This document shows positions 1 to 64,000 of a stretch of DNA of 64,000 nt, piece by piece; the first letter of the stretch is position 1; each line of letters opens with the position of its first letter. The notes under the pieces were generated by a model that was given only the letters and a program-made list of their open reading frames with translations, was not told where the DNA came from and ran no database searches. Both the position numbers and the translations under genes were made by a program. The stretch covers positions 160,001 to 224,000 of the forward strand of contig CAXXWS020000004.1 in the NCBI GenBank assembly GCA_963665325.3, given 5' to 3'. This DNA is from Alphaproteobacteria bacterium. GTDB taxonomy: Bacteria > Pseudomonadota > Alphaproteobacteria > Bin95.

Positions 1-2
1 GC

Positions 3-395
3 ATCACCAGGAAGCGCACGCTCAGGCGCTCGGACGGCACCGTCTCGGTCGAGGGCATCCGCTACCAGGTGCCACAGCCGTGGCGCCACCTGCGCGAGGC
101 CTGGATCCGTTACGCGCGCTGGAACCTCGCCAGCGTCGATCTGATCGACGGTCGAGGCGGCGAGCGCCTGTGCACGCTGTACCCCCTCGACAAGCGCGGC
201 AACGCCGATGGCGTGCGCCGTCCCGCCGGCCCCGGCGGCAACGATGGCAATGGCGGCGCGGGGACGGGGGAACTTCCGCCGCTGCTCAAGGGCATGCTCG
301 ACGCCCAGGCCGCAACCGGCCTGCCGCCGGCCTGGCTGCCCCATGACAAGACGCCCGGTCCGGGCGAGGACGAAGATCGGGGAGATGCGCCATGA
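3..395 (+). CDS. DDE/Mu-like transposase, C-terminal part (5' end outside window)
   Basis: Frame 3 is open from the window start: ITRKRTLRRSDGTVSVEGIRYQVP...IRY..WNLASVDLID, typical of a Mu-transposase C-terminal domain; stop overlaps the ATG of the ATPase gene. Confidence 0.75.
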   Translation: MTRKRTLRRSDGTVSVEGIRYQVPQPWRHLREAWIRYARWNLASVDLIDGRGGERLCTLYPLDKRGNADGVRRPAGPGGNDGNGGAGTGELPPLLKGMLDAQAATGLPPAWLPHDKTPGPGEDEDRGDAP

Positions 396-1225
396 ACCGG
401 GAACTGCTCACCTTCTACGGGCTCAAGTGGAACCCCTTCGCCACCGACCTGCCGGTCGACAGTCTCATGGCGACGCCTGCCGTCGACAGCTTCTGCCTCA
501 GGATCGAGCGCCACCTGGTGCGCCAGGGCGGCTTCGCCTTGATCGCCGGCGAGCCCGGCGCCGGAAAGAGTGTGGCGTTGCGCCTGCTCGCCGACCGTCT
601 CGGCCGCTGCGAGGGGCTCAGCATCGCCGCCATCACCCATCCCTCCTCCCGGCTGTCCGACTTCTACCGCGAGATCGGCGAGATGTTCGGCGTCGACCTG
701 ATGTACAACAACCGCTGGGCCAGCTTCAAAAGCCTGCGCGAGCGCTGGCTCGCCCATGTCGACGATACCCGCATGCGCCCCGTCGTGCTCGTCGACGAGG
801 CCCAGGAGCTGCTGCCCTCGGTGTTCTCCGAGATCCGCCTGCTGGCTTCGACCGACTTCGACTCGCGCGCCATCCTCTCGGTCGTCCTCGCCGGCGACAC
901 GCGCCTGCTCGACAAGCTCCGCCAGCCCGATCTGCAGCCCATCGCCTCGCGCATCCGCCAGCGCCTGGTCATGACCAAGGCCGAGGCCGGCGACCTCGCG
1001 GCCCTGCTCGACCATCTGATCGAGCAGGCCGGCAATCCCGGCCTCATGACCGCGGGCCTCAAGGACACCCTGGTCGCCCATGCCGACGGCAACCCGCGGG
1101 CGCTCACCGTCATGGCCGACGCCCTGCTCGCCGCCGCCGCCGAGAAGGAGCGCGAGGTCCTCGACGAGAAGCTCTTCATCGAGACCCTGGGCGAACCCGC
1201 CAAGCCGAGGAGGGCGCGGCGGTGA
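392..1225 (+). CDS. ExeA/TniB-like AAA+ ATPase (transposition helper)
   Basis: Walker A GEPGAGKS, Walker B VVLVDEAQ, N-terminal FYGLKWNPF motif of the ExeA family; coupled to the transposase. Confidence 0.85.
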   Translation: MNRELLTFYGLKWNPFATDLPVDSLMATPAVDSFCLRIERHLVRQGGFALIAGEPGAGKSVALRLLADRLGRCEGLSIAAITHPSSRLSDFYREIGEMFGVDLMYNNRWASFKSLRERWLAHVDDTRMRPVVLVDEAQELLPSVFSEIRLLASTDFDSRAILSVVLAGDTRLLDKLRQPDLQPIASRIRQRLVMTKAEAGDLAALLDHLIEQAGNPGLMTAGLKDTLVAHADGNPRALTVMADALLAAAAEKEREVLDEKLFIETLGEPAKPRRARR

Positions 1226-2220
1226 AGGGCTTCCCGACACGGGCGCCGGCGGAGCTCGAAGAGCGCCCCCAGGCGCGCCGCTGGATGGTCGAGGCGTTGT
1301 GGTCCGAGCAGGGCGTCGGCATCGTCGGCGGCGAGCCCAAGTGCGGCAAATCCTTCCTCGCACTCGACATCGCCGTCGCGGTCGCCGCCGGCGTCCCCTG
1401 CCTGCGCCACTTCCGTCCCGCCGCAAGCGGCCCCGTGCTGCTGTTCGCCGCCGAGGACGCCGGCCATATCGTGCGCGCACGCCTCCAGGGCATCGCAAAG
1501 GCGGCAGGCACCGCGTTCGAGACCCTCGACATCGCCGTCATCGACGTGCCCACGCTGCGTCTCGACCATCGCGCCGATCGCCAGCGCCTGGTCGAGACGG
1601 TGGAGCGCGTCTCACCCCGCCTCGTCGTCCTCGACCCCCTCGTGCGCCTGCACGGCGTCGACGAAAATACCGTCGCCGAGGTCGCCCCCATGCTGGGCTT
1701 CCTGCGCGACATACAGCGCCGCTTCGAAACCGCCGTCCTCCTCGTCCATCACGCACGAAAGAGCGGCGGCTCCCGGCCCGGGCAGGCGCTGCGCGGCAGC
1801 AGCGAACTTCACGCCTGGGGCGATTCGAATCTGTACCTGCGCCGGCGAGACCGCCAGATCCTCATGACCGTCGAGCATCGCGACGCCCCTGGCCTCGAAG
1901 ACCTCGAGATCGAACTCGCCGACGACGACGAGCGCCCCGCCCTGCGGTTGCGCGAGACGCCGGAAGACCAGGCGCCGGAGCCGGATACCCCCGAACGGCG
2001 CATCCTGCAGGCCCTCGCCGACGCCGACGCGCCGCTCTCCCAGCGCCGGATCCGCGAGCGCGCGGCAACCCGGCCCGCAACCGTCGCCGAGGCGCTGCAC
2101 AGGCTCGTCCGCGAAGGACGCGTCGAGCGCGCATCCGAAGGCGGATACCGCCTCGCCGCCCTCAACGGCAACGACCGCAGGGACACGTTACCGAAAACCG
2201 TTACCGCCTCGAACCCCTAG
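1222..2220 (+). CDS. RepA-like AAA_25 (RecA-fold) helicase/ATPase with C-terminal HTH
   Basis: GTG at 1222 overlaps the upstream TGA; motifs GGEPKCGKS, LVVLDPL, LLVHHARK, LRGSS; C-terminal winged-helix-like segment. Confidence 0.8.
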   Translation: MKGFPTRAPAELEERPQARRWMVEALWSEQGVGIVGGEPKCGKSFLALDIAVAVAAGVPCLRHFRPAASGPVLLFAAEDAGHIVRARLQGIAKAAGTAFETLDIAVIDVPTLRLDHRADRQRLVETVERVSPRLVVLDPLVRLHGVDENTVAEVAPMLGFLRDIQRRFETAVLLVHHARKSGGSRPGQALRGSSELHAWGDSNLYLRRRDRQILMTVEHRDAPGLEDLEIELADDDERPALRLRETPEDQAPEPDTPERRILQALADADAPLSQRRIRERAATRPATVAEALHRLVREGRVERASEGGYRLAALNGNDRRDTLPKTVTASNP

Positions 2221-2247
2221 GGAGAGAGGGTAACGGTAACGGGTAAC
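2186..2247. repeat. Origin/iteron-like GTTACC/GGTAAC repeat cluster
   Basis: CGTTACC at 2186 and 2199; inverted GGTAAC at 2229, 2235 and 2242, flanking CCCCTAGGG at the helicase stop. Confidence 0.5.
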
Positions 2248-2471
2248 ACCGCTCCCATTGTCACACTGCGTAAAGCGGCCGGCCCGTGGCCGGAAGCTTG
2301 CTTACGGCCATGGATGCACTCCGTCGGAGGGACGGCGGCGGGTCACCCGAAGGGCCGGAGCGCAGCGCAGGAGCCGCGAAGCGGCTTGACGCGCCGACGG
2401 CCGTCCGACACCCCCGCCGTCACGCCCGGCCCGACGCCTGAAAACCATCGAACAACGTGACCATCCCGCCA

Positions 2472-5400
2472 TCAGATACCGAGAGCACACTCAGTGTCGT
2501 CGTCCGTCGCTGCCAGCGTCACGACCGTGGTCTCGTTCTCCGCAACCTCGACCGGCGAGACCGTCGTCACGACCGGTGCTGCATCGTCGTCCTCCACCAC
2601 AACCTCGGACGACGATGCGGTTCCATCCACGCTGTAGCCGGTCCCGGCCGCGACCGTCGTGGTGATCGTGCTCGCATCCTCCACGACCTCGTCGTCCTCG
2701 GTCGCGACACTCAGGTCCGCCGTGCTCGAGCCGGCGTCGAACGTCGCCGTCGCCGGTGCGGTGCCCGCCACCGTCGCACCGGTCTCGCTCACGCTCACCG
2801 CGACCGTGAGCGCATCCGTCGTGTCGCCCGTCCGGCTCAGCGTGAAGGAGGCTGAAGTCCCCTCCGTCACGGTGCTCGTCGCCGCCGCGATCGAGACTTC
2901 GGGAGGCGCCGCCGCAACCGCCGCCGTCGCGGCGCTGACCAGCGACTCCTCCGTGCCACGGTCGTCGGTATAGGTGAGGCGTACCTTCACCGTCTTGCCC
3001 GCGTCCGCAGACGTCAGCGTGTAGGTGGACCCGGTCGCGTCCGCGATGTCGGCATCCACCGTCCCGTCGTTCGCGATCCACTGCCAGGCGAACACCGCAT
3101 TCGTGAGCCCGTCGGCATCCGATACCTCGGAGGCCGAAGCCGTCAGCGTCTCGCCCTCCTGCGCCACACCCGATATCTTCGGCAGGCCTTCTGGCGCCGT
3201 GTTGGCCAGCGTGTCGTTGGTCACGGCCTGGTCCGAGAAGTCCGCCGCAGGATTGCCTGCCAGGTCGCGGAGCGGGTTCGCATTCGCACCCGTCGGGCCT
3301 GCGTACCCGACCGTCACCGTCTCCGCGGCCACAACGGCCGAGGCCAACGTCAGCGTCACCGCGCTGCCGCTCATGGAAACGTTCGAGACGTCCCGTCCCG
3401 CACCGTCCACCGTGGCGGAGAACGCGCTCGAGGCCGGCGGGGCGCTCTCGTCCAGCGCCTCGCTGAAGGAAAGCGTAAGCAGGTCGCCATCCACGCTCGC
3501 GCTCGACAGTTCCGGCGCGATCTCCTCCACGTCTGCGAGGCGGACGATGAGGGCCTTGTCCGTCCAATTGTATCCGTCCACGACGCGCACCGTGACTTCG
3601 TAATCGCCGTCCTGATCCGCATCGTCCGGCGCCTCGTAGTCCTTCGCTGCCGTGAAGGAGAGTACGCCTGCCGTCGTCAAGGTGAAGCTGGCGGCATCCG
3701 TTCCGCCCATGCTCCCCCACGGAATCGCCCAAACGAATCTCGGCTCCGCCGCGTCCTCGTCCGTTGCCGTCAGCGTTGCGACTACGCCCTGGTTCTCCGC
3801 GACAACGACGGGCGAGACCGTGGTGATCACCGGCGGCGCGTCGTCGTCTTGTACCTCAACCTCAGCGGATGTCGCGTTTGCATCCAGGCTGTAGTCGGCG
3901 CCGGCCGCAACCGCCGCGGTGATGGTGCTCGCGTCCTCCACGACCTCGTCATCCTTCGTCGCGACGCTGAGCTCAGCCGTGGCCGATCCGGCGGCGAAGG
4001 TCGCCGTCTCCGGTGCCGTGCCGGACACCATCGCGCCGGTCTCGCTCATGCTCACATCCACCGTCAGTGCGGCCGCCGTATCGCCGGTCCGGCTTAGCGT
4101 GAAGGCGGCGGGCTCACCCTCCGTCACCGGGCTCGAAGCGGGCGCAATGGATATCTCGGGGAGCGCCGGGCCCGGCACGGTGGCCGAGACCGCCTCCGAA
4201 AGAGTTCGGCCTTCCCTCGTGCACACCGCGCCTCGTTCGCCGCACGCCCGCGCGGGCAGCGTGACGGCGATGTCGCCGTCCGTGTCCGGCTCGAGCGTGA
4301 GGCGCCAGCCGATGTTGGAGCCCTTCTCCAGACGCTGCGCCCGTGTCACCGCCCCGCCGCTGACCTCGAATGCCCGGTCGCGCAGCTTCCGATAGCCGAT
4401 TCGGAACTCTTCGCTGAAATGCAGCTCGAACTGGAACGCGGTCAAGCCGTCGTGGCTCTCCGGAACGTTCTCGAAGCGCGCCGTGAGCCAGTCGCTCGCC
4501 GCCACCTCGACCGCAGCAGAGCCGATCGCGGTTCCGTCATGAGAGACCGCCGCCTCGATGGTCTCCGCCGGCTCCTGATCGGCGTCGTCGGTAGCCGTTA
4601 CCGTGGCCGTCACCGTGCTCGCGCCCGCCGCGAGCGTGAGCGCGTAGGGAGAGGCGAGCGCCTGCCCGCCGCCGTCGGCGACCCCGTAGTCCGCCGCGAC
4701 CGCTGTGCTGGCCGCGAAGTCGAGCGCGATCGTCTGGTCCGCCGCGAAGGTCAGGCCGTTCGCAATCGCCACCGTCAGCGTCGAGGCCTCCCCCTCCTCG
4801 ATCTGCGCCGGGCTCGCCGAGACGGTGAAGGTCGCCGCGTCGTTGTCGTTCACCGCCACCTCGGCGGACGAGGCGCTCGCATCGACGGTGTAGCCGGTCC
4901 CGGCCGTAACGCTCGCCGTGATCGTGCTTGCCGCCTCGACGACCGTGTCGTCCTCGGTCGCGACGCTCAGTTCCGTCGTGCTCGAGCCGGCGGCGAAGGT
5001 CGCGGTCGCAGGCGCGCTGCCCGCCACCATCGCGCCGGTCTCGCTCACGCTCACGTCCACGGTCAGTGCAGCCGCCATGTCGCCCGCGCGCGTCAAGGTG
5101 AAGGCGGCGGCCTCACCCTCCGTCACCGGGCTCGAAGCGGGCGCAATGGATATCTCGGACGTCCCTATGACGGCATCCGTCGTGATTTCCAAAGGCAGGC
5201 TTCTGGATTTCACGAGTGAATAGCCCGAGTGCGACGACGAGGGCAGGGAGGGAAGGGTGCCGATATCGACGGTCACTGCCCCTGTTTCTTCCGCCAGGCG
5301 GGCGACGCCGACCGGGGCGCTTTCCGTGCTGCCTGCGGGGATGACGACGGTGCTGGAGCCGTCGCTGAGCTGCCCGTTGGTGACGACGATCGGCAGCTCG

Positions 5401-8400
5401 ATGCGGAAGGGCGCGCCGCTGTCCGCCGTTGCCTTGAAGGTGCCGCCTCCTGCCGCTTCGAGTCCGATGTCAACGGGCAGTGGACCGACTGTGTTTCCAG
5501 TCAAATTGAGGTATTCAAGCGAAGTCAGTCCCGAGAATATCCCGTCCGGCAAGCTGCTCAGTCGATTGTTGCTCAAATTAAGGGCTTTTAGGGAGTTCAG
5601 CCCGGAAAACACATCTGCTTCCAGCACCGTTAGCTTGTTGGAACGCAGCAACAAGTATTCCAACTTGGAAAGACCGTAGAACAAATTCCGGGGTATGGTC
5701 GTCAAATTTCGATTCGAAGATATAGAAAGAGATTTCAGTCCCGAGAGGCCGGAAAAATCGTCCGTTCTCAGTACGCTCACTCTGACGCTTCCGCTGCCCG
5801 CTATCTCGAGCCGCCCGATCATTGCCAGCTCGGTGGCTGTAATGTCCGAGCAATCCTTCAGAAGCCTTGCAGCAATCGCATCGCGCACTATAGGGGTTCG
5901 ATCGCAAACGCCACCGATTGCATCGTTCGGGACCGACCTGTTCACGAAGCCCGCGGCACCATTGCTCGCCAGATCGCGAAGTTTCGAATCTCCGTTTGCC
6001 GTGGGCACCGTGTACGAGACGTAGACCGGTTCGCTTGCCGCCACCGCTGCGCTCAATTGCAACTCCACCGTGGCGCCCGATAGCGATACGGTCGTGACGG
6101 AGCGCGTTGCACCCGCCACTCTGACCGCATAAGCGCTTGTGGGCGGGATCGAGCCCGTGTCCAACGCTTCGTCGTAGATCAAGGTGAGCGCCGATCCGGA
6201 GACGGAGACGCTTTCGAGCTCTGGCGGCGTCGAATCTTCATCCTGAAGCGTAACGGACGCGGTCGTTACAGTGCCTGATTCCACGCCGTCAGGCAGTCTG
6301 CCGAGACCGAGAACGATGTGTTCTCCCTGCTCCGCCTCGCTGTCCGCAGACGCCGTGACCGTCACGGTTTGCGACAGCGGACCGCCACTTGTGAACGTTA
6401 CGCTGCTGGAGGATGTGTATTCCAGCGGGGATGCGCCACCCAGAGGCGTTGCAATTATGGGGATGGTGACCGTGCGCTCAGGATCATGGTTCAAGCGAAC
6501 CGTGACCGATGCCGTGCCCCCTTCTGTCACGGCATAGACCGTCTTTGCGAACTCGACTGTGACCGGCCGCGGTTGGCGCACCAGAGTCGCCGTAAAACTG
6601 TCTTGCGTGATTCCATCCTCTGCCGTTACCGAGACGGTTATGACGTTCTCACCAACCGATGGCTCGAACTCGTAGATTCGACAGTCGTGATCCGGTTGGC
6701 CACAGTAAGAGCCAAGGAGATTGTCCGCTCCAACCGCAGGCATGGAAGGCGAAATCGTGACGGTTGCTTCTGAATTGCTTGGCTCAACGGCCAAGTGCAC
6801 CAAACTGGTCGCCCAAGAAACGGTCGCTTCATAGTTCCCCGAGCTTAGCATGCTGGCGCCCGTCACGCCCGAATTGGGACTACGACCGAACATGACCCTC
6901 TTCGTACCCGTGTCCGTGGAGAGCGGCACCGATGTGTTTCGCACTGCGAAGTCGGCGAAAGACTCTGCCGGGTTTTGTGACAAGTCGCGAATTCGAGCCG
7001 CGCCCTGAGCCGTTGGAACCGTGTAGCCCAGCGACACGACCTCGCCCTCCACGACCGGCGAAGCCAGCGTAAGTTCGACCGCGCTTCCGGTTATGACCAC
7101 GTCGTCCACGGCACGATCGTTGCTGGCGACCGTTACCGAGAACGTTTCGGCTGCCGGTACGGACGCCGTATCCAGCGCCTCGTTCCATGTCAGCACGAGA
7201 GCGGCGCTGTCCGCGGTGGCTCGGAGCAATTCTGGAGCCGTTGTGTCCGTCGCCGATGGCGTCGCCGTGACTTCCGTCGAGGCGCCGTCCCCGTTCTGGT
7301 TGTAGGGCACGATTCGAACCGAGTGCTCCGTACCGTTCGTCAGCCCGGCAATCGTATGGGCATTCCTCTCGGCGACGTCGACGACCACGGCCTGCCGCGA
7401 GGTGTCGTATTGCTGCGAACCCGATTTCCACTGGATCCTGTAGCCTTCGATGGGTGAGCCGCCATCGCTGGCCGGGGCGCTCCAGGAGACCGCGAGCTTT
7501 CCGCTCCCTGCAGCGTTGGCCGCAACGCTCCCTGGTGCGCCTGGCACACAGCCACCGTCACGCCACGGATTGCGCGCAACGCCGTCTTCGAACGCCGATT
7601 CCGCCGCCTTTGAATTGCTGCAGTACCCGCCGAACGAGTTCCTGAGTTGATACACAACAATGCCTCTTTCGTGGCTGTCCTCCATACTCTTCACGTCAGC
7701 CCAAAGCTTTTCCAGGTCCGGGCCATCTGCAATAGCGCCATAGGTCGTGGAGAACCATGCGGGCATCGTGCCCGAAATCGCGCTGCGCATAACCGCGACG
7801 GCTTCTGCGGTTGTTCTCGAATTCCAGTCGGTGCAGGCATCCCAATAGGTAGGGTCGATATCCGGTAAAATGGACAGAAGAAATACGTCGGCGTAAAGCT
7901 CCGATATTCTGCAGTTATTGCCGGCCACGACCGGCAAGCTCTCGAGATACAGGCGAAAAGCGGACAAGGCAGCAATGTCGCCAGATAAGTCGCTATTCTT
8001 GTCGTAGTAGTGCGCCATTTCGTGAATCAGGATTCTCGCTAATTGTGCAGCCCCCGAATCAACTATGCTCTCTTGAACCACCGTACCGGTCACGCGGCAT
8101 GTGTGCAGTCCATCCGCTCGTGGGCTGCACGAAGATTGCACGGCCGCCGATCCGGGGGCTGCCTCGACAATGTTGAATACCTTCCCATTCCGCTTCATGT
8201 GCTCCCAGGAAGTACGTAGCCAAGGCGATGAATTGCCGTACACGGCAACGACCTGATCTTCTATGAAGCTAAGAAGGTAAGAATCGAGCGAAATCGGTGT
8301 CCCCGTGATTTCATTCGTAGGCTCACTGTCTCCCAACAAATTGTAAGCAATAACCCTCATCCGGTACTCGGTACCGTTCTGCAAGCCTGTAATCTTGTAC

Positions 8401-9635
8401 GCCCACCGAAAAGTGATACCGATTGGAACCATCTCCGTGACGATCGCTTGGTCGGACGACTCCCAGGAGTTCGGATCCGACGTCCACTGCACCTTGTAGC
8501 CGACAACAGGCGATCCACCGTCCCGTGCCGGTGGCCACCACCGGATACTGAGTTCGCCATCGTTTCGGCTGGACAGGTAATTCGAGGCAGGGGCCTCGGG
8601 CGGTGCCTGGGAGCGCGTCAGAGACAACGTATACGTCTTGCGATCGATGGTGTTCTCCGCCGTGACGACGATGTCCAGGGTGTTTTGTCCCGCGCCGAGA
8701 GGGACCTGATGGCCGGACGCATTGGTATCGGCGTCTACAGAGGGCGAGAAAGCGACTGTGGCACCGGAATCGCTCGGCGTCGGCGTGACAGTCGCCGCCG
8801 TCACGGAATACGGCACGACAGCGCGGTACTGCTCGGTGGCGGATGAGAATGCCGGCGTCAGCGTCGCTCCGGACACGGTCAGCGCACTCAACGTCGCATC
8901 GGATGATGCCGTTCCGGTATTCACGACGACTTGGTTGCTCAGAGCCGGCGCTTGGTTGCCCAACCAGTCCTGCAGGGGCTGGGCCGTGGCGCCGGTCGGT
9001 ACCGCATAGCTGAGCGTGACGGTATCGCTTGCGGAGGTAGCGCTCGACAGCGTCAGCGTGACCTCGGTCCCTTGGATGTTCACGCCGGAAACCGCTGCGG
9101 TGCTTCCCCCGGCGACGACGGTAAAGACACTGGTGGACGGTACAGAATTCGCATCCAACAATTCATCAAACGTGAGACGGAGGGTGGCGCCAACGACGTT
9201 GGCACTAACGAGCAGAGGCTGTTCCCCTGAACTTGATGTTGCAAAAATTTGTGAAGAATAGCCAGATGTTCTCGCGAATCTGGCGCCCACACGGACACAA
9301 TACTCCTGTCCGTTCTGAAGACCAGTAATCGTGTAGGATGTCTGCGTGGTTGCCACGTCGGTCCATGTCGCACCTGCGTAATTCCATCCGCAAAACTTAC
9401 CGCTCGGAGTGGGCACGTTCAGACGTGGAATGGTATAGTTTACGACATACTTGACGAGCGTCATATCTTGTTCGGCCGGTGGCTCCCAAGTCACACCCAG
9501 TATTCCATCTCCCGGCGTGACGCGGACATTGTTGGGCTCAAGTTCCGAGGCAGACAGTGTTCCGGATGTCTGCAGAACAATAACTGCCACAAGCACCGCA
9601 AGAGCCACGCGGCAGGCGCGAGCTATTAACGTCAT
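2472..9635 (-). CDS. Giant secreted/surface protein (FN3, SwmB-like, cadherin-like, Calx-beta-like, LRR, HEXXH domain), C-terminally truncated
   Basis: 2387 aa; N-terminal signal peptide; FN3 motifs (W..P..DGGSP..GY.VQW); repeated LTL.FDE.LD..S.P modules; LRR FSGLS.L..L.L..N.L; IHEMAH; DYEAPDDADQDGDYEVTV cadherin motif. Confidence 0.85.
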   Translation of the reverse strand: MTLIARACRVALAVLVAVIVLQTSGTLSASELEPNNVRVTPGDGILGVTWEPPAEQDMTLVKYVVNYTIPRLNVPTPSGKFCGWNYAGATWTDVATTQTSYTITGLQNGQEYCVRVGARFARTSGYSSQIFATSSSGEQPLLVSANVVGATLRLTFDELLDANSVPSTSVFTVVAGGSTAAVSGVNIQGTEVTLTLSSATSASDTVTLSYAVPTGATAQPLQDWLGNQAPALSNQVVVNTGTASSDATLSALTVSGATLTPAFSSATEQYRAVVPYSVTAATVTPTPSDSGATVAFSPSVDADTNASGHQVPLGAGQNTLDIVVTAENTIDRKTYTLSLTRSQAPPEAPASNYLSSRNDGELSIRWWPPARDGGSPVVGYKVQWTSDPNSWESSDQAIVTEMVPIGITFRWAYKITGLQNGTEYRMRVIAYNLLGDSEPTNEITGTPISLDSYLLSFIEDQVVAVYGNSSPWLRTSWEHMKRNGKVFNIVEAAPGSAAVQSSCSPRADGLHTCRVTGTVVQESIVDSGAAQLARILIHEMAHYYDKNSDLSGDIAALSAFRLYLESLPVVAGNNCRISELYADVFLLSILPDIDPTYWDACTDWNSRTTAEAVAVMRSAISGTMPAWFSTTYGAIADGPDLEKLWADVKSMEDSHERGIVVYQLRNSFGGYCSNSKAAESAFEDGVARNPWRDGGCVPGAPGSVAANAAGSGKLAVSWSAPASDGGSPIEGYRIQWKSGSQQYDTSRQAVVVDVAERNAHTIAGLTNGTEHSVRIVPYNQNGDGASTEVTATPSATDTTAPELLRATADSAALVLTWNEALDTASVPAAETFSVTVASNDRAVDDVVITGSAVELTLASPVVEGEVVSLGYTVPTAQGAARIRDLSQNPAESFADFAVRNTSVPLSTDTGTKRVMFGRSPNSGVTGASMLSSGNYEATVSWATSLVHLAVEPSNSEATVTISPSMPAVGADNLLGSYCGQPDHDCRIYEFEPSVGENVITVSVTAEDGITQDSFTATLVRQPRPVTVEFAKTVYAVTEGGTASVTVRLNHDPERTVTIPIIATPLGGASPLEYTSSSSVTFTSGGPLSQTVTVTASADSEAEQGEHIVLGLGRLPDGVESGTVTTASVTLQDEDSTPPELESVSVSGSALTLIYDEALDTGSIPPTSAYAVRVAGATRSVTTVSLSGATVELQLSAAVAASEPVYVSYTVPTANGDSKLRDLASNGAAGFVNRSVPNDAIGGVCDRTPIVRDAIAARLLKDCSDITATELAMIGRLEIAGSGSVRVSVLRTDDFSGLSGLKSLSISSNRNLTTIPRNLFYGLSKLEYLLLRSNKLTVLEADVFSGLNSLKALNLSNNRLSSLPDGIFSGLTSLEYLNLTGNTVGPLPVDIGLEAAGGGTFKATADSGAPFRIELPIVVTNGQLSDGSSTVVIPAGSTESAPVGVARLAEETGAVTVDIGTLPSLPSSSHSGYSLVKSRSLPLEITTDAVIGTSEISIAPASSPVTEGEAAAFTLTRAGDMAAALTVDVSVSETGAMVAGSAPATATFAAGSSTTELSVATEDDTVVEAASTITASVTAGTGYTVDASASSAEVAVNDNDAATFTVSASPAQIEEGEASTLTVAIANGLTFAADQTIALDFAASTAVAADYGVADGGGQALASPYALTLAAGASTVTATVTATDDADQEPAETIEAAVSHDGTAIGSAAVEVAASDWLTARFENVPESHDGLTAFQFELHFSEEFRIGYRKLRDRAFEVSGGAVTRAQRLEKGSNIGWRLTLEPDTDGDIAVTLPARACGERGAVCTREGRTLSEAVSATVPGPALPEISIAPASSPVTEGEPAAFTLSRTGDTAAALTVDVSMSETGAMVSGTAPETATFAAGSATAELSVATKDDEVVEDASTITAAVAAGADYSLDANATSAEVEVQDDDAPPVITTVSPVVVAENQGVVATLTATDEDAAEPRFVWAIPWGSMGGTDAASFTLTTAGVLSFTAAKDYEAPDDADQDGDYEVTVRVVDGYNWTDKALIVRLADVEEIAPELSSASVDGDLLTLSFSEALDESAPPASSAFSATVDGAGRDVSNVSMSGSAVTLTLASAVVAAETVTVGYAGPTGANANPLRDLAGNPAADFSDQAVTNDTLANTAPEGLPKISGVAQEGETLTASASEVSDADGLTNAVFAWQWIANDGTVDADIADATGSTYTLTSADAGKTVKVRLTYTDDRGTEESLVSAATAAVAAAPPEVSIAAATSTVTEGTSASFTLSRTGDTTDALTVAVSVSETGATVAGTAPATATFDAGSSTADLSVATEDDEVVEDASTITTTVAAGTGYSVDGTASSSEVVVEDDDAAPVVTTVSPVEVAENETTVVTLAATDDDTECALGI
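2575..5160 (-). repeat. Three related ~110-codon Calx-beta-like modules within the giant gene (~2575-2900, ~3835-4160, ~4835-5160)
   Basis: Repeated PE(I/V)SIA....VTEG..A.FTL.R.GD...ALTV.VS.SETGA; DNA at 4101-4159 is nearly identical to 5100-5158. Confidence 0.8.
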
Positions 9636-9950
9636 TGAGGCAACGCTCCCGAATTGGTGAGTCGCTTGGTGTGAACCTGGGTGAGAAGTGCGGAGACGCG
9701 TGTAGCGGCAGAACGTCTCTTTCCGCCTGGCTGGTAGATGCCTTGTGCCGGCTGGCCCACCGCCCCTTTGCTTCGGCGCTGGCGCCGCACGGCTTGGCCA
9801 ACAGGAAATTCTCCGCGATACGTGCCCAAGGGGGCTCCGTATCCCGACAGATGATCCCGGCTGTTCGCGCTCCCAGACAGGAGCGACCCAAGAGCGGCAC
9901 GTACTGCTCGCATTGCCTGCGGTCTTCGTTTAGGGTCTAACCTGCCGCAT

Positions 9951-10250
9951 TCATGCGGAAAACACGCACTGCGATCGGTGGCAATTCCCGGGCATATGCC
10001 ACCCCACAGTCTCTGTTTGGCCCTCGGCCGTGGCGGTCCGCTCAAAGTAGATCGCCGGCATGGCCAGCCTGTCTGCCCTTCCGAAAATTGTGGCCAGCTT
10101 GTTGGTCCGGGAGTCGGACGCGATCCGGTCGAGATCGCTTTGGGTGAGCGCCGGGGCGGCGCCGCTTCCGCCCCCGCCGCCTCCACACGCCGTCAGGGAG
10201 AGCGCGGCAGCCCCCGCAACCGCCGTTGACAGCAACACTCTACTTGTCAT
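9951..10250 (-). CDS. Short lipoprotein, probably a truncated gene
   Basis: MTSRVLLSTAVAGAAALSLTA-C lipobox followed by a poly-Gly linker; GAGAAGAGG RBS; ends after about 99 aa. Confidence 0.55.
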   Translation of the reverse strand: MTSRVLLSTAVAGAAALSLTACGGGGGGSGAAPALTQSDLDRIASDSRTNKLATIFGRADRLAMPAIYFERTATAEGQTETVGWHMPGNCHRSQCVFSA

Positions 10251-10688
10251 CCTCTTCTCCCGTTGTTGGGCAATTGGAATGAACAATTTATTCATAAAAA
10301 TACATAATGAAAATATTTATTTCAATATACGGGCGCTCATCTCACAGGTATGCATCCGGAGAGGGCCGCAGGGTGTGTAGCTGTGGATCCGGGTTGGCTA
10401 TGCCGTTTCGGAATATCGGCGCGCCTTCCAAACGGGAGGGAAATGAGAAATAATCTGTCGAAAACCGGTCGGGCAGCGGACTTGTCTGGAACTATGAACG
10501 CCAGCCGATCTTCGCCTGATGCCGCCCCCGTTCGGATCCTAAACGCAATCCCGCCTGCTCAAGATAATACGGGCCTCCCTCCCAATTAGGAGGTATAAAC
10601 ATGATGCATGGCCAATTACTATTGTTCGCATGAAGCAATCCGAAGAACGCGCCATGTCCTGCGGCTTGCGGCCCGGGACAAATCCTCG

Positions 10689-10905
10689 ATGAGCCGGCAG
10701 GAGTTGTTCGAACGCCTTCTCGGCTCGCTGCACGAAGCCGTGCTCGACGACACGCTGTGGCCGCAGACATCGCGCCTGATCGACGAGGCCTTCGCGTCCA
10801 GGGGCAATTTCCTGGTGACCGGAGACGGGAACGCGCCCGACGATATCGACATCTTCTTCGCGCGCTTCTGCTTCAACGGCCAGCGCCGCGAGGACCTAGA
10901 GCAAT
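10689..10905 (+). pseudogene. N-terminus of an orphan LuxR-type regulator interrupted by IS21
   Basis: MSRQELFERLLGSL...GDG...DDIDIFFARFCFNGQRREDLE aligns with the N-terminus of 30981-32145; similarity stops at TGTCAACG (10906). Confidence 0.75.
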
Positions 10906-11455
10906 TGTCAACGGCGGAGCAAGAATGTACCGGTGGGGCGGCGCAAGAATGTACCACGGGCTTGGCGGTAGCTTGTCCCCATAGTCCATGGGAGGGCCCT
11001 GTGGTCTATGGGGGCAAGCGGGTTATTCGGACGAAGTCCGTCGTCGCGATCGGCTCTGCTTGAGCCTGTAGCTTTCGCCGTTCATCTCCAGGATGTGGAC
11101 ATGGTGGGTGATGCGGTCGAGCAGCGCGCCGGTGAGGCGTTCGCTGGCGAAGACCGAGGTCCATTCCTGGAAGGGCAGGTTCGAGGTGACGATGGTGGCG
11201 CCGTTTTCGTAGCGGCGGCTGAAGACGTCGAACAGCTGCTCGCTTCCGCTCTGCGAGAGGGGCACGTAGCCGAGTTCGTCGACGATCAGCAGGCTGGCCC
11301 TGGCGAGCTGGTCCTGGAGGCGGAGCAGCCTCTTCTCGTCGCGCGCCTCGATCATCTCGTGGACGAGCTGGGAGGCGGTGGTGAAGCGCACGGCGAGGCC
11401 CTTCTGGCAGGCGGCGAGGCCGAGAGCCAGGGCGATGTGCGTCTTGCCGCTGCCG
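10906..11455 (-). mobile_element. IS21-family remnant (right end plus 3' part of istB)
   Basis: End TGTCAACGG with 19-bp repeats GGCGG(A/C)GCAAGAATGTACC at 10913 and 10937; IstB fragment inside. Confidence 0.85.
11023..11455 (-). pseudogene. istB: IstB ATPase, 5'-truncated
   Basis: SGSGKTHIALALG...LLIVDELGY...TSNLPFQEW...ALLDRITHH...GESYR; no N-terminus and no istA. Confidence 0.85.
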
Positions 11456-11591
11456 GACGATCCAGTCCCATACTGCCCATGATCCGGGTGGCGTAGCGAC
11501 GATCCACTACCCGTTTCTGAAGACGACGCAGGGATGCGCGGCCAGCAGGAACCAGGTGCTGGGCTGGTGGATGCGCATCACCGTCATCTGG

Positions 11592-12811
11592 TGTAAAAGC
11601 CAAGACTTGATTTGACATTGCTGCCTTATCGGCTTGGTGGGTGTCAGAGATGTGGCAGCTGTCGGCGGTCAAGCAGCAGGTAGCAGTTTCTCCCGTGCAA
11701 GATGTGCGGTGTCAAGGAAGGTCGCCATCGGGGTCTTTCCGTAACACCATCGTCCCTGATGGGCCCGCGTCTCGTTGTATTCGCGGATCCAGCCATCGAG
11801 ATCGTGCTGCAGCTCCTCGACCGAGGCGTAGACCTTCTTTCGGAACGCCACGCGGTAGAACTCGTTGAGCACCGTCTTGTGGAAGCGCTCGACAATGCCG
11901 TTGGTCTGCGGGCTCCTGGTCTTTGTGCGGCTGTGATCGATGTTCTCGACCGCGAGGTAGAGTTCGTATTCGTGCCGCTCCGGGTTGCCGCAATATTCGG
12001 TGCCGCGGTCGGTCAGGATGCGCAGCAGCATCACCTCCTGCTCGTCGAAGAAGGGGATCACCCGGTCGTTGAGCAGCTCAGCCGCGCAGATCGGCGTCTT
12101 GCGGTCGTAGAGCTTGGCGAAGGCGACCTTCGAGTAGCTATCGATGAAGGTCTGCTGGTAGATGCGCCCCACGCCCTTCATGATGCCGACATAGAAGGTG
12201 TCCTGGGCGCCGCAGTAGCCCGGATGCTCGCTCTCGAAGGCGCCGTGCGCTTCCTTGTCGGCCTTGGCCTTCTCGAGCGCCGCGATCTGGTCTTCGGTTA
12301 ACACGAGGCCGTCCTGTGCGGCCTTGGCCTCCAGCGCCTTCAGACGCTTGTTCATGTTCTCCAGGTCGTGGCGATGCCACACGCAGCGCACCCCGGCTGG
12401 CGAGACCGACAGGCCGCGCGAGCGCAGCGCGTTCGACACCCGCACCTGGCCCCAGGCCGGCTGGTCGATCGCCAGCGCCACCACCGCCTCCTCGATCTCC
12501 GGCGCCACCCGATTCCTCAGGATCGGCTTCGAGCGGCTGATCTCCGTCAGGGCCGCTTCCCCACCTTTGTCGTAGAGCTCCTTGAAGCGGTAGAAGCTGT
12601 CCCGGCTGTAGCCCATCATCTTGCAGGCCTGGCTGACATTGCCGAGCTGCTTGGCCAGCTCCAGCAGGCCCACCTTCGCTCGAAGGATCTTCTGGTCCTT
12701 GGTCATCCTCAGGTTCCTTTTCGGGCGACCACGGACCAGGGCATGCCCCGCCCCGTGGTCAGGAACCCGCCAGTTATTACCAATCTGTCAGATTAAGTCA
12801 AAGCTAATACA
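11592..12811 (-). mobile_element. IS481-family insertion sequence
   Basis: Imperfect 26-bp inverted repeats: TGTAAAAGCCAAGACTTGATTTGACA (11592) and TGTATTAGCTTTGACTTAATCTGACA (reverse complement, ending 12811). Confidence 0.9.
11669..12706 (-). CDS. IS481-family transposase
   Basis: [22 protein letters not shown]; DDE motifs [24 protein letters not shown]. Confidence 0.93.
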
Positions 12812-13191
12812 AGTCATGGGCCTTCTCATCTATGCCCTGTGTCTGCAGGGGCGGGTTCATCCGGCAGCCGGTGCCGCCGCACGAAATATGAACCGCATCC
12901 TGGGAACATACATCTCGCGGAGGACATCCCCGGCCAACGCAATCGGGATCAGGAATCGATCAAGCGATGGATCGCGCTCCGTGGGCGTCGTGCGTCCTTG
13001 CAGCAGAGGCTTCCATTTCAGTTTCGCTGTCGTGTCCTCATCGTATGCATTCACGGAATCTCCGCGCTCCGATCTATCTGTGAAAAGCCGGCCGCCGCCT
13101 ATGTCAACCGTCCCGCGGCAGATATACTCCCCGTCGCAAACAGGCCGGCGCAGTGGTTGCCTGTGGCCGAATCGCAAAGGGAGGAACAGCC

Positions 13192-14376
13192 ATGAAGCAG
13201 ATGCAATGGACGCGCCGCGCGTTCATGTATGCGACGTCGAGCATCGGCGCGGCTGCAATGTTGGGGCGGATTCCGGGCGCCTTGGCCGCAGATGGCCAAG
13301 CGCTCAAGATCTGGGCCAATCCGGGCGTGCACAAGGTCGGCGCCAAGGACTGGAGCGCCATGGAGGCCCAGGGCGGCATTTCTATTGCCGCGACCGCGAA
13401 GAGCGCGCGGGCCGACGAGGCGATCCAGAAGATGGTCGTGGGCGACGGCAACAAGCTCTTCGATGCGGTCACCGACAATGGAGGCGGCATGGAAGACGCG
13501 CTGGCCTCGCAGGGCGCCATCGTGCCGCTCGACACGAGCCGGATTCCCAACTGGAAGAATATCCTGCCCGTCTATAACGAAGACGGCCTCGCCGCTCACA
13601 CGATCCGCTATGAGGGCCAAGTCTATTCGACGCCGATGATCTCGAATGCCGATTCCATGGCGTACGATTTCAAGGAACTCAGTTTCCATCCGGATAGCTG
13701 GGGCATCATGTTTGACGCCCAGTTCAAGGGCCGCGTCGCGCTGCAGAACGATTTCGGGCCGACGCTCACCAATATGGCCATCTATCTGAAGGAAAGCGGC
13801 AAGATCGAGATCGAGAACCCCTCCGACATGAAGCCCAAGGAGGTGCAGGCGGTCTGCGAGTTCCTGATCGACTGGAAGAAGAAGGGCCAGTTCCGCACTT
13901 TCTGGGACGGGTTCCAGAACGGCGTCGGCATTCTGGCCAGCGGCGAAGTGCTGATGTCGTCCTGCTGGGAACCGATCCAGATCATCGCGAACCGCAAGAC
14001 CGGCGACAAGGCCGACGTCCGCTATGGCACCATGAAAGAGGGCCACCAGACCTGGAACAACATGATCATGTTGACCAAGGGCGGGCGCGAGCGCGGCGCG
14101 GACGAGCTCTACTACAAGCTCGCCAATGTGTATCTCTCGCCCTGGTTCGGCGCGCGGACCCTGTCGGGACTGGGATTTGCGCCACAGATGTTAGGTGTGG
14201 ACGAGTACATTAAGGCGCACCCGGAAGACTTCGCGCCCGATGTGCAGGAGTCCGTGCTCGACATCCTCACGCGCAAGAACGCCCGCTTCGCCGTCACGGG
14301 CAATGCGTGGCAGAACGTCTTCCCGACCCATATTCGCGCCTATCAGGACTGGTGGGCGCGCCTCCAGGCGGCCTGA
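13192..14376 (+). CDS. ABC substrate-binding protein, PotD/PotF-like, Tat-exported
   Basis: TRRAFM twin-arginine signal; GGAGGA RBS; IVPLDTSRIPNW and PDSWGIMFD motifs. Confidence 0.8.
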   Translation: MKQMQWTRRAFMYATSSIGAAAMLGRIPGALAADGQALKIWANPGVHKVGAKDWSAMEAQGGISIAATAKSARADEAIQKMVVGDGNKLFDAVTDNGGGMEDALASQGAIVPLDTSRIPNWKNILPVYNEDGLAAHTIRYEGQVYSTPMISNADSMAYDFKELSFHPDSWGIMFDAQFKGRVALQNDFGPTLTNMAIYLKESGKIEIENPSDMKPKEVQAVCEFLIDWKKKGQFRTFWDGFQNGVGILASGEVLMSSCWEPIQIIANRKTGDKADVRYGTMKEGHQTWNNMIMLTKGGRERGADELYYKLANVYLSPWFGARTLSGLGFAPQMLGVDEYIKAHPEDFAPDVQESVLDILTRKNARFAVTGNAWQNVFPTHIRAYQDWWARLQAA

Positions 14377-14382
14377 CCGGCC

Positions 14383-15321
14383 GTGACAGGTGCGGCGGAC
14401 AGCAGCCCGCCGCCGGCGCAGAGGGGCCGGGAGCTTCCGGCCCCTCCCGCCCGATGGCGGCAATATCTCGGCGAGGACGGCATCCGGAGATGGGTGTTCT
14501 ATATTCCCGTCGTTTTCTTCGTCCTGTTCTTCGCAGCGCCGATGGCGCTCACAGTGGTGTGGAGCGTTTTCGAACGCACGCAGTTCTGGATGGAGCCGGG
14601 TTTCACCCTGTTCGCCTACGATAATTTCTTCACATCCGCGCGGGCTGAAAACTACCTGTACTCCATGCTGCATGCGGCAGCCTCAGTCCTGATTTCATTC
14701 GTAATCGGCTTCCCGATCGCCGTGTTCATACGCCGGCGGGTGACCAGGGCGGCGCAGCACCGGGTCATTCTGCTGTTCATCCTGCCGTTCATGATTTCGG
14801 AGCTGGTGCGGGTTTTCGCCATGCGCCCGGTATTGGGCCGCAATGGCGTCGTCAATTCCGTCCTCATGGACCTGGGTATCCTGTCGGAGCCGATCACCGC
14901 CATCCTGTATTCGCCGCTCGGCGTCATCATCGGCGACGTCATGTCGTTCTTGCCGTTCATGATCTTTGCGGGCTTCCTCGCGCTGGAAGCGGTGCAGAAC
15001 TATGTCTTCGAGGTTTGCGACGATCTGGGCACCGGGCGGGTGCGCCTCTTTACCGATATCGTCCTGCCTCTGGCCGCGCCTGGCATATTCGCCGGCAGCG
15101 TGTTCATCTTCGTTAACTCGATGGGCGTGGCCCTGGTGCCGACGCTGCTCGGCGGGCCGGGCGCCGTCAATGCAGGGCTGATCGCCAATCAGGCCATAGT
15201 CGCCCTCGATTTTCCGCTGGCCATGGCGATCAGCACTATCATGATCTTTACCCTCGTCTTGCTGCTTTATATCGGCCACCGGCTGTTCGACCTGACCAAG
15301 ATCCTCGAACCGATCAGCTGA
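14383..15321 (+). CDS. ABC permease (PotB-like)
   Basis: Multiple TM segments; LPFMI; EVCDDLG EAA-like loop; LLGG. Confidence 0.85.
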   Translation: MTGAADSSPPPAQRGRELPAPPARWRQYLGEDGIRRWVFYIPVVFFVLFFAAPMALTVVWSVFERTQFWMEPGFTLFAYDNFFTSARAENYLYSMLHAAASVLISFVIGFPIAVFIRRRVTRAAQHRVILLFILPFMISELVRVFAMRPVLGRNGVVNSVLMDLGILSEPITAILYSPLGVIIGDVMSFLPFMIFAGFLALEAVQNYVFEVCDDLGTGRVRLFTDIVLPLAAPGIFAGSVFIFVNSMGVALVPTLLGGPGAVNAGLIANQAIVALDFPLAMAISTIMIFTLVLLLYIGHRLFDLTKILEPIS

Positions 15322-15328
15322 GCCGGCC

Positions 15329-16219
15329 ATGTACGACGATTTCGCCAGTCCCTGGAACATCCGGCTCAAATGGGCGTATCTGCTGGCGGTCGTGTTCGCA
15401 CTGCTGATGCCGGTCTTCTACACGATCGGTATCTCCTTCAATCAGCACGGTTTCGGCGCCCGGATTTACGAATTCACCTTCGATTGGTACCGGGTGGTTC
15501 TCGGCGACACACTGCTGGTCGTGTCGCTCAAATGGACGCTGTATCTGGCTTTGGCGACGATAGCGGCGACCATTCCGATGGCGCTTCTGTCGGCCAAATT
15601 TTACAAGCGGACCCGGCGCAAGGTCGGCTTCGTCGCGCTTATGCTCTCGCCGCTGTTTGTGCCGGCGGACATCATGGGTTCGAGCCTGCTGGTGTTTTTC
15701 AAGAACCTTGCCAGGGGGTTTGCCTGGCTCGGCGGCACTCTGGGCGTCGGCTGGTTCGACGGCTGGTTCGACCTGGGTTTCCTCACCGCGGTCATCGGTC
15801 AGATCATTTACACCCATCCCTATGCGTTCATCGTTATCCTGATAACGATGTCACGTTACCGCGTGCAGCAGACCGAGGCCGCCAGGGCTTGCGGCGCCAC
15901 TGCCTGGCAGGCCTTCTGGCATGTCGAGTTTCCGCAAATTCGCGTCGGTGTGTTCAGCTCCTGCGCGTTCGTTACCATCCTGTCGTTCAACGAAGCCGTG
16001 CGCACGGCGCTACTGAAGGGCGGGTTCGACACATTCTCCAACATGCTGGTCGCGCAGATGCTCAATATCGGCATGTCCGGCGAATCCTACGCCATGGCCG
16101 GTATAATGAGCATCGTGTCGATGCTGGTGATCGGGACGGTGATCGTCTACACCCTGGTGCGCGCCGAGCGGCTGGAACGCAGGGCGCGCGCCATGGCCGA
16201 GCCGGTGATGTCCAGTTGA
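15329..16219 (+). CDS. ABC permease (PotC-like)
   Basis: ISFN; FTFDWY; EAARACGA loop. Confidence 0.85.
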   Translation: MYDDFASPWNIRLKWAYLLAVVFALLMPVFYTIGISFNQHGFGARIYEFTFDWYRVVLGDTLLVVSLKWTLYLALATIAATIPMALLSAKFYKRTRRKVGFVALMLSPLFVPADIMGSSLLVFFKNLARGFAWLGGTLGVGWFDGWFDLGFLTAVIGQIIYTHPYAFIVILITMSRYRVQQTEAARACGATAWQAFWHVEFPQIRVGVFSSCAFVTILSFNEAVRTALLKGGFDTFSNMLVAQMLNIGMSGESYAMAGIMSIVSMLVIGTVIVYTLVRAERLERRARAMAEPVMSS

Positions 16220-16250
16220 CCGGCAAGCTAAACCAGCGACTCAGGAAGTC

Positions 16251-17351
16251 ATGACCGAATCCGCCGCTATAGCCGTGGAAGTTGTCGAGATCGGCAAGAA
16301 TTACGGCGCTGTCACGGCGCTGAAATCTGTCAGTTTTTCCATCGAGAGCGGCAAGTACTACGCGCTGCTGGGACCGAGCGGCGGCGGAAAGACGACGTTG
16401 CTGCGCCTGATCGGAGGCTTCCTGCGGCCGAGCGCCGGGCATGTCTATCTGCACGGTCGCGATGTGAGCCACCTGCCGCCCAACCGGCGGCCGACCTCGA
16501 TGGTATTCCAGAACTACGCGCTGTTCCCGCATATGACTGTGGAGCGCAATGTCGCCTACGGGCTGAAGCTGATCAAGGTTCCGGCGGGCGACATTCGCGA
16601 CAGGGTGGACCGGATGCTCTCCATGGTCGGGCTGGAGGGCTACAACAGGCGCATGCCGCACGAGCTTTCCGGCGGCCAGCAGCAGCGCGTCCAGCTTGCC
16701 CGTTCCCTGGTGCTGGAGCGCGACATCCTGTTGCTCGACGAGCCCCTTGCATCGCTCGACGCCAAGCTGCGCAAGGAGATGTGCTTGGAGTTGAAACGCA
16801 TCCAGGAAAAGGTCGGCATCACCTTCATCCATGTCACCCATAATCAGGAGGAAGCGCTGACCGTGGCCGACCGGATCGCCATCATCGCGGATGGAGAACT
16901 GGTCGAGGAGGGAACGGCGCGGGACGTTTACGAGACTCCGAACAAGCGCTTCACCGCCGAGTTCATTGGCGACAACAACGTGCTGGAAGGCACCGTTTCG
17001 CACACTTCGGACACCCGGGTCGCGCTTGACCTCGATTTCGCGAAGGTCGAAATCCCCGCGCCGGGCGCCGCCCTGTCCGCAGGCGAACGCGCGGCCTTCT
17101 CGATCCGCTCCGAACTGCTGCGCATTGCCGGTCGCGGCGAGGATATGGGCGCTTCCTGGCAGGTCATCCCTGCAAGCTATGTGGAAGACGTCTATCTGGG
17201 CCTCACCGTTTCGCATCTCGTCCGGCTGCCCGACGGGACGGAGGCTGTCGCGCGGGTTATATCGGGCGACGGCGACGAGAACCGCTTCGAACCGGGACAG
17301 GAGGTGGCCGTCGGATGGCCCACCGACCGTGCCCGCCTGCACATCGCCTGA
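16251..17351 (+). CDS. ABC ATPase (PotA-like) with TOBE domain
   Basis: GPSGGGKT, MVFQNYALFPHMTV, LSGGQQQR, LLLDEP. Confidence 0.92.
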   Translation: MTESAAIAVEVVEIGKNYGAVTALKSVSFSIESGKYYALLGPSGGGKTTLLRLIGGFLRPSAGHVYLHGRDVSHLPPNRRPTSMVFQNYALFPHMTVERNVAYGLKLIKVPAGDIRDRVDRMLSMVGLEGYNRRMPHELSGGQQQRVQLARSLVLERDILLLDEPLASLDAKLRKEMCLELKRIQEKVGITFIHVTHNQEEALTVADRIAIIADGELVEEGTARDVYETPNKRFTAEFIGDNNVLEGTVSHTSDTRVALDLDFAKVEIPAPGAALSAGERAAFSIRSELLRIAGRGEDMGASWQVIPASYVEDVYLGLTVSHLVRLPDGTEAVARVISGDGDENRFEPGQEVAVGWPTDRARLHIA

Positions 17352-17373
17352 TGATCGCCCTGATGCGGCGGGA

Positions 17374-19062
17374 CTACCCTTCGGAGCCTCCTGAGAGGCC
17401 GTAGTCCGCCCTTGCGGCCCTCTCGGTGATGTAGCCGTCCTTCAGGTCTTCCGCGACACGCGCCGGGTCGCGCTCGCCGGGGTCGCCATAACCCCCGCCG
17501 CCGGCAGACTGGAGATGCACCAGCGTACCGGGAGCAAGGTCGATATAGGGTGTCTTGCTTGGCAACACCCGTTCCCGGTCGAAGCCGGGGTCCAGCACAT
17601 ACCGCGCAGTCGCGCCCGGCATTCCGCCGGACAGGCCGGTCGGCTGCGTCTCGTGCCGGTCGGCGCAGAGGCATATCCGGGCGCCGCCGGTTTCCACGCG
17701 GAAGGCGCGGACAAAGCCGTTGCCACCGCGGAAGCGGCCGGCGCCGCCCGTATCGGGAACAATTTCGTAGGCCTCGAAAAACAGCGGATTTTCCATCTCG
17801 TCCGCTTCTATCGGGACGTGGCCCGCATTGCCCGGCCCGTAGCGGATGGCGTTCATCCCGTCGCGGGAAGCGCGCGCGCCGTACGCGCCGGAGGAAAGTT
17901 CGAGTGTGGTGAAATAGCCCCCGCCGTCTTCCTGCCGTCGGCGGCCCGCTATGACAGCAGTGCCGGTCGACCCCGATCCGCTGGCGATAGCCCGCTCTCC
18001 GACGGCGCCGGCGAGCGCCGCCATGGTCGCGTCCAGCACGCGGTAGCAGACCTCGCCGAATCCCACCATCGAAGCCGGTTTCCGGGCATCGACCAGAGAT
18101 CCGGGCCGGGTCCTGACAGCAATCGGTCTGTAGCTACCGGCATTGGGCGGGTTCTCGGGGTCCGTGATCGACTTTATGGCGTATTGCACGGCCGATGCGG
18201 CAGCCGAATGGGAGCAGTTCATGCCGCCAGCGGACTGCTCGCTGCTGCCGCTCAAATCGGCGACGATGTCGCTGCCGCAAATGTCGATCCGAACATCGAC
18301 CCATGTTTTCCCGTTCGACTGTCCGTCCCCGTCGAGGCAGTCCCGGGCGCGGTAGGTCCCGTCGGGGAACTCCGCGATGCGTGCGCGCGTCATCCGTTCC
18401 GACCGGGCAACGATCTCGTCCATCGCCGCCTTCAGCGTGCCGAGGCCGTATCGCACAGCCAGCGCGTCCAGGCGACGCCCTGCGGTTTCGCACGAAGCGT
18501 ATTGCGCGCGCAGGTCGCCCAGGCCGACCGACCGGTTACGGATATTCGACATGATCATCTCGAAGACGCCCGGATTGGGGCGTCCGGCTTCGAACAGCTT
18601 CACCGGCGGAATAAAAATGCCTTCCTGGTGGATGTCGGAGGTTGCCGGGGAATAGCTCCCGGGTCCCATGCCGCCAATATCCGCCCAATGGCCGCGATTG
18701 CAGGCAAAGGCGTAAAGCTCGTCCTCGAGGAATACCGGCCGCGCGATAAGCACATCGGGCAGATGCGTGCCGCCGATGAACGGGTCGTTCGTGGCAAGGA
18801 CATCCCCCGGCCGCAGGCTGCTCCGCCCGATTGCCTCGACCGCGCCCTGCAGCTGCAAGGGCATGGTGGTGACATGGATGGGAAAACCGTTGGGGTCCTG
18901 GGCGACGATCTCTCCATCTTCGTTCATCAGGCAGCAGGAGAGGTCTCCCTGTTCCTTCCATAGCTGGGTATAGGCCGTGCGCATGGTCATGATCTTCATG
19001 TCCCGCGCGATGGCGATGAGCGAGCCGTGTAGAACGGCGAGGGAGAAGGCATCGACCGTCAC
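17374..19062 (-). CDS. Hydantoinase B/oxoprolinase family protein
   Basis: NDPFIGGTHLPD, HWADIGG, QEG, GGAGRFRGG, GGGGYGDP. Confidence 0.92.
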   Translation of the reverse strand: MTVDAFSLAVLHGSLIAIARDMKIMTMRTAYTQLWKEQGDLSCCLMNEDGEIVAQDPNGFPIHVTTMPLQLQGAVEAIGRSSLRPGDVLATNDPFIGGTHLPDVLIARPVFLEDELYAFACNRGHWADIGGMGPGSYSPATSDIHQEGIFIPPVKLFEAGRPNPGVFEMIMSNIRNRSVGLGDLRAQYASCETAGRRLDALAVRYGLGTLKAAMDEIVARSERMTRARIAEFPDGTYRARDCLDGDGQSNGKTWVDVRIDICGSDIVADLSGSSEQSAGGMNCSHSAAASAVQYAIKSITDPENPPNAGSYRPIAVRTRPGSLVDARKPASMVGFGEVCYRVLDATMAALAGAVGERAIASGSGSTGTAVIAGRRRQEDGGGYFTTLELSSGAYGARASRDGMNAIRYGPGNAGHVPIEADEMENPLFFEAYEIVPDTGGAGRFRGGNGFVRAFRVETGGARICLCADRHETQPTGLSGGMPGATARYVLDPGFDRERVLPSKTPYIDLAPGTLVHLQSAGGGGYGDPGERDPARVAEDLKDGYITERAARADYGLSGGSEG

Positions 19063-21149
19063 GACTTCTCTCCTCCGCTGTCGGAACCGAGGACCAAGTT
19101 GCCGAAGCTGTCCACCTCGGCCGTCATGAATTCGAGAACCACCGTCGTCGATGAAGGCTCCTCGACGAGGGCGGGGCCGGCGATAGAGTCGCCCGGCGCA
19201 AGCCGGTCGCGCCGATAAACCGGGACAGGCCGCAGGCCGCCACCAGCCGGCAGCAACACCGCCCGCTCGCCGACCGGTTTCGCTCCGGACGCTTCGCTCG
19301 CCATCGCCGGCAGCGGCAGCGTTCCGACCCTGCCGACGGCATGCAGGCGCAGATTGACAAGTTCGACGGGCTCCTCCGGCACACTGTAGCTGTACAGGCG
19401 TTCATGCAGGCGGTGGAACCGCGCCGCCACGGCCCGGAACCCCTCCTGCAGCAGCTCGGCGCCGCCCTGCACCGGCACGGTTATCTCGGTCGTCTGGCCG
19501 ACATAGCGCAGGTCGAACGCATGCGACAGTTCCCGACAGTCCGAGGGAATTCCCTCGGCGTCGAGATCGGCCGCAGCGCGCCGCAGCAGAGTCTCCATGC
19601 CCGCGATGGCCTCCTCCAGGCGCATGTCCGCAACCGGCCGGAGGATGGACTGGATGTAATCGTGGGCAAAATCGGCCGTTGCGATGCCGCGCGCGGAGAA
19701 CAGGCCGGGATGGCGCGGCACGACGATGCGTCCGATCCCGAGCTCGCGTGCGACTGCGGCCGCATGCAGGGGACCGCCGCCGCCGAATGCCACCAGGGCG
19801 TAGTCGCGCGGGTCGCTGCCCCGTTCCGTCGTCACGGTGCGAATGGCTTCGGCGATCTGGCTGGTGGCGACCCGGAACACGCCGGCCGCCGCAGCGAAGA
19901 GGTCTACGGAGAGCGGCGCGGCCACTTCGCGCTCAACGACCGCCTCGGCGCGGGAACGGTCGAGCGGCACTTCGCCATTGGCGAAGCCGTCGGGCTCAAT
20001 CAGACCCATCAACAGATTGATGTCGGTCAGGGTCGCCCGGTCCCCGCCCAGGCCGTAGCAGGCGGGACCGGGCCGCGCGCCCATGCTCTCCGGCCCGATC
20101 CCGATCCGGCCGACTTCGTCAACGCGCACGACACTGCCGCCGCCGGCGCCAATGGTATGGACGTCCAGCATCGGGATGGCGATCGGAAACATGTCGATCT
20201 CGCGCGTCGTCGCGGTTTCCGCGACCGAACCGCTAATCAGGCAGGTGTCCAGCGACGTGCCGCCGATATCCATGGTGATCAGGTCCCGGTAACCGGCGCG
20301 GCCACAGATTTCCGCGGCGCCGACAACGGCCCCCGCGGGACCCGACAACATGGTGAGCGCCGGGTTGCGCATGACAATCTCTGGCGTGGCCACGCCGCCG
20401 CTCGACTGGAAGACATATAGGGGGCGGGCAATGCCGCGCTCCGCCAACCGGGCAAGCAGTCCGGATATATAGGCCCGCAGCACCGGCGCGACATAGGCCG
20501 CAAACACGGTTGTGGAGGTTCGTGGAAACTCCCGGAACTCCCGCAGGACTTCGCTGGACAGCACGATGTCGAGCCCAGGAAGAGCGGCGCGGAGGCGTTC
20601 GCCCACCTGTTCCTCGTGCACCGGGTTGAGAAAGGAGAACAGGAAACATACCGCGACGCTTTCCACTCCTTCGTCGGCGATCGCGGCGATCGCCGCCTCT
20701 AGTTCCGGGCCATCGAGCTCGGTGACAACCTCGCCTTGCCGGTCGATACGGCAGGCGACGCCGAGGCGCAGATGGCGCGGCACCAGCGGCGGGGGCTTGT
20801 CCCGGTGGATGCGGTAGATCAGTTCCGCCGGGCGCGCAAAGCGCCCGATTTCGAGAATGTCCCGGAAGTTCCGGTTGGTAATCAGGGCCGTCTTCGCGCC
20901 CTTGCGCTCGAGCACCGCATTGGTCGCGATCGTGGTGCCGTGGCTGATCCAGCCTATCTCGCCGGCCGTTACGCCCGTGCGGTCGAGCAGGCCCGAAACG
21001 GCGTCTGCAACGGTTTCAGCCCGGTCGTCCCGCCGGTTCAGCACCTTGGAGACCGACACGTCCCCGGTGGCATTGTCGACCAAGACGACATCCGTGAAGG
21101 TACCGCCCACATCGATGCCTATTCTGAAGCGGGCAGGCGATTCACTCAC
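19059..21149 (-). CDS. Hydantoinase A/oxoprolinase family protein
   Basis: GIDVGGTFTD, HGTTIATN, SGPAG, DIGGTSLD, IGAGGGS, FGGGGPLH. Confidence 0.93.
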   Translation of the reverse strand: MSESPARFRIGIDVGGTFTDVVLVDNATGDVSVSKVLNRRDDRAETVADAVSGLLDRTGVTAGEIGWISHGTTIATNAVLERKGAKTALITNRNFRDILEIGRFARPAELIYRIHRDKPPPLVPRHLRLGVACRIDRQGEVVTELDGPELEAAIAAIADEGVESVAVCFLFSFLNPVHEEQVGERLRAALPGLDIVLSSEVLREFREFPRTSTTVFAAYVAPVLRAYISGLLARLAERGIARPLYVFQSSGGVATPEIVMRNPALTMLSGPAGAVVGAAEICGRAGYRDLITMDIGGTSLDTCLISGSVAETATTREIDMFPIAIPMLDVHTIGAGGGSVVRVDEVGRIGIGPESMGARPGPACYGLGGDRATLTDINLLMGLIEPDGFANGEVPLDRSRAEAVVEREVAAPLSVDLFAAAAGVFRVATSQIAEAIRTVTTERGSDPRDYALVAFGGGGPLHAAAVARELGIGRIVVPRHPGLFSARGIATADFAHDYIQSILRPVADMRLEEAIAGMETLLRRAAADLDAEGIPSDCRELSHAFDLRYVGQTTEITVPVQGGAELLQEGFRAVAARFHRLHERLYSYSVPEEPVELVNLRLHAVGRVGTLPLPAMASEASGAKPVGERAVLLPAGGGLRPVPVYRRDRLAPGDSIAGPALVEEPSSTTVVLEFMTAEVDSFGNLVLGSDSGGEKS

Positions 21150-21258
21150 GATCCGGTGCTCTTGTCATGCCGGTCGGGTTCCTCCAACGACTCATTGGTC
21201 TCGCTGCGACCTTCCAGAGCCACCTCACTTGAAAGTACCGCGCCGACGAGGCCTACGG

Positions 21259-22377
21259 TCAACCATTGCCCCTTGAATGCGCCACTGCCCGCTCGGCGAC
21301 TTGCGAGCGGTCCTCGCCGAGTTCGGGGAAGTGACAGATCGCGACGTGACCGTCGCCGATGTCAATCGGCGGGGGTCGATGTCGCACGCACACAGCTGGC
21401 AGTCGTTCACCCTGACTCTCCACGGTTTCGACGTCCGGTTTCGCCGCCTTCAACCGCGCCTTGTAACAGCGCGGGTGGAAACGGCAGCCGCTCGGCAGGT
21501 CGGTGGCGGAACCGATCTCCCCGTGCAGCACGACGCGGTCGTGGCCACGCTCCCGGTCCACCGTCGGCGCCGGGACTGCAGATAGCAGAGACACCGTATA
21601 GGGATGCATTGGCGACGCGTACAGCGCATCGCGCGGGCCGATCTCGACGATTTCACCCAGATACATCACTGCGACGCGGTTGCTGACATGGCGCACCACT
21701 GCGAGATCGTGCGCGATGAACAGGAACCCCAGGTCCGCCTGCTGCTGCAGTTCTCGTAACAGGTTGATGATCTGCGCCTGGATCGAGACGTCCAGCGCCG
21801 ATACGGGTTCATCGAGCACCAGCAATTTGGGCTGCAACGCCATCGCGCGCGCGATACCGATACGTTGACGCTGCCCGCCGGAGAATTCGTGTGGATAACG
21901 GTTGCGATGCTCGGCCTGCAAGCCGACCTGGCGCATGACCTCCAGCACGCGGTCATCGCGTGCTCCATGCCACAGGCCGTGCACAATCATCGGTTCGGCA
22001 ACGATGGAACCGACGCTCATGCGCGGATCGAGCGAGCCATAGGGGTCCTGGAAGATCATCTGCACCTGCTGGCGCATGCGCCGGATCTGGCGCTGCGAAA
22101 GCGCGGTGATGTCCTCGCCATTGAACAGGATGCGCCCGGCGCTGGGTTCTACCAGGCGCAACACCAGGCGCCCGAGCGTGCTCTTGCCGCTGCCGGTTTC
22201 GCCCACCACGCCGAGTGTTTCGCCGGCAGCGAGCGAGAACGACACCGAGTCCACCGCGCGCACGCCGGCGCCGCGAAACCGGGAGAACAAGCGGCGTTCG
22301 TGAAAGGTCTTGCTCAGCCCTTCGACGCTCAGCAACGGTTCGCCGCCCTTATTCGGGGTGTCCACCGGCGGCTTCAT
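21259..22377 (-). CDS. Oligo/dipeptide ABC ATPase (OppF/DppF-like)
   Basis: GETGSGKS, FQDPY, FSGGQRQR, HPYT, GCRFHPRC. Confidence 0.9.
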   Translation of the reverse strand: MKPPVDTPNKGGEPLLSVEGLSKTFHERRLFSRFRGAGVRAVDSVSFSLAAGETLGVVGETGSGKSTLGRLVLRLVEPSAGRILFNGEDITALSQRQIRRMRQQVQMIFQDPYGSLDPRMSVGSIVAEPMIVHGLWHGARDDRVLEVMRQVGLQAEHRNRYPHEFSGGQRQRIGIARAMALQPKLLVLDEPVSALDVSIQAQIINLLRELQQQADLGFLFIAHDLAVVRHVSNRVAVMYLGEIVEIGPRDALYASPMHPYTVSLLSAVPAPTVDRERGHDRVVLHGEIGSATDLPSGCRFHPRCYKARLKAAKPDVETVESQGERLPAVCVRHRPPPIDIGDGHVAICHFPELGEDRSQVAERAVAHSRGNG

Positions 22378-23381
22378 GCGCCGGGCTCCGCATCGAGCAG
22401 TGTCCGCCAGTGCGGACAGGCGCTGAGGTGACGGTCGCTGGTGGTCGGCGAGAGCGCCGGCCGCTCGTTCCGGCAATCCTCGCGACCGTTGCCGAGGAAA
22501 CAACGCGGCTCGAAGGCGCAGCCCGCAGGCAGTCTGGCAAGATCGGGCGGCTGCCCGGCGATGGCCGTCAATGGCTGGTCCGCGGGCAGGTCCAGGCGCG
22601 GAATGCTGCGAAAAAGCGAGCGGGTGTAGGGGTGGCGCGACTGGCCGAATCCCCGCGCCATGGGGCTTGTCTCGACCACTCGCCCGGCATACATCACCGC
22701 CACGCGGTCGGCGTATTTTGCGACCAGTCCGAGATCGTGGGTGATCAGGACCATGCCCATGCCGAGTTCGCTGCGCAGTTCCGCCAGCAGCTCGAGGATC
22801 TGGGCCTGCACGGTGACGTCGAGCGCAGTGGTCGGCTCGTCGGCAATCAACACCTTCGGACGCAATGCGATGGCCATGGCAATCAGCACCCGTTGGCGCA
22901 TGCCGCCGGAGAGCTGATGCGGGTAGTCGTCGATGCGTTGCGCAGGTGCGGGAATATGCACGCGCTCCAGCACCTCCAGGGCGCGCACCCGCGCCTGGCG
23001 GGGACCCATTCCCGTGTGCGCGCGAATCACCTCGAGCATCTGGTCGCCGATGGTGAACACCGGATTGAGAGCCGTAAGCGGGTCCTGGAACACCATTGCG
23101 ATGCCCGCCCCGCGTATCGATCGCATCGCGGACGCGGACAGGGTGGCGATATCCGTGCCCTCGAACAGCACCTCGCCGCTCGTCACCCGTCCCGGCGGCG
23201 GCACCAGGCGCAGAACGGAGAGAAAAGTCATCGTCTTGCCCGAGCCCGACTCGCCTACCACCGCCAGCGTCTCCCCGGCGCCGAGCGAAAAAGACACCTT
23301 ATCGACCGTAGTGACCGGTCCTGCCTCGCTCGGAAACACCGTGCGCAGGTCGCGCACCGCAAGGACAGCGCCATCGCTCAT
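22374..23381 (-). CDS. Oligo/dipeptide ABC ATPase (OppD/DppD-like)
   Basis: [27 protein letters not shown]. Confidence 0.92.
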
Positions 23382-23418
23382 GAGGGCGCGAGTCCCCGGG
23401 CGGCGACCGGCAAGGCGT

Positions 23419-24327
23419 TCACAGCATCCGCTCGCCGGTGTAACGGCGCATCTGCGGGTCCAGCGTGTCGCGCAACCCGTCGCCCAGCAGGTTCAGGGCG
23501 ATCACCGTAACCGCAATGCACAGCCCGGCGGACAACGAGATCAACGGGTTCGATGTGATGAAGCCCTGGCCGTCCGAGATGATGTTGCCCCAGGTTGCGG
23601 TCGGGGGTTGCACGCCGAGACCGAGAAAACTCAAGCCGGCTTCGGCAAGAATCGCGGTAGCCGCGCTGACTGTCGTTACCACGATGACCGGCGGCAGCGC
23701 ATTCGGCAGCACATGGCGCAGCAGCACCCGGGACGAGGACATGCCGATGGCGCGCGAGGCTTCGATGAACGGTCGCGGGCGGATGGTAATCACGACCGAG
23801 CGCATGACGGCGGCGACCCGCGGCGTATAGGCGATGGACACTGCCAGGATGACGTTCTCCAGCGACGAGCCGCGCGCGGCGACCAGGGCGAGCGCCAGCA
23901 GAAAACCGGGGAAAGCCAGCAGGATGTCGTTGCACACCATCATGATGCGCTCCACCCAGCCGCCCGCATAGCCGGCGATGGCGCCGATCGCCGAGCCGAA
24001 GGTCAGGGACAATGCAACCACTGCGAGCGCCACTTCCAGCGAGATGCGGGCGCCCCAGATCAGCCGCGAGAGAATATCGCGACCATATTGGTCGGTGCCG
24101 AGCACAAACTCCCCGGAAGGGTGCGCCAGCGTGTTCATCAGGTCCGCCTCTGTCGGCCCGTGCGGCGCGAGCCACGGCGCCGCTATCGCCACGAAAGACA
24201 GCAGGACGAGAACGAACAGGCCGAGGCTCAATCCCGGGTGGCGCAGGTATCGTCCGAGGGCCCGCCGGACGATCCGTCCTCGCGGGACCGCAGCCGCCGT
24301 CGGTTCGGGCAGCATTTCCGCGCTCAT
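23419..24327 (-). CDS. Peptide ABC permease (OppC/DppC-like)
   Basis: LGTDQYGRDILSRL, FIEASRAIG, HVLPN, LSFLGLG; ATG at 24327 coupled to the upstream stop. Confidence 0.9.
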   Translation of the reverse strand: MSAEMLPEPTAAAVPRGRIVRRALGRYLRHPGLSLGLFVLVLLSFVAIAAPWLAPHGPTEADLMNTLAHPSGEFVLGTDQYGRDILSRLIWGARISLEVALAVVALSLTFGSAIGAIAGYAGGWVERIMMVCNDILLAFPGFLLALALVAARGSSLENVILAVSIAYTPRVAAVMRSVVITIRPRPFIEASRAIGMSSSRVLLRHVLPNALPPVIVVTTVSAATAILAEAGLSFLGLGVQPPTATWGNIISDGQGFITSNPLISLSAGLCIAVTVIALNLLGDGLRDTLDPQMRRYTGERML

Positions 24328-25265
24328 GACACGCTCACCCTGGGATCCACCCAGCCGTAAACGATATCCAGCGAGGTGTTGACCAGGACCACCGCGCTTG
24401 CGAGCACGAACACGCCGGCCTGGACCAGCTGGTAGTCGCGCGCGAAGACCGCTTTCAGGATCATCGACCCGAGGCCGGGCCGGCTGAACACCGCTTCCAC
24501 GAGAATTGCGCTGCCCAATGACCACGCGAAGGTCACGCCGATAACGGCGAGCACCGGTATCAAGGCGTTACGCAGCGCAAGCCGGTAGACGATGCGCCGC
24601 TCCGGGACACCCATTGCGCGCGCAACCCGCACGAAATCCTGGCCCAGCACTTCGAGCATCGCCGAGCGGGTGAGCCGCGCAATATACGCCGCCACCGAGA
24701 AGCCGAGCACGAGCGCAGGCAACATCAGGTGATGCACCTGGGTGAAGAAATCCTGCGAGGAACTCGCGCCTAGCGCCGGAAAGAGGCGGACTTCATGGGC
24801 CAGCAGCAAAATGCACACCAGGCCGACCCAAAAGACAGGAAAGGAGATGCCAATCAGTGCGCCGAGCATGACGAACAGATCGGCGAAAGTGCCATGGCGC
24901 ACCGCCGACATCACACCCAACGGCACACCGGCCAACACCGCGATGATAATGCCGCTGACCGACAGGGCCGCCGACCACGGAATGCTCTCAAGCACCTCGT
25001 CGAACGCGGGCTGTCCGGTGACGACCGAGGTGCCCAGATCGCCGGTAAGCGCGCGCTTGACGAAGCCGAGATACTGCTCCCAGACCGGCCGGTCCAGCCC
25101 CAACTCCGCCTTCAGTGCCGCCACCGACTCTTCGGTTGCGTAGTCCCCGAGCATGTAGCTGGCCGGATCGCCGGGAATGGCGCGCAGCAAAAAAAACACC
25201 ACGGTGACCATGCCGATCACCGTGATGCTCATAAGCAGCAGTCGTCGGGCCGTGTACCTCAGCAC
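24324..25265 (-). CDS. Peptide ABC permease (OppB/DppB-like)
   Basis: PGDPA, LGLDRP, GDLGTS, ARLTRS, EAVFSRPGLG, RDY. Confidence 0.92.
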   Translation of the reverse strand: MLRYTARRLLLMSITVIGMVTVVFFLLRAIPGDPASYMLGDYATEESVAALKAELGLDRPVWEQYLGFVKRALTGDLGTSVVTGQPAFDEVLESIPWSAALSVSGIIIAVLAGVPLGVMSAVRHGTFADLFVMLGALIGISFPVFWVGLVCILLLAHEVRLFPALGASSSQDFFTQVHHLMLPALVLGFSVAAYIARLTRSAMLEVLGQDFVRVARAMGVPERRIVYRLALRNALIPVLAVIGVTFAWSLGSAILVEAVFSRPGLGSMILKAVFARDYQLVQAGVFVLASAVVLVNTSLDIVYGWVDPRVSVS

Positions 25266-25301
25266 GCGTCAGCACCCCTGCCCGTTCGACGGCCGGAGGG
25301 A

Positions 25302-26813
25302 CTATTCCTCCAGCGAGACGGTGTGGGCCTGGACCGTGAACAGCGAGTTCTGCACGAGGCCCTTGACCTTGCTGCTGTGCGCCAGGAAGAGCTGATCGGC
25401 GTACAGCGGAAGCACGGGGACGTCTTCCATGGTCTGGCCCATGATCTGCTGGTAGATCGCGGTCCGCTGGGCCGGGTCCTGTTCCGCGGCTGCGCTTGCC
25501 AGCAGGTCATCGGCCTTGTTGTAGCGCGACGTGTTCATGCCGGGAGGAAACGACTTGGTCGCATACAGCGAGACCAGCGGCGAGTCCGGATCGGGGGGCC
25601 CGACGATGCCGGTGATGCAGGTCATGATGTCGCCCTTGCCCCGCGCTTGCAGGTAAGCGCCCCGTTCCAGCACCGTGATCTTGGTCTTGATGCCGACTTT
25701 CTCGAGGTCGCTCGCCATTGGGATAACAAGCTCGTTGTACGGGCTGAGACCCACGGTGACGAGCTCCAGGGTAAAGCCTTCCTGTCCCGCTTCCTTCAAC
25801 AGCGCCTTGGCCTTTTCCGGATCGTGGGCGTATTGCGGCAGCTCTTCGGTGTATTCCGGGAAGGACGAGGTGATCACGCTGTGTCCCGTCGCCTTGGTCC
25901 CCTTGAAATACCCGGAAATCAGCGCTTCGCGGTTGATGCCGTATGCGATGGCCTTGCGCACCCGGATGTCGTCGAGCGGCTTGACCGACTGGTTGAGCAC
26001 CAGGTTGATGGTGTGGTTGGCGACCCGGTTAAGCACGGCGATGCCGTCCGCCTTCTTCAGACGGTCGATGACCGGCGGAGACTGCAAGGCGAAAAACACG
26101 TCGATCTCGCCGTTCTCCAGCGCGATGGCCGCCGCCGTCTCGTCCTTGATGATCCGGAACGTCACGGCGTCGAGACTCGGCGGACCGCCGAAATGGTCCT
26201 TGTTGGCGACCACGCGGACCTGGTTGCCGGGCGACCATTTGTCGAACATGAACGGCCCGGTGCCGATCGGCTGCATCGCGTATTGCTTGTCGCCGATTTC
26301 GGTCACCGCCTTGCGGGATGCGATCCAGCCCTGGTTGAAATCGGTAAGCTTGTTCAACAGGCCTGCATTGGGGGCCTCCAGAACGATCTTCACAGTAAGC
26401 GGATCCGGCGCCTCTACCGCCTTTACGCCCGCGAGCTGACCCGCGTAGCGGCTCTTGGTGTCGGGGTTCAACACGCGCTCCAGGGAAAACTTCACGTCAT
26501 CCGAAGTGAGCTGGCCGTAGCCCTTGTGGAACATGACACCGTCGCGAAGCTTGAAGGTGTACTCCGTGCCGTCGGCCGATACGCTCCAGCTTGTGGCAAG
26601 ATCGGGCAGGATCTTGTTGGTGGCCTGATCGTATTTGACCATGCCGTTATAGACGTGGCTCGCGACCGTCTGGTTCTCGATACCGAAGATCCGTGCGGGG
26701 TCCAGATTACCGACGTCGGATCCGATACGCACACGTAGTTCAGCTGCGCCTGCCGTGGTGCCGATTAGCGCGACTGACAAGGTCAGCGCTAACGCGCTGA
26801 AGATCTTTCTCAT
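25302..26813 (-). CDS. Family 5 ABC substrate-binding protein (OppA/DppA-like)
   Basis: Signal peptide MRKIFSALAL; LDP, PDLATSW, FKLRDGVMFH, PIGTGPF, RVRKAI. Confidence 0.9.
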   Translation of the reverse strand: MRKIFSALALTLSVALIGTTAGAAELRVRIGSDVGNLDPARIFGIENQTVASHVYNGMVKYDQATNKILPDLATSWSVSADGTEYTFKLRDGVMFHKGYGQLTSDDVKFSLERVLNPDTKSRYAGQLAGVKAVEAPDPLTVKIVLEAPNAGLLNKLTDFNQGWIASRKAVTEIGDKQYAMQPIGTGPFMFDKWSPGNQVRVVANKDHFGGPPSLDAVTFRIIKDETAAAIALENGEIDVFFALQSPPVIDRLKKADGIAVLNRVANHTINLVLNQSVKPLDDIRVRKAIAYGINREALISGYFKGTKATGHSVITSSFPEYTEELPQYAHDPEKAKALLKEAGQEGFTLELVTVGLSPYNELVIPMASDLEKVGIKTKITVLERGAYLQARGKGDIMTCITGIVGPPDPDSPLVSLYATKSFPPGMNTSRYNKADDLLASAAAEQDPAQRTAIYQQIMGQTMEDVPVLPLYADQLFLAHSSKVKGLVQNSLFTVQAHTVSLEE

Positions 26814-26878
26814 GTTTTCTCCCCTTTGAGGCAGTTGGACGGATGTGTTCTGCGTGTCTTCGTCCTCGAACGGCGATA

Positions 26879-27553
26879 TCAGCCGGTAGCCCGGAGCCGG
26901 GACGGGCCGGCAAGGCTGTCCAGATAGCTGACGACCGCCGCGCTGGAGACGACATCGGCATATTTCGCATCCATGTCGAACAGGTTCACGGTATGGGAAA
27001 GCTGCGCGCGATCGGCCACGCAATCCTCCGGCACGATGGTCCTGAAACCGCCCGATACCGAATCGCACACTGTCGCGCGTATGCACCCGCTGGTGGAATT
27101 GCCGACGACAACCGTGGTGTCCACGCCGACCCCGGTCAGCATCGATTGCAGGTTCGTGCCATAGAAGGCGCTCGGGAACTTCTTGACCATCAGATGATCG
27201 GACTCCAGCACCGGCAGGCGCGGGTCGATGTCCACCAGCGGCGATCCGTAGAGGAAGTCCTGCACCAGCCGCGCCTTCTTTCCGAACATGCCGGCGTCGG
27301 AAAGGTCCGCATGGTAGGCCACGGTCGTGAAGATTACCGGCGCCCCGACGCGGCGGGCTGCATCGAGTATGGCCGCGATGCACGGAATATGCGTATCCAT
27401 GTCGATATACATCTTGCCGGGCTCGGTTATGCCGCGGCACATGTCGATGACCAGTATGGCCGGCCGGCTCCCGAAGCCGGTGCGGTCGCTGAACCCAATA
27501 TTGTCGTAATGGGATTGCTGGGTTTCCATTCCCTTTGTCGCGACTTCGTCCAT
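26879..27553 (-). CDS. Isochorismatase-family cysteine amidohydrolase (N-carbamoylsarcosine amidase/maleamate amidohydrolase-like)
   Basis: GFGSRPAILVID, KKFPSAFYGT, STSGCIRAT (Asp-Lys-Cys triad), NLFDMDAKYADV. Confidence 0.85.
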   Translation of the reverse strand: MDEVATKGMETQQSHYDNIGFSDRTGFGSRPAILVIDMCRGITEPGKMYIDMDTHIPCIAAILDAARRVGAPVIFTTVAYHADLSDAGMFGKKARLVQDFLYGSPLVDIDPRLPVLESDHLMVKKFPSAFYGTNLQSMLTGVGVDTTVVVGNSTSGCIRATVCDSVSGGFRTIVPEDCVADRAQLSHTVNLFDMDAKYADVVSSAAVVSYLDSLAGPSRLRATG

Positions 27554-27822
27554 CTTTTTCCTCCAGCGCCGAGAAATCTGCCTGTCCAAACGTATGTTCG
27601 ATGCGATTAGAGCACGGCGTTCGCTGCCGCTTTGGCGACCGTTGCGACGCGCTCGAAGCGCTTTGGACCGGGGATTGACCGAAACCGATCAAGTGCATGC
27701 GGGAACCTCCGAGTCAAGCAGCGGTCCAGATGCGAGCGCCCGATCCCGGGGTGTATGTTGCGCCCGGTCCGTCGATAAGGCGGTCTCGGTAGGACCGGGA
27801 CCGGAAGAGCCGGAGGAACCGC

Positions 27823-29298
27823 ATGCTCCAGCCCGTTTCCCGTGACAGCGGCGCCGCACCGCGGGGCAGTTACGATCCGGCGCACCATCCGCGCCTGTCG
27901 TTTACCGGCGCGGTCGGGACATTTCACGATGGCAGCGACACGCCGCGCGCGTTCCTGGAGCGCTGCCTTGAGGCATATTACGCAAATGAGGCGGAGGTGC
28001 GCGCCTTCGCCCACATCGATATCGAGGGCGCCCGGCGCGCGGCCGATCTGTCAACGGGGCGGTATCGCGAGGGCCGGCCCCTGTCGCCGGTCGACGGTTG
28101 CCCGGTGGCCTTCAAGGACACGCTCGAGACTGCCGATATGCCCACCCAGCAAAACAGCGCGCTGTTTGCGGGCTGGATTGGCAAGCGCGATGCCGCATGC
28201 GTGTGGGCGTTACGCAAGGAGGGGGCGATCATCCTGGGCAAGACCCAGGTGCCGGAACTGGCCCTCGGACAACCGCCGCCGACGCGCAACTTCTTCGACG
28301 TCCGGCGCACGGCAGGAGGGTCGTCGAGCGGTTCCGGCGCTGCGGTAGGGGCAGGGATGGTGCCCGTAGCCATCGGCAACCAGACCATGGGCTCGTTGAT
28401 CCGCCCTGCCTCGTTCAATGCCAATTACGGCTTCAAGCCCAGTTGGGGCGCATTGAACATCGGGGGCATGCATCCCCTCGCGCCCAGTCTGGACCACATC
28501 GGCCCGATGGCGGCCACCCTCGCCGACATGTGGCTCGTGGCGCAGCGTATCTCGTTCGTTGCGGGCGGGCACAACGGACATCCCGGACTTGTCGGCGGTC
28601 CCTCGCTGCCGCCGCCGGTGAGGCCCAGGCGCCTGGTACATTTGAAGACGCTCGGCTGGTCCCAGACCGACGACACGACCCGTGCAGCCTTCGAGGGCGT
28701 GAAACATCAGCTTCTGGATGCAGGAGTCGCGATCGTCGATGCATCGACAAGCAACGCGGTCGCCGAACTCGAACGCATGCTGCTCCCGTGCGATGACATC
28801 GCCACCGCGATCTGCATGTACGAGCTGCGCTGGCCGGTAGCAGCCTACGCGCAGACCCATGGCGCCGGAATCCTGGGCGATGCGGTGCGCGCCCGGCTCG
28901 AAATCGGCCTTCGCATGACACCGGACGATTATCGCAAGGCGCTGCAACAGCGTGACGCGATTCGACGCCAGGTGCTGGAGGCAGCCGGCGATGCCGATGG
29001 TTTCATCACGCTCGCGTCGTCCGGACCGGCGCCGCTGCTCGAACCCGTCGACGCGCCGGCGCCGGCGCACGGCGAAGACGGCAGCGATGACGGGCAAGAG
29101 CCGTCCGGCGGCGGCGCCACGGCACATCTGGCGACGGGCAGTCGCAGTTTTCTCAGCCCCTGGTCAATGGTGGGGGGGCCGAGCCTGTCATTGCCATGGA
29201 TGGCAGTCGACGGCATGCCGCTGGGCCTTCAGCTGATGGGCAAGACCGACACCGATTTCAGGCTCGTCGGCATCGCCCGCTGGGCCGACGGCGCTTGA
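27823..29298 (+). CDS. Amidase signature family protein
   Basis: FKD, GGSSSGS, GNQTMGSLIRPA. Confidence 0.88.
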   Translation: MLQPVSRDSGAAPRGSYDPAHHPRLSFTGAVGTFHDGSDTPRAFLERCLEAYYANEAEVRAFAHIDIEGARRAADLSTGRYREGRPLSPVDGCPVAFKDTLETADMPTQQNSALFAGWIGKRDAACVWALRKEGAIILGKTQVPELALGQPPPTRNFFDVRRTAGGSSSGSGAAVGAGMVPVAIGNQTMGSLIRPASFNANYGFKPSWGALNIGGMHPLAPSLDHIGPMAATLADMWLVAQRISFVAGGHNGHPGLVGGPSLPPPVRPRRLVHLKTLGWSQTDDTTRAAFEGVKHQLLDAGVAIVDASTSNAVAELERMLLPCDDIATAICMYELRWPVAAYAQTHGAGILGDAVRARLEIGLRMTPDDYRKALQQRDAIRRQVLEAAGDADGFITLASSGPAPLLEPVDAPAPAHGEDGSDDGQEPSGGGATAHLATGSRSFLSPWSMVGGPSLSLPWMAVDGMPLGLQLMGKTDTDFRLVGIARWADGA

Positions 29299-29621
29299 GG
29301 CAATCGGGGTTGCGAGTCGGTGCATGTCGGATGCATCCGACTTCAGCGCCGCGACCGGCGCGTCCACCGTAGAGCTGCCCGTGTCACGCGTGACCGATAG
29401 GCTTGTCATCCGGCACCACCCCCGGTTCACGACGATCGGGCCGAGCGACGGTGGGGAGAGATTCTTCATGAGTGGCAAAAGTCGCAAACCGGCGGCGCCG
29501 GCATAAGCATCCACGTTTGCCCCGGAGAACGGGCAACAGGTGACGAGGTCAAGTAGACCCATCAACCCGAAGGTTTGACTTCGCATAGAAACCATACAGC
29601 GAACTCACCAAGCGCAGTCTC

Positions 29622-30138
29622 AGAGCGTGATGATTTCATACGGAAGCGTATCCAGCGTTCTGGATGTAGTTGGCACATTCTTGGGGTGAGAAGCGGTCGA
29701 GGAGGGTGCCGATACGCTGCCATGTGGTTTCGGTGGTTCGTTCGGCGACGTCTCGCAACAGATGTTTGAGTTTGGCGAAGACCTGCTCGATCAGGTTCAG
29801 GTCGGGACTGTATGGCGGCAGGAACAGCAAGTGGTTCACCGGCATTTCGGATGGCCTTTCTGACGGTTGCGTTTTTTGTGGCTGGCAAGATTGTCCATAA
29901 CGACCACATCGCTTGGGGCCAGCGTTGGGACGAGGAAGTGTTCGACATAGGTTTGGAAGGCCTTGGCGTTGACCGGTCCGTCGAGGACGCAAGGCGCGTC
30001 GATCCGGTCGACGCGCAGTGCGGCGATGAAGGTCATGGTGCGCCAGCGGCCGTGCGGCGCGCCCCCGATCAGGCGTTTGCCCTTCGGCGCCCAGCCGCGC
30101 AGCGGAGCCATGTTGGTTTTGGCCCAGGTCTCGTCGAT
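29622..30138 (-). mobile_element. IS630-family remnant (3' half of a frameshifted transposase)
   Basis: IDETWAKTNMAPLRGWAPKG, VMDNLASHK and FLPPYSPDLNLIEQVF lie in different frames. Confidence 0.85.
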
Positions 30139-30706
30139 TGAGGTATTTCGCCTGCCGGTGCCTGGTCTCCTCCGAGCATTTGCCCTCCGCCTTCAATTCC
30201 GCGATGGCGGCGGCATAGGTCGGCGCCCGGTCGGTGTTCAGCACCTCGGGCATTTCCCATTCCTTCCATCCTCTCAGGGCCTTGCCGAGGAGCCGCTTCG
30301 CCGCCTTGGTGCTGCGCGTCGCCGACAGATAGAAATCGATCGTGTTCCCGAACTTGTCCACCGCTCGGTGCAGATAGGCCCACCTGCCGCGGACCTTGAC
30401 GTAGGTCTCATCGATCCGCCAGCTTGATGAGCGCGGGTCCCGCCATTGCCAGCGAAGACGCCGCTCCATCTCCGGCGCGTATCGCTGCACCCAGCGATAG
30501 ATCGTCGTGTGGTCGACCGCCACCCCGCGCTCGGTCATCATCGTTTCCAGATCGCGATAGCTGACGGGATAGCGACAGTACCAGCGCACGGCCCAGAACA
30601 CGATCTCACCCTCGAAGTGACGCCCCTTGAAATCGTTCATGCCGCTGCCCGTCGCCCTAGACAGGGCAGACTGTTCGTCAGTCCAAACCAACTTTGCAAC
30701 AGAGCC
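30139..30706 (-). mobile_element. IS6-family remnant (left IR plus 5' part of transposase, 30640 to ~30139)
   Basis: GGCTCTGTTGCAAAG IS6-type IR; MNDFKGRHF...WRIDETYVKV...NTDRAP...AKYLN, then truncated. Confidence 0.88.
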
Positions 30707-30980
30707 CGCCGCGCTTCATTGAACCGCGCACCGGACATGCCTTGGGCGCGACTCGCAGGAGCTTGCTCACTCCGCCAAAGCCGGTGTATTTCGTTGATCG
30801 GGCTCCTCAGGGGGACAACAGCAGGGGTGCAGAAGGCGAGGACGTGGCGCAGCAGAGTGGGAACCGTTCTGAAGCGATGACGGCGCCGCATGGCGGAAAC
30901 GCCTCTCCCGCGGCTTCCACGCACCCCGACCGGCGCAGCGGGATGCACGGGGTTGCCGGGATAGTCGACGGGCGGACCGG

Positions 30981-32145
30981 ATGGGTGCTGTCTTGAACAG
31001 GCAGGACCTGTTCGAGCGCATTCTGCTGTCTCTCAGCGATGTTGCGCTCGGCGATGTCCCGTGGCTGGCGTCCGCCGGACTGATCGAGGAGTTTGTCGAG
31101 GCGAGCGGCAGTTTCCTGATCTTCGGCGACGGGGCCGCGCTGGACGATGTCTGCATCTTCTTTGCGCAGTTCTGCATGGGCGGGGAACGCAGGGACGACC
31201 TGGAGCGCATGTATTTCGAGACCTACCACGCCGTGGACGAACGTCTGTCGCGCGTTCGGCTGCTTGCCGACAGCGAGCTGGTCACGACTCGCTCGCTGTT
31301 CACCGAGGATGAACTGAAGACCTCGGCAGTTTACAACGAGGCCATGCCGCTCGCCCGTACCCGGGACGGCCTCCATGTGCGCCTTGACGGGCCGAAAGGC
31401 TCTCGCATCGTGTGGGCGGTGGGCGATCCGGTCGAGGGGGACGGCTGGTCGGGCGGGCAGGTGGAGTCGATCCGGTTGCTGCTGCCGTATGTCCGCCACT
31501 TCGTGCGGGTCCAGCAGACGCTGGCCGATGCCGGGGCGCTCGAGTCGTCGCTCACCGGGCTGCTCGACAATGTCCGCGTTGGGGTCCTGCAGCTCGACCG
31601 GCGCGGCCGGGTGATGGCGGTGAACGATCGCGCCCGGGACATCCTGCGCCGGGCTGATGGGCTGACCGACCGGGACGGCCTGCTGCAGGCGGCGCTGCCG
31701 GCAGAGGATACGAGGCTGCAATGTCTGCTGGCGGGGGGCCCTGCCCATCCCCGGCCGCGTCCGGGCGGGCGGTTCGATGATGGTGAGCCGTCCACATGCC
31801 CCGCAGCAGCTGATCGTGCATGTGAACCCGGTGAACGAAGCCCGGCCGAACTCGTATCGAGCCAGCGTCGGCGCGCTGGTGCTGGTCATCGAACCGGCGA
31901 GCCGCAACGGTATCGACGAGGCCCGGGTGGGCGCCATGCTCGAACTCACGCCGGTGGAGAGCGAGATTGCTGCAATGCTGGCGCGAGGGCGGACGATTCG
32001 CGAGATCGCGGCGGCAACAGGGCGCAGCCAGAGGGCTATCCGCTGGCACCTCGGTCATATCTTCGCCAAGCATGGCATCTCCCGGCAAGTCGAGCTGGTG
32101 CAGCTGGTGACGGTGCTTTGCAACATTCCGGAGTCCCGGCCGTGA
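30981..32145 (+). pseudogene. Orphan LuxR-type (PAS-like + HTH) regulator with a +1 frameshift
   Basis: Removing one G from the G6 run at 31733-31738 joins the N-terminal part to ...GGSMMVSR...LTPVESEIAAMLARGRTIREIA...FAKHGISRQVELV (LuxR HTH). Confidence 0.8.
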
Positions 32146-32318
32146 CAGCCGCCCGGCGCCGAGAGACGAGATGCTCTTCGATATCCAGATGACGCTCCTG
32201 GACGCTCCCTGACGATCGAGTTCGGGAGAGGACCGGCGCCTCGGACGGCCTCGCGACCGCCAACCGGCGATAGCCGATCAGGCCAAACCCGGGGCCCGGA
32301 TCAAAACGGCCAAATGCT

Positions 32319-32374
32319 CAGGATTCGCGGTCAAATCCCGCAGGAATCGCGGTCAAGTCCGCCAGGACTTTGCA
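32319..32374. repeat. 22-bp tandem repeat resembling an IS end
   Basis: CAGGATTCGCGGTCAAATCCCG / CAGGAATCGCGGTCAAGTCCGC / CAGGACTTTGCA. Confidence 0.5.
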
Positions 32375-32388
32375 GATTTCACCGGGTC

Positions 32389-33030
32389 TCATGGCGGTCC
32401 AGCACCATACCGAGGCGGCGCCTCGGGCAACAGGAAACGGTCCGAGCGCTTCTGTCGATAGCGCCGGATGCCCTTGCAGGGATTGCCGCCATCGGGCCGA
32501 TACCCCCAGGCTTCGGCCTGCTGCATGATGACGGACAGGATCGGCGCCGAACGGTTTGCCCCCGCCGGCGTCGCATGGAGCGAACGGAACCACCGCTGGA
32601 CGTCCTCACGGGTGATTTCCGCGACAGGCCGGCCCGCGAAGAAGGGCAGGATCTGACTGCGGAGATAGCGGCGGTTGACCGCGAGCGTTCGCGGCTTCCA
32701 GCGCCTGCCGTAGCGGACGAAGACTTCCTCTGCCACGGTCTCGAACAGCGTATCGCCGGACCCTTCCGTCTCTATATCCCTATCGTCGCGCAGTGCGGCC
32801 AGCATGGACCGGGCATGGGCGCGTGCTTCCGCCTCGGACATGACCGCCGCATCGCCGACAATCTTCCAGACCCGATGGCCCCGATGCTGGCTGTGGAGGG
32901 AATACCGCTTCGTGCCCGAGGGCGTGATGCGGACACCGTATCCCTTCAGTTCTGCGTCCCTGACACTGCGGACAGTCTTGCGGGACCGGAGGGCGTCGAC
33001 CCGGCGCTGGGTGAGGCGAATGGCTACCAT
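32389..33030 (-). pseudogene. Tyrosine integrase, N-terminal arm-binding and core-binding domains only
   Basis: RLTQRRVDAL...RDAELKGYGVRITPSGTK...EAR; EITREDV; NPCKGI; RFL; catalytic domain absent. Confidence 0.8.
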
Positions 33031-33283
33031 GACTGCGGTTCCCCGATCTGTTTGCATTCGTGTGCAAAACCGGGTTCGATTCCGCGCCCGGTTGCACCGG
33101 AAACGGAGACAATCCACAATCATGTCAGATGGTTAGCACCGAAGGTGCGCTGAGATGTGTGCATGCGGTAGCCCGCAAGCGGGAGGGGGGAACAGGCGCA
33201 GCCTCCCGTCGGGTGGAAGGGCAGCAGTGCGAAACGCCCCCGGACATGGGTCCCGCATCGAGCACTCCGGTTTGAGCGGGCCG

Positions 33284-33520
33284 ATGGCGCTTCACCAGAT
33301 TCTCGCCCTTGCCGTCCTCATCGCGCTCGGCATTGCAGTGGACGCCGCCGTGAGGCTCGTGCGCGCGAAGAAGCGCCCCGGCACCGACACGGCATGGCAG
33401 CGCAAACGCCTGGCCCTCTTCCTCGCGGTCTTCCTGGCGTTGGCGGCGGCATTCCTGACGATCAACCCGGACAGTCCGGGGACGCCGCAAAGCCTGTCGT
33501 CCGAAGGAGTATCCGAATGA
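33284..33520 (+). CDS. Small two-TM membrane protein
   Basis: Two hydrophobic segments; stop overlaps the ATG of the deaminase gene. Confidence 0.5.
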   Translation: MALHQILALAVLIALGIAVDAAVRLVRAKKRPGTDTAWQRKRLALFLAVFLALAAAFLTINPDSPGTPQSLSSEGVSE

Positions 33521-34512
33521 CGGAACACGACGCCTGGCTGGCCGGCCTGCCGAAGGCGGAACTGCACCTGCATCTGGAGGGCGCCATCCCGCTGCCGGCG
33601 CTGTTCGAGCTGGTCGAGGCCGCCGGTGGGGACCCGGCCGTGCCGACCGTTGAGGCATTGCGGGACCGCCTTGCCTATCCCGATTTCCCGGCCTTCATCG
33701 ACGCCTGGATCTGGAAGAACGGTTTCCTGCGGACCTACGGCGACTTCACTTTCATCGCCGAGGCCGTCGCCAAAGACCTTGCGCGCCAGAACATCCGCTA
33801 TGCGGAACTGTTCTTCTCGCCCGGCAGGTTTGCGGACCGGGGGCTGACGACTGCCGGTCTGGCAGCGGCCATCCGCAGCGGCTTCGACCGGGTTCCGGAG
33901 GTGACGCTCTACCTGATCGCCGATCTCGTTCGCGACCTCGGGCCGCAAAATGCGGCAAGGACGCTTGCCGAGGTCGTGGAAGTCGCGGGCGAAGCCGGCA
34001 TTCCGGGTATCGGCATCGGCGGCTCCGAACATCTCTATCCGCCCGAACCCTTTGCCGCCGTCTATGAGGAGGCCCGCAAGGCGGGGCTGCGCACAAGCGC
34101 CCATGCCGGCGAGGCGGCCGGGGCCAAGAGCGTCCGCGGGGCGGTGGAGGCGCTGCGGGTGGACCGCATCGGCCATGCGCTCCGCGCGGAAGAGGACGAG
34201 GCGGTGGTCGATCTGCTGGCGCGCAGCGGTGTCGTGCTCGAACTCTGTCCGCTTTCGAATCTCGCCACCGGCGTCATCGGGCGGATCGAGGACCATCCGG
34301 TGCGCCGCTACTGGGGGCGCGGCCTCAACATCACGATCAACACCGACGACCCGGGCATGTTCCACAACAGCCTCGCCGGCGAATACGCCGTGCTGATGGA
34401 TGTCTTCGGGTTCGGCCGCGATGAAATCCGGCGTCTGGCCGCCGCCGCTCTGGAGGGCGCCTGGTGCGGGCCGGACGAGAAGGCGAAGCTGCGTCCGCTT
34501 TTCGCCGCTTGA
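33517..34512 (+). CDS. add: Adenosine/adenine deaminase
   Basis: LPKAELHLHLEG, HAGE, RIGH, CPLSN, NTDDP. Confidence 0.9.
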   Translation: MTEHDAWLAGLPKAELHLHLEGAIPLPALFELVEAAGGDPAVPTVEALRDRLAYPDFPAFIDAWIWKNGFLRTYGDFTFIAEAVAKDLARQNIRYAELFFSPGRFADRGLTTAGLAAAIRSGFDRVPEVTLYLIADLVRDLGPQNAARTLAEVVEVAGEAGIPGIGIGGSEHLYPPEPFAAVYEEARKAGLRTSAHAGEAAGAKSVRGAVEALRVDRIGHALRAEEDEAVVDLLARSGVVLELCPLSNLATGVIGRIEDHPVRRYWGRGLNITINTDDPGMFHNSLAGEYAVLMDVFGFGRDEIRRLAAAALEGAWCGPDEKAKLRPLFAA

Positions 34513-34547
34513 CCCGCACCGTCCGGACTTGCCACTAATCGGGCTGC

Positions 34548-34642
34548 GGAGGGGAATCCGGTCCGGTGGCCGGCTCGGTCTTCAAAACCGCTGCGGCGGC
34601 GCATCGCTGCCAGGTGGGTTCGACTCCCACTCTCCTCCGCCA
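34548..34642 (+). tRNA. selC: tRNA-Sec (anticodon UCA)
   Basis: 95 nt; 8-bp acceptor stem GGAGGGGA/TCTCCTCC; anticodon loop CTTCAAA; long variable arm; GGTTCGACTCC T-arm; encoded GCCA end. Confidence 0.95.
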
Positions 34643-34820
34643 GTCCGGGCGTATGCAGACATCTCGTTTGGATTTGCATCCGCTGCGCCCGCCGGGCCGA
34701 CCGCACCGCACTCCGCGCCGCTTTCGCCACTTCCGCCCGGGTCCGCAGCTGCCCGCGTTGTTTTCCACAAGATGATGACTCATTGGTTCTGAAATTTGGT
34801 AATATTTCCCAAAACAGGAC

Positions 34821-34847
34821 TTGACCCTCAGGAAATTATGCTAAGAT
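34821..34847 (+). promoter_or_regulatory. Putative promoter of element copy A
   Basis: TTGACC-N15-TAAGAT with a TGn extended -10, in AT-rich context; same architecture in copy B. Confidence 0.55.
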
Positions 34848-34854
34848 AGGTCCA

Positions 34855-35060
34855 AGGGAGGTGGCGTCCGCGCGGACCGCTTCCCTTCGCGTCGGCCCGG
34901 CGCGGAACGACCCCGATTCAGCAGACAGGTGAAGTGCGCCCTCCGGCTCGCGCGCGCAATCAGGCGCGCGAACCGCGCCGGCGCCAACACGCGCCCGCGC
35001 CCGCCCGCGATACGCGCGAAACAGGGTCGTTCCCCGCCGGGGCGGCCTGTCTGTCCGTCA
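34855..35060 (+). ncRNA. Candidate structured RNA of unknown family (copy A)
   Basis: Collinear homology with 43255-43445 (-); conserved hairpins; identical 21-mer CGCGATACGCGCGAAACAGGG; long-range helix with compensatory changes. Confidence 0.6.
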
Positions 35061-35146
35061 ACGCCGTCCCCGCCGGCCCGGCGCGGTCCCGCACCGCAGC
35101 CGGGCTTCCGGTATCGAACGCCAGCGGAACGAAGGAGCCGCACCCC

Positions 35147-36127
35147 ATGCCCATCATCCAACCCGCCGTCGCGCTGTCCACACGCCAGGAGGCCTTCTGC
35201 CGCCACTATGCGGTTTCCGGCAATGCCGCAGACGCTGCAAGGCAGGCGGGCTACTCCGACCGCTCCGCCCGCCAGACCGGCTGCGCCTTATTGGAACGAC
35301 CCTACATTGTGGAACGGCTGCGGCGCATCCGCCTGTCCTGGAAGCGCACCGAGAGGGACGAGGCCCGTATCCTGCTCGCCCGGCTGGAGCAGGCCTGGGA
35401 CGCGGCCGTCGCCAGCGGCTCGGCCTACACGATGCTGCGGGTACTGCGCTTCCAGGCCGAGATTGCAGGGCTTACGGGGCCGACAACCGCGCGCCGTGCG
35501 GGGCTCTGGCCGATGCCGCACGAGGACGAACTCGGCGAGATCGAAGCGGGCGAGGCGCAGGAGGCGGGCACCGAGCCCGGCCCCTTGGCCGAGGCCGTGC
35601 GCAGCGGCCTCGACAGCGCCCGATGCGCGCTCGCGCGGCACCATGCCAGCCGGGAGGAGCTCGAGGCGCAGGAGGGTTTCGACCGGGCCGCGCACGAGGA
35701 AGTTGCCCGCAGGATCGCCGGAGCCGTCGAGGAGCGGACGCGCCTGCCCGTCTGCTTCGAGGCTCCCGCACCGCCCCCGGACGACGACCGGCCCCCCGCC
35801 GACGACCCGCCCGAGGAGACCTACGAGAACTGCCCGTGGGCAGGCGGCGAAGGGTCTGGCGACGAGGACAGGGTCGACGGTGACAGGGCCGACGGCGCCG
35901 AACATGACTGGCTCTACCAGCGCCGCAACGGCTACGCCGAAATCTACGACCCCTGGGCCCCGGAGGAGGTCCGGCAGCGAACGCGGAACCGCCTCGAACG
36001 GGAAGAGCGGGGCAGCGGCGAAGACGGTGACTGGAGTGGACCGGCAACGAAAAAGAATAAGAAGAAGAGGGCAAGGAAGACCGGGCCCGAGGGCGCCGGT
36101 TCCGCGCCGGACCATGACAGAACATGA
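35147..36127 (+). CDS. Protein with N-terminal small-terminase-like (Terminase_2-type HTH) domain and long acidic/low-complexity tail
   Basis: GAAGGAG RBS; LSTRQEAFCRHYAVSGNAADAARQAGYSDRSARQTGCALLERP matches the TerS pattern LT.KQ..F...Y....NA..AA..AGYS...A...G..LL..P. Confidence 0.75.
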   Translation: MPIIQPAVALSTRQEAFCRHYAVSGNAADAARQAGYSDRSARQTGCALLERPYIVERLRRIRLSWKRTERDEARILLARLEQAWDAAVASGSAYTMLRVLRFQAEIAGLTGPTTARRAGLWPMPHEDELGEIEAGEAQEAGTEPGPLAEAVRSGLDSARCALARHHASREELEAQEGFDRAAHEEVARRIAGAVEERTRLPVCFEAPAPPPDDDRPPADDPPEETYENCPWAGGEGSGDEDRVDGDRADGAEHDWLYQRRNGYAEIYDPWAPEEVRQRTRNRLEREERGSGEDGDWSGPATKKNKKKRARKTGPEGAGSAPDHDRT

Positions 36128-36138
36128 CATTGCATGAC
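36113..36138 (+). repeat. Triple CATGAC direct repeat, 10-bp period (copy A end)
   Basis: CATGAC at 36113, 36123 and 36133. Confidence 0.8.
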
Positions 36139-36185
36139 ACTTCCCAAGGGGTCTCCTGCGGCGAGGCCGCGCCATGCCGGGACAG

Positions 36186-36278
36186 CCTCCCTCGCAAGCG
36201 AAGGAGGGAGACAAGGAAGTCAGGCCGGCGCCATGGAATCCCCTCGCCCCGCTTGCGGGGAAAGGCCGGGAGAGGGGC
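36186..36278. repeat. Alphaproteobacterial REP/RIME-like palindromic elements
   Basis: CCTCCCTCGCAAGCGAAGGAGGG and CCCCTCGCCCCGCTTGCGGGGAAAGG...GAGAGGGG; related CCCGCAAGCGGGAGGGGG at ~33172. Confidence 0.55.
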
Positions 36279-36306
36279 CGGCTGGCCGCGCGGCCCCCGC
36301 CGTCGC

Positions 36307-38076
36307 TCAGTGCGAGTGGCGCGGCGGTTCCGCGGCGACGCGGCGGTAGCGGGTGGCGAACTCCAGGCAGCCGCCCTCGGCGAGCTGGCCCACATGGCTG
36401 CGGTAAAGCTCCTCCCAGGGCGTGTGGTTCTCCAGCGCCGGCGGGTCGTAGGCGGCCTGGCGCGCGGCGAGCACCTCTTCGGGAAGCAGGATATCGACGC
36501 GGCGCGTCCGCAGGTCCACCCGCAGCCGGTCGCCCGTTTCCAGTATGGCGAGATTACCGCCGACCGCGCTCTCCGGGCTCGCATTCAGGATCGACGGGCT
36601 GCCCGAAGTGCCGGACTGGCGGCCGTCGCCGATGGTCGGCAATTCGGTGACGCCGGCGCGGATGAGGGCCGCGGGCGGCTGCATATTGACGACTTCCGCC
36701 GAGCCCGGATAGCCGACCGGCCCGGCGCCGCGCATCACCAGTATGCAGGTTCCGTCGATGCCGAGCGCCGGGTCGTCGAGGCGCGCGTGGTAGTCCTCCG
36801 GCCCGTCGAACACGATGGCCTTGCCCTCGAAGGCGTCAGGGTCGTCCGGGTTCGAGAGGAACCGGGCGCGGAACTCCTCGGAGATCACGCTGGTTTTCAT
36901 CACCGCGGCGTCGAACAAATTGCCGCCCATGACGACGAAGCCGGCGCGCTCCTTCAGCGGCTGTCCCCAGGGGCGGATCACGTCCTCGTCGAGCGGCGCG
37001 GCATCGCCGATATTCTCTTCGATGGTCTTGCCCGTGACGGTGAGCGCGTCCGGGTTCAGCTTCCCGGCGCGCAGCAGCTCGCCCATGACAGCGGGCACGC
37101 CGCCCGCCCGGTGGTAGTCCTCGGCCAGATAGTCGCCGGCCGGCTGGCAGTTGACCAGGAGCGGGATGTCGTAGCCGCACTCCTGCCAGTCCTCCAATAC
37201 CAGTTCGACGCCCATATGGCGCGCGATGGCGTTGATGTGGATCGGCGCGTTTGTGGACCCGCCGATGGCGCTGTTGACCGTGATCGCGTTCTCGAAGGCG
37301 GCGCGGGTCAGGATGCGGTCGGGCGTCAGGTCCTCGTGGATCATGGCGACGATGCGCCGCCCGGTTTCATAGGCGTATTGCGCGCGCTCCTTGTGCGGGG
37401 CGGGCGGTGCGGCGGAGCCCGGCAGCGACATGCCGAGCGCCTCGGCGAGCGAGTTCATCGTCGTCGCCGTGCCCATGGTGTTGCAGTGGCCGGGGCTCGG
37501 CGCCGAGGAGGCCACCATCTCGATGAACTCCTCATAGCCGATCTCGCCCGCCGCCTGGAGCTTGCGCGCCTCCCAGACGATGGTGCCGGAACCGACGCGC
37601 CTGCCCTTCCACCAGCCGTTGAACATCGGCCCGCCATTGAGCGAGATCGCCGGCAGGTTCGCCGTCGCCGCCGCCATGATCATCGCCGGCGTGGTCTTGT
37701 CGCAGCCCGTGGTCAGGATCACCCCGTCGATGGGATAGCCGTGAAGCACCTCGACCAGACCCAGATAGGCGAGGTTGCGGTCGATGGCGGCGGTCGGGCG
37801 GCGCCCGCTCTCCTGGATCGGGTGTACCGGGAACTCGATGGCGATGCCGCCCGCCTCGCGGATGCCGGCGCGCATGCGCTCCGCCAGGCTCTGGTGGATG
37901 CGGTTGCAGGGCGAGAGGTCGGAGCCGGTCTGCGCGATGCCGACGATGGGCTTGCCGGACTGCAACTCCTCCCGCGTGATGCCGTAGTTCATGTACCGCT
38001 CGATATACATGGCGGTCATGCCCGGATCGTGCGGGTCGTTGAACCAACTCCGGCTGCGCAACTGCTTCCCGGCCAT
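36307..38076 (-). CDS. IlvD/Edd-family sugar-acid dehydratase (xylonate dehydratase-like)
   Basis: LRSRSWF, PCN, GCDKTTP, GHCNTMGTA, IGGSTN, GDGRQSGTS. Confidence 0.9.
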   Translation of the reverse strand: MAGKQLRSRSWFNDPHDPGMTAMYIERYMNYGITREELQSGKPIVGIAQTGSDLSPCNRIHQSLAERMRAGIREAGGIAIEFPVHPIQESGRRPTAAIDRNLAYLGLVEVLHGYPIDGVILTTGCDKTTPAMIMAAATANLPAISLNGGPMFNGWWKGRRVGSGTIVWEARKLQAAGEIGYEEFIEMVASSAPSPGHCNTMGTATTMNSLAEALGMSLPGSAAPPAPHKERAQYAYETGRRIVAMIHEDLTPDRILTRAAFENAITVNSAIGGSTNAPIHINAIARHMGVELVLEDWQECGYDIPLLVNCQPAGDYLAEDYHRAGGVPAVMGELLRAGKLNPDALTVTGKTIEENIGDAAPLDEDVIRPWGQPLKERAGFVVMGGNLFDAAVMKTSVISEEFRARFLSNPDDPDAFEGKAIVFDGPEDYHARLDDPALGIDGTCILVMRGAGPVGYPGSAEVVNMQPPAALIRAGVTELPTIGDGRQSGTSGSPSILNASPESAVGGNLAILETGDRLRVDLRTRRVDILLPEEVLAARQAAYDPPALENHTPWEELYRSHVGQLAEGGCLEFATRYRRVAAEPPRHSH

Positions 38077-38184
38077 GAGACGCTCTCCCCTCTGCTTGAG
38101 GCCGCGAGGGTAGCGAAGCGTTTTGCCGCCGGGAAGGCGTGCGTTACAATCCGGCGCGCGACAGGACGGGGGCCGGGAACGGTC

Positions 38185-39126
38185 ATGCAGGGAATGCGGG
38201 TAACGGTATTCGGCGGCGCCGGGTTCGTCGGGCGCTACATCGTCAAGCGGCTCGCGGCGGCGGGCGCCGGCGTCCGGGTCGCATGCCGGGACCCGGAACG
38301 GGCGAAGTTCCTGAAGCCTGCAGGCGACGTCGGCCAGGTCGTGCCGGTGCAGGCCAATCTGCGCTATCCGGAGAGCGTGCGCGCGGCGGTCGAGGGCGTC
38401 GATGCGGTCGTCAATTGCGTGGGCGTTCTGGCGAGCCGGGGGCCGCAGTCCTTCTCGGCGATCCATGCGGCGGGCGCGGGCACGGTCGCCTCCGCTTCCG
38501 CCGAGGCCGGCGTCGGCAAGCTCGTGCATATCTCCGCCATCGGGGCGGATGCGGACTCCACGGCGGCATATGCCCGCTCCAAGGCGGCGGGCGAGGCCGC
38601 GATGCGCGAGGCCTTCGCGCATGCCGCGATCCTGAGGCCGAGCCTCGTAATCGGGCCGGAGGACGACTTCTTCAACCGGTTCGCGCTCATGGCCCGGCTG
38701 CTCCCGGCGCTGCCGCTGATCGGCGGTGGCCTCACGCGCTTCCAGCCGGCCTATGTCGGCGATGTGGCCGATGCGGCGGTCGCGGCGCTCGACCGGGCGG
38801 GCGGCCTGTTCGAGCTTGGCGGGCCGAAGGTCTATTCGTTCAGGCAGTTGATGGAATTGCTGCTCGCCGAGATCGGCCGCAAGCGCCTGCTGGTGCCGGT
38901 GCCGTTCCAGATCATGCAGGCCAAGGCCGCCTTCATCCAGTTCTTGCCCGGCGCGCCGATCACGCCGGACCAGGTCGAATTGCTGAAATACGACAATGTC
39001 GTGTCCGAGGGCGCGGCCGGCTTTGCGGAGCTCGGCATCGAGCCGAGGGACATCGAAACTGTCATCCCCACCTATCTCGACCGCTTCCGCATCCGGGGCC
39101 GCTTCGCCGGGCGCGATCCGGCCTGA
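38185..39126 (+). CDS. Complex I NDUFA9-like NAD(P)-dependent epimerase/SDR
   Basis: VTVFGGAGFVGRY, HISAIGAD, YARSK, FFNRFA, FQPAYVGDVA. Confidence 0.88.
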   Translation: MQGMRVTVFGGAGFVGRYIVKRLAAAGAGVRVACRDPERAKFLKPAGDVGQVVPVQANLRYPESVRAAVEGVDAVVNCVGVLASRGPQSFSAIHAAGAGTVASASAEAGVGKLVHISAIGADADSTAAYARSKAAGEAAMREAFAHAAILRPSLVIGPEDDFFNRFALMARLLPALPLIGGGLTRFQPAYVGDVADAAVAALDRAGGLFELGGPKVYSFRQLMELLLAEIGRKRLLVPVPFQIMQAKAAFIQFLPGAPITPDQVELLKYDNVVSEGAAGFAELGIEPRDIETVIPTYLDRFRIRGRFAGRDPA

Positions 39127-40022
39127 CGCTGCAAGCGGTAAACCGGCCCGCCGGAGGGCGCGAGGCCCGCGCCATCGCGGCGGCGCTCGTGGCAATGGTG
39201 TTCTGGGGCGCCTGGTTTCCGCTGTCGCGCCTTTCCGTCACCGAGTCGATCACGCCCGAGGACCTCGCCATCCTGCGGGTGGGCGTGCCGGCCGTGCTGC
39301 TGCTGCCGGTAGCGCTCCGGTTGGGCTTCAAGGCCGGCAAGGCGGGCTGGTGGGGGACGGCGGCGATGGCCGGGACCATCGGCATCCCCTTCGCGCTGGT
39401 GCTCGGCACGGGCCTGCTCCACGCCCCGGCCGCTCACGCCGCGATCTTCATTCCCGGCACCTTTCCGGCCCTTACCGCGCTGCTCGGCATCCTGCTGCTG
39501 CGCGAGCGGGCCGGCGGACTGAGGCTCACGGGCGTCGGCCTGACCGTGGCCGGCGTCGGCCTGACCGCCCTTTCCGCGCTGCAGGACGCGCCGCCGGGCG
39601 GCCTCGGCGGCTACGCGCTGTTCCATCTGGGCGCCTGGATGTGGGCCATCTACACGGTGACGGCGCGCCGGGCCGAGGTCTCGCCGCTCCACGCGGCAGC
39701 GATCCTTTCCACCGTTTCGACGGCGGCCTTCCTGCCGCTCTTCCTGCTGTTCGGCGAGAGCCGGCTGCTGGAGATTCCCCTGGCCTCCCTGGCCTGGCAG
39801 GCCCTTGTCCACGGCGTTCTGGGCGGCATCGTCTCGATCTGGCTCTACAGCTACGCCATCGGCGTGCTGGGCGCAGGCCGTACCGGCGTCTTCGCGGGCC
39901 TGGTGCCGGGCCTCGGCGCGCTGTTCTCCGCGCTGCTGCTCGGCGAGAGCCTCGCCTGGCCGGAGCTCGCGGGCCTCGCGATCGTCACCGCCGGCATCGT
40001 CATGGTGCAGGCGGGGCGGTAG
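39123..40022 (+). CDS. DMT/EamA-family transporter (start uncertain)
   Basis: About 10 TM segments with two EamA repeats (LLRER, LLGE). Confidence 0.8.
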   Translation: MTLQAVNRPAGGREARAIAAALVAMVFWGAWFPLSRLSVTESITPEDLAILRVGVPAVLLLPVALRLGFKAGKAGWWGTAAMAGTIGIPFALVLGTGLLHAPAAHAAIFIPGTFPALTALLGILLLRERAGGLRLTGVGLTVAGVGLTALSALQDAPPGGLGGYALFHLGAWMWAIYTVTARRAEVSPLHAAAILSTVSTAAFLPLFLLFGESRLLEIPLASLAWQALVHGVLGGIVSIWLYSYAIGVLGAGRTGVFAGLVPGLGALFSALLLGESLAWPELAGLAIVTAGIVMVQAGR

Positions 40023-40036
40023 GCCGGCGTCCTTGG

Positions 40037-40918
40037 CTACCGTCCTCTTGCGATCCGCGTTTCGGCGGCGAGGTTCCACCAGGCACCGGCGACGATCATG
40101 CAGGCGCCGACCAGCACCATCGTCTCCGGCACCTCCAGATAGAGGACGAACCCGACCAGGCCGAGCAACGGTAGCTGGATATAGGTGACCGGCACCACGA
40201 CCGAGATGTCGCCGAGGCGGATGGACTGGTTCATGGTGAGATGCGCGACCACGCCCGTGAAGCCGACAATGGCGATCCAGCCCGCGTCCTCCCACACGAC
40301 CGGCGTCCACTGGCCCCAATTGGCGAGCGCCGCGATGGGCAGCTGGATTATCAGCATGTAGAGGACGATCTGGATCGGCGTGTCCGTGCGCATCAGGTGC
40401 TTGGAGAGCACATTCGCGCCTGCATAGCCGGCCGCGCCGAAAATGCACACCAGCGCCGCCCATTCGACCGGCACCGCGTGGGGCCGCAGGATGACCAGCA
40501 CGCCCGCGAAGCCGAGCGCGACGACCGCCCAGCGCCGGAGCCCCGCGCGCTCGCCGAGGAAGCCGACGGCGAGCAAGGTCGCCCAGATCGGCGTGGTCGC
40601 CATCAGCGCGCTCATGTCGATCAGGCTCAGCGCCGCGATGCCGTAGAACCAGGCGTACTGGCCGACGAAGTGGACGCCGTTGCGGGCGAGATGCAGCAGC
40701 GGCCGGCGGGTGGCGATGCGCCCGGCGGCGAGCGCGAGCGGCAGGGCGGCGAACAGGCCCACGAAGCTCCGCAGCACCATGATCTGCGCGGTGGACATGG
40801 TGTCCGAGAGCTGCCGCGCCGCCACCGCCATCGCCATGAAGCAAAGCACGGTGCCGCACATCCAGAGTGCGCCGACGATATTGTTCCGGGCGGCTATGCG
40901 CCGGTCGGGCGCCCTCAT
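40037..40918 (-). CDS. DMT/EamA-family transporter
   Basis: About 10 TM segments; FLGER...RRW...LGFAGVLVILRP. Confidence 0.85.
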   Translation of the reverse strand: MRAPDRRIAARNNIVGALWMCGTVLCFMAMAVAARQLSDTMSTAQIMVLRSFVGLFAALPLALAAGRIATRRPLLHLARNGVHFVGQYAWFYGIAALSLIDMSALMATTPIWATLLAVGFLGERAGLRRWAVVALGFAGVLVILRPHAVPVEWAALVCIFGAAGYAGANVLSKHLMRTDTPIQIVLYMLIIQLPIAALANWGQWTPVVWEDAGWIAIVGFTGVVAHLTMNQSIRLGDISVVVPVTYIQLPLLGLVGFVLYLEVPETMVLVGACMIVAGAWWNLAAETRIARGR

Positions 40919-42270
40919 CCGCGCGGCGGAAGGCCGGCGAGCAGGCGGTCCACCATCTCCGGCGCCTCGCCCACATAGTTGCCGGGCTCGCAAAGCTGCG
41001 CGAGTGCGTCGCGGTCGAGCTTGGCCGTTACCTCAGGCATGTCCAGCAGCACGTCCAGCAGGGCGCGACGCTCGTCGGTCGCGATACGGCAGGCTTCATA
41101 GACGAGGTCGTGCGCCGCCTGCCGGCCGAGTGCGGGCGCAAGGCCCATCATCACCGCTTCGGAGACGATCAGCCCGCGCGTCATGTCCATATTGGCCCGC
41201 ATGGCTTCCGGATTGACGCGCAGGCCGTCCATCAGGAAACGCGCCTGGGCAAGCGCGCCGGACGCCAGCACGAAGGCTTCCGGAAGCGCCGCCCATTCCA
41301 CGTGCCACGGCCCGGTGGAGCGCTCAAGGTCGGCTGCCATTGCGTCCATGACAAGGGCGGCCCGGCTCTGGACCTGCTTGGCGCAGGCGAGAATGAGTTC
41401 GCTGGAGACCGGGTTGCGCTTCTGCGGCATGGTGGAGGACCCGCCGCGGCCGGGCGCGAAGGGTTCGAAGACCTCGCCCGTCTCGGTCGCGGTCAGCAGC
41501 ACCACGTCGGTCGCGATCTTGGCGAGCGAGCCGGTGACGAGCGCGAGGAAGGCCAGCGTCTCGGCGATGGTGTCGCGCGCGGTGTGCCAGGCGATGGCGG
41601 GCCGGGCGAGGCCGAGCTCCTCCATCAGCGCGTCCGAAACTTCCAGTCCCCGGCCGTGCAGCGAAGCGAGCGTTCCGGCCGCGCCCGAGAACTGGCCCAT
41701 GAGCACGCGCGGACGCAATTGTTCGAGCCGCTCCAGATGGCGCTCGATCGGCGCCAGCCACACCGCCGCCTTGTAGCCGAAGGTGATGGGGAGCGCGTGC
41801 TGGAGGTGCGAGCGCCCGGCCATTGGCGTGTCGCGATATTTGCGGGCAAGGCGCGCAAGGCCGTCCCGGACGGCGATGAGGTCCGCTTCCACAAGGTCGA
41901 GCGCATCGCGGATCTGGAGCACGACGCCCGTGTCCTTGATGTCCTGCGTGGTCGTGCCCCAATGGACGTAGCGTCCCGCATCCCCCTCGCAGAGCGCGGC
42001 AAGGCGGTGCACCAGCGGCATGATGGCGTAGCCGACGCGGTCGACCTCCTCGCGCATGAGGTCCATGTCGATCAGGTCCGCGTCCGCCTTGCCGGAAATC
42101 TGGGCCGCCGCGTCCTCCGGGATTATTCCGAGCCGGCCCTGGACCCGGGCCAGCGCCGCCTCGACATCCAGCCATTTCTGCACTTGGCCGCGCTCGGAAA
42201 ACACCGCCCGCATCGCGTCCGAGCCGAAGAGGTTCCCGTAGATCCCGCTGTCGATGATGGAGACTGGCAT
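40915..42270 (-). CDS. Fumarase-superfamily lyase (3-carboxy-cis,cis-muconate cycloisomerase/adenylosuccinate lyase-like)
   Basis: HWGTTTQD, GRSHLQHALPITFG, GGSSTMPQKRNP. Confidence 0.85.
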   Translation of the reverse strand: MPVSIIDSGIYGNLFGSDAMRAVFSERGQVQKWLDVEAALARVQGRLGIIPEDAAAQISGKADADLIDMDLMREEVDRVGYAIMPLVHRLAALCEGDAGRYVHWGTTTQDIKDTGVVLQIRDALDLVEADLIAVRDGLARLARKYRDTPMAGRSHLQHALPITFGYKAAVWLAPIERHLERLEQLRPRVLMGQFSGAAGTLASLHGRGLEVSDALMEELGLARPAIAWHTARDTIAETLAFLALVTGSLAKIATDVVLLTATETGEVFEPFAPGRGGSSTMPQKRNPVSSELILACAKQVQSRAALVMDAMAADLERSTGPWHVEWAALPEAFVLASGALAQARFLMDGLRVNPEAMRANMDMTRGLIVSEAVMMGLAPALGRQAAHDLVYEACRIATDERRALLDVLLDMPEVTAKLDRDALAQLCEPGNYVGEAPEMVDRLLAGLPPRG

Positions 42271-42403
42271 TGCCCCGCATTCCCCCGCTGCCGCCGGCGC
42301 GCGCAGCCTAGAGCGTTTCGCGCCACGCCGAAATCGCCCGGCGCTTGCGGGCCCGGTAGTGCAAAGGCAGTCTATCGGAGCAATTGCGGAGGGAAGCCGG
42401 GCG

Positions 42404-43108
42404 ATGGTGAAAGCGCTCCTGTTCGATGTGTTCGGCACGGTGGTGGACTGGCGGGGATCGGTAGCGCGCGAGGCGCGCAAGGCGCTGGCGCCGAAGGGCT
42501 ACGACCTCGACTGGCACGGTTTCGCGCGGCGCTGGCGGGACCGCTACCAACCCGCGATGGAGGAGGTCCGCAGCGGGGCGAGGCCCTACACCATCCTCGA
42601 CGTGCTGCACCGGGAGAATCTGGAGGCCCTGCTTGAGGAGTTCGGCGTGGCCGGCCTGAGCGAGGCCGAGAAGGACGATCTCAACCGCGCCTGGCACCGG
42701 CTGGACCCGTGGCCGGACGCGGTGCTGGGCCTTACACGGCTCAAGCGCAAATTCATCGTCGGCACCTGCTCCAACGGCAATATCGCGCTCATGGTGAACA
42801 TGGCCCGCCATGCGCGACTGCCCTGGGACGCGATCCTGGGGGCGGAGGTCGCCCGGGCCTACAAGCCGCAGCCGGACGCCTACCGCCTGAGCTGCGAGGC
42901 GCTCGGCCTCGCGCCGGAGGAAGCGATGATGACGGCCGCCCACAATGGCGACCTGCACGCCGCGGCCGCGCAGGGCATGGCGACGGCGTTCGTGGCGCGA
43001 CGAACCGAACACGGTCCCGGCCAGACGACGGACCTCGAGGCCGACCCCGGATTTACCGTTGTCGCGGAAGACTTCATCGACCTCGCGGACCGGCTCGGCT
43101 GCCCCTGA
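42404..43108 (+). CDS. Haloacid dehalogenase type II
   Basis: LFDVFGTVVDW, SNGN, YKP, AAHNGDL. Confidence 0.88.
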   Translation: MVKALLFDVFGTVVDWRGSVAREARKALAPKGYDLDWHGFARRWRDRYQPAMEEVRSGARPYTILDVLHRENLEALLEEFGVAGLSEAEKDDLNRAWHRLDPWPDAVLGLTRLKRKFIVGTCSNGNIALMVNMARHARLPWDAILGAEVARAYKPQPDAYRLSCEALGLAPEEAMMTAAHNGDLHAAAAQGMATAFVARRTEHGPGQTTDLEADPGFTVVAEDFIDLADRLGCP

Positions 43109-43138
43109 CGGCGCGCGGCGGAAAGGCCCCACCGCGAT

Positions 43139-43164
43139 GTCATGATGTGTCATGTTTCGTCATG
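43139..43164 (-). repeat. Triple CATGAC direct repeat, 10-bp period (copy B end)
   Basis: GTCATG on the + strand at 43139, 43149 and 43159. Confidence 0.8.
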
Positions 43165-43222
43165 GTTCGGCGGCTGGCGGCCGGCGCTCCGGGTCTTCCG
43201 TCCGGTTTCCTGTTTTCGCCAT
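43160..43222 (-). CDS. 20-aa residual ORF of element copy B (MAKTGNRTEDPERRPPAAEP)
   Basis: GAAAGGAGAG RBS; same position as the TerS-like ORF of copy A; stop lies in the first CATGAC. Confidence 0.35.
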   Translation of the reverse strand: MAKTGNRTEDPERRPPAAEP

Positions 43223-43254
43223 GGTCTCTCCTTTCCGTCCGTCTTCGTTCCACT

Positions 43255-43445
43255 TCCGCCGCCGACAGTTTGCCCGAGCGGCGGGTCCCTGTTTCGCGCG
43301 TATCGCGCGCGGGAGGGCGCGCCCGTTAGCGCCGGCGCGCAGGAACCCAGGCGCAGGACGCACGTCACCCGTCGGTTTAATGGGGGTCTTTTTTCGCGCC
43401 GGCGCGAAACGGGAAAGGAAGCGGCTCCGCGGACACCGCCTCCTT
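43255..43445 (-). ncRNA. Candidate structured RNA of unknown family (copy B)
   Basis: Homologous to 34855-35060; see findings. Confidence 0.6.
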
Positions 43446-43457
43446 CCTCCTCGCTCC

Positions 43458-43484
43458 ATACTACCACAGATATTCTGAGGTCAA
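43458..43484 (-). promoter_or_regulatory. Putative promoter of element copy B
   Basis: TTGACC-N15-TAGTAT with a TGn extended -10; AT-rich upstream. Confidence 0.55.
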
Positions 43485-43618
43485 GAAAAATTAGGAATTA
43501 TTGCGAAATATTTTAGAACAAGAATCAACCTGCACGCTCCAGGCGGCGCGCCGAGAAAGGAAAATTCCGGAATCTCGCGCCGGCCCCCATTATCGGGTCC
43601 GGTCGGGGACCGTCCGGG

Positions 43619-44206
43619 TCAGGCGGCCAGCGCCTCCTCGACGAAGTCGAGCCGGTCCTGGCCGAAGAACATCTCGTCGCCGACGAAGAAGGTGGGCGCG
43701 CCAAACACGCCGCGCGCCACCGCCTCTTCGGTATTGGCGATCAATTGCTGCTTGATCCCCGGCTCCTGCGTGGCGGCGAACAGCGCATCGGCGTCGAGTC
43801 CGGCGGCAGTGACGACCTCGCGCAGCACATCGAGGTCGCCGGTGTTCCTGCCCTCGACCCACATCGCCGTGAACACGGCATCGGCATAGGTCTTGAAATA
43901 GCCGTCGCGCTGGGCGGCGAGGCAGCCGCGCATGAGGCCGAGCGTCATGATCGGGAAGAACGGGTTGCGCTGGAACGGCACGCCGTAGCGTTTGGCGAAA
44001 CGTGGAAGGTCGATGCCGTAATAGGCGGACTTGGCCTCCACGGTGCCCGGCGGCGTATTGCCCGTCGCCTTGAAGATGCCGCCGAGCAGCATCGGCTTCC
44101 AGGCGATCTCCGCTCCGGTGCGCTCGGCGATGCCGGGCATCTGCGTGTGGGCGAGATAAGCGGTCGGCGAGCCGACATCGAACCAGAATTCAAGGCGTTT
44201 CGGCAT
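43619..44206 (-). CDS. 2-hydroxychromene-2-carboxylate isomerase/kappa-GST (DsbA family)
   Basis: [36 protein letters not shown]. Confidence 0.88.
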
Positions 44207-44357
44207 GGGGGTGTCCCGTCTCCTCGGCGTTCGCCGGACTATAGCGGTTATGCAGCGGCTGGAAACGCCCTTCGCCTGTTGCAGAGAGGTCGCCGCATTG
44301 ACAGGACAGGCCGGTTCGGGAATGGTCCGGGGCCTTTTTCGGGGGGAGGGATCGCGC

Positions 44358-45200
44358 ATGTCGGACGGGACGATGCAAGCCGCCATCGACCGCGCCTGGG
44401 AGGACCGGGCCGGGATCGGGCCGGACACGAAAGGCGAGGCGCGCGAGGCCATCGAGGCGGCGCTCGACGCGCTCGACCGCGGCGAGGTGCGCGTCGCCGA
44501 GAAGGCGGACGGCGCATGGCATGTCCATCAATGGTGCAAGAAGGCGGTGCTGCTCTCCTTCCGGCTCGCCGATTCCGCCCCGGTCTCCGGCGGGCCGGAC
44601 GGCGCGCCCTGGTACGACAAGGTGCCCTCCAAGTTCGAGGGCTGGGACGCGGCCCGCTTCGCCGAGGCCGGCTTCCGCGCCGTGCCCAACTGCGCCGTCC
44701 GGCACTCGGCCTATATCGCGCCCGGCGCCGTGCTGATGCCCTGCTTCGTGAATGTCGGGGCCTGGGTCGGCGAGAACACGATGATCGACACTTGGTCCAC
44801 GGTCGGCTCCTGCGCCCAGGTGGGCGCCAACTGCCACATCTCCGGCGGCGTCGGGCTCGGCGGCGTGCTGGAGCCGCTCCAGGCAGAGCCGGTGATCGTC
44901 GAGGACAACTGCTTCATCGGCGCGCGCAGCGAGGTCGTGGAAGGCGTGATCGTCGGCGAGGGCGCGGTTCTCGCCATGGGCACCTTCATCTCCGCCACCA
45001 CCAAGATCGTGAACCGGGACACGGGCGAGGTGCATACGGGCCGCGTGCCGCCCTACGCCGTGGTCGTGCCGGGAAGCCTGCCGGGCCGGCCGCTGCCGGA
45101 CGGCAGCCCGGGGCCGAACCTCTCCTGCGCCGTCATCGTGAAGACGGTGGACGCGCAGACCCGCGCCAAGACGGCCATCAACGACCTGCTGCGCGACTGA
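44358..45200 (+). CDS. dapD: Tetrahydrodipicolinate N-succinyltransferase
   Basis: [38 protein letters not shown]. Confidence 0.95.
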
Positions 45201-46333
45201 TGTCCGGGGGCGCACTCGATCTCGCCCGCACCCTGATCCGCTGCCCGAGCGTCACGCCGGCCGACGAAGGCGCGCTGGACGTGCTGGAGGCGGCGCTCCG
45301 GCCGCTCGGCTTCGCCTCCGAGCGGATGCCTTTCAGCACGCCGGGCACGCCGGACATCGACAATCTCTACGCCCGGCGCGGCAGCGAGGGGCCGTTGTTC
45401 TGCTTCGCCGGGCATACCGATGTGGTGCCCGTGGGCGACCCTGCCGACTGGAGCGTACCGCCCTTCTCGGCAACGGTCGCCGACGGTCGGCTTACCGGGC
45501 GCGGCGCGGCGGACATGAAGGGAGCGATCGCGGCCTTCGTCACCGCCGTCTCCCGCCTCGGCCCGGTTCCGGGCTCCATCGCGCTGCTCATCACCGGTGA
45601 CGAGGAAGGGCCGGCGGTCAACGGCACCCGGCGGATGCTGGAACGGTTGGCGGCGCGCGGCGAGCGCATGGACGCCTGCGTCGTCGGCGAGCCGACCAAT
45701 CCCGCGCGGTTCGGCGAGATGATCAAGATCGGCCGGCGCGGTTCGCTGAACGGGCGTCTGGCCGTGGAAGGAGTCCAAGGCCATGCCGCCTATCCGGACC
45801 GGGCGGACAACCCCGTACATCCGCTGGTCGCCATGGCGCACGCGCTCGCGACCGCCCGGCTCGACGAAGGCACGGACCATTTCCAGCCCTCCTCGCTGCA
45901 GGTCACCAGCGTCGATGTCGGCAACCCGACCACCAACCTGATCCCCGCCCGCGGGGAAGCGCGCTTCAACATACGCTTCAACGACCGCCATACGGGCGCC
46001 GGGCTCGAAGAGTGGCTGCGGCGCGAATTGGACCGGCAAGGGCACGCCTATACTCTGGAGGTCTCGGTCAGTGGCGAGTCCTTCCTTACGCCGCCGGGAC
46101 CGCTGGTGGACCTTGCGGCCGACGCGATGCGGTCGGTTACGGGCCGGATGCCGGAGCTGTCGACTTCCGGCGGCACGTCGGACGCGCGCTTCATCAAGGA
46201 TTATTGCCCGGTCGTCGAACTCGGCCTGGTGAGCGAGACCGCCCATAAGGTGGACGAATATCTGGAAGTCGAGGACCTCGAGAACCTGACGCGCGTTTAC
46301 GAGGCGATGCTGGCGGGCTATTTCCTCTCCTGA
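45200..46333 (+). CDS. dapE: Succinyl-diaminopimelate desuccinylase
   Basis: [42 protein letters not shown]. Confidence 0.95.
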
Positions 46334-46356
46334 CACCGCTCGGGAGAGCGTTTCGG

Positions 46357-46899
46357 ATGCTCTGGGAAATACGGACGGGTTGCGCCGCAGCAATCGCACT
46401 GGCAGGCGGGAACACGCAACCGGTTTCCGCTCTGACGGACTTCTGGCGCTCTTTCCGCGCAGCCGTCGTCGCGTTTCCTCTTTCCCTGCTGATGCTCGCC
46501 CTGGCCCCGCACGATCTCGAGGTCACGGGAAAGTTGGTTGCATCGGATATCTTCGGTTACATCATCACCTGGACGGCCTTTCCGCTCATCGCCGTCTATG
46601 TGGCGGACCGGATGCAGGTCTTCCCGAACTACTGGCGGTTCATCGTCGCCACAAATTGGGCGAACCTGCTGCAGAGCGCGGTCTTCACCCTCGTCATCCT
46701 GGTCAGTGCATCCGGCGCATTGCCCGAACCGATCGCGGCGATGTTATTCATGGCGGTCTGGTTCTGGATTCTCCTGTTCAAATGGCGCCTCGCGCGCCAT
46801 GGTCTCGGGATTGCGCACTTCCCTGCGGTCAGCATCGTCCTGCTCGATCTCGCGCTCCGTCTCGTCGCCGCCCGGGCAACGATATGGTTCGGCAGTTGA
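46357..46899 (+). CDS. Hypothetical membrane protein
   Basis: About 5 TM segments; FWRSF and FIVATNW; follows dapE. Confidence 0.7.
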   Translation: MLWEIRTGCAAAIALAGGNTQPVSALTDFWRSFRAAVVAFPLSLLMLALAPHDLEVTGKLVASDIFGYIITWTAFPLIAVYVADRMQVFPNYWRFIVATNWANLLQSAVFTLVILVSASGALPEPIAAMLFMAVWFWILLFKWRLARHGLGIAHFPAVSIVLLDLALRLVAARATIWFGS

Positions 46900-46990
46900 G
46901 AGGTCGGGACTTCGCGGCGGGCGGGCGCGATGTTGACAACGGGCGGACCGGACGAGTAGAAGCCGGGGCTTCCGGGCCGGGAAAGATTCG

Positions 46991-47116
46991 ATGAAAGTCG
47001 TTCGTTCGCTGAAGACATTGAAGAAGCGCCACAAGGACTCGCAGGTCGTGAGGCGGCGCGGCCGCATCTATGTGATCAACAAGACCAACCGCCGGTTCAA
47101 GGCCCGGCAGGGCTAG
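46991..47116 (+). CDS. rpmJ: 50S ribosomal protein L36 (Cys-less type)
   Basis: [41 protein letters not shown]; below the ORF-track size cutoff. Confidence 0.95.
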
Positions 47117-47120
47117 AGCA

Positions 47121-47666
47121 CTGCGCGCGCTGGCGTTCGCGATCCTTATTGCGCTTTCGGGCGGCATCGCCGCCGCCGACCAGAACGATCCGGAACTGCC
47201 AGCGCTGTTCGAACGCCTTCGGCAACCGATGACTCCGCAGGAAGCGGCGGAGGTGGATCAACGTATCTGGCAGCTCTGGCTGCATTCCGACGACAAGGCG
47301 GTCAACCGTCTCATGGCCCAGGGTGTGATTGCGATGCAGCGGGGCGCGCTCGACCGAGCGCTCGACCGTTTCGGCGAAATTACCAGACGGGCGCCCGATT
47401 TCGCGGAAGGCTGGAACAAGCGCGCCACCGTCCTCTACATGATGGGGCGTCATCGTGAGTCCGTGGCCGATGTGCAGCAGGTGCTCAATCTGGAACCGCG
47501 CCACTATGGCGCGCTGTCCGGCCTCGGCTTGATCCTGGTTGCGCTCGGCCGGGAGGAGGACGCGCTGAAATGGCTCCGCCGCGCCTTGGAACTGAACCCT
47601 TACCTCGACGGGATCCGCGTCCTGGCGGATGATCTCGGCGAGCGCCTGAAGGGCAAACGGATATGA
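47121..47666 (+). CDS. Exported TPR-repeat protein (start uncertain)
   Basis: Signal-like LRALAFAILIALSGGIAAA-DQNDP; PDFAEGWNKRAT; LEPRHYGALSGLG. Confidence 0.8.
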   Translation: MRALAFAILIALSGGIAAADQNDPELPALFERLRQPMTPQEAAEVDQRIWQLWLHSDDKAVNRLMAQGVIAMQRGALDRALDRFGEITRRAPDFAEGWNKRATVLYMMGRHRESVADVQQVLNLEPRHYGALSGLGLILVALGREEDALKWLRRALELNPYLDGIRVLADDLGERLKGKRI

Positions 47667-48340
47667 GTCGGCTGCCGGCCGCCACGCTGGCGCAATTGGA
47701 GGCTGCCGGCGTCGAGACCGGCCGCCCATTGTTGATTTCCGATGCGGACGAAGTGCTGTTCCGCTTCGTCGAAACTTTCGTCGGGCATATCGAGGAACAC
47801 GGCTATTCGTTCGACTGGTCGTCTTTTCGCCTTACAGGGAACGTGCGCAGGCAGGTTGACGGCGCGGTGCTGGACCAGTCTCAGGTCTTCGCCCTGTTGC
47901 AGAATTTCTTCGCCGGGTGCGCCGAGGACATCCCGCCGGTGCAGGGCGCAGCGGAAGGGCTCGCCCGCCTTGCGCACGCCGGCGTTCAGATCGTGGTGCT
48001 GACCAATATCCCACCCGCCCAGCGGGACGCCCGGCGGGTGGCGCTGGCACGGAACCGGATGCCCTATCCCGTCGTCGTGAACACGGGAGACAAAGGCCCG
48101 GCGGCAGCCTGGCTTGCGGCGCGGGCCGGAAGCCGCGCCGTCTTCGTCGACGACGGGCCGAACAACCATGTGTCGGTCAAGCAGGCAATGCCCGCCATCA
48201 CATGCCTGCATTTCGTGGCGACCGAGCGCCTTGCACGGCTGGTCGAGAAACCGCCGGAAGCGGACGGTCGTCCTGAGGACTGGCCGGCGCTGGAGCGCGC
48301 CGTCGCGGCCGCGCTCGGCGTTACTTGTGGCGGAACGTGA
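47663..48340 (+). CDS. HAD-fold hypothetical protein
   Basis: [21 protein letters not shown]. Confidence 0.75.
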
Positions 48341-48539
48341 TCCGTCCCTTGGTCAGGTCGTAGGGCGTCATCTCGACATCCACCCGGTCCCCGACCATGA
48401 CGCGAATACGAAACTTGCGCATCTTGCCTGCGGTGTGCGCGATAATCTCGTGTTCGTTTTCCAGTTTTACGCGAAACATCGCGTTCGGCAGCTTTTCGGT
48501 TACGGTCCCGCCGAAGACCATCATTTCCTCTTTCGACAA
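48321..48539 (-). CDS. infA: Translation initiation factor IF-1
   Basis: [12 protein letters not shown]...[29 protein letters not shown]. Confidence 0.97.
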
Positions 48540-48599
48540 AGGCAGACGCCCTCCTTTTCGTGTTTACCGGCCCTTTATTCAGGATAGTAGCCGGCCTCG

Positions 48600-53253
<4,654 letters not shown>

Positions 53254-53265
53254 GGCGGCCGGATG

Positions 53266-54279
53266 TTATCCCTTGGGGGCCGCCGGAGGCGCCTGGGCCG
53301 GCTGCTGCGGCGCCTCGCTTGTCCCTCCGGTGCGTTCCCGCTCCATCAGCCGGGCGCGTTCCTTGAGAGCCTCATCTTCGGCCGCCCTCTTTTCCTCCAG
53401 TTCCTTTGCCAGCTCTTCGGCGCGCCCGCCGCCGCCGCCAATGACTTTTTCCGGATCGAACACGGCGTCCCAATTTCTCGAGAACCAGTCTTCATCGCCG
53501 TCTTCAGATCCGCTCTCACCCTTTTCGACGAGGCTGTAACTGTCCACGTACCACTCGTTGCCCGGATAGTTGTGCTGCAGCACGGCGGCAACCCTGACCG
53601 CCTCCTCGTCCAGACCCACGGCCGTATAGGCCTCGGCCAGGCGGTGCAGCGCTTCCGGCACATGGCTGGTGGTCTGGTATTCGTCCGCCACGATGCGGAA
53701 CCGGTTGATCGCGGCCAGCAAATGGCCCTGCCGCAGATAAAAGCGCCCGACGCTCATCTCCTTGCCGGCCAGATGGTCGCGCGTCAGGTCGAGTTTCAGG
53801 CGGGCGTCATTCGCATAGTCGCTGCCCGGGAAGCGCCTCACCACTGCCTCGAGCGACGACCGCGCCCTTCGTGTCACACTCTGGTCGCGTCCGACATCCG
53901 AGATCTGTTCGTAGTAGGCGATCGCCGCCAGATAGTACGCATAAGCCACGTCGGGGTTGCCCGGATGAAGCTCGATATAGCGTCGGAGAGCGGCGATCGC
54001 TTCGTCGTATTCATCCGCCTGGTAATGGGCATAGGCCCCCATCAACTGCGCTTTGGTGGCCCAGACCGAATAGGGGTGTTGGCGTTCCACCTCGTCGAAC
54101 CGCTCGGCAGCGACCACGAAATCGCCTCCCAGCAGCGCATCCATGGAACTGTTGTAGAGCTCCTCCACCGGGCGCTCCACATATTCCTCGCGCTCGTCGG
54201 TACTGCATCCGGAAAGCGTTCCGACGACGAGCAGAGCAACGAGGACATTCCGCCAAAGACAACCGTATGCCCGACTCAC
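53266..54279 (-). CDS. bamD: Outer membrane assembly lipoprotein BamD
   Basis: LSGC lipobox, EVERQHPYSVWA, GRDQ, HLAGKEM; located between lpxC and recN. Confidence 0.93.
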   Translation of the reverse strand: MSRAYGCLWRNVLVALLVVGTLSGCSTDEREEYVERPVEELYNSSMDALLGGDFVVAAERFDEVERQHPYSVWATKAQLMGAYAHYQADEYDEAIAALRRYIELHPGNPDVAYAYYLAAIAYYEQISDVGRDQSVTRRARSSLEAVVRRFPGSDYANDARLKLDLTRDHLAGKEMSVGRFYLRQGHLLAAINRFRIVADEYQTTSHVPEALHRLAEAYTAVGLDEEAVRVAAVLQHNYPGNEWYVDSYSLVEKGESGSEDGDEDWFSRNWDAVFDPEKVIGGGGGRAEELAKELEEKRAAEDEALKERARLMERERTGGTSEAPQQPAQAPPAAPKG

Positions 54280-54343
54280 AGCACCCTCATGGCAACGGGA
54301 AAGGCGGCTTCAGTTTATGGCATACGCGCGTCGAAGCATAGTT

Positions 54344-55282
54344 TCAGGCGACGACCCGTTGCACTTCCGGCTCGGCGCCTTCCAATCGCCACGCCGAATC
54401 GTCGGCGAACAGCGCCCGCAGCACCAGATTGTTGAGCCGGTGACCCGACTTGAAACCCTGGAACGCGCCGAGCAACGGAGCGCCCGCCAGCGCGAGATCG
54501 CCGATGACATCGAGCACCTTGTGGCGCACCGGCTCGTCGGGGTAACGCAGACCGCCGTCGTTCATCACACCGTTCGGGGAAATCGCCACGGCATTGTCCA
54601 GCGAAGCTCCCCTGGCGTAACCCTGCGCCCGCAGCCGTTCCAGCTCATCCAGGAATCCGAAGGTGCGCGCGCGGCCCACCGCCTCCGAAAAGCTCTGCCG
54701 ATCCCAATCGAAGTCGTAACGCTGGACGCCGACATGGGGGTGGTCGTAGTCGATTGTGCAGGAAACCTTGAATCGGTCCGACGGCAGCAACCGGGCCCAG
54801 CTGTCGCCGTCCTGCACCTCGACCGGCTTCAGGATCTCGATCCGACGCCGCGGCCGGGAAGGCTGGGGCCGGACGCCGACGCATCCGATCAGGAAAGTGA
54901 AGTCATCCGAACTGCCGTCCATAATCGGCAATTCCGGTGCATCGACCTCGATTGTGGCATTGTCGATCCCCGCACCGGCCAACGCCGCCAAAACATGTTC
55001 CGGCGTGCTTATGCCGACACCGTATTGGTTGGACAACACCGTGCATAGCGTCGTATCGACGACCATGTCCCATCGCGCAGGCACCACAGCGGCATCGCCC
55101 GCAATATCGAGGCGCCGGAACACAAACCCACGCCCCACAGGGGCCGGTCCGAGGGTCAAATGCACCTTGCGGCCGCTATGGATGCCTATTCCTTCACACG
55201 CAATCGCCGCCCGTAAAGTGCGTTGTCCACCATCCACCCATCTCGAAAGACGTTCGACCGGTTTTCTCTCTCGTTCACTCAT
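54344..55282 (-). CDS. lpxC: UDP-3-O-acyl-GlcNAc deacetylase
   Basis: QRTL, GIGIHSG, EHVLAAL, PIMDGS, ARTFGF, RHKVLD. Confidence 0.94.
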   Translation of the reverse strand: MSERERKPVERLSRWVDGGQRTLRAAIACEGIGIHSGRKVHLTLGPAPVGRGFVFRRLDIAGDAAVVPARWDMVVDTTLCTVLSNQYGVGISTPEHVLAALAGAGIDNATIEVDAPELPIMDGSSDDFTFLIGCVGVRPQPSRPRRRIEILKPVEVQDGDSWARLLPSDRFKVSCTIDYDHPHVGVQRYDFDWDRQSFSEAVGRARTFGFLDELERLRAQGYARGASLDNAVAISPNGVMNDGGLRYPDEPVRHKVLDVIGDLALAGAPLLGAFQGFKSGHRLNNLVLRALFADDSAWRLEGAEPEVQRVVA

Positions 55283-55363
55283 TGCGTTGTAATATGGCGT
55301 CCCAAACTGGCGAATCTGCAAGGAGACCATATCGAGGTGTTTCGCAGTCCTACAAGTCACACT

Positions 55364-56059
55364 TTGTTAAGGAATGTTACGGCGGGATCTGCCTGGGGCA
55401 TCCTGCCGCTCAAGAATCCAGAATACGCGAAAACGAGGCTGGCGCCGGCGCTGACACATGAGGAGCGACAGAAATTGTTCCGGGCCATGGCGGAGGATGT
55501 GCTGGCCGCATTGTCCAGCGCCGAAGGTCTGGAGGGGACGGTCGTCGTTACCCGCGACAACTGGGCGCAAGGGCTCGCAGAAGAATACGGGGCCACGATC
55601 CTGGAAGAAACGAAGAATCGGGGCCAGAGCCCTGCCGTCGGCGACGCGGCGGCCGCCCTTGCCAAGGCCGGGGCCGGTGTCGCGTTGGCGCTGCCGGGCG
55701 ATGTGCCGCTTGTCTCGCCAGCGGAAGTCGACCGGGTCCTGGCCGTCCACGGGCCGGCCCCGGCGGTGACCATGACGCCTGCGGCCGACGGGCGGGGGAC
55801 CAATTGCGTAGCCTGCTCGCCGCCCGACATCATCCCGTTCCATTTCGGCCATGACAGCTTCGAGCCCCACAAGGCCGAAGCACTGGCACTCGGCCTCGAG
55901 CCGCGTATCGTCGCAGGCCTGTACGGTATCGCCCTCGATGTGGACAAGCCCGAGGATTTGCGCATGCTGCTTGCGCAGGGCGGCGTCTGTCGGGCGCTCG
56001 AATGGCTGAACGGCACGGACATCCCGGCGCGCCTCGCCGGGGAGGAGAGGAATAAATGA
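55364..56059 (+). CDS. cofC: 2-phospho-L-lactate/PEP guanylyltransferase (F420 biosynthesis; start uncertain)
   Basis: PLK...AKTRL, AMAEDVL, PGDVP, GRGTN, FG.DSF..H, LDVDKPEDL. Confidence 0.85.
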   Translation: MLRNVTAGSAWGILPLKNPEYAKTRLAPALTHEERQKLFRAMAEDVLAALSSAEGLEGTVVVTRDNWAQGLAEEYGATILEETKNRGQSPAVGDAAAALAKAGAGVALALPGDVPLVSPAEVDRVLAVHGPAPAVTMTPAADGRGTNCVACSPPDIIPFHFGHDSFEPHKAEALALGLEPRIVAGLYGIALDVDKPEDLRMLLAQGGVCRALEWLNGTDIPARLAGEERNK

Positions 56060-57081
56060 CAGCGCTTCAGTTCGGGATCATGAACCGGGGCCAGTTCCCC
56101 ATCGGCGACGACCCGAAGCTGCACTGGGACGAACTGGTCGAGCAGGCGCGGGCGGCCGAGCGGCTCAAATTCGATTCGATCATGAAGGGCTCGCACTACA
56201 GCTCCTGGCCGTTGATGGATTTCCAGCAGGTCCCGTTCCTGGCCCGCATGAGCGGCGAATGTCCGTCCCTACGCCTTCTCTGCGGCATCTGCCTGCTGCC
56301 GCTGCACAAGCCGCTCGATGTCGCGGAGACCTTCGCCAATCTCGATGTCATGAGCGGCGGCAAGCTCATCTTCGGTGTCGGGCTCGGCTACCGGGAAGTG
56401 GAATTCAAGGCGTTCGGCACAACGCAAAAGGATGCAGTGCCCCGCTTCGTCGAGAGTCTCGATGCGATCCGGCGGTTGTGGACCGAGGAGCGTGTGACGA
56501 TGAAGGGCTCGCATTTCGAGCTCATCGAGGCTGCCTGCACGGTCAAGCCGGTCCAGAAGCCGACTCCGCCCGTCTGGGTGGGCGCCAATGCCGACCGGGC
56601 GATCGAACGCGCCGCCCGGCTGACGGATGCCTGGTTCATCAACCCGCACAACACGGTGGCGACCACGGCCCGGCAGATGGAGGTGTACAAGCGCGCCCTC
56701 GACAAGGCGGGCAAGCCGATGCCGGCCGAACTGCCGATGATGCGCGAGGTCGTGGTGGGCCGGTCGCGCGAGGAAGCTATCCGCACTGCCGAACCCTATC
56801 TGATGGCGAAATACCGCGCCTACAAGGAATGGGGCCAGGACAAGGTTATGCCGGAGGGCGACGGCGATTTCGGTCAGGACTACGAGGACCTGCTGAAAGA
56901 CCGGTTCCTGTTCGGCTCGCCCGACGAGGTCGCGGAGCAGATCATCGGATATATCAACCGCTTCGGTATCAACCACTTCGTGTTCGGCATCCAGTATCCC
57001 GGCATGCCGCAAAGCATGGTGCTCGACGAGATGGCTATGCTTGCCGAAGAGGTGATCCCCATGGTGCGCTCTGGCGTCTAA
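56056..57081 (+). CDS. Luciferase-like (LLM) oxidoreductase, probably F420-dependent
   Basis: LDVMSGGKLIFGVGLGYR..EF, PVQKPTPPVWVG, GSPDEVAEQI; coupled to cofC. Confidence 0.82.
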   Translation: MTALQFGIMNRGQFPIGDDPKLHWDELVEQARAAERLKFDSIMKGSHYSSWPLMDFQQVPFLARMSGECPSLRLLCGICLLPLHKPLDVAETFANLDVMSGGKLIFGVGLGYREVEFKAFGTTQKDAVPRFVESLDAIRRLWTEERVTMKGSHFELIEAACTVKPVQKPTPPVWVGANADRAIERAARLTDAWFINPHNTVATTARQMEVYKRALDKAGKPMPAELPMMREVVVGRSREEAIRTAEPYLMAKYRAYKEWGQDKVMPEGDGDFGQDYEDLLKDRFLFGSPDEVAEQIIGYINRFGINHFVFGIQYPGMPQSMVLDEMAMLAEEVIPMVRSGV

Positions 57082-57332
57082 CCCGCATGTCCCAAAGGCT
57101 CACGGCCTGCGTCGCGTCCAAGCGTTCCATCCGCAAGGAGCGGGCCGAAAAAGCGTAGCAGAGCCTGCGGTTGAGGTCCGCGACGCCGCGCGCAACGCGG
57201 CAGTTTGTTCGGAGGCCGGCGGTTGTCCAGCCAACGGCGGTCGATTCATCCGGATCGAAGCGTGCTCCAAATAAACCGACGACCCACGATGCCATCGGTC
57301 TGGTCTGCCCCGCCGCTGCGAGGGCCCCTGGC

Positions 57333-58049
57333 CTAAAAGGCGAGCTTCGCTGCGCCAAGCATGCGCATGGTACGGCTGTCCTGAACCAGCAGCGCAACGC
57401 CGCCTGCAGTGTCCTGCTCCGTATCGACCTCGATTTCGCTTTCCATCGCCGCGCCGTGCCATTCGGCGACCTGCACAATCTCGCGCACGACATTGCTGTA
57501 GCTAAGGTGCCGCCCGGCATTCTCGCCGCGCTCGATATCCTGGTCGAGCTTGCGGGCGAAGCGCACCAGGTGGACGCGCGCCGCGCCGTCTCCCGCCGGC
57601 AACGCATAGCCGAGACGGCCCGGCCCGCGCCATTCGAGACTGACCTCGAGGCGCAATTCCGACGTGGCTTCCGCCTGGGCGATGGCTACCATTATCCGCT
57701 CTGCATCGAAGCCGACCACATCGTAGCGCCCATCGATCACCATCTGAGGGGTATAGACATTGCGGCGGCCGAGCACCGGGCTGTAGGCATATTGCCGGTC
57801 AGTTCCAGCCTTCGTGGCGAAGGGGTCCGGCCAGCCGAGACGGTCCCAGTAGTTCACATGGAAGCCGAGCGCGATTACGTCCTCCCGGTCCGCGAGACGG
57901 CCTAGGTTCCGGTCGGCGGGCGGACAGGACGAACAGCCTTGCGAAGTGAACAGCTCGACCACCACCGGCTTGGAGGAGCCCGCCCACGCCACAGCTGCGG
58001 CGAGCAGACCGGCTGCAACAAGCAGGACCCGCCCAAGGACAGCCATCAT
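57333..58049 (-). CDS. Secreted thioredoxin-like DUF1223 protein
   Basis: VVELFTSQGCSSCPPAD, HVNYWD.LGW.D, YTPQ, GENAGR. Confidence 0.88.
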   Translation of the reverse strand: MMAVLGRVLLVAAGLLAAAVAWAGSSKPVVVELFTSQGCSSCPPADRNLGRLADREDVIALGFHVNYWDRLGWPDPFATKAGTDRQYAYSPVLGRRNVYTPQMVIDGRYDVVGFDAERIMVAIAQAEATSELRLEVSLEWRGPGRLGYALPAGDGAARVHLVRFARKLDQDIERGENAGRHLSYSNVVREIVQVAEWHGAAMESEIEVDTEQDTAGGVALLVQDSRTMRMLGAAKLAF

Positions 58050-58735
58050 TCGAACACCGCCACCGCCCGGATCGGGCTGCCGGTGCCGCCGCGAATCCTG
58101 AGCGGGAAGCCGATGAAACGGAACCGGCCGCGGCCGATCACCGCCTCCAGATTGGCGAGGCACTCCATATGCGTAATCCCGCGTTCGGCGCAGGCGCGGT
58201 GGGCGCGGAAGTTGAGTTCGCCCTCCGGAGCCGGGCTGACCGCCTCAACGCCGAACATTCCGATTCCCTTGTCGGCGAGCCAGTGGACCGACTCCGTCGC
58301 GAGTCCGGGGAACTCGTGCCCATAGGCCGGCGTGCCGAACATACGCCGGTTCACGCCCATGGCGAGCAGCACCGTATCTCCCTGGCGGATTTCCTCGCCG
58401 GACGCGGCTAACGCAGCTTCCATCTCTGCCACCGCCACCGCGTGGCGCGGCGGCGGCTCGCCGAGGTCGAGGCAGATCGCGGAGGTGTAGAAGCGCTCCA
58501 GCGCCATCCGGTCTATCGACTCAGCCTCAGGGTCGGGATCGAAATGGCAGAACGCATCGACATGCGTGCCGGAGTGGTCCGAGAGCGAGAGCGTCAGCGA
58601 TTTCGAAGTGAAGTCGAAGCCGCCGGCGCTCTTGATCTCCGAGTGGTCGTTCCAGACCGTCATCACCACCGGCGGGTGCGAGGGGTGGTGGGCGGTGCGG
58701 TGATGCAGTTCGCGGGAGAGATCGACGAGTTCCAT
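58046..58735 (-). CDS. Cyclase/kynurenine formamidase-family metal hydrolase
   Basis: DHSGTHVDA, PLRIRGGTGSPIRAVA. Confidence 0.88.
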   Translation of the reverse strand: MELVDLSRELHHRTAHHPSHPPVVMTVWNDHSEIKSAGGFDFTSKSLTLSLSDHSGTHVDAFCHFDPDPEAESIDRMALERFYTSAICLDLGEPPPRHAVAVAEMEAALAASGEEIRQGDTVLLAMGVNRRMFGTPAYGHEFPGLATESVHWLADKGIGMFGVEAVSPAPEGELNFRAHRACAERGITHMECLANLEAVIGRGRFRFIGFPLRIRGGTGSPIRAVAVFE

Positions 58736-59580
58736 CAGACCGGCCTGTCGCCTTCCAGCGTCACCCGGTGCATCGCCCGGCGGTAGCCCTGATAGTCGTT
58801 GAGCGCGTAATGCTGGGTGCAGCGATTGTCCCAGAACGCGATCGACCCCTGCTGCCAGCGGAACCGGCAGGTGAACTCCGGAAGCGCCGCCTGCCGGTAG
58901 AGGAAGTCCAGCAGCGGCCGGCTTTCCTCCGCGGTCCAGCCGTCGATCCGCCGTGTGAACGCTCCGTTGACGAACAGGCACTTGCGCCCGGTCTCCGGAT
59001 GGGTGCGCACCACGGGATGGCTGCTCTCGATGGTCTCGTCTACCTCGGTGAGCTTGGTGGTGCGTATCGAATTGGCGGCGTCGCGGCGGGCCTTGTTCGT
59101 GAATATGTCGGAGCTGTGGATGGCGCGCAGCCCCTCCAGCATTTCCTTCATGCCGTCCGACAGCGCCTCATAGGCACGATACTGGCTGGCGAACATCGTG
59201 TCGCCGCCCGCCGGCGGCACTTCCAGCGCATAGAGGATCGAGCCCAGCGCCGGCTCCGGGAGGTAGGTGACATCGGAATGCCAGACTCCGCCGATATTCC
59301 CGGTCGCCTCGGGCTCTTTCAGCACGGGGAGGATCTCGGGATGCCCCGGCAACGACTCGTAGTAACCGTGGATGTTGAGGTCGCCGAAACGCCGGCCCAC
59401 CTCCTTGTGGCTGTCGGGGTCCAGCGCCTGGTCCCGGAAGAAGATCACCTGATGGTCCAGGAAAGCCCGGTGAACCACGTCGAACTGTTCATCCGACAGC
59501 GAGTCCGCAAGATCGATGCCGTGGATTTCCGCACCAAGGGCTCCCGCTACCGGCCGAACCTCAATGCTGTTGGACTTCAT
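58735..59580 (-). CDS. TauD/TfdA Fe(II)/2-oxoglutarate dioxygenase
   Basis: WHSDVT, GGDT, HPVVRTHPETGRK, WDNRCTQH. Confidence 0.92.
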   Translation of the reverse strand: MKSNSIEVRPVAGALGAEIHGIDLADSLSDEQFDVVHRAFLDHQVIFFRDQALDPDSHKEVGRRFGDLNIHGYYESLPGHPEILPVLKEPEATGNIGGVWHSDVTYLPEPALGSILYALEVPPAGGDTMFASQYRAYEALSDGMKEMLEGLRAIHSSDIFTNKARRDAANSIRTTKLTEVDETIESSHPVVRTHPETGRKCLFVNGAFTRRIDGWTAEESRPLLDFLYRQAALPEFTCRFRWQQGSIAFWDNRCTQHYALNDYQGYRRAMHRVTLEGDRPV

Positions 59581-59640
59581 GGCCGTCCTCCCCTATCACT
59601 CCGCCGATAACCTACCCTATAGCTCCATAGACAACCAAGC

Positions 59641-60501
59641 ATGACGATGCCCGAACTACAGGGCTGCCTCGACCGGGCGGCCCGACGCCATGAGACAGCC
59701 TGTGGCGGCGGCCATATGGTCTGGCGCGAATGGGGCGCCGGGCCCACCGTGTTGCTACTGCACGGCTCCTTCGGCGCCTGGACGCACTGGCTGCGCAACA
59801 TCGAGGCGCTTTCGATGCATTTTCGTGTGCTGGCCTGCGACCTGCCGGGCATGGGCGAAAGCGCCCTGCCGCCGATGCCGTTCGATGCGGGCAGCCTTGC
59901 GGACATCCTGACGGAGGGGTTGGAGGAACTCGCGCCGGAACCGTTTCATCTGGTCGGCTTCTCTTTCGGCGGCATCGTCGGCGGCCATGTGGCCGTTCGC
60001 ACCATGCCGCGGGTGATGAGCTACACCGCAATCGGCTCGAACGCCCTCGGCCTGCCGATGGCTTCGAGAGCGCCGCTGCGCAAGCCCAACAGGAACATGA
60101 GCGAAGCGGAAATTCTCGATCTCCACCGCCACAATCTGGGCCTCCAGATGTTCGGCGACCCCGCGAGGATCGATGCCACCGCACTCGCAGTCCAGAACGC
60201 CAATACACGCCGGGCGCGCATCCGCTCCGGGAAGATCCCGGCAGGGGACAGCCTCGCCTGCAGGCTCGGCGAAATGGCGGCGGCCGGCCTGCCCCTCCAG
60301 GGCATCTGGGGCGAGCGCGACGCCACAGCAGGCGAACTGCTGCACACGCGGCGCGACCTGTTCCAGACCGTGCAGCCCGGCTGCCCCTTCCATGTCGTTC
60401 CCGGCGCCGGCCATTGGGCCGCGTTCGAGGCGCCGGACGAAGTGAACCGAATCCTCATCGACAGCCTGCCCGCCATGGAGACCCCACGTGCATGCCATTG
60501 A
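59641..60501 (+). CDS. Alpha/beta hydrolase
   Basis: LLHG, DLPGMG, GFSFG nucleophile elbow, GAGHW. Confidence 0.85.
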   Translation: MTMPELQGCLDRAARRHETACGGGHMVWREWGAGPTVLLLHGSFGAWTHWLRNIEALSMHFRVLACDLPGMGESALPPMPFDAGSLADILTEGLEELAPEPFHLVGFSFGGIVGGHVAVRTMPRVMSYTAIGSNALGLPMASRAPLRKPNRNMSEAEILDLHRHNLGLQMFGDPARIDATALAVQNANTRRARIRSGKIPAGDSLACRLGEMAAAGLPLQGIWGERDATAGELLHTRRDLFQTVQPGCPFHVVPGAGHWAAFEAPDEVNRILIDSLPAMETPRACH

Positions 60502-61156
60502 AGCCATAGCCTCGCGCCGGTCCGTCCGCGCCTTCAAGCCGGACCCGGTGCCGCCGGAAGTCATCCGCGAGATCCTGGAGGTCTCGGCACGGGCGCCTTC
60601 CGGCACCAACATGCAGCCCTGGAAAGCGCGGGTCGTGACCGGCGCCGCACGCGAACGGCTGACCCGGGCGGCGCTTGCCGCCGGCATGAACGGGGCCGAA
60701 CTGAAGGCGGAGTACAAATACTATCCGGACCGCTTTCCGGAGCCCTATCTCACCCGCCGCCGCAAGGTCGGGTGGGACTTGTACGGCCTGCTCGGCATCC
60801 AGCGCGGCGAGACCGACAAGATGCGCGCCCAGCACGCCCGCAACCAGATGTTCTTCGATGCGCCGGTCGGCATCGTCTTCAGCGTCGACCGCGTGCTCGA
60901 GATTGGCAGCTGGCTCGACTACGGCATGTTCCTGGAGAATGTCATGGTAGCGGCGCGGGCTTTCGGCCTGCACAGCTGCCCCCAGGTGGCCTGGACGCCC
61001 TTTCACGAGACCGTTCGCGAAGTGCTCGGCATGCCGGAGGAAGAGGTGGTCGTGTGCGGCATGGCGCTCGGCTACGAGGACGAAAGCGCGGTCGAAAACA
61101 GCCTGCGCACCGAACGCGCGCCGCTATCGGACTGGGTCTCCTTCCACGAGGAGTGA
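60488..61156 (+). CDS. Nitroreductase
   Basis: RRSVRAF, APSGTNMQPW, GMALGY. Confidence 0.9.
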   Translation: MHAIEAIASRRSVRAFKPDPVPPEVIREILEVSARAPSGTNMQPWKARVVTGAARERLTRAALAAGMNGAELKAEYKYYPDRFPEPYLTRRRKVGWDLYGLLGIQRGETDKMRAQHARNQMFFDAPVGIVFSVDRVLEIGSWLDYGMFLENVMVAARAFGLHSCPQVAWTPFHETVREVLGMPEEEVVVCGMALGYEDESAVENSLRTERAPLSDWVSFHEE

Positions 61157-61176
61157 AGCCGCGTCCGCCGGCCGGG

Positions 61177-61935
61177 CTACCGCAGCCCTCCGGTGACGAA
61201 GATCGTGTCGGCGGTGAGGTAGCTGGCGCCGTCGGAGCAGGCGAACAGGACCGTCTCGGCGATCTCTTCGGGCTGGGCCATTCGGCCGATGGGCATCTGC
61301 TCCGCATAGCCCTGCAGCACTTCGGGCGGCGTGTTGTCGTGGAAGGGCGTATCCACCAGTCCCGGCGAGATCGACAGGCAGCGCACGCCCCGGCTGGCGA
61401 ACTCCCTGCCGATGCCAAGCGTCATCGTGTGGACGGCGCCCTTCGACGAGGCGTAGTGGACCGAGTTACCCGCGCCGCCGATCCGGGCGGCCACGCTTGC
61501 GATATTGACGATCACGCCGCCGCCCCTCTCCAGCATGTGCGGCAGGACGGCCTGGGCGCCGTTGAAGGTGCCGCGGACATTGAGGGCGTAGGTGCGCTCC
61601 CAGAGATCTTCGGTAATCTCGAGGAAGGGCTTCCGCGCCAGCGCCGCGCCCGCGGCATTGAGTTCGAAATCCACCCGCCCGAAATCGGCGATGGCCCGGG
61701 CGACGGCCGCATCGACCTCGGCGCGCACGGTTACATCGCAGCCGACGAAGCTCGCCCGCGCGCCGAGCTGGATGACCTGGTTGGCCGTGCGCTCGGCGGC
61801 CTCGGGGTCGATATCGGCGCAGACCGTATTCGCCCCTTCCCGCGCAAACACCAGCGCCGTTTCGCGCCCGATGCCGCTGCCGGCGCCGGTTATCAGGATG
61901 GTCTTGTCCTTGAAGTAGTCCGGATCCCTGGGCAT
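61177..61935 (-). CDS. Short-chain dehydrogenase/reductase
   Basis: TGAGSGIG, NAAG, YASSK, PG..DT. Confidence 0.9.
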   Translation of the reverse strand: MPRDPDYFKDKTILITGAGSGIGRETALVFAREGANTVCADIDPEAAERTANQVIQLGARASFVGCDVTVRAEVDAAVARAIADFGRVDFELNAAGAALARKPFLEITEDLWERTYALNVRGTFNGAQAVLPHMLERGGGVIVNIASVAARIGGAGNSVHYASSKGAVHTMTLGIGREFASRGVRCLSISPGLVDTPFHDNTPPEVLQGYAEQMPIGRMAQPEEIAETVLFACSDGASYLTADTIFVTGGLR

Positions 61936-61960
61936 TGCGCTTCCCTCGGATCGCCGGCGC

Positions 61961-62752
61961 CTAGTTGAGCCAGCGTTTGCGGCGGCGATAATGCTTTACA
62001 TTGCGGTAGGACCTCTTCTCGCCATGCTCGCTGATGCCGAGATAGAACTCCTTGATATCGGCGTTCTCGCCAAGCTCGGAGGCCGGCCCGTCCATGACGA
62101 TGGCCCCGTTCTCCATCACATAGCCGTGGTCGGCGATGGCGAGCGCGAGCGCGGCGTTCTGCTCCACCAGCAGCACCGTCACGCCCTGCTCCTTGTTGAG
62201 CTTGCTTATGATGCCGAAGATCTCCTCGATGATCATCGGGGCCAGCCCCAACGACGGCTCGTCGAGCAGGACGATCTTGGGGTCCGACATCAACGCCCGG
62301 CCGATCGCCAGCATTTGCTGCTCGCCGCCCGACAGGTAGCCGGCCTGCACATGCCGGCGCTCCGCAATTCGCGGAAAGTAGCCATAGACCAGTTCCTTGC
62401 GCTGCTTCATGACAGCGCTCGACTGGATATGGCCGCCGGCGATCAGGTTCTCGTCGGCCGACAGGTTGACGAAGACCCGCCGCCCCTCGAAGACCTGAAC
62501 GATGCCTTTCTTGACGATGTCATGGGCTTCGAAAAGGTCGATGCGCTCGCCGTCAAGGTCGATGGAGCCGCGCGTAACCGCGCCGCGCTCGGGCTTCAGC
62601 AGGCCGGAAATTGCCTTGAGCGTGGTCGTCTTGCCGGCGCCGTTGGCGCCCAGCACGGTCGTGATCCGGCCTTCGGGCACCTCGATCGAACAGCCCTTCA
62701 GCACCAGGATCACATTGTCGTAAACGACCTCGATATTGTTGAGATTCAGCAT
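61961..62752 (-). CDS. Branched-chain-type ABC ATPase (LivF-like)
   Basis: GANGAGKTT, LSGGEQQMLAIGR, DEPSLGLAP. Confidence 0.92.
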   Translation of the reverse strand: MLNLNNIEVVYDNVILVLKGCSIEVPEGRITTVLGANGAGKTTTLKAISGLLKPERGAVTRGSIDLDGERIDLFEAHDIVKKGIVQVFEGRRVFVNLSADENLIAGGHIQSSAVMKQRKELVYGYFPRIAERRHVQAGYLSGGEQQMLAIGRALMSDPKIVLLDEPSLGLAPMIIEEIFGIISKLNKEQGVTVLLVEQNAALALAIADHGYVMENGAIVMDGPASELGENADIKEFYLGISEHGEKRSYRNVKHYRRRKRWLN

Positions 62753-62792
62753 CGCCTCATGTCCGGGCCGTCCGGTTGAAAATGGTCAAAGC

Positions 62793-62814
62793 GGCGGGAC
62801 CCGAAGGCCCCGCC
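62793..62814 (-). terminator. Stem-loop after the binding-protein gene (terminator or mRNA stabiliser)
   Basis: GGCGGGGCC-UUCG-GGUCCCGCC followed by GCUUU on the minus strand. Confidence 0.55.
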
Positions 62815-62833
62815 AAAGTCCTTTGCGCAAGCC

Positions 62834-64000
62834 TTACTGGCGGCTCGCATCCGCTTTCAGCAGTTCCACCACGGTGTCGCGGTAGCCCTGGAACCAGTCG
62901 GTGGTCGGCACGAAGTTGGCGCCCTGGACCTGGAAGATGCGCACCCAGCCGCCGCCTTCATGGTCGAAGCCGGTTATCTCCATCGGTGGAACCAGGCCGC
63001 CCAGCGTGAAGCCCTCGATCTGCTCCATGCCATTCTTCACGTCCTCACCGACGATGTCGCCGGAGCCCTTGGCCTTGATCGCATTCTCGATGGCCTTGAG
63101 ATGGATGGCCGCCACGAAAACGCCGCGGTTGTAATAGACCGTCGAGGCCATCGCATCCGGCGCGTCCTTGCCCTGGGCCTTGTACATGGCGCGGATATCG
63201 TCGAGCACCGGGTAGTCGCTGCCGACGCCGGCGAACTGCATCGCCGAATAGCCCTCGACCCGGTCGAAGCCGCCTGCCGCCGCGATATCCGCCTCGCCGC
63301 CGGCCCACACGAAGCCGAGCACCTTCTCGAGCGGATAGCCGGCGCGTTTGAACTCCTTCATCGACACCGACGGCGCCCGCCCGAACAGGTGGGACAGCAC
63401 GAAGTCCGCACGATAGCGGCGCGTGATGTCGAGCACCTGCGCGGACATCTCGATGCCGGGAGGCGGCACGGCGAATTCCTTCAGCTCGTAGCCGAGCTCG
63501 TCGCGCAGCTTGTGCAGCACGGGCAACGGCTCGCGGCCCGCCGGGTTGTCATAGTAGATGTAGGCGATCTTCTTGCCCTTGAGGTCCCCGCCGAGCTGCG
63601 TGCGGACATATTCGAGCCCTGCCGCCGCCTGGCTCCAGTAGGAAGCCGCGATCGGGAAGATATAGGGGAACTTCTCGCCATTGGCCGCCGCGGCGGTGCC
63701 GAAGCCCGGAGACGTGCCCGGGATCTTGTCTTCGGTCAGCTTCTGCGTCAGCGCTTGCGTGTGCGGCGTGCCGTAGAGGCCGATCAGGACGGCGCCTTCC
63801 TTCTTGTGCAGCGCATAAGCCTCGACGCCCGCCGGGACCTTGTACTCATGGTCGATCTCGATAGGCTTGATCGTGTGCCCCTCGATACCGCCCCTGGAGT
63901 TCACGAGGCTCACATAGTCGTGGTAGCCGGGGCACAGGAACGTGCCCACGGTCTGCGTCGGGCCGGTGCGGTCGCACTGCAGGCCGATGACGATCTCGGC
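62834..64000 (-). CDS. Branched-chain-type ABC substrate-binding protein (5' end outside window)
   Basis: ...DRTGPTQ...YVSLVNSRGGIEG...D..Y...FPIAASYWSQ; open frame runs to the window edge. Confidence 0.85.
   Translation of the reverse strand, partial: AEIVIGLQCDRTGPTQTVGTFLCPGYHDYVSLVNSRGGIEGHTIKPIEIDHEYKVPAGVEAYALHKKEGAVLIGLYGTPHTQALTQKLTEDKIPGTSPGFGTAAAANGEKFPYIFPIAASYWSQAAAGLEYVRTQLGGDLKGKKIAYIYYDNPAGREPLPVLHKLRDELGYELKEFAVPPPGIEMSAQVLDITRRYRADFVLSHLFGRAPSVSMKEFKRAGYPLEKVLGFVWAGGEADIAAAGGFDRVEGYSAMQFAGVGSDYPVLDDIRAMYKAQGKDAPDAMASTVYYNRGVFVAAIHLKAIENAIKAKGSGDIVGEDVKNGMEQIEGFTLGGLVPPMEITGFDHEGGGWVRIFQVQGANFVPTTDWFQGYRDTVVELLKADASRQ

What the first reader, a model, noticed from the sequence alone, without database searches (positions are those of the whole stretch)
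34790..36140. Unrecognised dispersed element present twice: promoter, structured leader, TerS-like ORF and triple CATGAC end
Seen: the intergenic regions 34790-36140 (+) and 43139-43520 (-) are collinear homologues. Both run AT-rich upstream, TTGACC-N15-TAnnAT, GGAGGYGG..CCGCTTCC hairpin, TTCGCG..CGCGRA hairpin, GACCCC..GACRGGTGAMGTGCG, CGCGCCGGCGCYAAC, the identical 21-mer CGCGATACGCGCGAAACAGGG (35006-35026; 43287-43307), GGAACGAAG, an RBS and ATG, and end GGAAGACC..GCGCCGG..CGCCGRACCATGAC plus two more CATGAC. Both sit between unrelated ordinary genes and contain no transposase, integrase or RT. Inference: this is a selfish or regulatory RNA-protein unit with a full form (A) and a reduced form (B). 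It matches no IS, riboswitch, CRISPR or retron that I recognise.
Basis: partly seen in the sequence, partly recalled or inferred. Interest (0 to 1): 0.9.

Follow-up and report, generated by a model that had tools for sequence, protein, structure and literature searches.

The report
Dispersed small-terminase cassette repeat family
The two look-alike intergenic stretches are members of a family of about 70 scattered DNA elements whose complete form encodes only a phage small-terminase-like DNA-binding protein, which may be an undescribed kind of bacterial mobile element.

Summary
The two loci belong to a family of about 70 copies in this 5.58-Mb alphaproteobacterial genome. The family was found in 13 of 16 other genomes of the genus and in none of 24 genomes outside it.

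Five copies are full length (about 1.35 kb). Each has an AT-rich promoter-like 5' end, a roughly 300-nt GC-rich non-coding segment, an intact 326-aa ORF, and a 3' array of CATGAC motifs exactly 10 nt apart. The ORF's N-terminus is a small-terminase DNA-binding domain of the SPP1/SF6 G1P type. The other copies, including B, are internal-deletion derivatives that keep both ends.

Sister genomes have empty sites for three copies. Each insertion starts 0-1 nt after the stop codon of an upstream gene that runs the same way. I saw no target duplication or terminal inverted repeats. No transposase, integrase or RT is regular cargo.

Rfam gives no match. The "structured leader" has no covariation support apart from the first hairpin.

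Best reading: a lineage-specific selfish DNA cassette with autonomous and non-autonomous forms, whose terminase-like protein probably binds the helically phased repeats. The enzyme that moves it is unknown. A packaging-site (pac) hijacking role is a live rival.

The parts
34783..36150 (+). Element copy A, full-length form (about 1.37 kb). The 5' edge is approximate.
   Evidence: One of 5 full-length copies, 85-93% identical over about 1.35 kb. The family 5' boundary motif TTTGTTC (here TTGGTTC) lies about 38 nt upstream of the -35-like hexamer.
34821..34847 (+). Promoter-like motif TTGACC-N15-(TGc)TAAGAT, preceded by an AT-rich stretch (34783-34820)
   Evidence: Read. CTTGAC and TGnTAnnAT are conserved across the 55 copies aligned on the motif. 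The consensus scan does not call it because of the 15-nt spacer. Transcription is not shown.
34854..34887 (+). First hairpin (GGGAGGTGGCG...CGCTTCCC)
   Evidence: Present in the minimum-free-energy and centroid folds. It is the only helix with GC<->AU exchanges, at 4 pairs among 111 distinct copies.
34925..35033 (+). Most conserved GC-rich core, including the 21-mer at 35006-35026
   Evidence: Per-column identity is mostly 90-100% across copies. No covariation: 0 of 16 pairs. Highest summed contig depth of the stretch in the two DNA runs laid. An integrase-bearing island elsewhere in the genome sits at an 11-nt direct repeat overlapping this 21-mer.
35147..36127 (+). 326-aa small-terminase-like ORF (P0002). 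The stop codon is the TGA of the second CATGAC.
   Evidence: Pfam Terminase_2, residues 11-80. PHROG_51. Foldseek top hits are the SF6/SPP1 G1P small terminase. dN/dS among the 5 genome copies is 0.05 for residues 1-110 and 0.21 overall.
36113..36138 (+). 3' array of three CATGAC motifs at 10-nt spacing
   Evidence: Spacing is 10 nt in 134 of 134 adjacent pairs across the family.
43125..43535 (-). Element copy B, an internal-deletion (non-autonomous) form. The block missing from sister genomes is about 43125-43617.
   Evidence: Collinear with A. It keeps the last ~50 nt of the TerS ORF and the array. It is absent, with the flanking genes abutting, in G016, G005 and G008, and present in G011.
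43458..43484 (-). Promoter-like motif TTGACC-N15-(TGg)TAGTAT of copy B
   Evidence: Family conservation.
43287..43307 (-). The identical 21-mer in copy B
43160..43222 (-). 20-codon remnant ORF of copy B, ending at the TGA of the first CATGAC
   Evidence: Read. The peptide is not conserved between orthologous copies in G000 and G011.
43139..43164 (-). 3' array of three CATGAC motifs of copy B

Best explanation
A and B are members of a genus-restricted family of dispersed, cassette-like selfish DNA elements.

Structure of the complete form:
- an AT-rich 5' end with a conserved promoter-like motif;
- a roughly 300-nt GC-rich non-coding segment whose ~110-nt core is almost invariant;
- a gene for a 326-aa protein whose first ~110 residues are a small-terminase (SPP1/SF6 G1P-type) helix-turn-helix plus a long helix;
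- a 3' array of 2-4 CATGAC(A) motifs spaced exactly one helical turn (10 nt) apart.
The array also encodes the last residues (..HDxx) and the stop codon of whatever ORF precedes it.

Short copies are internal deletions that keep both ends, as non-autonomous copies of a mobile element do.

Shown:
- copy number and restriction to the genus;
- full-length and deleted forms;
- purifying selection on the protein;
- presence/absence polymorphism, with insertion directly after the stop codon of an upstream gene;
- no target-site duplication or terminal inverted repeat seen at the sites examined;
- a bias towards the same orientation as the neighbouring genes;
- strict 10-nt phasing of the repeats.

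Inferred: the terminase-like protein self-associates and binds the phased repeat array, and perhaps the conserved core. This would mark the element's ends for a DNA-cutting or DNA-joining activity that it does not encode. That activity could be a phage large terminase or a host or IS recombinase. The element would then spread as DNA. The conserved promoter would express the protein and reads out of the element towards the downstream gene.
For: Copy number and distribution:
- 70 leader matches in the genome; 71 copies with a 5' end using the family profile.
- Of the 70, 46 have an exact triple CATGAC within 1.8 kb downstream, 16 a double and 8 none.
- Of those 8, four were traced to copies split by a ~40-kb integrase island, an IS110, an IS1595-like element or other genes.
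- The leader was found in 13 of 16 other genomes of the genus, in 0 of 8 genomes of two sister genera, and in 0 of 16 genomes of other families.

The protein:
- 5 full-length copies, each with an intact 326-codon ORF. dN/dS is 0.05 for residues 1-110.
- Terminase_2 above the curated cut-off.
- Foldseek top hits are 4zc3, 3zqq and 2cmp, the SF6/SPP1 small terminase. TM to target is 0.85 over the DNA-binding domain.
- 55 phage records match only residues ~10-127. The 15 records listed are all at terminase small subunit genes.
- Self-association model: median ipSAE 0.56, best of 3 controls 0.01. The runs agree in at least 72% of contacts and partner pLDDT is at least 72. The mark was reached by 20 of 30 proteins solved as pairs of one chain and by 1 of 23 solved as single chains. 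The calibration used two copies and another kind of alignment, so these counts hold only roughly. Solved TerS oligomers exist, so the pass may reflect likeness only.

Deletion derivatives:
- B keeps the ORF's last ~50 nt.
- C3:1324791-1325168 joins the N- and C-terminal parts of the ORF.
- N-terminal-only and C-terminal-only fragments are common in genus genomes.

Empty and filled sites:
- B is filled in G000 and G011 and empty in G016, G005 and G008.
- C5:314235 is filled in G000 and G011 and empty in G010, G004, G002 and G012.
- C5:331956 is empty in G013.
- In all 3 cases the inserted block begins 0-1 nt after the stop codon, and the native spacer lies downstream of the element.

Other features:
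- Orientation: where both neighbours point the same way, 26 copies are co-oriented and 6 are opposed (binomial p = 5e-4). The gene calls are my own crude ones.
- Repeat spacing is 10 nt in 134 of 134 cases.
- Relatives in other genera keep CnTGAC x3-4 at 10-nt spacing at the ORF end, although they lack the GC-rich segment.
Against: - No protein with a known DNA-breaking or DNA-joining fold is encoded. Residues 111-145 and 202-253 of the model have low confidence, and the C-terminal third is poorly conserved.
- Binding of the protein to the repeats is inferred from architecture only.
- Copies in this genome are old. Median pairwise identity is 0.67, and the nearest neighbour is at least 0.95 for 0 of 66 copies. 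Current mobility is therefore not shown, and 'empty' sites could in principle be deletions.
- The ends are fuzzy. The block missing from empty sites includes ~95 nt of unique sequence 5' of copy B. At another copy it includes ~30 nt of extra sequence on the 3' side.
- Only 3 insertion sites were resolved.
- The promoter has an atypical 15-nt spacer and no transcription evidence. Two metatranscriptome runs of one study hold only short contig pieces, which may be DNA carry-over.
- The only large terminase found in the genome belongs to a Mu-like prophage. No GTA markers were found.
Confidence: 0.6

Rival explanations
1. Packaging-site hijacker. Each copy is a pac-like site with its own small terminase, or a pac site alone in the short forms. 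During infection by a headful-packaging phage, the TerS-like protein recruits the phage's large terminase to these ~70 chromosomal sites. Host DNA, and the element with it, is then packaged and transduced. This would spread the element and could also sabotage the phage.
For: - The protein is a true TerS homologue of the SPP1/SF6 G1P type over residues ~10-125 and is modelled as self-associating.
- From recall, not tested here: in SPP1-like phages pac lies just upstream of and overlapping the TerS gene, and contains helically phased short boxes and bent AT-rich DNA.
- Here the ORF is flanked by an AT-rich 5' region, a sequence-conserved core without covariation, and repeats phased at exactly 10 nt.
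- Short forms retain exactly these non-coding parts.
- A run labelled viral metagenome holds 0.24 of the sampled words and many contig pieces of the family.
Against: - No large terminase is adjacent to any copy. The genome has one TerL, in a Mu-like prophage, and no GTA_TIM or HK97-capsid match.
- No close relative of the protein was found in IMG/VR: 4 loci at 31-33% identity over the HTH only.
- Viromes commonly carry bacterial DNA, and contigs cannot show DNA ends.
- Packaging does not by itself explain insertion at new sites immediately after stop codons.
Confidence: 0.2
2. RNA-centred unit. The promoter makes an abundant structured small RNA or leader that regulates the ORF or acts in trans. 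The repeats would be RNA motifs.
For: - The promoter-like motif is conserved in the 55 copies aligned on it.
- The first hairpin shows GC<->AU exchanges at 4 pairs, and G-U variants outnumber A-C variants in that helix (about 97 against 57 cells by my own tally; copies are related, so this is not a test).
- A P4-type integrase island uses the conserved core as its attachment site, as such integrases do with tRNA and small-RNA genes (the comparison is from recall).
- Short pieces of the family occur in two metatranscriptome runs of one study.
Against: - 0 of 16 predicted core pairs show compensatory change in 28 copies.
- Fold z-scores are only -2.43 and -1.65.
- No Rfam match at gathering or at E up to 10.
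- No terminator was found inside copy A.
- Relatives in other genera lack the GC-rich segment altogether but keep the protein and the repeats.
- The promoter lies inside the repeated unit, so copies were made from DNA, not from the transcript.
Confidence: 0.12
3. Ordinary MITE-like passenger. The ends are recognised by a conventional transposase or recombinase encoded elsewhere, for example an HUH, IS110-type or tyrosine enzyme. The TerS-like gene is merely cargo that was carried along and later mostly deleted.
For: - The lack of a visible target duplication and inverted repeats, the asymmetric ends and the orientation bias recall the IS200/IS605, IS91 and IS110 families (recalled properties).
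- Other cargo exists in the same frame: an isochorismatase gene in 1 copy (Pfam) and an unrelated 107-187-aa protein family without a Pfam match in 3 copies.
- The genome carries IS110, IS3 and IS1595-like elements.
Against: - The TerS-like gene is under strong purifying selection in all 5 copies.
- It is the cargo of the family in all genomes where full-length copies were seen.
- Its stop codon and last residues are built from the terminal repeats in distant genera too. This argues that protein and ends belong together.
- No copy with a transposase as regular cargo was found. The IS110 and IS1595-like genes are secondary insertions.
- I did not search the genome for Y1 or Y2 HUH transposases.
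Confidence: 0.15

Closest known systems
Small terminase G1P of SPP1/SF6-like phages and its pac site
   Same: - The N-terminal HTH DNA-binding domain and the following helix match by Pfam, PHROG, Foldseek and tblastn.
- Self-association is modelled.
- The gene is flanked by short motifs repeated in helical phase and by AT-rich DNA.
   Different: - No large terminase, portal or capsid gene is next to any copy.
- There are ~70 chromosomal copies instead of one per phage.
- The C-terminal two thirds are unlike solved TerS proteins and partly low-complexity.
- The repeats sit at the 3' end of the gene.
- No close relatives were found in phage or IMG/VR collections.
Autonomous IS plus non-autonomous MITE families (for example Correia, RUP, and REPIN with RAYT)
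   Same: - High copy number, intergenic location and lineage restriction.
- Short forms derived from longer ones by internal deletion that keeps both ends.
- A promoter reads out of the element.
- Copies coincide with synteny breaks.
   Different: - No terminal inverted repeats and no target-site duplication seen in 3 resolved sites.
- No recognisable transposase.
- The retained 5' end is long (~300 nt).
- The 3' end is a direct-repeat array.
Phage satellites that carry their own TerS (SaPI/PICI, PICMI)
   Same: A chromosomal element encodes a small terminase without a large one. This suggests use of a helper's packaging motor.
   Different: - Satellites are 5-15 kb and have integrase, replication and regulation modules and one attachment site (recalled).
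- This unit is 0.35-1.4 kb, has none of those genes, and occurs ~70 times.
IS200/IS605, IS91 and IS110 families, and group IIC introns
   Same: - Asymmetric ends, no target duplication seen, and orientation bias.
- Insertion just downstream of genes recalls IIC introns, which insert after terminators (recalled).
   Different: - No HUH, DEDD or reverse-transcriptase gene in the element.
- No Rfam group II intron or other RNA match.

Membership tests
Terminase small subunit (Pfam Terminase_2, PF03592; SPP1 G1P type) | N-terminal HTH DNA-binding domain matching the family profile | tested here: met
   48.1 bits against a cut-off of 26.1, residues 11-80. PHROG_51 at E 3.5e-14. Foldseek 4zc3 and 2cmp with TM to target 0.82-0.85.
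Terminase small subunit (Pfam Terminase_2, PF03592; SPP1 G1P type) | Central oligomerisation domain forming a ring | tested here: inconclusive
   Only profile positions 2-71 of 141 match. 3zqq aligns over 125 columns at 26% identity but with rmsd 7.6. The four-copy model passes (0.56 against 0.01), but this may be by likeness to solved TerS rings.
Terminase small subunit (Pfam Terminase_2, PF03592; SPP1 G1P type) | Encoded next to a large terminase in a packaging module | tested here: not met
   Neighbours are housekeeping genes. The only PF03237 match in the genome is in a Mu-like prophage on contig C1. PF03354 has no match.
MITE / non-autonomous DNA transposon | Many short copies derived from a longer coding element by internal deletion | tested here: met
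MITE / non-autonomous DNA transposon | Terminal inverted repeats | tested here: not met
   The 5' end (TTTGTTC...CTTGAC) and the 3' end (CATGAC array) are unrelated. At most a 6-7-nt CCGGAA/TTCCGG similarity in a subset, seen by eye.
MITE / non-autonomous DNA transposon | Target-site duplication | tested here: not met
   None seen in 3 of 3 resolved empty/filled comparisons.
MITE / non-autonomous DNA transposon | Autonomous partner encoding a transposase with the same ends | tested here: not met
   The long copies encode only the TerS-like protein. Transposase genes inside copies are secondary insertions. HUH families were not searched.
Curated RNA families (Rfam 15) / riboswitch-like leader | Match to a covariance model, or a conserved structure with covariation | tested here: not met
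   Only tRNA-Sec passes gathering in the window. The best sub-threshold hits have E of 1.5 or more. 0 of 16 pairs are compensatory.
Phage satellite (PICI/PICMI) or prophage | Integrase, replication and regulatory genes within one island of several kb | tested here: not met
   The unit is 0.35-1.4 kb with one ORF. The integrase found next to two truncated copies belongs to a ~40-kb island inserted into the element.

The most novel reading that the evidence does not exclude
This may be a new class of bacterial mobile element whose only protein is a domesticated small terminase. The protein would assemble on helically phased end repeats and borrow a nuclease or packaging motor (a phage large terminase) to cut, move or transduce the cassette. 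That would scatter ~70 terminase-recognition sites through the chromosome and turn the host genome into packaging substrate, a site-directed counterpart of gene transfer agents or lateral transduction. Insertion exactly after stop codons would then reflect a targeting rule not described for any IS family.
Probability: 0.22. Interest if true: 0.9.

Novelty: new variant of a known kind. Interest (0 to 1): 0.68.

Why it matters
Known bacterial insertion sequences are classified by their transposase. This is a well-populated family with autonomous-looking and deleted forms, insertion polymorphism and orientation bias. Its only conserved protein is a phage small-terminase homologue, and its ends have neither inverted repeats nor target duplications.

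If the protein acts on the phased repeats, there are two possibilities:
- it recruits an enzyme in a way not described for transposons, or
- it marks dozens of chromosomal sites for phage packaging.

The second would be a new route of gene transfer, or of phage interference, in uncultured sponge-associated Alphaproteobacteria.

Practically, the family has three effects:
- It is often found at contig ends in draft genomes of this lineage.
- It coincides with synteny breaks.
- It causes 'terminase small subunit' annotations that should not be read as prophages.

Tried and rejected
Ideas rejected:
- Start and stop codons in all three frames as a translational-fusion adaptor. A 10-nt spacing puts ATG and TGA in every frame, and 13 copies have a downstream ORF open from a repeat ATG. 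That is about what GC-rich DNA gives by chance (my estimate ~47% of ~30 co-oriented cases). Relatives in other genera have CCTGAC or CGTGAC instead of CATGAC, so the ATG is not conserved.
- Upstream regions of a paralogous gene family. The downstream genes are unrelated, and both window copies face convergent genes.
- Resident gene transfer agent as partner. No GTA_TIM or HK97-capsid match.
- IS3 transposase as mobiliser. The IS3-family terminal repeat (TGGAGTGGGCCCC) follows the array in 14 copies, but it points away from the element. It therefore belongs to a downstream IS or its remnant.
- The element as a miniature of the Mu-like prophage. No CATGAC arrays were seen near that prophage in the genome-wide list.

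Searches that led nowhere:
- blastn of A against the plasmid collection: no match.
- Protein Atlas search with the second cargo protein: no usable hit.
- Literature: three full-text searches gave listings and abstract starts only, and nothing relevant. No paper was read.

Weak results:
- Metatranscriptome contigs of two runs from one study cover only parts of the ORF's 3' region and ends. This is too little to claim transcription.
- The share of words in a 'viral metagenome' run is no evidence of packaging.
- A broad synteny search around two further copies gave only rearranged flanks and no clean empty site.

Mistakes corrected:
- (protein 1) and searches used the ORF one base out of frame. 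Their 'no family' results for that ORF are void and were repeated.
- Alignment A3 held two references with guessed coordinates, so it was replaced.
- The first crude gene caller mis-called neighbours and was replaced, which is still crude.
Full report
**1. The observation**

The two regions are collinear homologues, with 75% mean column identity over 427 columns.
- The 21-mer is at 35006-35026 (+) and 43287-43307 (-). The triple CATGAC is at 36113-36138 (+) and 43139-43164 (-). Each gives 2 matches against 0.00 expected in 100 shuffles.
- The promoter-like motif is TTGACC, a 15-nt spacer, then TAAGAT in A or TAGTAT in B. Both have TGn immediately upstream, like an extended -10.
- The consensus scanner does not report this motif, because it only accepts 16-18-nt spacers.
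- The ORF of A runs 35147-36127 (326 aa). My first family scans used a frame one base off and are void (protein 1).
- In the right frame the ORF matches Pfam Terminase_2 at residues 11-80 (48.1 bits, cut-off 26.1) and PHROG terminase-small-subunit families.

**2. The surroundings**

- A tRNA-Sec gene lies at 34548-34642 (+), just upstream of A.
- Codon-position GC and Pfam show the real neighbours. For A they are an adenosine deaminase gene (33394-34512 +) and a convergent dihydroxy-acid/6-phosphogluconate dehydratase gene (36307-39195 -). For B they are a DsbA-like gene (43619-44452 -) and a convergent HAD hydrolase gene (42254-43108 +).
- The long ORFs that begin inside the CATGAC triples are artefacts of GC-rich DNA.

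**3. A large family, not two copies**

The window is C5:160001-224000 of a 5.58-Mb, 67% GC genome in five contigs.
- nhmmer with A's leader finds 70 matches on four of the five contigs.
- A profile built from 37 short copies finds 104 matches. Of these, 71 include the 5' end.
- Of the 70 first-round copies, 46 have an exact triple CATGAC within 1.8 kb downstream, 16 a double and 8 none.
- Five of those 8 have an array 2.2-40 kb further on. In four of them the two halves are separated by a ~40-kb integrase island, an IS110, an IS1595-like element or other genes.
- Most copies span 320-580 nt from the 5' motif to the array.
- Five copies are full length (~1.35 kb, 85-93% identical) and carry the 326-codon ORF intact.
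- The spacing between neighbouring CATGAC motifs is 10 nt in 134 of 134 cases. Arrays have 3 (46), 2 (30) or 4 (4) motifs.
- Duplicated arrays lie 31 or 41 nt apart, which again is close to whole helical turns.

**4. Distribution**

- The leader was found in 13 of 16 other genomes of the genus. It was not found in 8 genomes of two sister genera or in 16 genomes of other families of the class.
- Many matches in draft genomes lie at contig ends.
- The protein has 94 tblastn-confirmed places in GTDB genomes. All are uncultured Alphaproteobacteria or Rhodospirillaceae, and at least one is named after a sponge. There are up to about ten places per genome.
- At least 360 homologues exist in the protein collection, annotated 'terminase small subunit' where a name is given.
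- In a sample of 10 genus genomes the protein was found in 6, in one of them only as fragments. It was not found in the three genomes that lack the leader, nor in G009, which has leader matches only.
- In this genome Terminase_2 occurs only in the five copies and one fragment.
- No close relative was found in phage records: 55 records match residues ~10-127 only, and the 15 listed are at TerS genes.
- IMG/VR gave 4 loci at 31-33% identity over the HTH. The plasmid collection gave no match.

**5. The short forms are deletion derivatives**

- B retains the last ~50 nt of the ORF and the array.
- One copy (C3:1324791-1325168) encodes 125 aa that join the N-terminal HTH start to the C-terminal end.
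- Genus genomes hold many N-terminal-only and C-terminal-only fragments.
- Other cargo sits in the same frame between leader and array. One copy has an isochorismatase gene (Pfam). Three copies have a 107-187-aa protein family without a Pfam or Atlas match. These three have a variant 5' end in which the TTTGTTC and GAAAAATTCC motifs are swapped.
- In all of these the ORF ends in ..HDxx, with the stop codon supplied by the repeats.

**6. The protein**

- AlphaFold gives a confident model only for residues ~10-110 and 146-199 (mean pLDDT 63).
- Foldseek's best PDB matches are the SF6 small-terminase DNA-binding domain (4zc3, 2cmp) and the full-length SPP1-like small terminase (3zqq), followed by the PaP3 and NV1 small terminases. 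E-values are weak because most of the model is unmatched.
- An alignment with relatives from other genera conserves residues ~10-200. The C-terminal third is variable and low-complexity.
- Among the five genome copies dN/dS is 0.05 (residues 1-110), 0.26 (111-200) and 0.36 (201 to the end). The gene is therefore maintained by selection.
- A four-copy model of residues 1-205 supports self-association through helices 60-110. Median ipSAE is 0.56 and the best of 3 controls is 0.01. The runs share at least 72% of contacts, and partner pLDDT is at least 72. The mark was reached by 20 of 30 proteins solved as pairs of one chain and by 1 of 23 solved as single chains.
- The calibration differed from this job, and solved TerS rings may explain the pass.

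**7. The non-coding segment**

- Rfam gives nothing.
- Folding A and B gives z-scores of -2.43 and -1.65.
- On 111 distinct copies only the first hairpin shows GC<->AU exchanges, at 4 pairs.
- On 28 copies from 28 loci of several genomes, 0 of 16 predicted core pairs show a compensatory change.
- The core is conserved as sequence.
- Relatives in other genera have the promoter-like AT-rich region directly before the ORF, with no GC-rich segment. They keep three or four CnTGAC motifs at 10-nt spacing at the ORF end.
- The protein, the promoter region and the phased repeats are therefore the old parts. The GC-rich segment is an addition in this genus.

**8. Mobility**

Three copies have clean empty sites in sister genomes.
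- B: in G016, G005 and G008 the two flanking genes abut with about 10-25 nt between them. G011 is filled.
- C5:314235: G010, G004, G002 and G012 are empty. G011 is filled.
- C5:331956: G013 is empty.

In all three cases:
- the inserted block starts 0-1 nt after the stop codon of the upstream, co-oriented gene;
- the native spacer survives downstream of the element;
- no target duplication is visible.

In the third case the piece touching the stop codon is a different 206-nt repeat. The blocks also carry some non-family sequence: ~95 unique nt on the 5' side of B and ~30 nt on the 3' side of C5:314235. The termini are therefore not sharply defined.

Other observations on position and age:
- Paralogue comparison puts the 3' end about 10 nt after the last CATGAC and the 5' end ~20-35 nt upstream of TTTGTTC.
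- With my own crude gene calls, 61 copies had defined ends. Where both neighbours point the same way, 26 copies are co-oriented and 6 are opposed (p = 5e-4). In 17 of 39 cases with a co-oriented upstream gene, its stop codon lies within 50 nt of the element.
- A itself sits at a synteny break. Its tRNA-Sec flank and its dehydratase flank are apart in G011, G013 and G016. In at least G011 and G016 each flank has its own element copy nearby. Other copies also coincide with rearrangements.
- The copies in this genome are old. Median pairwise identity is 0.67 and the median nearest neighbour is 0.79. None of 66 copies reaches 0.95.
- In G013 about ten full-length copies are roughly 90-95% alike (my reading of the column-identity profile).

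**9. Partners searched for**

- The genome has one large terminase (PF03237), inside a Mu-like prophage with Mu portal, F, protease and gpT genes.
- There is no PF03354 match and no GTA_TIM or HK97-capsid match.
- Public runs holding the family are sponge metagenomes, coded organisms and one run labelled viral metagenome.
- Two metatranscriptome runs of one study hold short pieces. All are contigs, so neither transcription nor packaging can be claimed.

**10. Reading**

The best-supported account is a lineage-specific selfish DNA cassette with autonomous-looking and non-autonomous forms. Its small-terminase-like protein most likely binds the helically phased end repeats. The activity that cuts and joins the DNA is not encoded and remains unknown.

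Rivals:
- a pac-site or terminase hijacker (0.2);
- an ordinary MITE with a passenger gene and an unseen transposase (0.15);
- an RNA-centred unit (0.12).

I found no description of such an element in three full-text searches, in which I saw listings and abstract starts only.

Noticed in passing
G000 C1:776913-817357 (outside the window); second copy at C4:14298-14534: A ~40-kb island is inserted into the conserved core of one element copy, flanked by the 11-nt direct repeat ACACGCGATAC, which overlaps the family's 21-mer. A 397-aa P4-type tyrosine integrase gene (Arm-DNA-bind_3 plus Phage_integrase) begins ~50 nt after the truncated leader. An ORF of the same length with the same first 80 residues follows another truncated copy on C4. 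The element family therefore serves as a multi-copy attachment site.
   Followed up: partly
G000 C1:1919235-1920662 and C4:317084-318145: An IS110-family transposase gene (DEDD_Tnp_IS110 plus Transposase_20) and an IS1595-like ORF (named from recall) lie inside two element copies, between leader and CATGAC array. They are secondary insertions.
   Followed up: partly
G000, 33 sites genome-wide, e.g. C1:1379548 and C5:314700: The terminal repeat of an IS3-family element (TGGAGTGGGCCCCTGGG..) follows the last CATGAC at a fixed 8-nt distance in 14 element copies. In 2 of them the IS sequence continues for 120 nt or more. This is either a preferred IS3 target or an inherited scar.
   Followed up: partly
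window 34548-34642 (+): A tRNA-Sec gene (anticodon TCA, Rfam 72.6 bits) lies 140 nt upstream of element A. In G016 an element copy also lies within ~350 nt downstream of the orthologous tRNA-Sec flank, and in G011 within ~2.2 kb.
   Followed up: partly
G000 C1:470000-489000 (locus L107): A Mu-like prophage head module has a T4-type large terminase, Mu portal, Mu-like protease I, gpT capsid and a phage lysozyme. Its 717-aa Mu F-like protein carries a C-terminal ADP-ribosyltransferase domain (Pfam ART and ADPrib_exo_Tox).
   Followed up: no
G000 C5:331966-332171 and C1:2495038-2495243: A separate 206-nt repeat, 99% identical between two contigs, contains REP-like palindromes (GTCATCCCGGAC...). 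It sits between a gene's stop codon and an element copy. Similar 'gtcatttcgaccgg' palindromes flank the TerS-like genes in other genera.
   Followed up: no
G000 C4:289622-290185, C3:952388-952846, C1:399400-399873: A second cargo protein family (107-187 aa, starting MTATDPRP.., with no Pfam or Atlas match) occupies the same cassette frame in copies that have a rearranged 5' motif order. One copy is frameshifted. It may mark a sister element family.
   Followed up: partly
window 36124-39126 (+) and 42308-43153 (-): Long open frames of 1000 and 281 codons start at ATGs inside the CATGAC arrays but are antisense to, or overlap, real genes. An automatic annotation could mis-call them.
   Followed up: yes
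window 33400-37600 compared with G011, G013, G016; G000 C1:846500-862500: Synteny with sister genomes breaks at element copies. This suggests recombination between copies, or repeated use of the same spacers.
   Followed up: partly

What the first reader, a model, noticed from the sequence alone, without database searches (positions are those of the whole stretch)
34855..35060. Leader with compensatory changes and possible pseudoknot: candidate novel ncRNA
Seen: the long-range helix CAGACAG(34922-34928)/CTGTCTG(35047-35053) in A becomes CCGACGG(43375-43369)/CTGTCGG(43268-43262) in B. That is one double compensatory change (A-U to C-G) and one A-U to G-U change. The 5' hairpin changes U-G to C-G (34857-34884 vs 43443-43417). 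A small CCC(C/G)..(G/C)GGG hairpin precedes the 3' strand in both. In A, GAACGACCC(34905-34913) can pair with GGGTCGTTC(35024-35032), crossing the first helix in the order a-b-domain-a'-hairpin-b'; B keeps only CCC/GGG of this pairing. G-U-tolerant changes favour an RNA or ssDNA structure. Inference: the helix order recalls HDV-like or group I P3/P7 pseudoknots, but the ~90-nt inserted domain fits neither. Two sequences cannot give statistical covariation.
Basis: partly seen in the sequence, partly recalled or inferred. Interest (0 to 1): 0.85.

Follow-up and report, generated by a model that had tools for sequence, protein, structure and literature searches.

The report
Multicopy promoter-RNA-terminase-like mobile repeat
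The flagged "leader" is the front end of a repeat found about 70 times in this genome and only in its genus, made of a promoter, a conserved GC-rich RNA-like module, a phage small-terminase-like gene or its remnants, and a run of CATGAC repeats.

Summary
A and B are not a two-copy leader. They are 2 of 72 copies of a modular element in this genome.

The element runs in this order:
- an AT-rich promoter
- a ~200-nt GC-rich module with a near-invariant core
- a 326-aa small-terminase-like HTH gene (5 copies, A included) or deleted remnants of it
- 2-4 CATGAC repeats spaced 10 bp apart

Main results:
- **Distribution:** it occurs in 13 of 16 other species of the genus and in 0 of 20 genomes of the two sister genera.
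- **Insertion:** B is an insertion shared only with the closest relative. At least five other species have an empty site there. B has also lost part of the core.
- **Known families:** no Rfam family matches.
- **Structure, supported:** covariation strongly supports the 5' hairpin, with 9 of 9 pairs compensated in 93 copies from other genomes. It moderately supports the GACCC/GGGUC long-range pairing.
- **Open points:** transcription is only weakly hinted at. How the element moves is unknown. The sole protein has no enzyme-like fold.

Verdict: a real, previously undescribed, genus-restricted composite repeat.

The parts
34783..34820 (+). AT-rich upstream block of element copy A (TTGGTTC...AATATTTCCC). 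Conservation among copies begins here.
   Evidence: Consensus of 65 copies. Alignment of the 5 full-length copies shows identity rising here.
34821..34847 (+). Promoter-like site: TTGACC (34821-34826), 15-nt spacer, TG at 34839-34840, TAAGAT (34842-34847). This is an extended -10 type.
   Evidence: Read by eye. In the 65-copy consensus, TTGAC sits at 70-99%, TG at about 80% and TAnnAT at 60-90%. The consensus scanner requires a 16-18-nt spacer and did not call it.
34857..34884 (+). It would lie at the very 5' end of the predicted transcript.
   Evidence: 7 of 11 pairs have changes on both sides in 60 own-genome copies. 9 of 9 pairs do in 93 copies from other genomes: 85 double-change cells against 24.9 +/- 4.0 when shuffled, and at most 53 when the 3' partners are slid. 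The region's sense z is -2.11 against -1.34 for antisense.
34904..34913 (+). 5' strand of the long-range helix b (GGAACGACCC). Family-wide the conserved part is GACCC.
   Evidence: MFE of A. Pair counts: 3 of 5 pairs have double changes and 77% of cells are paired.
34922..34928 (+). Pairing to 35047-35053 is possible in A but is not conserved.
   Evidence: Rows of alignment A2. Not in the MFE of A.
34954..34984 (+). Near-invariant core 31-mer, GCGCAATCAGGCGCGCGAACCGCGCCGGCGC. It contains predicted hairpin P5 (34963-34968 / 34974-34979) and the 5' strand of P6 (34980-34984, pairing with 34991-34995).
   Evidence: Exact matches in at least 89 stretches of other MAG genomes. P5 is 98.9% paired and P6 90.6% paired, but without any double change. 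Copies are otherwise only 72% identical at the median.
35004..35018 (+). Predicted hairpin P7 (CGCGCG-AUA-CGCGCG type; in A, CCCGCG-AUA-CGCGCG).
   Evidence: 88.6% of cells paired, with one-sided changes only. No covariation.
35024..35046 (+). 3' strand of helix b (GGGTCGTTCC). In A it continues as CGCCGGG and CGGC, which pair back to 34891-34902.
   Evidence: MFE of A. Pair counts.
35047..35053 (+).
   Evidence: By my reading of the rows, intact in 3, imperfect in 1 and absent in 4 of the 8 A-type copies.
35132..35137 (+). Shine-Dalgarno-like AAGGAG, 9 nt upstream of the ATG.
   Evidence: The conserved GGAACGAA..GGAG block is visible in the copies printed.
35147..36127 (+). Gene for the 326-aa small-terminase-like protein (P0002).
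   Evidence: - Pfam Terminase_2, residues 11-80, E = 2.4e-12 and 48.1 bits against a cut-off of 26.1
- PHROG terS families
- GC3 of 0.84
- Five copies in the genome at 90-93% amino-acid identity
- AF2 model: confident HTH, the rest helical or low-confidence
36113..36138 (+). Three CATGAC repeats with a 10-bp period. The stop codon of P0002 lies inside the second one. This marks the 3' end of the element.
   Evidence: Alignment of full-length copies. The genome holds 99 such arrays against a mean of 0.3 for 40 control hexamers. 81 of the 99 lie within 1.5 kb downstream of an RNA-module hit on the same strand.
43117..43600 (-). Element copy B, a short, decayed copy. Approximate limits of the inserted DNA. 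Components:
- TTGACC 43484-43479
- TAGTAT 43463-43458
- P1 43443-43417
- 20-codon ORF 43222-43160
- CATGAC repeats at 43164-43159, 43154-43149 and 43144-43139
   Evidence: Present in G000 and G011 only, with the empty site aligned in G007, G016, G005, G008 and G012. G006, G015 and G002 are empty by coordinates. B lacks 27 nt of the core that G011 keeps.
34548..34642 (+). tRNA-Sec gene immediately upstream of copy A (context only).
   Evidence: Rfam, 72.6 bits. ARAGORN. The DNA downstream of this tRNA differs between species of the genus.

Best explanation
The flagged stretch is the conserved 5' module of a genus-restricted composite repeat that has inserted at many places in the genome.

**Anatomy**
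- A full-length copy is about 1.35 kb (A is one of five). It has an AT-rich block with an extended -10 promoter and a ~200-nt GC-rich module. The module begins with a covarying hairpin and contains a near-invariant core. A gene follows for a 326-aa protein whose first ~120 residues are a phage small terminase (HTH plus oligomerisation helices). The copy ends in three CATGAC repeats on one face of the DNA helix.
- About 65 shorter copies (B is one) have lost most or all of the gene but keep both ends.

**Shown**
- Copy number.
- The linkage between the RNA-like module and the CATGAC repeats.
- Restriction to one genus.
- Presence/absence differences between species at four loci.
- Derivation of some short copies from long ones by deletion.
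- Covariation in the 5' hairpin.

**Inferred working model**
- The promoter transcribes the module as the 5' untranslated region of the terminase-like gene.
- The 5'-terminal hairpin stabilises that transcript.
- The invariant core and the closing helix form a protein- or ligand-binding platform that governs expression.
- The terminase-like protein binds the CATGAC repeats as an oligomer.
- Both ends persist in deletion derivatives because they are needed in cis for the element to be kept or copied.

The enzyme that cuts and joins the DNA is not encoded in the element and remains unknown.
For: **Copy number and architecture**
- 72 nhmmer hits lie on four of the five contigs. The shared order promoter-module-ORF-CATGAC is visible across copies.
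- The genome has 99 CATGAC arrays against a mean of 0.3 for control hexamers. 81 of 99 lie within 1.5 kb downstream of a module, and 63 of 72 modules have one.
- There are five full-length copies whose flanks are unrelated.

**Short copies derive from long ones**
- Short ORFs have GC3 of 0.45-0.83, mostly under 0.7, against 0.82-0.86 for the full gene.
- Two short copies are recognisable deleted or frameshifted remnants of the gene.

**Distribution**
- The covariance model finds the module in 13 of 16 congeners, with 47-71 of the 71 scored candidates matching in each. It finds none in 0 of 10 and 0 of 10 genomes of two sister genera.
- BLAST finds none in 0 of 16 other families of the class.

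**Insertion polymorphism**
- B.
- A 406-bp copy that in G011, G012 and G005 is absent from a 14-nt operon spacer, with GCCC present on both sides of the insert.
- A 733-bp insert between convergent genes, and one further locus.

**Structure**
- P1 covaries in 9 of 9 pairs.
- G-U to A-C counts are 45:20 and 78:27.

**Protein**
- Pfam Terminase_2 above its cut-off.
- Ordinary 130-200-aa small terminases align to residues ~9-120.
- The gene is itself multicopy, 2-12 per genome, in 11 of 16 congeners.

**Transcription hint**
- In the one RNA-library run, summed contig depth is 525 over 34711-35021 against 8.5 in the next bin.
- Three DNA-like runs give 1202/306, 635/133 and 1082/272 for the same two bins.
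Against: **Mobility**
- No transposase or recombinase is in the element. P0002 has only an HTH and helices, with pLDDT below 70 outside residues 10-65.
- No clear terminal inverted repeats were found.
- The inserted DNA extends a variable 20-100 nt upstream of the conserved block.
- A target duplication is seen at only the one clean junction.

**RNA function**
- The consensus scanner did not call the promoter, because the spacer is 15 nt.
- Whole-module folding shows no strand asymmetry: z = -1.70 sense against -1.59 antisense, and the sense MFE is lower in only 10 of 30 copies.
- The core has no covariation, so its hairpins are predictions only.
- The alignment used was fitted to the model, which biases pair counts towards it.

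**Transcription evidence**
- It rests on contigs. The tool states that contigs cannot rank expression and that an RNA library can contain DNA.
- B's bin is not enriched in that run: 2.07.

**Dependence on the terminase-like protein**
- G009 (complete, one contig) has at least 47 modules but no terminase-like gene. The modules therefore persist without the protein.
Confidence: 0.55

Rival explanations
1. The GC-rich module works as DNA, not RNA. It would be a recombination or protein-binding site set, similar to a phage attP with core, arm-type and bending sites. P1 and the palindromes (GCGCCGGCGC, CGCGCG..CGCGCG) would be protein-binding inverted repeats or single-strand DNA hairpins. The CATGAC repeats would be arm-type sites for a recombinase supplied in trans.
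For: - Whole-module folding energy is no better on the sense strand than the antisense strand.
- The core is invariant and rich in perfect palindromes.
- 10-bp-phased direct repeats are typical of cooperative DNA binding (recalled knowledge).
- A P4-type tyrosine integrase with an Arm DNA-binding domain is multicopy in the genus. In two copies it sits at exactly the same break point inside the core, after GATAC.
- An IS110-family transposase has inserted between the module and the repeats in another copy.
Against: - A conserved promoter sits directly upstream, and P1 starts where a transcript would start.
- G-U exceeds A-C in P1 by 2.3- to 2.9-fold.
- P1's sense z of -2.11 beats the antisense -1.34.
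- The integrase family also occurs in G001, which lacks the element.
- The integrase cases look like insertions that disrupt the element, not ones that move it.
Confidence: 0.17
2. The units are a family of independent small-RNA genes, each with its own promoter. They would act in trans, as a regulatory or protein-sequestering RNA. The terminase-like gene and the short ORFs would be incidental passengers or relics.
For: - The promoter and RNA module are the best conserved parts. The core is nearly invariant although copies are only 72% identical at the median.
- G009 keeps at least 47 modules without any terminase-like gene.
- Depth in the RNA library is high over the module only, not over the ORF.
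- Integrases of the type that target tRNA and small-RNA genes (recalled) have used the module as a target in two copies.
Against: - No intrinsic terminator follows the module. The 3' hairpin region has z = -1.17 only, and by my reading of the copies printed it has no U tract.
- The tight linkage to the CATGAC repeats 100-1100 nt downstream would be unexplained.
- Patchy presence within one genus and insertion polymorphism fit a selfish repeat better than a core regulator.
Confidence: 0.13
3. The element is a packaging parasite. The terminase-like protein would recognise the CATGAC repeats as a pac-like site and recruit the large terminase of a helper phage or gene transfer agent. DNA next to each copy would then be packaged and spread, and new copies would arrive in other cells by homologous recombination of the flanks.
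For: - Residues ~9-120 of P0002 align with ordinary small terminases, including the oligomerisation helices.
- Hexamer repeats resemble some pac sites (recalled: P1 pac).
- Insert limits are ragged, with no inverted repeats, as expected if flanks rather than ends are recombined.
- Full-length copies sit at synteny breaks.
Against: - A T4/GTA-type large terminase domain (Terminase_6N) was found in only 3 of 17 genomes of the genus, and above its cut-off in only 2. Other large-terminase families were not searched.
- No close relative of P0002 is in the viral contig collection: 4 distant hits at 31-33% identity over the HTH only.
- Packaging does not explain spread to about 70 different loci within one genome.
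- It gives no role to the RNA module.
Confidence: 0.08
4. One reading: a cis-acting leader (riboswitch- or ribozyme-like, with a pseudoknot) controlling the downstream gene.
For: - The module lies between a promoter and a ribosome-binding site.
- In one subfamily the GGAG of the ribosome-binding site can pair with an upstream CUCC. This is by eye from the copies printed and was not tested.
- The closing helix b/b' has some covariation.
Against: - Most copies have no intact gene to control.
- The pseudoknot-forming helix is not conserved.
- No known riboswitch or ribozyme model matches.
- A regulatory leader would not by itself be present about 70 times or be insertion-polymorphic.
Confidence: 0.07

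Closest known systems
MITE-like non-autonomous derivatives of insertion sequences, and promoter-bearing intergenic repeats such as Neisseria Correia elements or pneumococcal BOX elements (recalled from general knowledge; only review listings were seen)
   Same: - High copy number.
- Intergenic location.
- Insertion polymorphism between close species.
- Short copies derived from longer coding copies by internal deletion.
- Modular build.
- A possible effect on neighbouring genes. One copy sits between a Shine-Dalgarno sequence and the start codon of an operon gene.
   Different: - No terminal inverted repeats found.
- No transposase in the long copies.
- Much longer conserved interior, with an invariant core.
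- Its own promoter faces inward.
- The coding partner is a terminase-like DNA-binding protein.
Element-encoded structured RNAs of IS110 (bridge RNA) and IS200/IS605 (omega/reRNA with TnpB) (recalled)
   Same: A structured ~150-250-nt non-coding module at the 5' end of a mobile element, upstream of the element's only protein gene, kept in many copies.
   Different: - The protein is neither a DEDD recombinase nor TnpB/IscB. Pfam finds only Terminase_2.
- No Rfam match to the known element RNAs.
- No programmable loops complementary to the element ends were noticed.
- The one IS110 transposase found is an intruder on the opposite strand.
Small terminase (TerS, Pfam Terminase_2) with its pac site, including TerS genes carried by phage satellites (recalled)
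   Same: - N-terminal HTH and the following helices match above the Pfam cut-off.
- They align with ordinary 130-200-aa TerS proteins.
- A cluster of short direct repeats lies at or in the 3' end of the gene, where pac sites often lie.
   Different: - No adjacent large terminase, capsid, integrase or replication genes. Flanks of the 5 copies are unrelated.
- 2-12 copies per genome.
- A 200-residue extension with no known fold.
- Absent from the viral contig collection apart from 4 distant hits.
Phage attP-type recombination sites with 10-bp-phased arm-type repeats and AT-rich bending sites (recalled)
   Same: - Three direct repeats with a 10-bp period at one end.
- An AT-rich block at the other end.
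- A GC-rich palindromic middle.
- An HTH protein that could act like an excisionase-type architectural factor.
   Different: - Dispersed at about 70 unrelated sites rather than at one attachment site.
- Carries a promoter and a covarying hairpin with G-U bias.
- No dedicated integrase.

Membership tests
Any Rfam 15 RNA family (including HDV-like ribozymes, group I introns, riboswitches, element-associated RNAs) | Match to the family covariance model at its gathering score | tested here: not met
   Over the whole window at gathering score, the only hit is tRNA-Sec. A and B regions at E <= 10 give 13-17 bits against cut-offs of 35-153, to unrelated miRNA, IRES and sRNA models.
   The helix that would make the pseudoknot (34922-34928 with 35047-35053) is intact in only 3 of the 8 A-type copies, by my reading of the rows printed. 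It is not in the MFE of A. Catalysis cannot be tested with these tools.
MITE / non-autonomous insertion-sequence derivative | Many short copies derived by deletion from a longer coding element | tested here: met
   72 copies, 5 of them full-length. Two short copies retain deleted or frameshifted pieces of the gene.
MITE / non-autonomous insertion-sequence derivative | Terminal inverted repeats and a fixed-length target-site duplication | tested here: inconclusive
   One clean junction shows GCCC on both sides and weakly similar inverted ends (GTTTCCCG / GTTCCCCCG). Three other junctions have ragged, dissimilar ends. No consistent inverted CATGAC occurs at the 5' end.
MITE / non-autonomous insertion-sequence derivative | Autonomous partner encodes a transposase | tested here: not met
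   - The only ORF of the 1.35-kb copy has Terminase_2 as its sole Pfam domain.
- No NCBIfam match.
- No enzyme-like fold in the AF2 model.
IS110 with bridge RNA / IS605 with omega RNA | DEDD recombinase or TnpB/IscB gene next to the RNA | tested here: not met
   Pfam on P0002. The IS110 transposase in one copy lies on the opposite strand, between the module and the repeats, which makes it an insertion.
Small terminase, Pfam Terminase_2 (PF03592) | Profile match above the curated cut-off | tested here: met
   48.1 bits against a cut-off of 26.1, residues 11-80. PHROG phrog_51 terS, E = 3.5e-14. Typical-length TerS proteins align to residues ~9-120.
Small terminase, Pfam Terminase_2 (PF03592) | Works with an adjacent large terminase in a packaging module | tested here: not met
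   Flanks of the five copies are unrelated and hold no shared gene. Terminase_6N occurs in 3 of 17 genomes of the genus. Other TerL families were not searched.
Phage satellite (SaPI/PICI-like) | Integrase, replication and regulation genes, about 5-15 kb, one or few copies at att sites | tested here: not met
   The element is about 1.35 kb with one gene and is present about 70 times.
Cis-regulatory leader / riboswitch | Conserved aptamer upstream of intact homologous genes, with an expression platform | tested here: not met
   Only 5 of 72 copies precede an intact gene. Ligand binding cannot be tested here.

The most novel reading that the evidence does not exclude
This may be a new class of bacterial mobile element that carries no conventional transposase. 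Instead it would combine a domesticated phage small terminase, binding phased CATGAC repeats at one end, with an element-encoded structured RNA whose invariant three-way-junction core is required in cis or in trans for its own copying. That RNA role would be analogous in logic to bridge or omega RNAs, or to the phi29 packaging RNA. The element would thus propagate by an RNA-dependent or terminase-dependent route not yet described.
Probability: 0.15. Interest if true: 0.85.

Novelty: new variant of a known kind. Interest (0 to 1): 0.6.

Why it matters
**If the working model holds**
- A whole bacterial genus, known here only from metagenome-assembled genomes, carries 50-70 or more copies per genome of an element that pairs a conserved structured RNA with a phage-terminase-derived DNA-binding protein and no recognisable transposase.
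- That would add a new kind of autonomous/non-autonomous repeat pair to bacterial mobile DNA.
- It would give a concrete candidate for a new structured RNA class: no Rfam match, an invariant ~60-nt core and a covarying 5' hairpin.
- It would offer a natural system for asking how a small terminase can be re-used outside virion packaging.

**Practical consequences**
- The repeats carry inward promoters and sit in very short intergenic spacers, once between a ribosome-binding site and a start codon. They probably rewire expression of neighbouring genes.
- They mark synteny breakpoints, which matters for assembling and comparing these genomes.

**If the element turns out to be only a decaying repeat**
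The 'compensatory changes' between A and B are differences between two distant members of a 70-member family, one of them broken.

Tried and rejected
**Structure prediction that led nowhere**
- RNAalifold on the MAFFT alignment of 60 copies gave only 13 pairs and no covariation.
- A mutual-information scan gave little.
- Averaged pair probabilities recovered only P1.
- A stem-clustering scan was swamped by GC-rich alternatives.

**Helices I proposed and dropped**
- P4, a long-range helix UCGCGCGCG(GGCG)/(CGCC)CGCGCGCGA around the core. It reaches 11-13 bp in 7 copies. In the 32 long-form copies several positions are badly mismatched, for example 12 A-C at one pair and 12 mismatches at another. 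I do not claim it.
- P3, a 'variable hairpin' read from per-copy folds. It has no thermodynamic support: z = -0.17.
- A local CCC/GGG pairing as an alternative to the long-range one. It could not be separated by counts, though its flanking pairs are poorer.
- Two of my structure strings were off by one column, which is why P5 and P6 read as unpaired. Corrected.

**Other dead ends**
- Whole-module z-scores give no strand preference. An earlier run of the same script timed out.
- My quick GC3 gene caller was too crude, so no statistics on orientation relative to neighbouring genes were made.
- The first Pfam scan used a wrong frame for the gene downstream of A. Corrected.
- Four copies with 2-3 kb between the module and the repeats were checked for a larger cargo enzyme. 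They hold an IS110 transposase on the other strand, an IS1595 transposase, or host genes (enoyl-CoA hydratase, MBL-fold, FAA hydrolase). No alternative autonomous form was found.
- Three identical copies in G009, a genome without the terminase-like gene, were checked as a test of protein-independent spread. They share at least 850 nt of upstream DNA, so a larger unit was duplicated and the test is uninformative.
- Full-length copies L166 and L167 gave no empty sites, because their flanks lie at different loci in relatives. L171 was also uninformative because its right flank is another repeat.
- The Atlas search on residues 120-326 gave no usable hit. NCBIfam found nothing.
- The viral contig collection gave only 4 distant HTH hits.
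- Two literature searches returned nothing on such an element. I saw search listings and abstract starts only and read no paper. My statement that it is undescribed rests on these two searches and on Rfam, Pfam and NCBIfam. Supplementary files were not consulted.
- The RNA-library run covers B's bin at only 2.07, and a part without cover is no evidence either way.

**Not done**
- Fold search on the protein model.
- Complex prediction.
- A scan of metagenome contigs.
- Searches for large-terminase families other than PF03237.
Full report
**What is at the coordinates**

A and B align at 75% mean column identity.

Upstream of both lies an AT-rich block. By eye it contains TTGACC, a 15-nt spacer, a TG dinucleotide and a TAnnnT box (A: 34821-34847; B: 43484-43458). 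The consensus scanner, which requires a 16-18-nt spacer, did not call it.

A lies just downstream of a tRNA-Sec gene at 34548-34642. It is followed by an open frame at 35147-36127. My first Pfam scan used a wrong frame. In the right frame the 326-aa product, P0002, matches Pfam Terminase_2 over residues 11-80 (48.1 bits, cut-off 26.1) and PHROG small-terminase families.

No Rfam family matches either region at gathering score. At E <= 10 nothing exceeds 13-17 bits, against cut-offs of 35-153.

**The two copies belong to a large family**

BLAST and nhmmer against the window's own genome (5.58 Mb, five contigs, 67% GC) find 72 matches on four contigs, 65 of them at 80 bits or more.

Aligning 65 copies with their flanks shows a common order:
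- an AT-rich block and promoter
- a ~200-nt GC-rich module
- in some copies, tandem ~50-nt repeats
- a GGAACGAA..GGAG ribosome-binding-like block
- a short and variable open frame
- two to four CATGAC hexamers with a 10-bp period

Five copies carry the full 326-aa gene at 90-93% amino-acid identity. Their flanks are unrelated, which bounds the long form at about 1.35 kb.

The genome holds 99 arrays of two or more exact CATGAC at 10-nt spacing. Forty control hexamers of the same composition average 0.3. Of the 99 arrays, 81 lie within 1.5 kb downstream of a module on the same strand, and 63 of 72 modules have one.

Short open frames in frame with the repeats have GC3 of 0.45-0.83, mostly under 0.7, against 0.82-0.86 for the full gene. 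Two of them are recognisable deleted or frameshifted remnants of P0002. The short copies are therefore deletion derivatives that keep both ends.

**Distribution**

An exact 31-mer from the core occurs in at least 89 stretches of public genome contigs. All are titled as Alphaproteobacteria or Rhodospirillales MAGs.

| Search | Same genus (other species) | Other genera of the family | Rest of the class |
|---|---|---|---|
| BLAST with A | 13 of 16 | 0 of 8 genomes | 0 of 16 families |
| Covariance model, 37 genomes held for the order | 13 of 16 | 0 of 10 and 0 of 10 in two sister genera | not searched |

In each positive genome, 47-71 of the 71 scored candidates matched the model. The three negative congeners are complete or near complete and small (3.4-3.8 Mb).

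The terminase-like gene is itself multicopy. Terminase_2 hits number 2-12 per genome in 11 of 16 congeners. There are none in the three module-free genomes, and none in G009 and G015, which do have modules.

**Insertion polymorphism**

A 13-kb query around A and B and an alignment of fetched sites show that B is about 480 bp of extra DNA. It sits in G000 and its closest relative G011, inside a 6-20-bp spacer between two convergent stop codons. That spacer is empty in G007, G016, G005, G008 and G012, and by coordinates in G006, G015 and G002. G000's B lacks 27 nt of the core that G011 retains.

Three further loci gave empty sites:
- **C4:509792-510197 (406 bp).** This copy is absent from G011, G012 and G005. 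It lies between the Shine-Dalgarno sequence and the start codon of an operon gene, and GCCC is present on both sides.
- **A 733-bp insert** between convergent genes.
- **One less clean case**.

The inserted DNA extends 20-100 nt beyond the conserved 5' block, with dissimilar sequence. No consistent terminal inverted repeat was seen.

Two full-length copies that were tested sit where synteny with relatives breaks. A is likewise joined to a different left flank than in G011.

**Structure of the module**

Automatic consensus folding failed on this GC-rich, indel-rich family. Counting pairs for explicit structures gave the following.

- **P1, the 5' hairpin (34857-34884 in A).**
  - In 60 own-genome copies, 7 of 11 pairs have changes on both sides and 83% of cells are paired.
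  - In 93 copies from other genomes aligned to the model, 9 of 9 pairs do. Double-change cells number 85, against 24.9 +/- 4.0 in shuffles (0 of 500 reach it) and at most 53 in slid controls.
  - That alignment is fitted to the model, which favours it.
  - G-U exceeds A-C 45:20 over the inner pairs and 78:27 in the other genomes.
  - The P1 region folds better in sense (z = -2.11) than antisense (-1.34).
In A's minimum-energy fold it extends to about 21 bp.
- **The core.** It can form two hairpins, GGCGCG-CGAAC-CGCGCC and GGCGC-loop-GCGCC, plus a CGCGCG-AUA-CGCGCG hairpin. These are 82-99% paired, but changes are one-sided only, so there is no evidence for or against them.
Its 3' partner is intact in 3, imperfect in 1 and absent in 4 of the 8 A-type copies. 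This is my reading of the rows. The helix is not in the fold of A. In B the 3' strand belongs to a local hairpin common to the family. The pseudoknot is therefore not supported.
- **Helices I proposed and dropped.** A long-range helix around the core and a variable hairpin did not hold up.
- **Whole-module energies.** They show no strand bias.
- **Divergence.** Copies are 72% identical at the median, while the core is nearly invariant.

**Transcription**

One run on record as RNA (a metatranscriptome labelled sponge metagenome) and three runs of unrecorded type were laid on 34400-43700. All are contigs, so depth is a poor measure.

| Run | Depth 34711-35021 (module) | Depth 35022-35332 (next bin) | Flank depth |
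|---|---|---|---|
| X1 (RNA library) | 525 | 8.5 | 3-20 |
| X2 | 1202 | 306 | about 14-60 across X2, X5 and X6 |
| X5 | 635 | 133 | as above |
| X6 | 1082 | 272 | as above |

The module-to-next-bin ratio is about 62 in the RNA library against 4-5 in the others. This is a weak hint that the module, but not the gene, is abundant as RNA. B's bin is not enriched in X1 (2.07).

**The protein**

- A word-indexed search found 360 relatives at E <= 0.001. The best 120 are all 64-93% identical and carry at most Terminase_2.
- An exhaustive HMMER search found 40 representatives at E <= 1e-30. Below those come ordinary 130-200-aa small terminases aligning to residues ~9-120.
- The family is conserved to about residue 285, and the tail always ends in ..HD(K/R/I)(T/S), which is encoded by the repeats.
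- AlphaFold2 with 20 sequences gives a confident HTH (residues 10-65, pLDDT about 90). It gives lower-confidence helices at 70-106, 146-199, 250-261 and 272-289 and disorder elsewhere, with no enzyme-like fold.
- A GTA/T4-type large-terminase domain occurs in only 3 of 17 genomes of the genus.
- The viral contig collection holds only four distant HTH-level relatives.

**Interpretation**

The well-supported statement is descriptive. The finding is the 5' module of a genus-restricted composite repeat, polymorphic for insertion, with long (terminase-like) and short (deleted) forms.

The working model is inference. It proposes a promoter-driven 5' UTR with a stabilising terminal hairpin and a functional invariant core. 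It also proposes a terminase-like protein that binds the phased repeats, and two ends that are kept because they act in cis.

The main rivals are:
- The module works as DNA, as a recombination-site set. Supporting this are palindromes, no global strand bias, a P4-type integrase found at one identical break point inside the core in two copies, and an IS110 intruder.
- The units are free-standing small-RNA genes.
- The element is a packaging parasite.

None of these can be excluded.

**Limits**

- No paper was read beyond search listings.
- Gene-orientation statistics, other large-terminase families, and fold or complex searches for the protein were not done.

Noticed in passing
G000:C1:776985-777906 (L174) and G000:C4:13532-14463 (L175); window 32389-33123 (-): Two copies of the RNA-like module are cut at the same point, just after ..CGCGATAC in the core. 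Both are followed by the same foreign DNA, which carries a 397-aa P4-type tyrosine integrase (Arm-DNA-bind_3, Phage_int_SAM_3, Phage_integrase). The window itself holds a truncated relative with N-terminal domains only, 2 kb upstream of A. The integrase element is multicopy across the genus, including G001, which lacks the module. It may use the module as an attachment site.
   Followed up: partly
G000:C1:1918500-1921500 (L198) and G000:C4:316800-320100 (L199): An IS110-family transposase (DEDD_Tnp_IS110 + Transposase_20, 475 aa, opposite strand) lies between the module and the CATGAC repeats of one copy. An IS1595-type transposase does the same in another copy. Other insertion sequences appear to target this repeat.
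   Followed up: partly
Several copies, e.g. G000:C3:1198695, C4:746837, C4:243044, C1:2384955 (printed): Between the module and the ribosome-binding block, some copies carry 2-4 tandem units of about 50 nt (GGCGTCAACGCCGCCATCTGCAATGTTCGCCGCGTTCGGCGCGGC-like). This is a further optional module of the element.
   Followed up: no
Flanks of many copies and the empty site of G016: A second, unrelated GC-rich short repeat (CCCCGGCTCGGGGGCCGGGGCGAC-like, REP-like) recurs in intergenic spacers next to the elements and in some empty sites.
   Followed up: no
window 34548-34760 and relatives: In 7 of the relatives listed, the match covering the adenosine deaminase gene and tRNA-Sec ends right after the tRNA. 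What follows differs between species. In two relatives (G007, G012) an element copy also follows the tRNA. This is a variable region at a tRNA 3' end. A sits at a synteny break relative to G011.
   Followed up: partly
G009:C1:453500-455300, 608700-610500, 851500-853300 (L200-L202): Three copies are identical over at least 850 nt upstream of the promoter as well as through the module to the last CATGAC, where identity stops. By eye, the shared upstream DNA encodes a transposase-like protein on the opposite strand (not tested). A larger unit including the module has been duplicated in a genome that has no terminase-like gene.
   Followed up: partly
G000:C4:509792-510197 (L172): One short copy sits between the Shine-Dalgarno sequence and the ATG of an acyl-CoA-synthetase-like gene inside an operon, in the same orientation. 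The downstream gene now follows the element's promoter and a new purine-rich stretch supplied by the element's 3' end.
   Followed up: partly
window 36307-43108: The 7-kb segment between A and B encodes ordinary metabolic genes: a dihydroxy-acid/6-phosphogluconate dehydratase on the minus strand, an NAD-dependent epimerase and a HAD hydrolase. It is syntenic in most congeners, so A and B are not the ends of an island.
   Followed up: partly
P0002 residues ~296-310 (window ~36032-36076): Some family members have a lysine/arginine-rich run (KKNKKKRARK) in the variable C-terminal tail. Others have an acidic tail instead.
   Followed up: no
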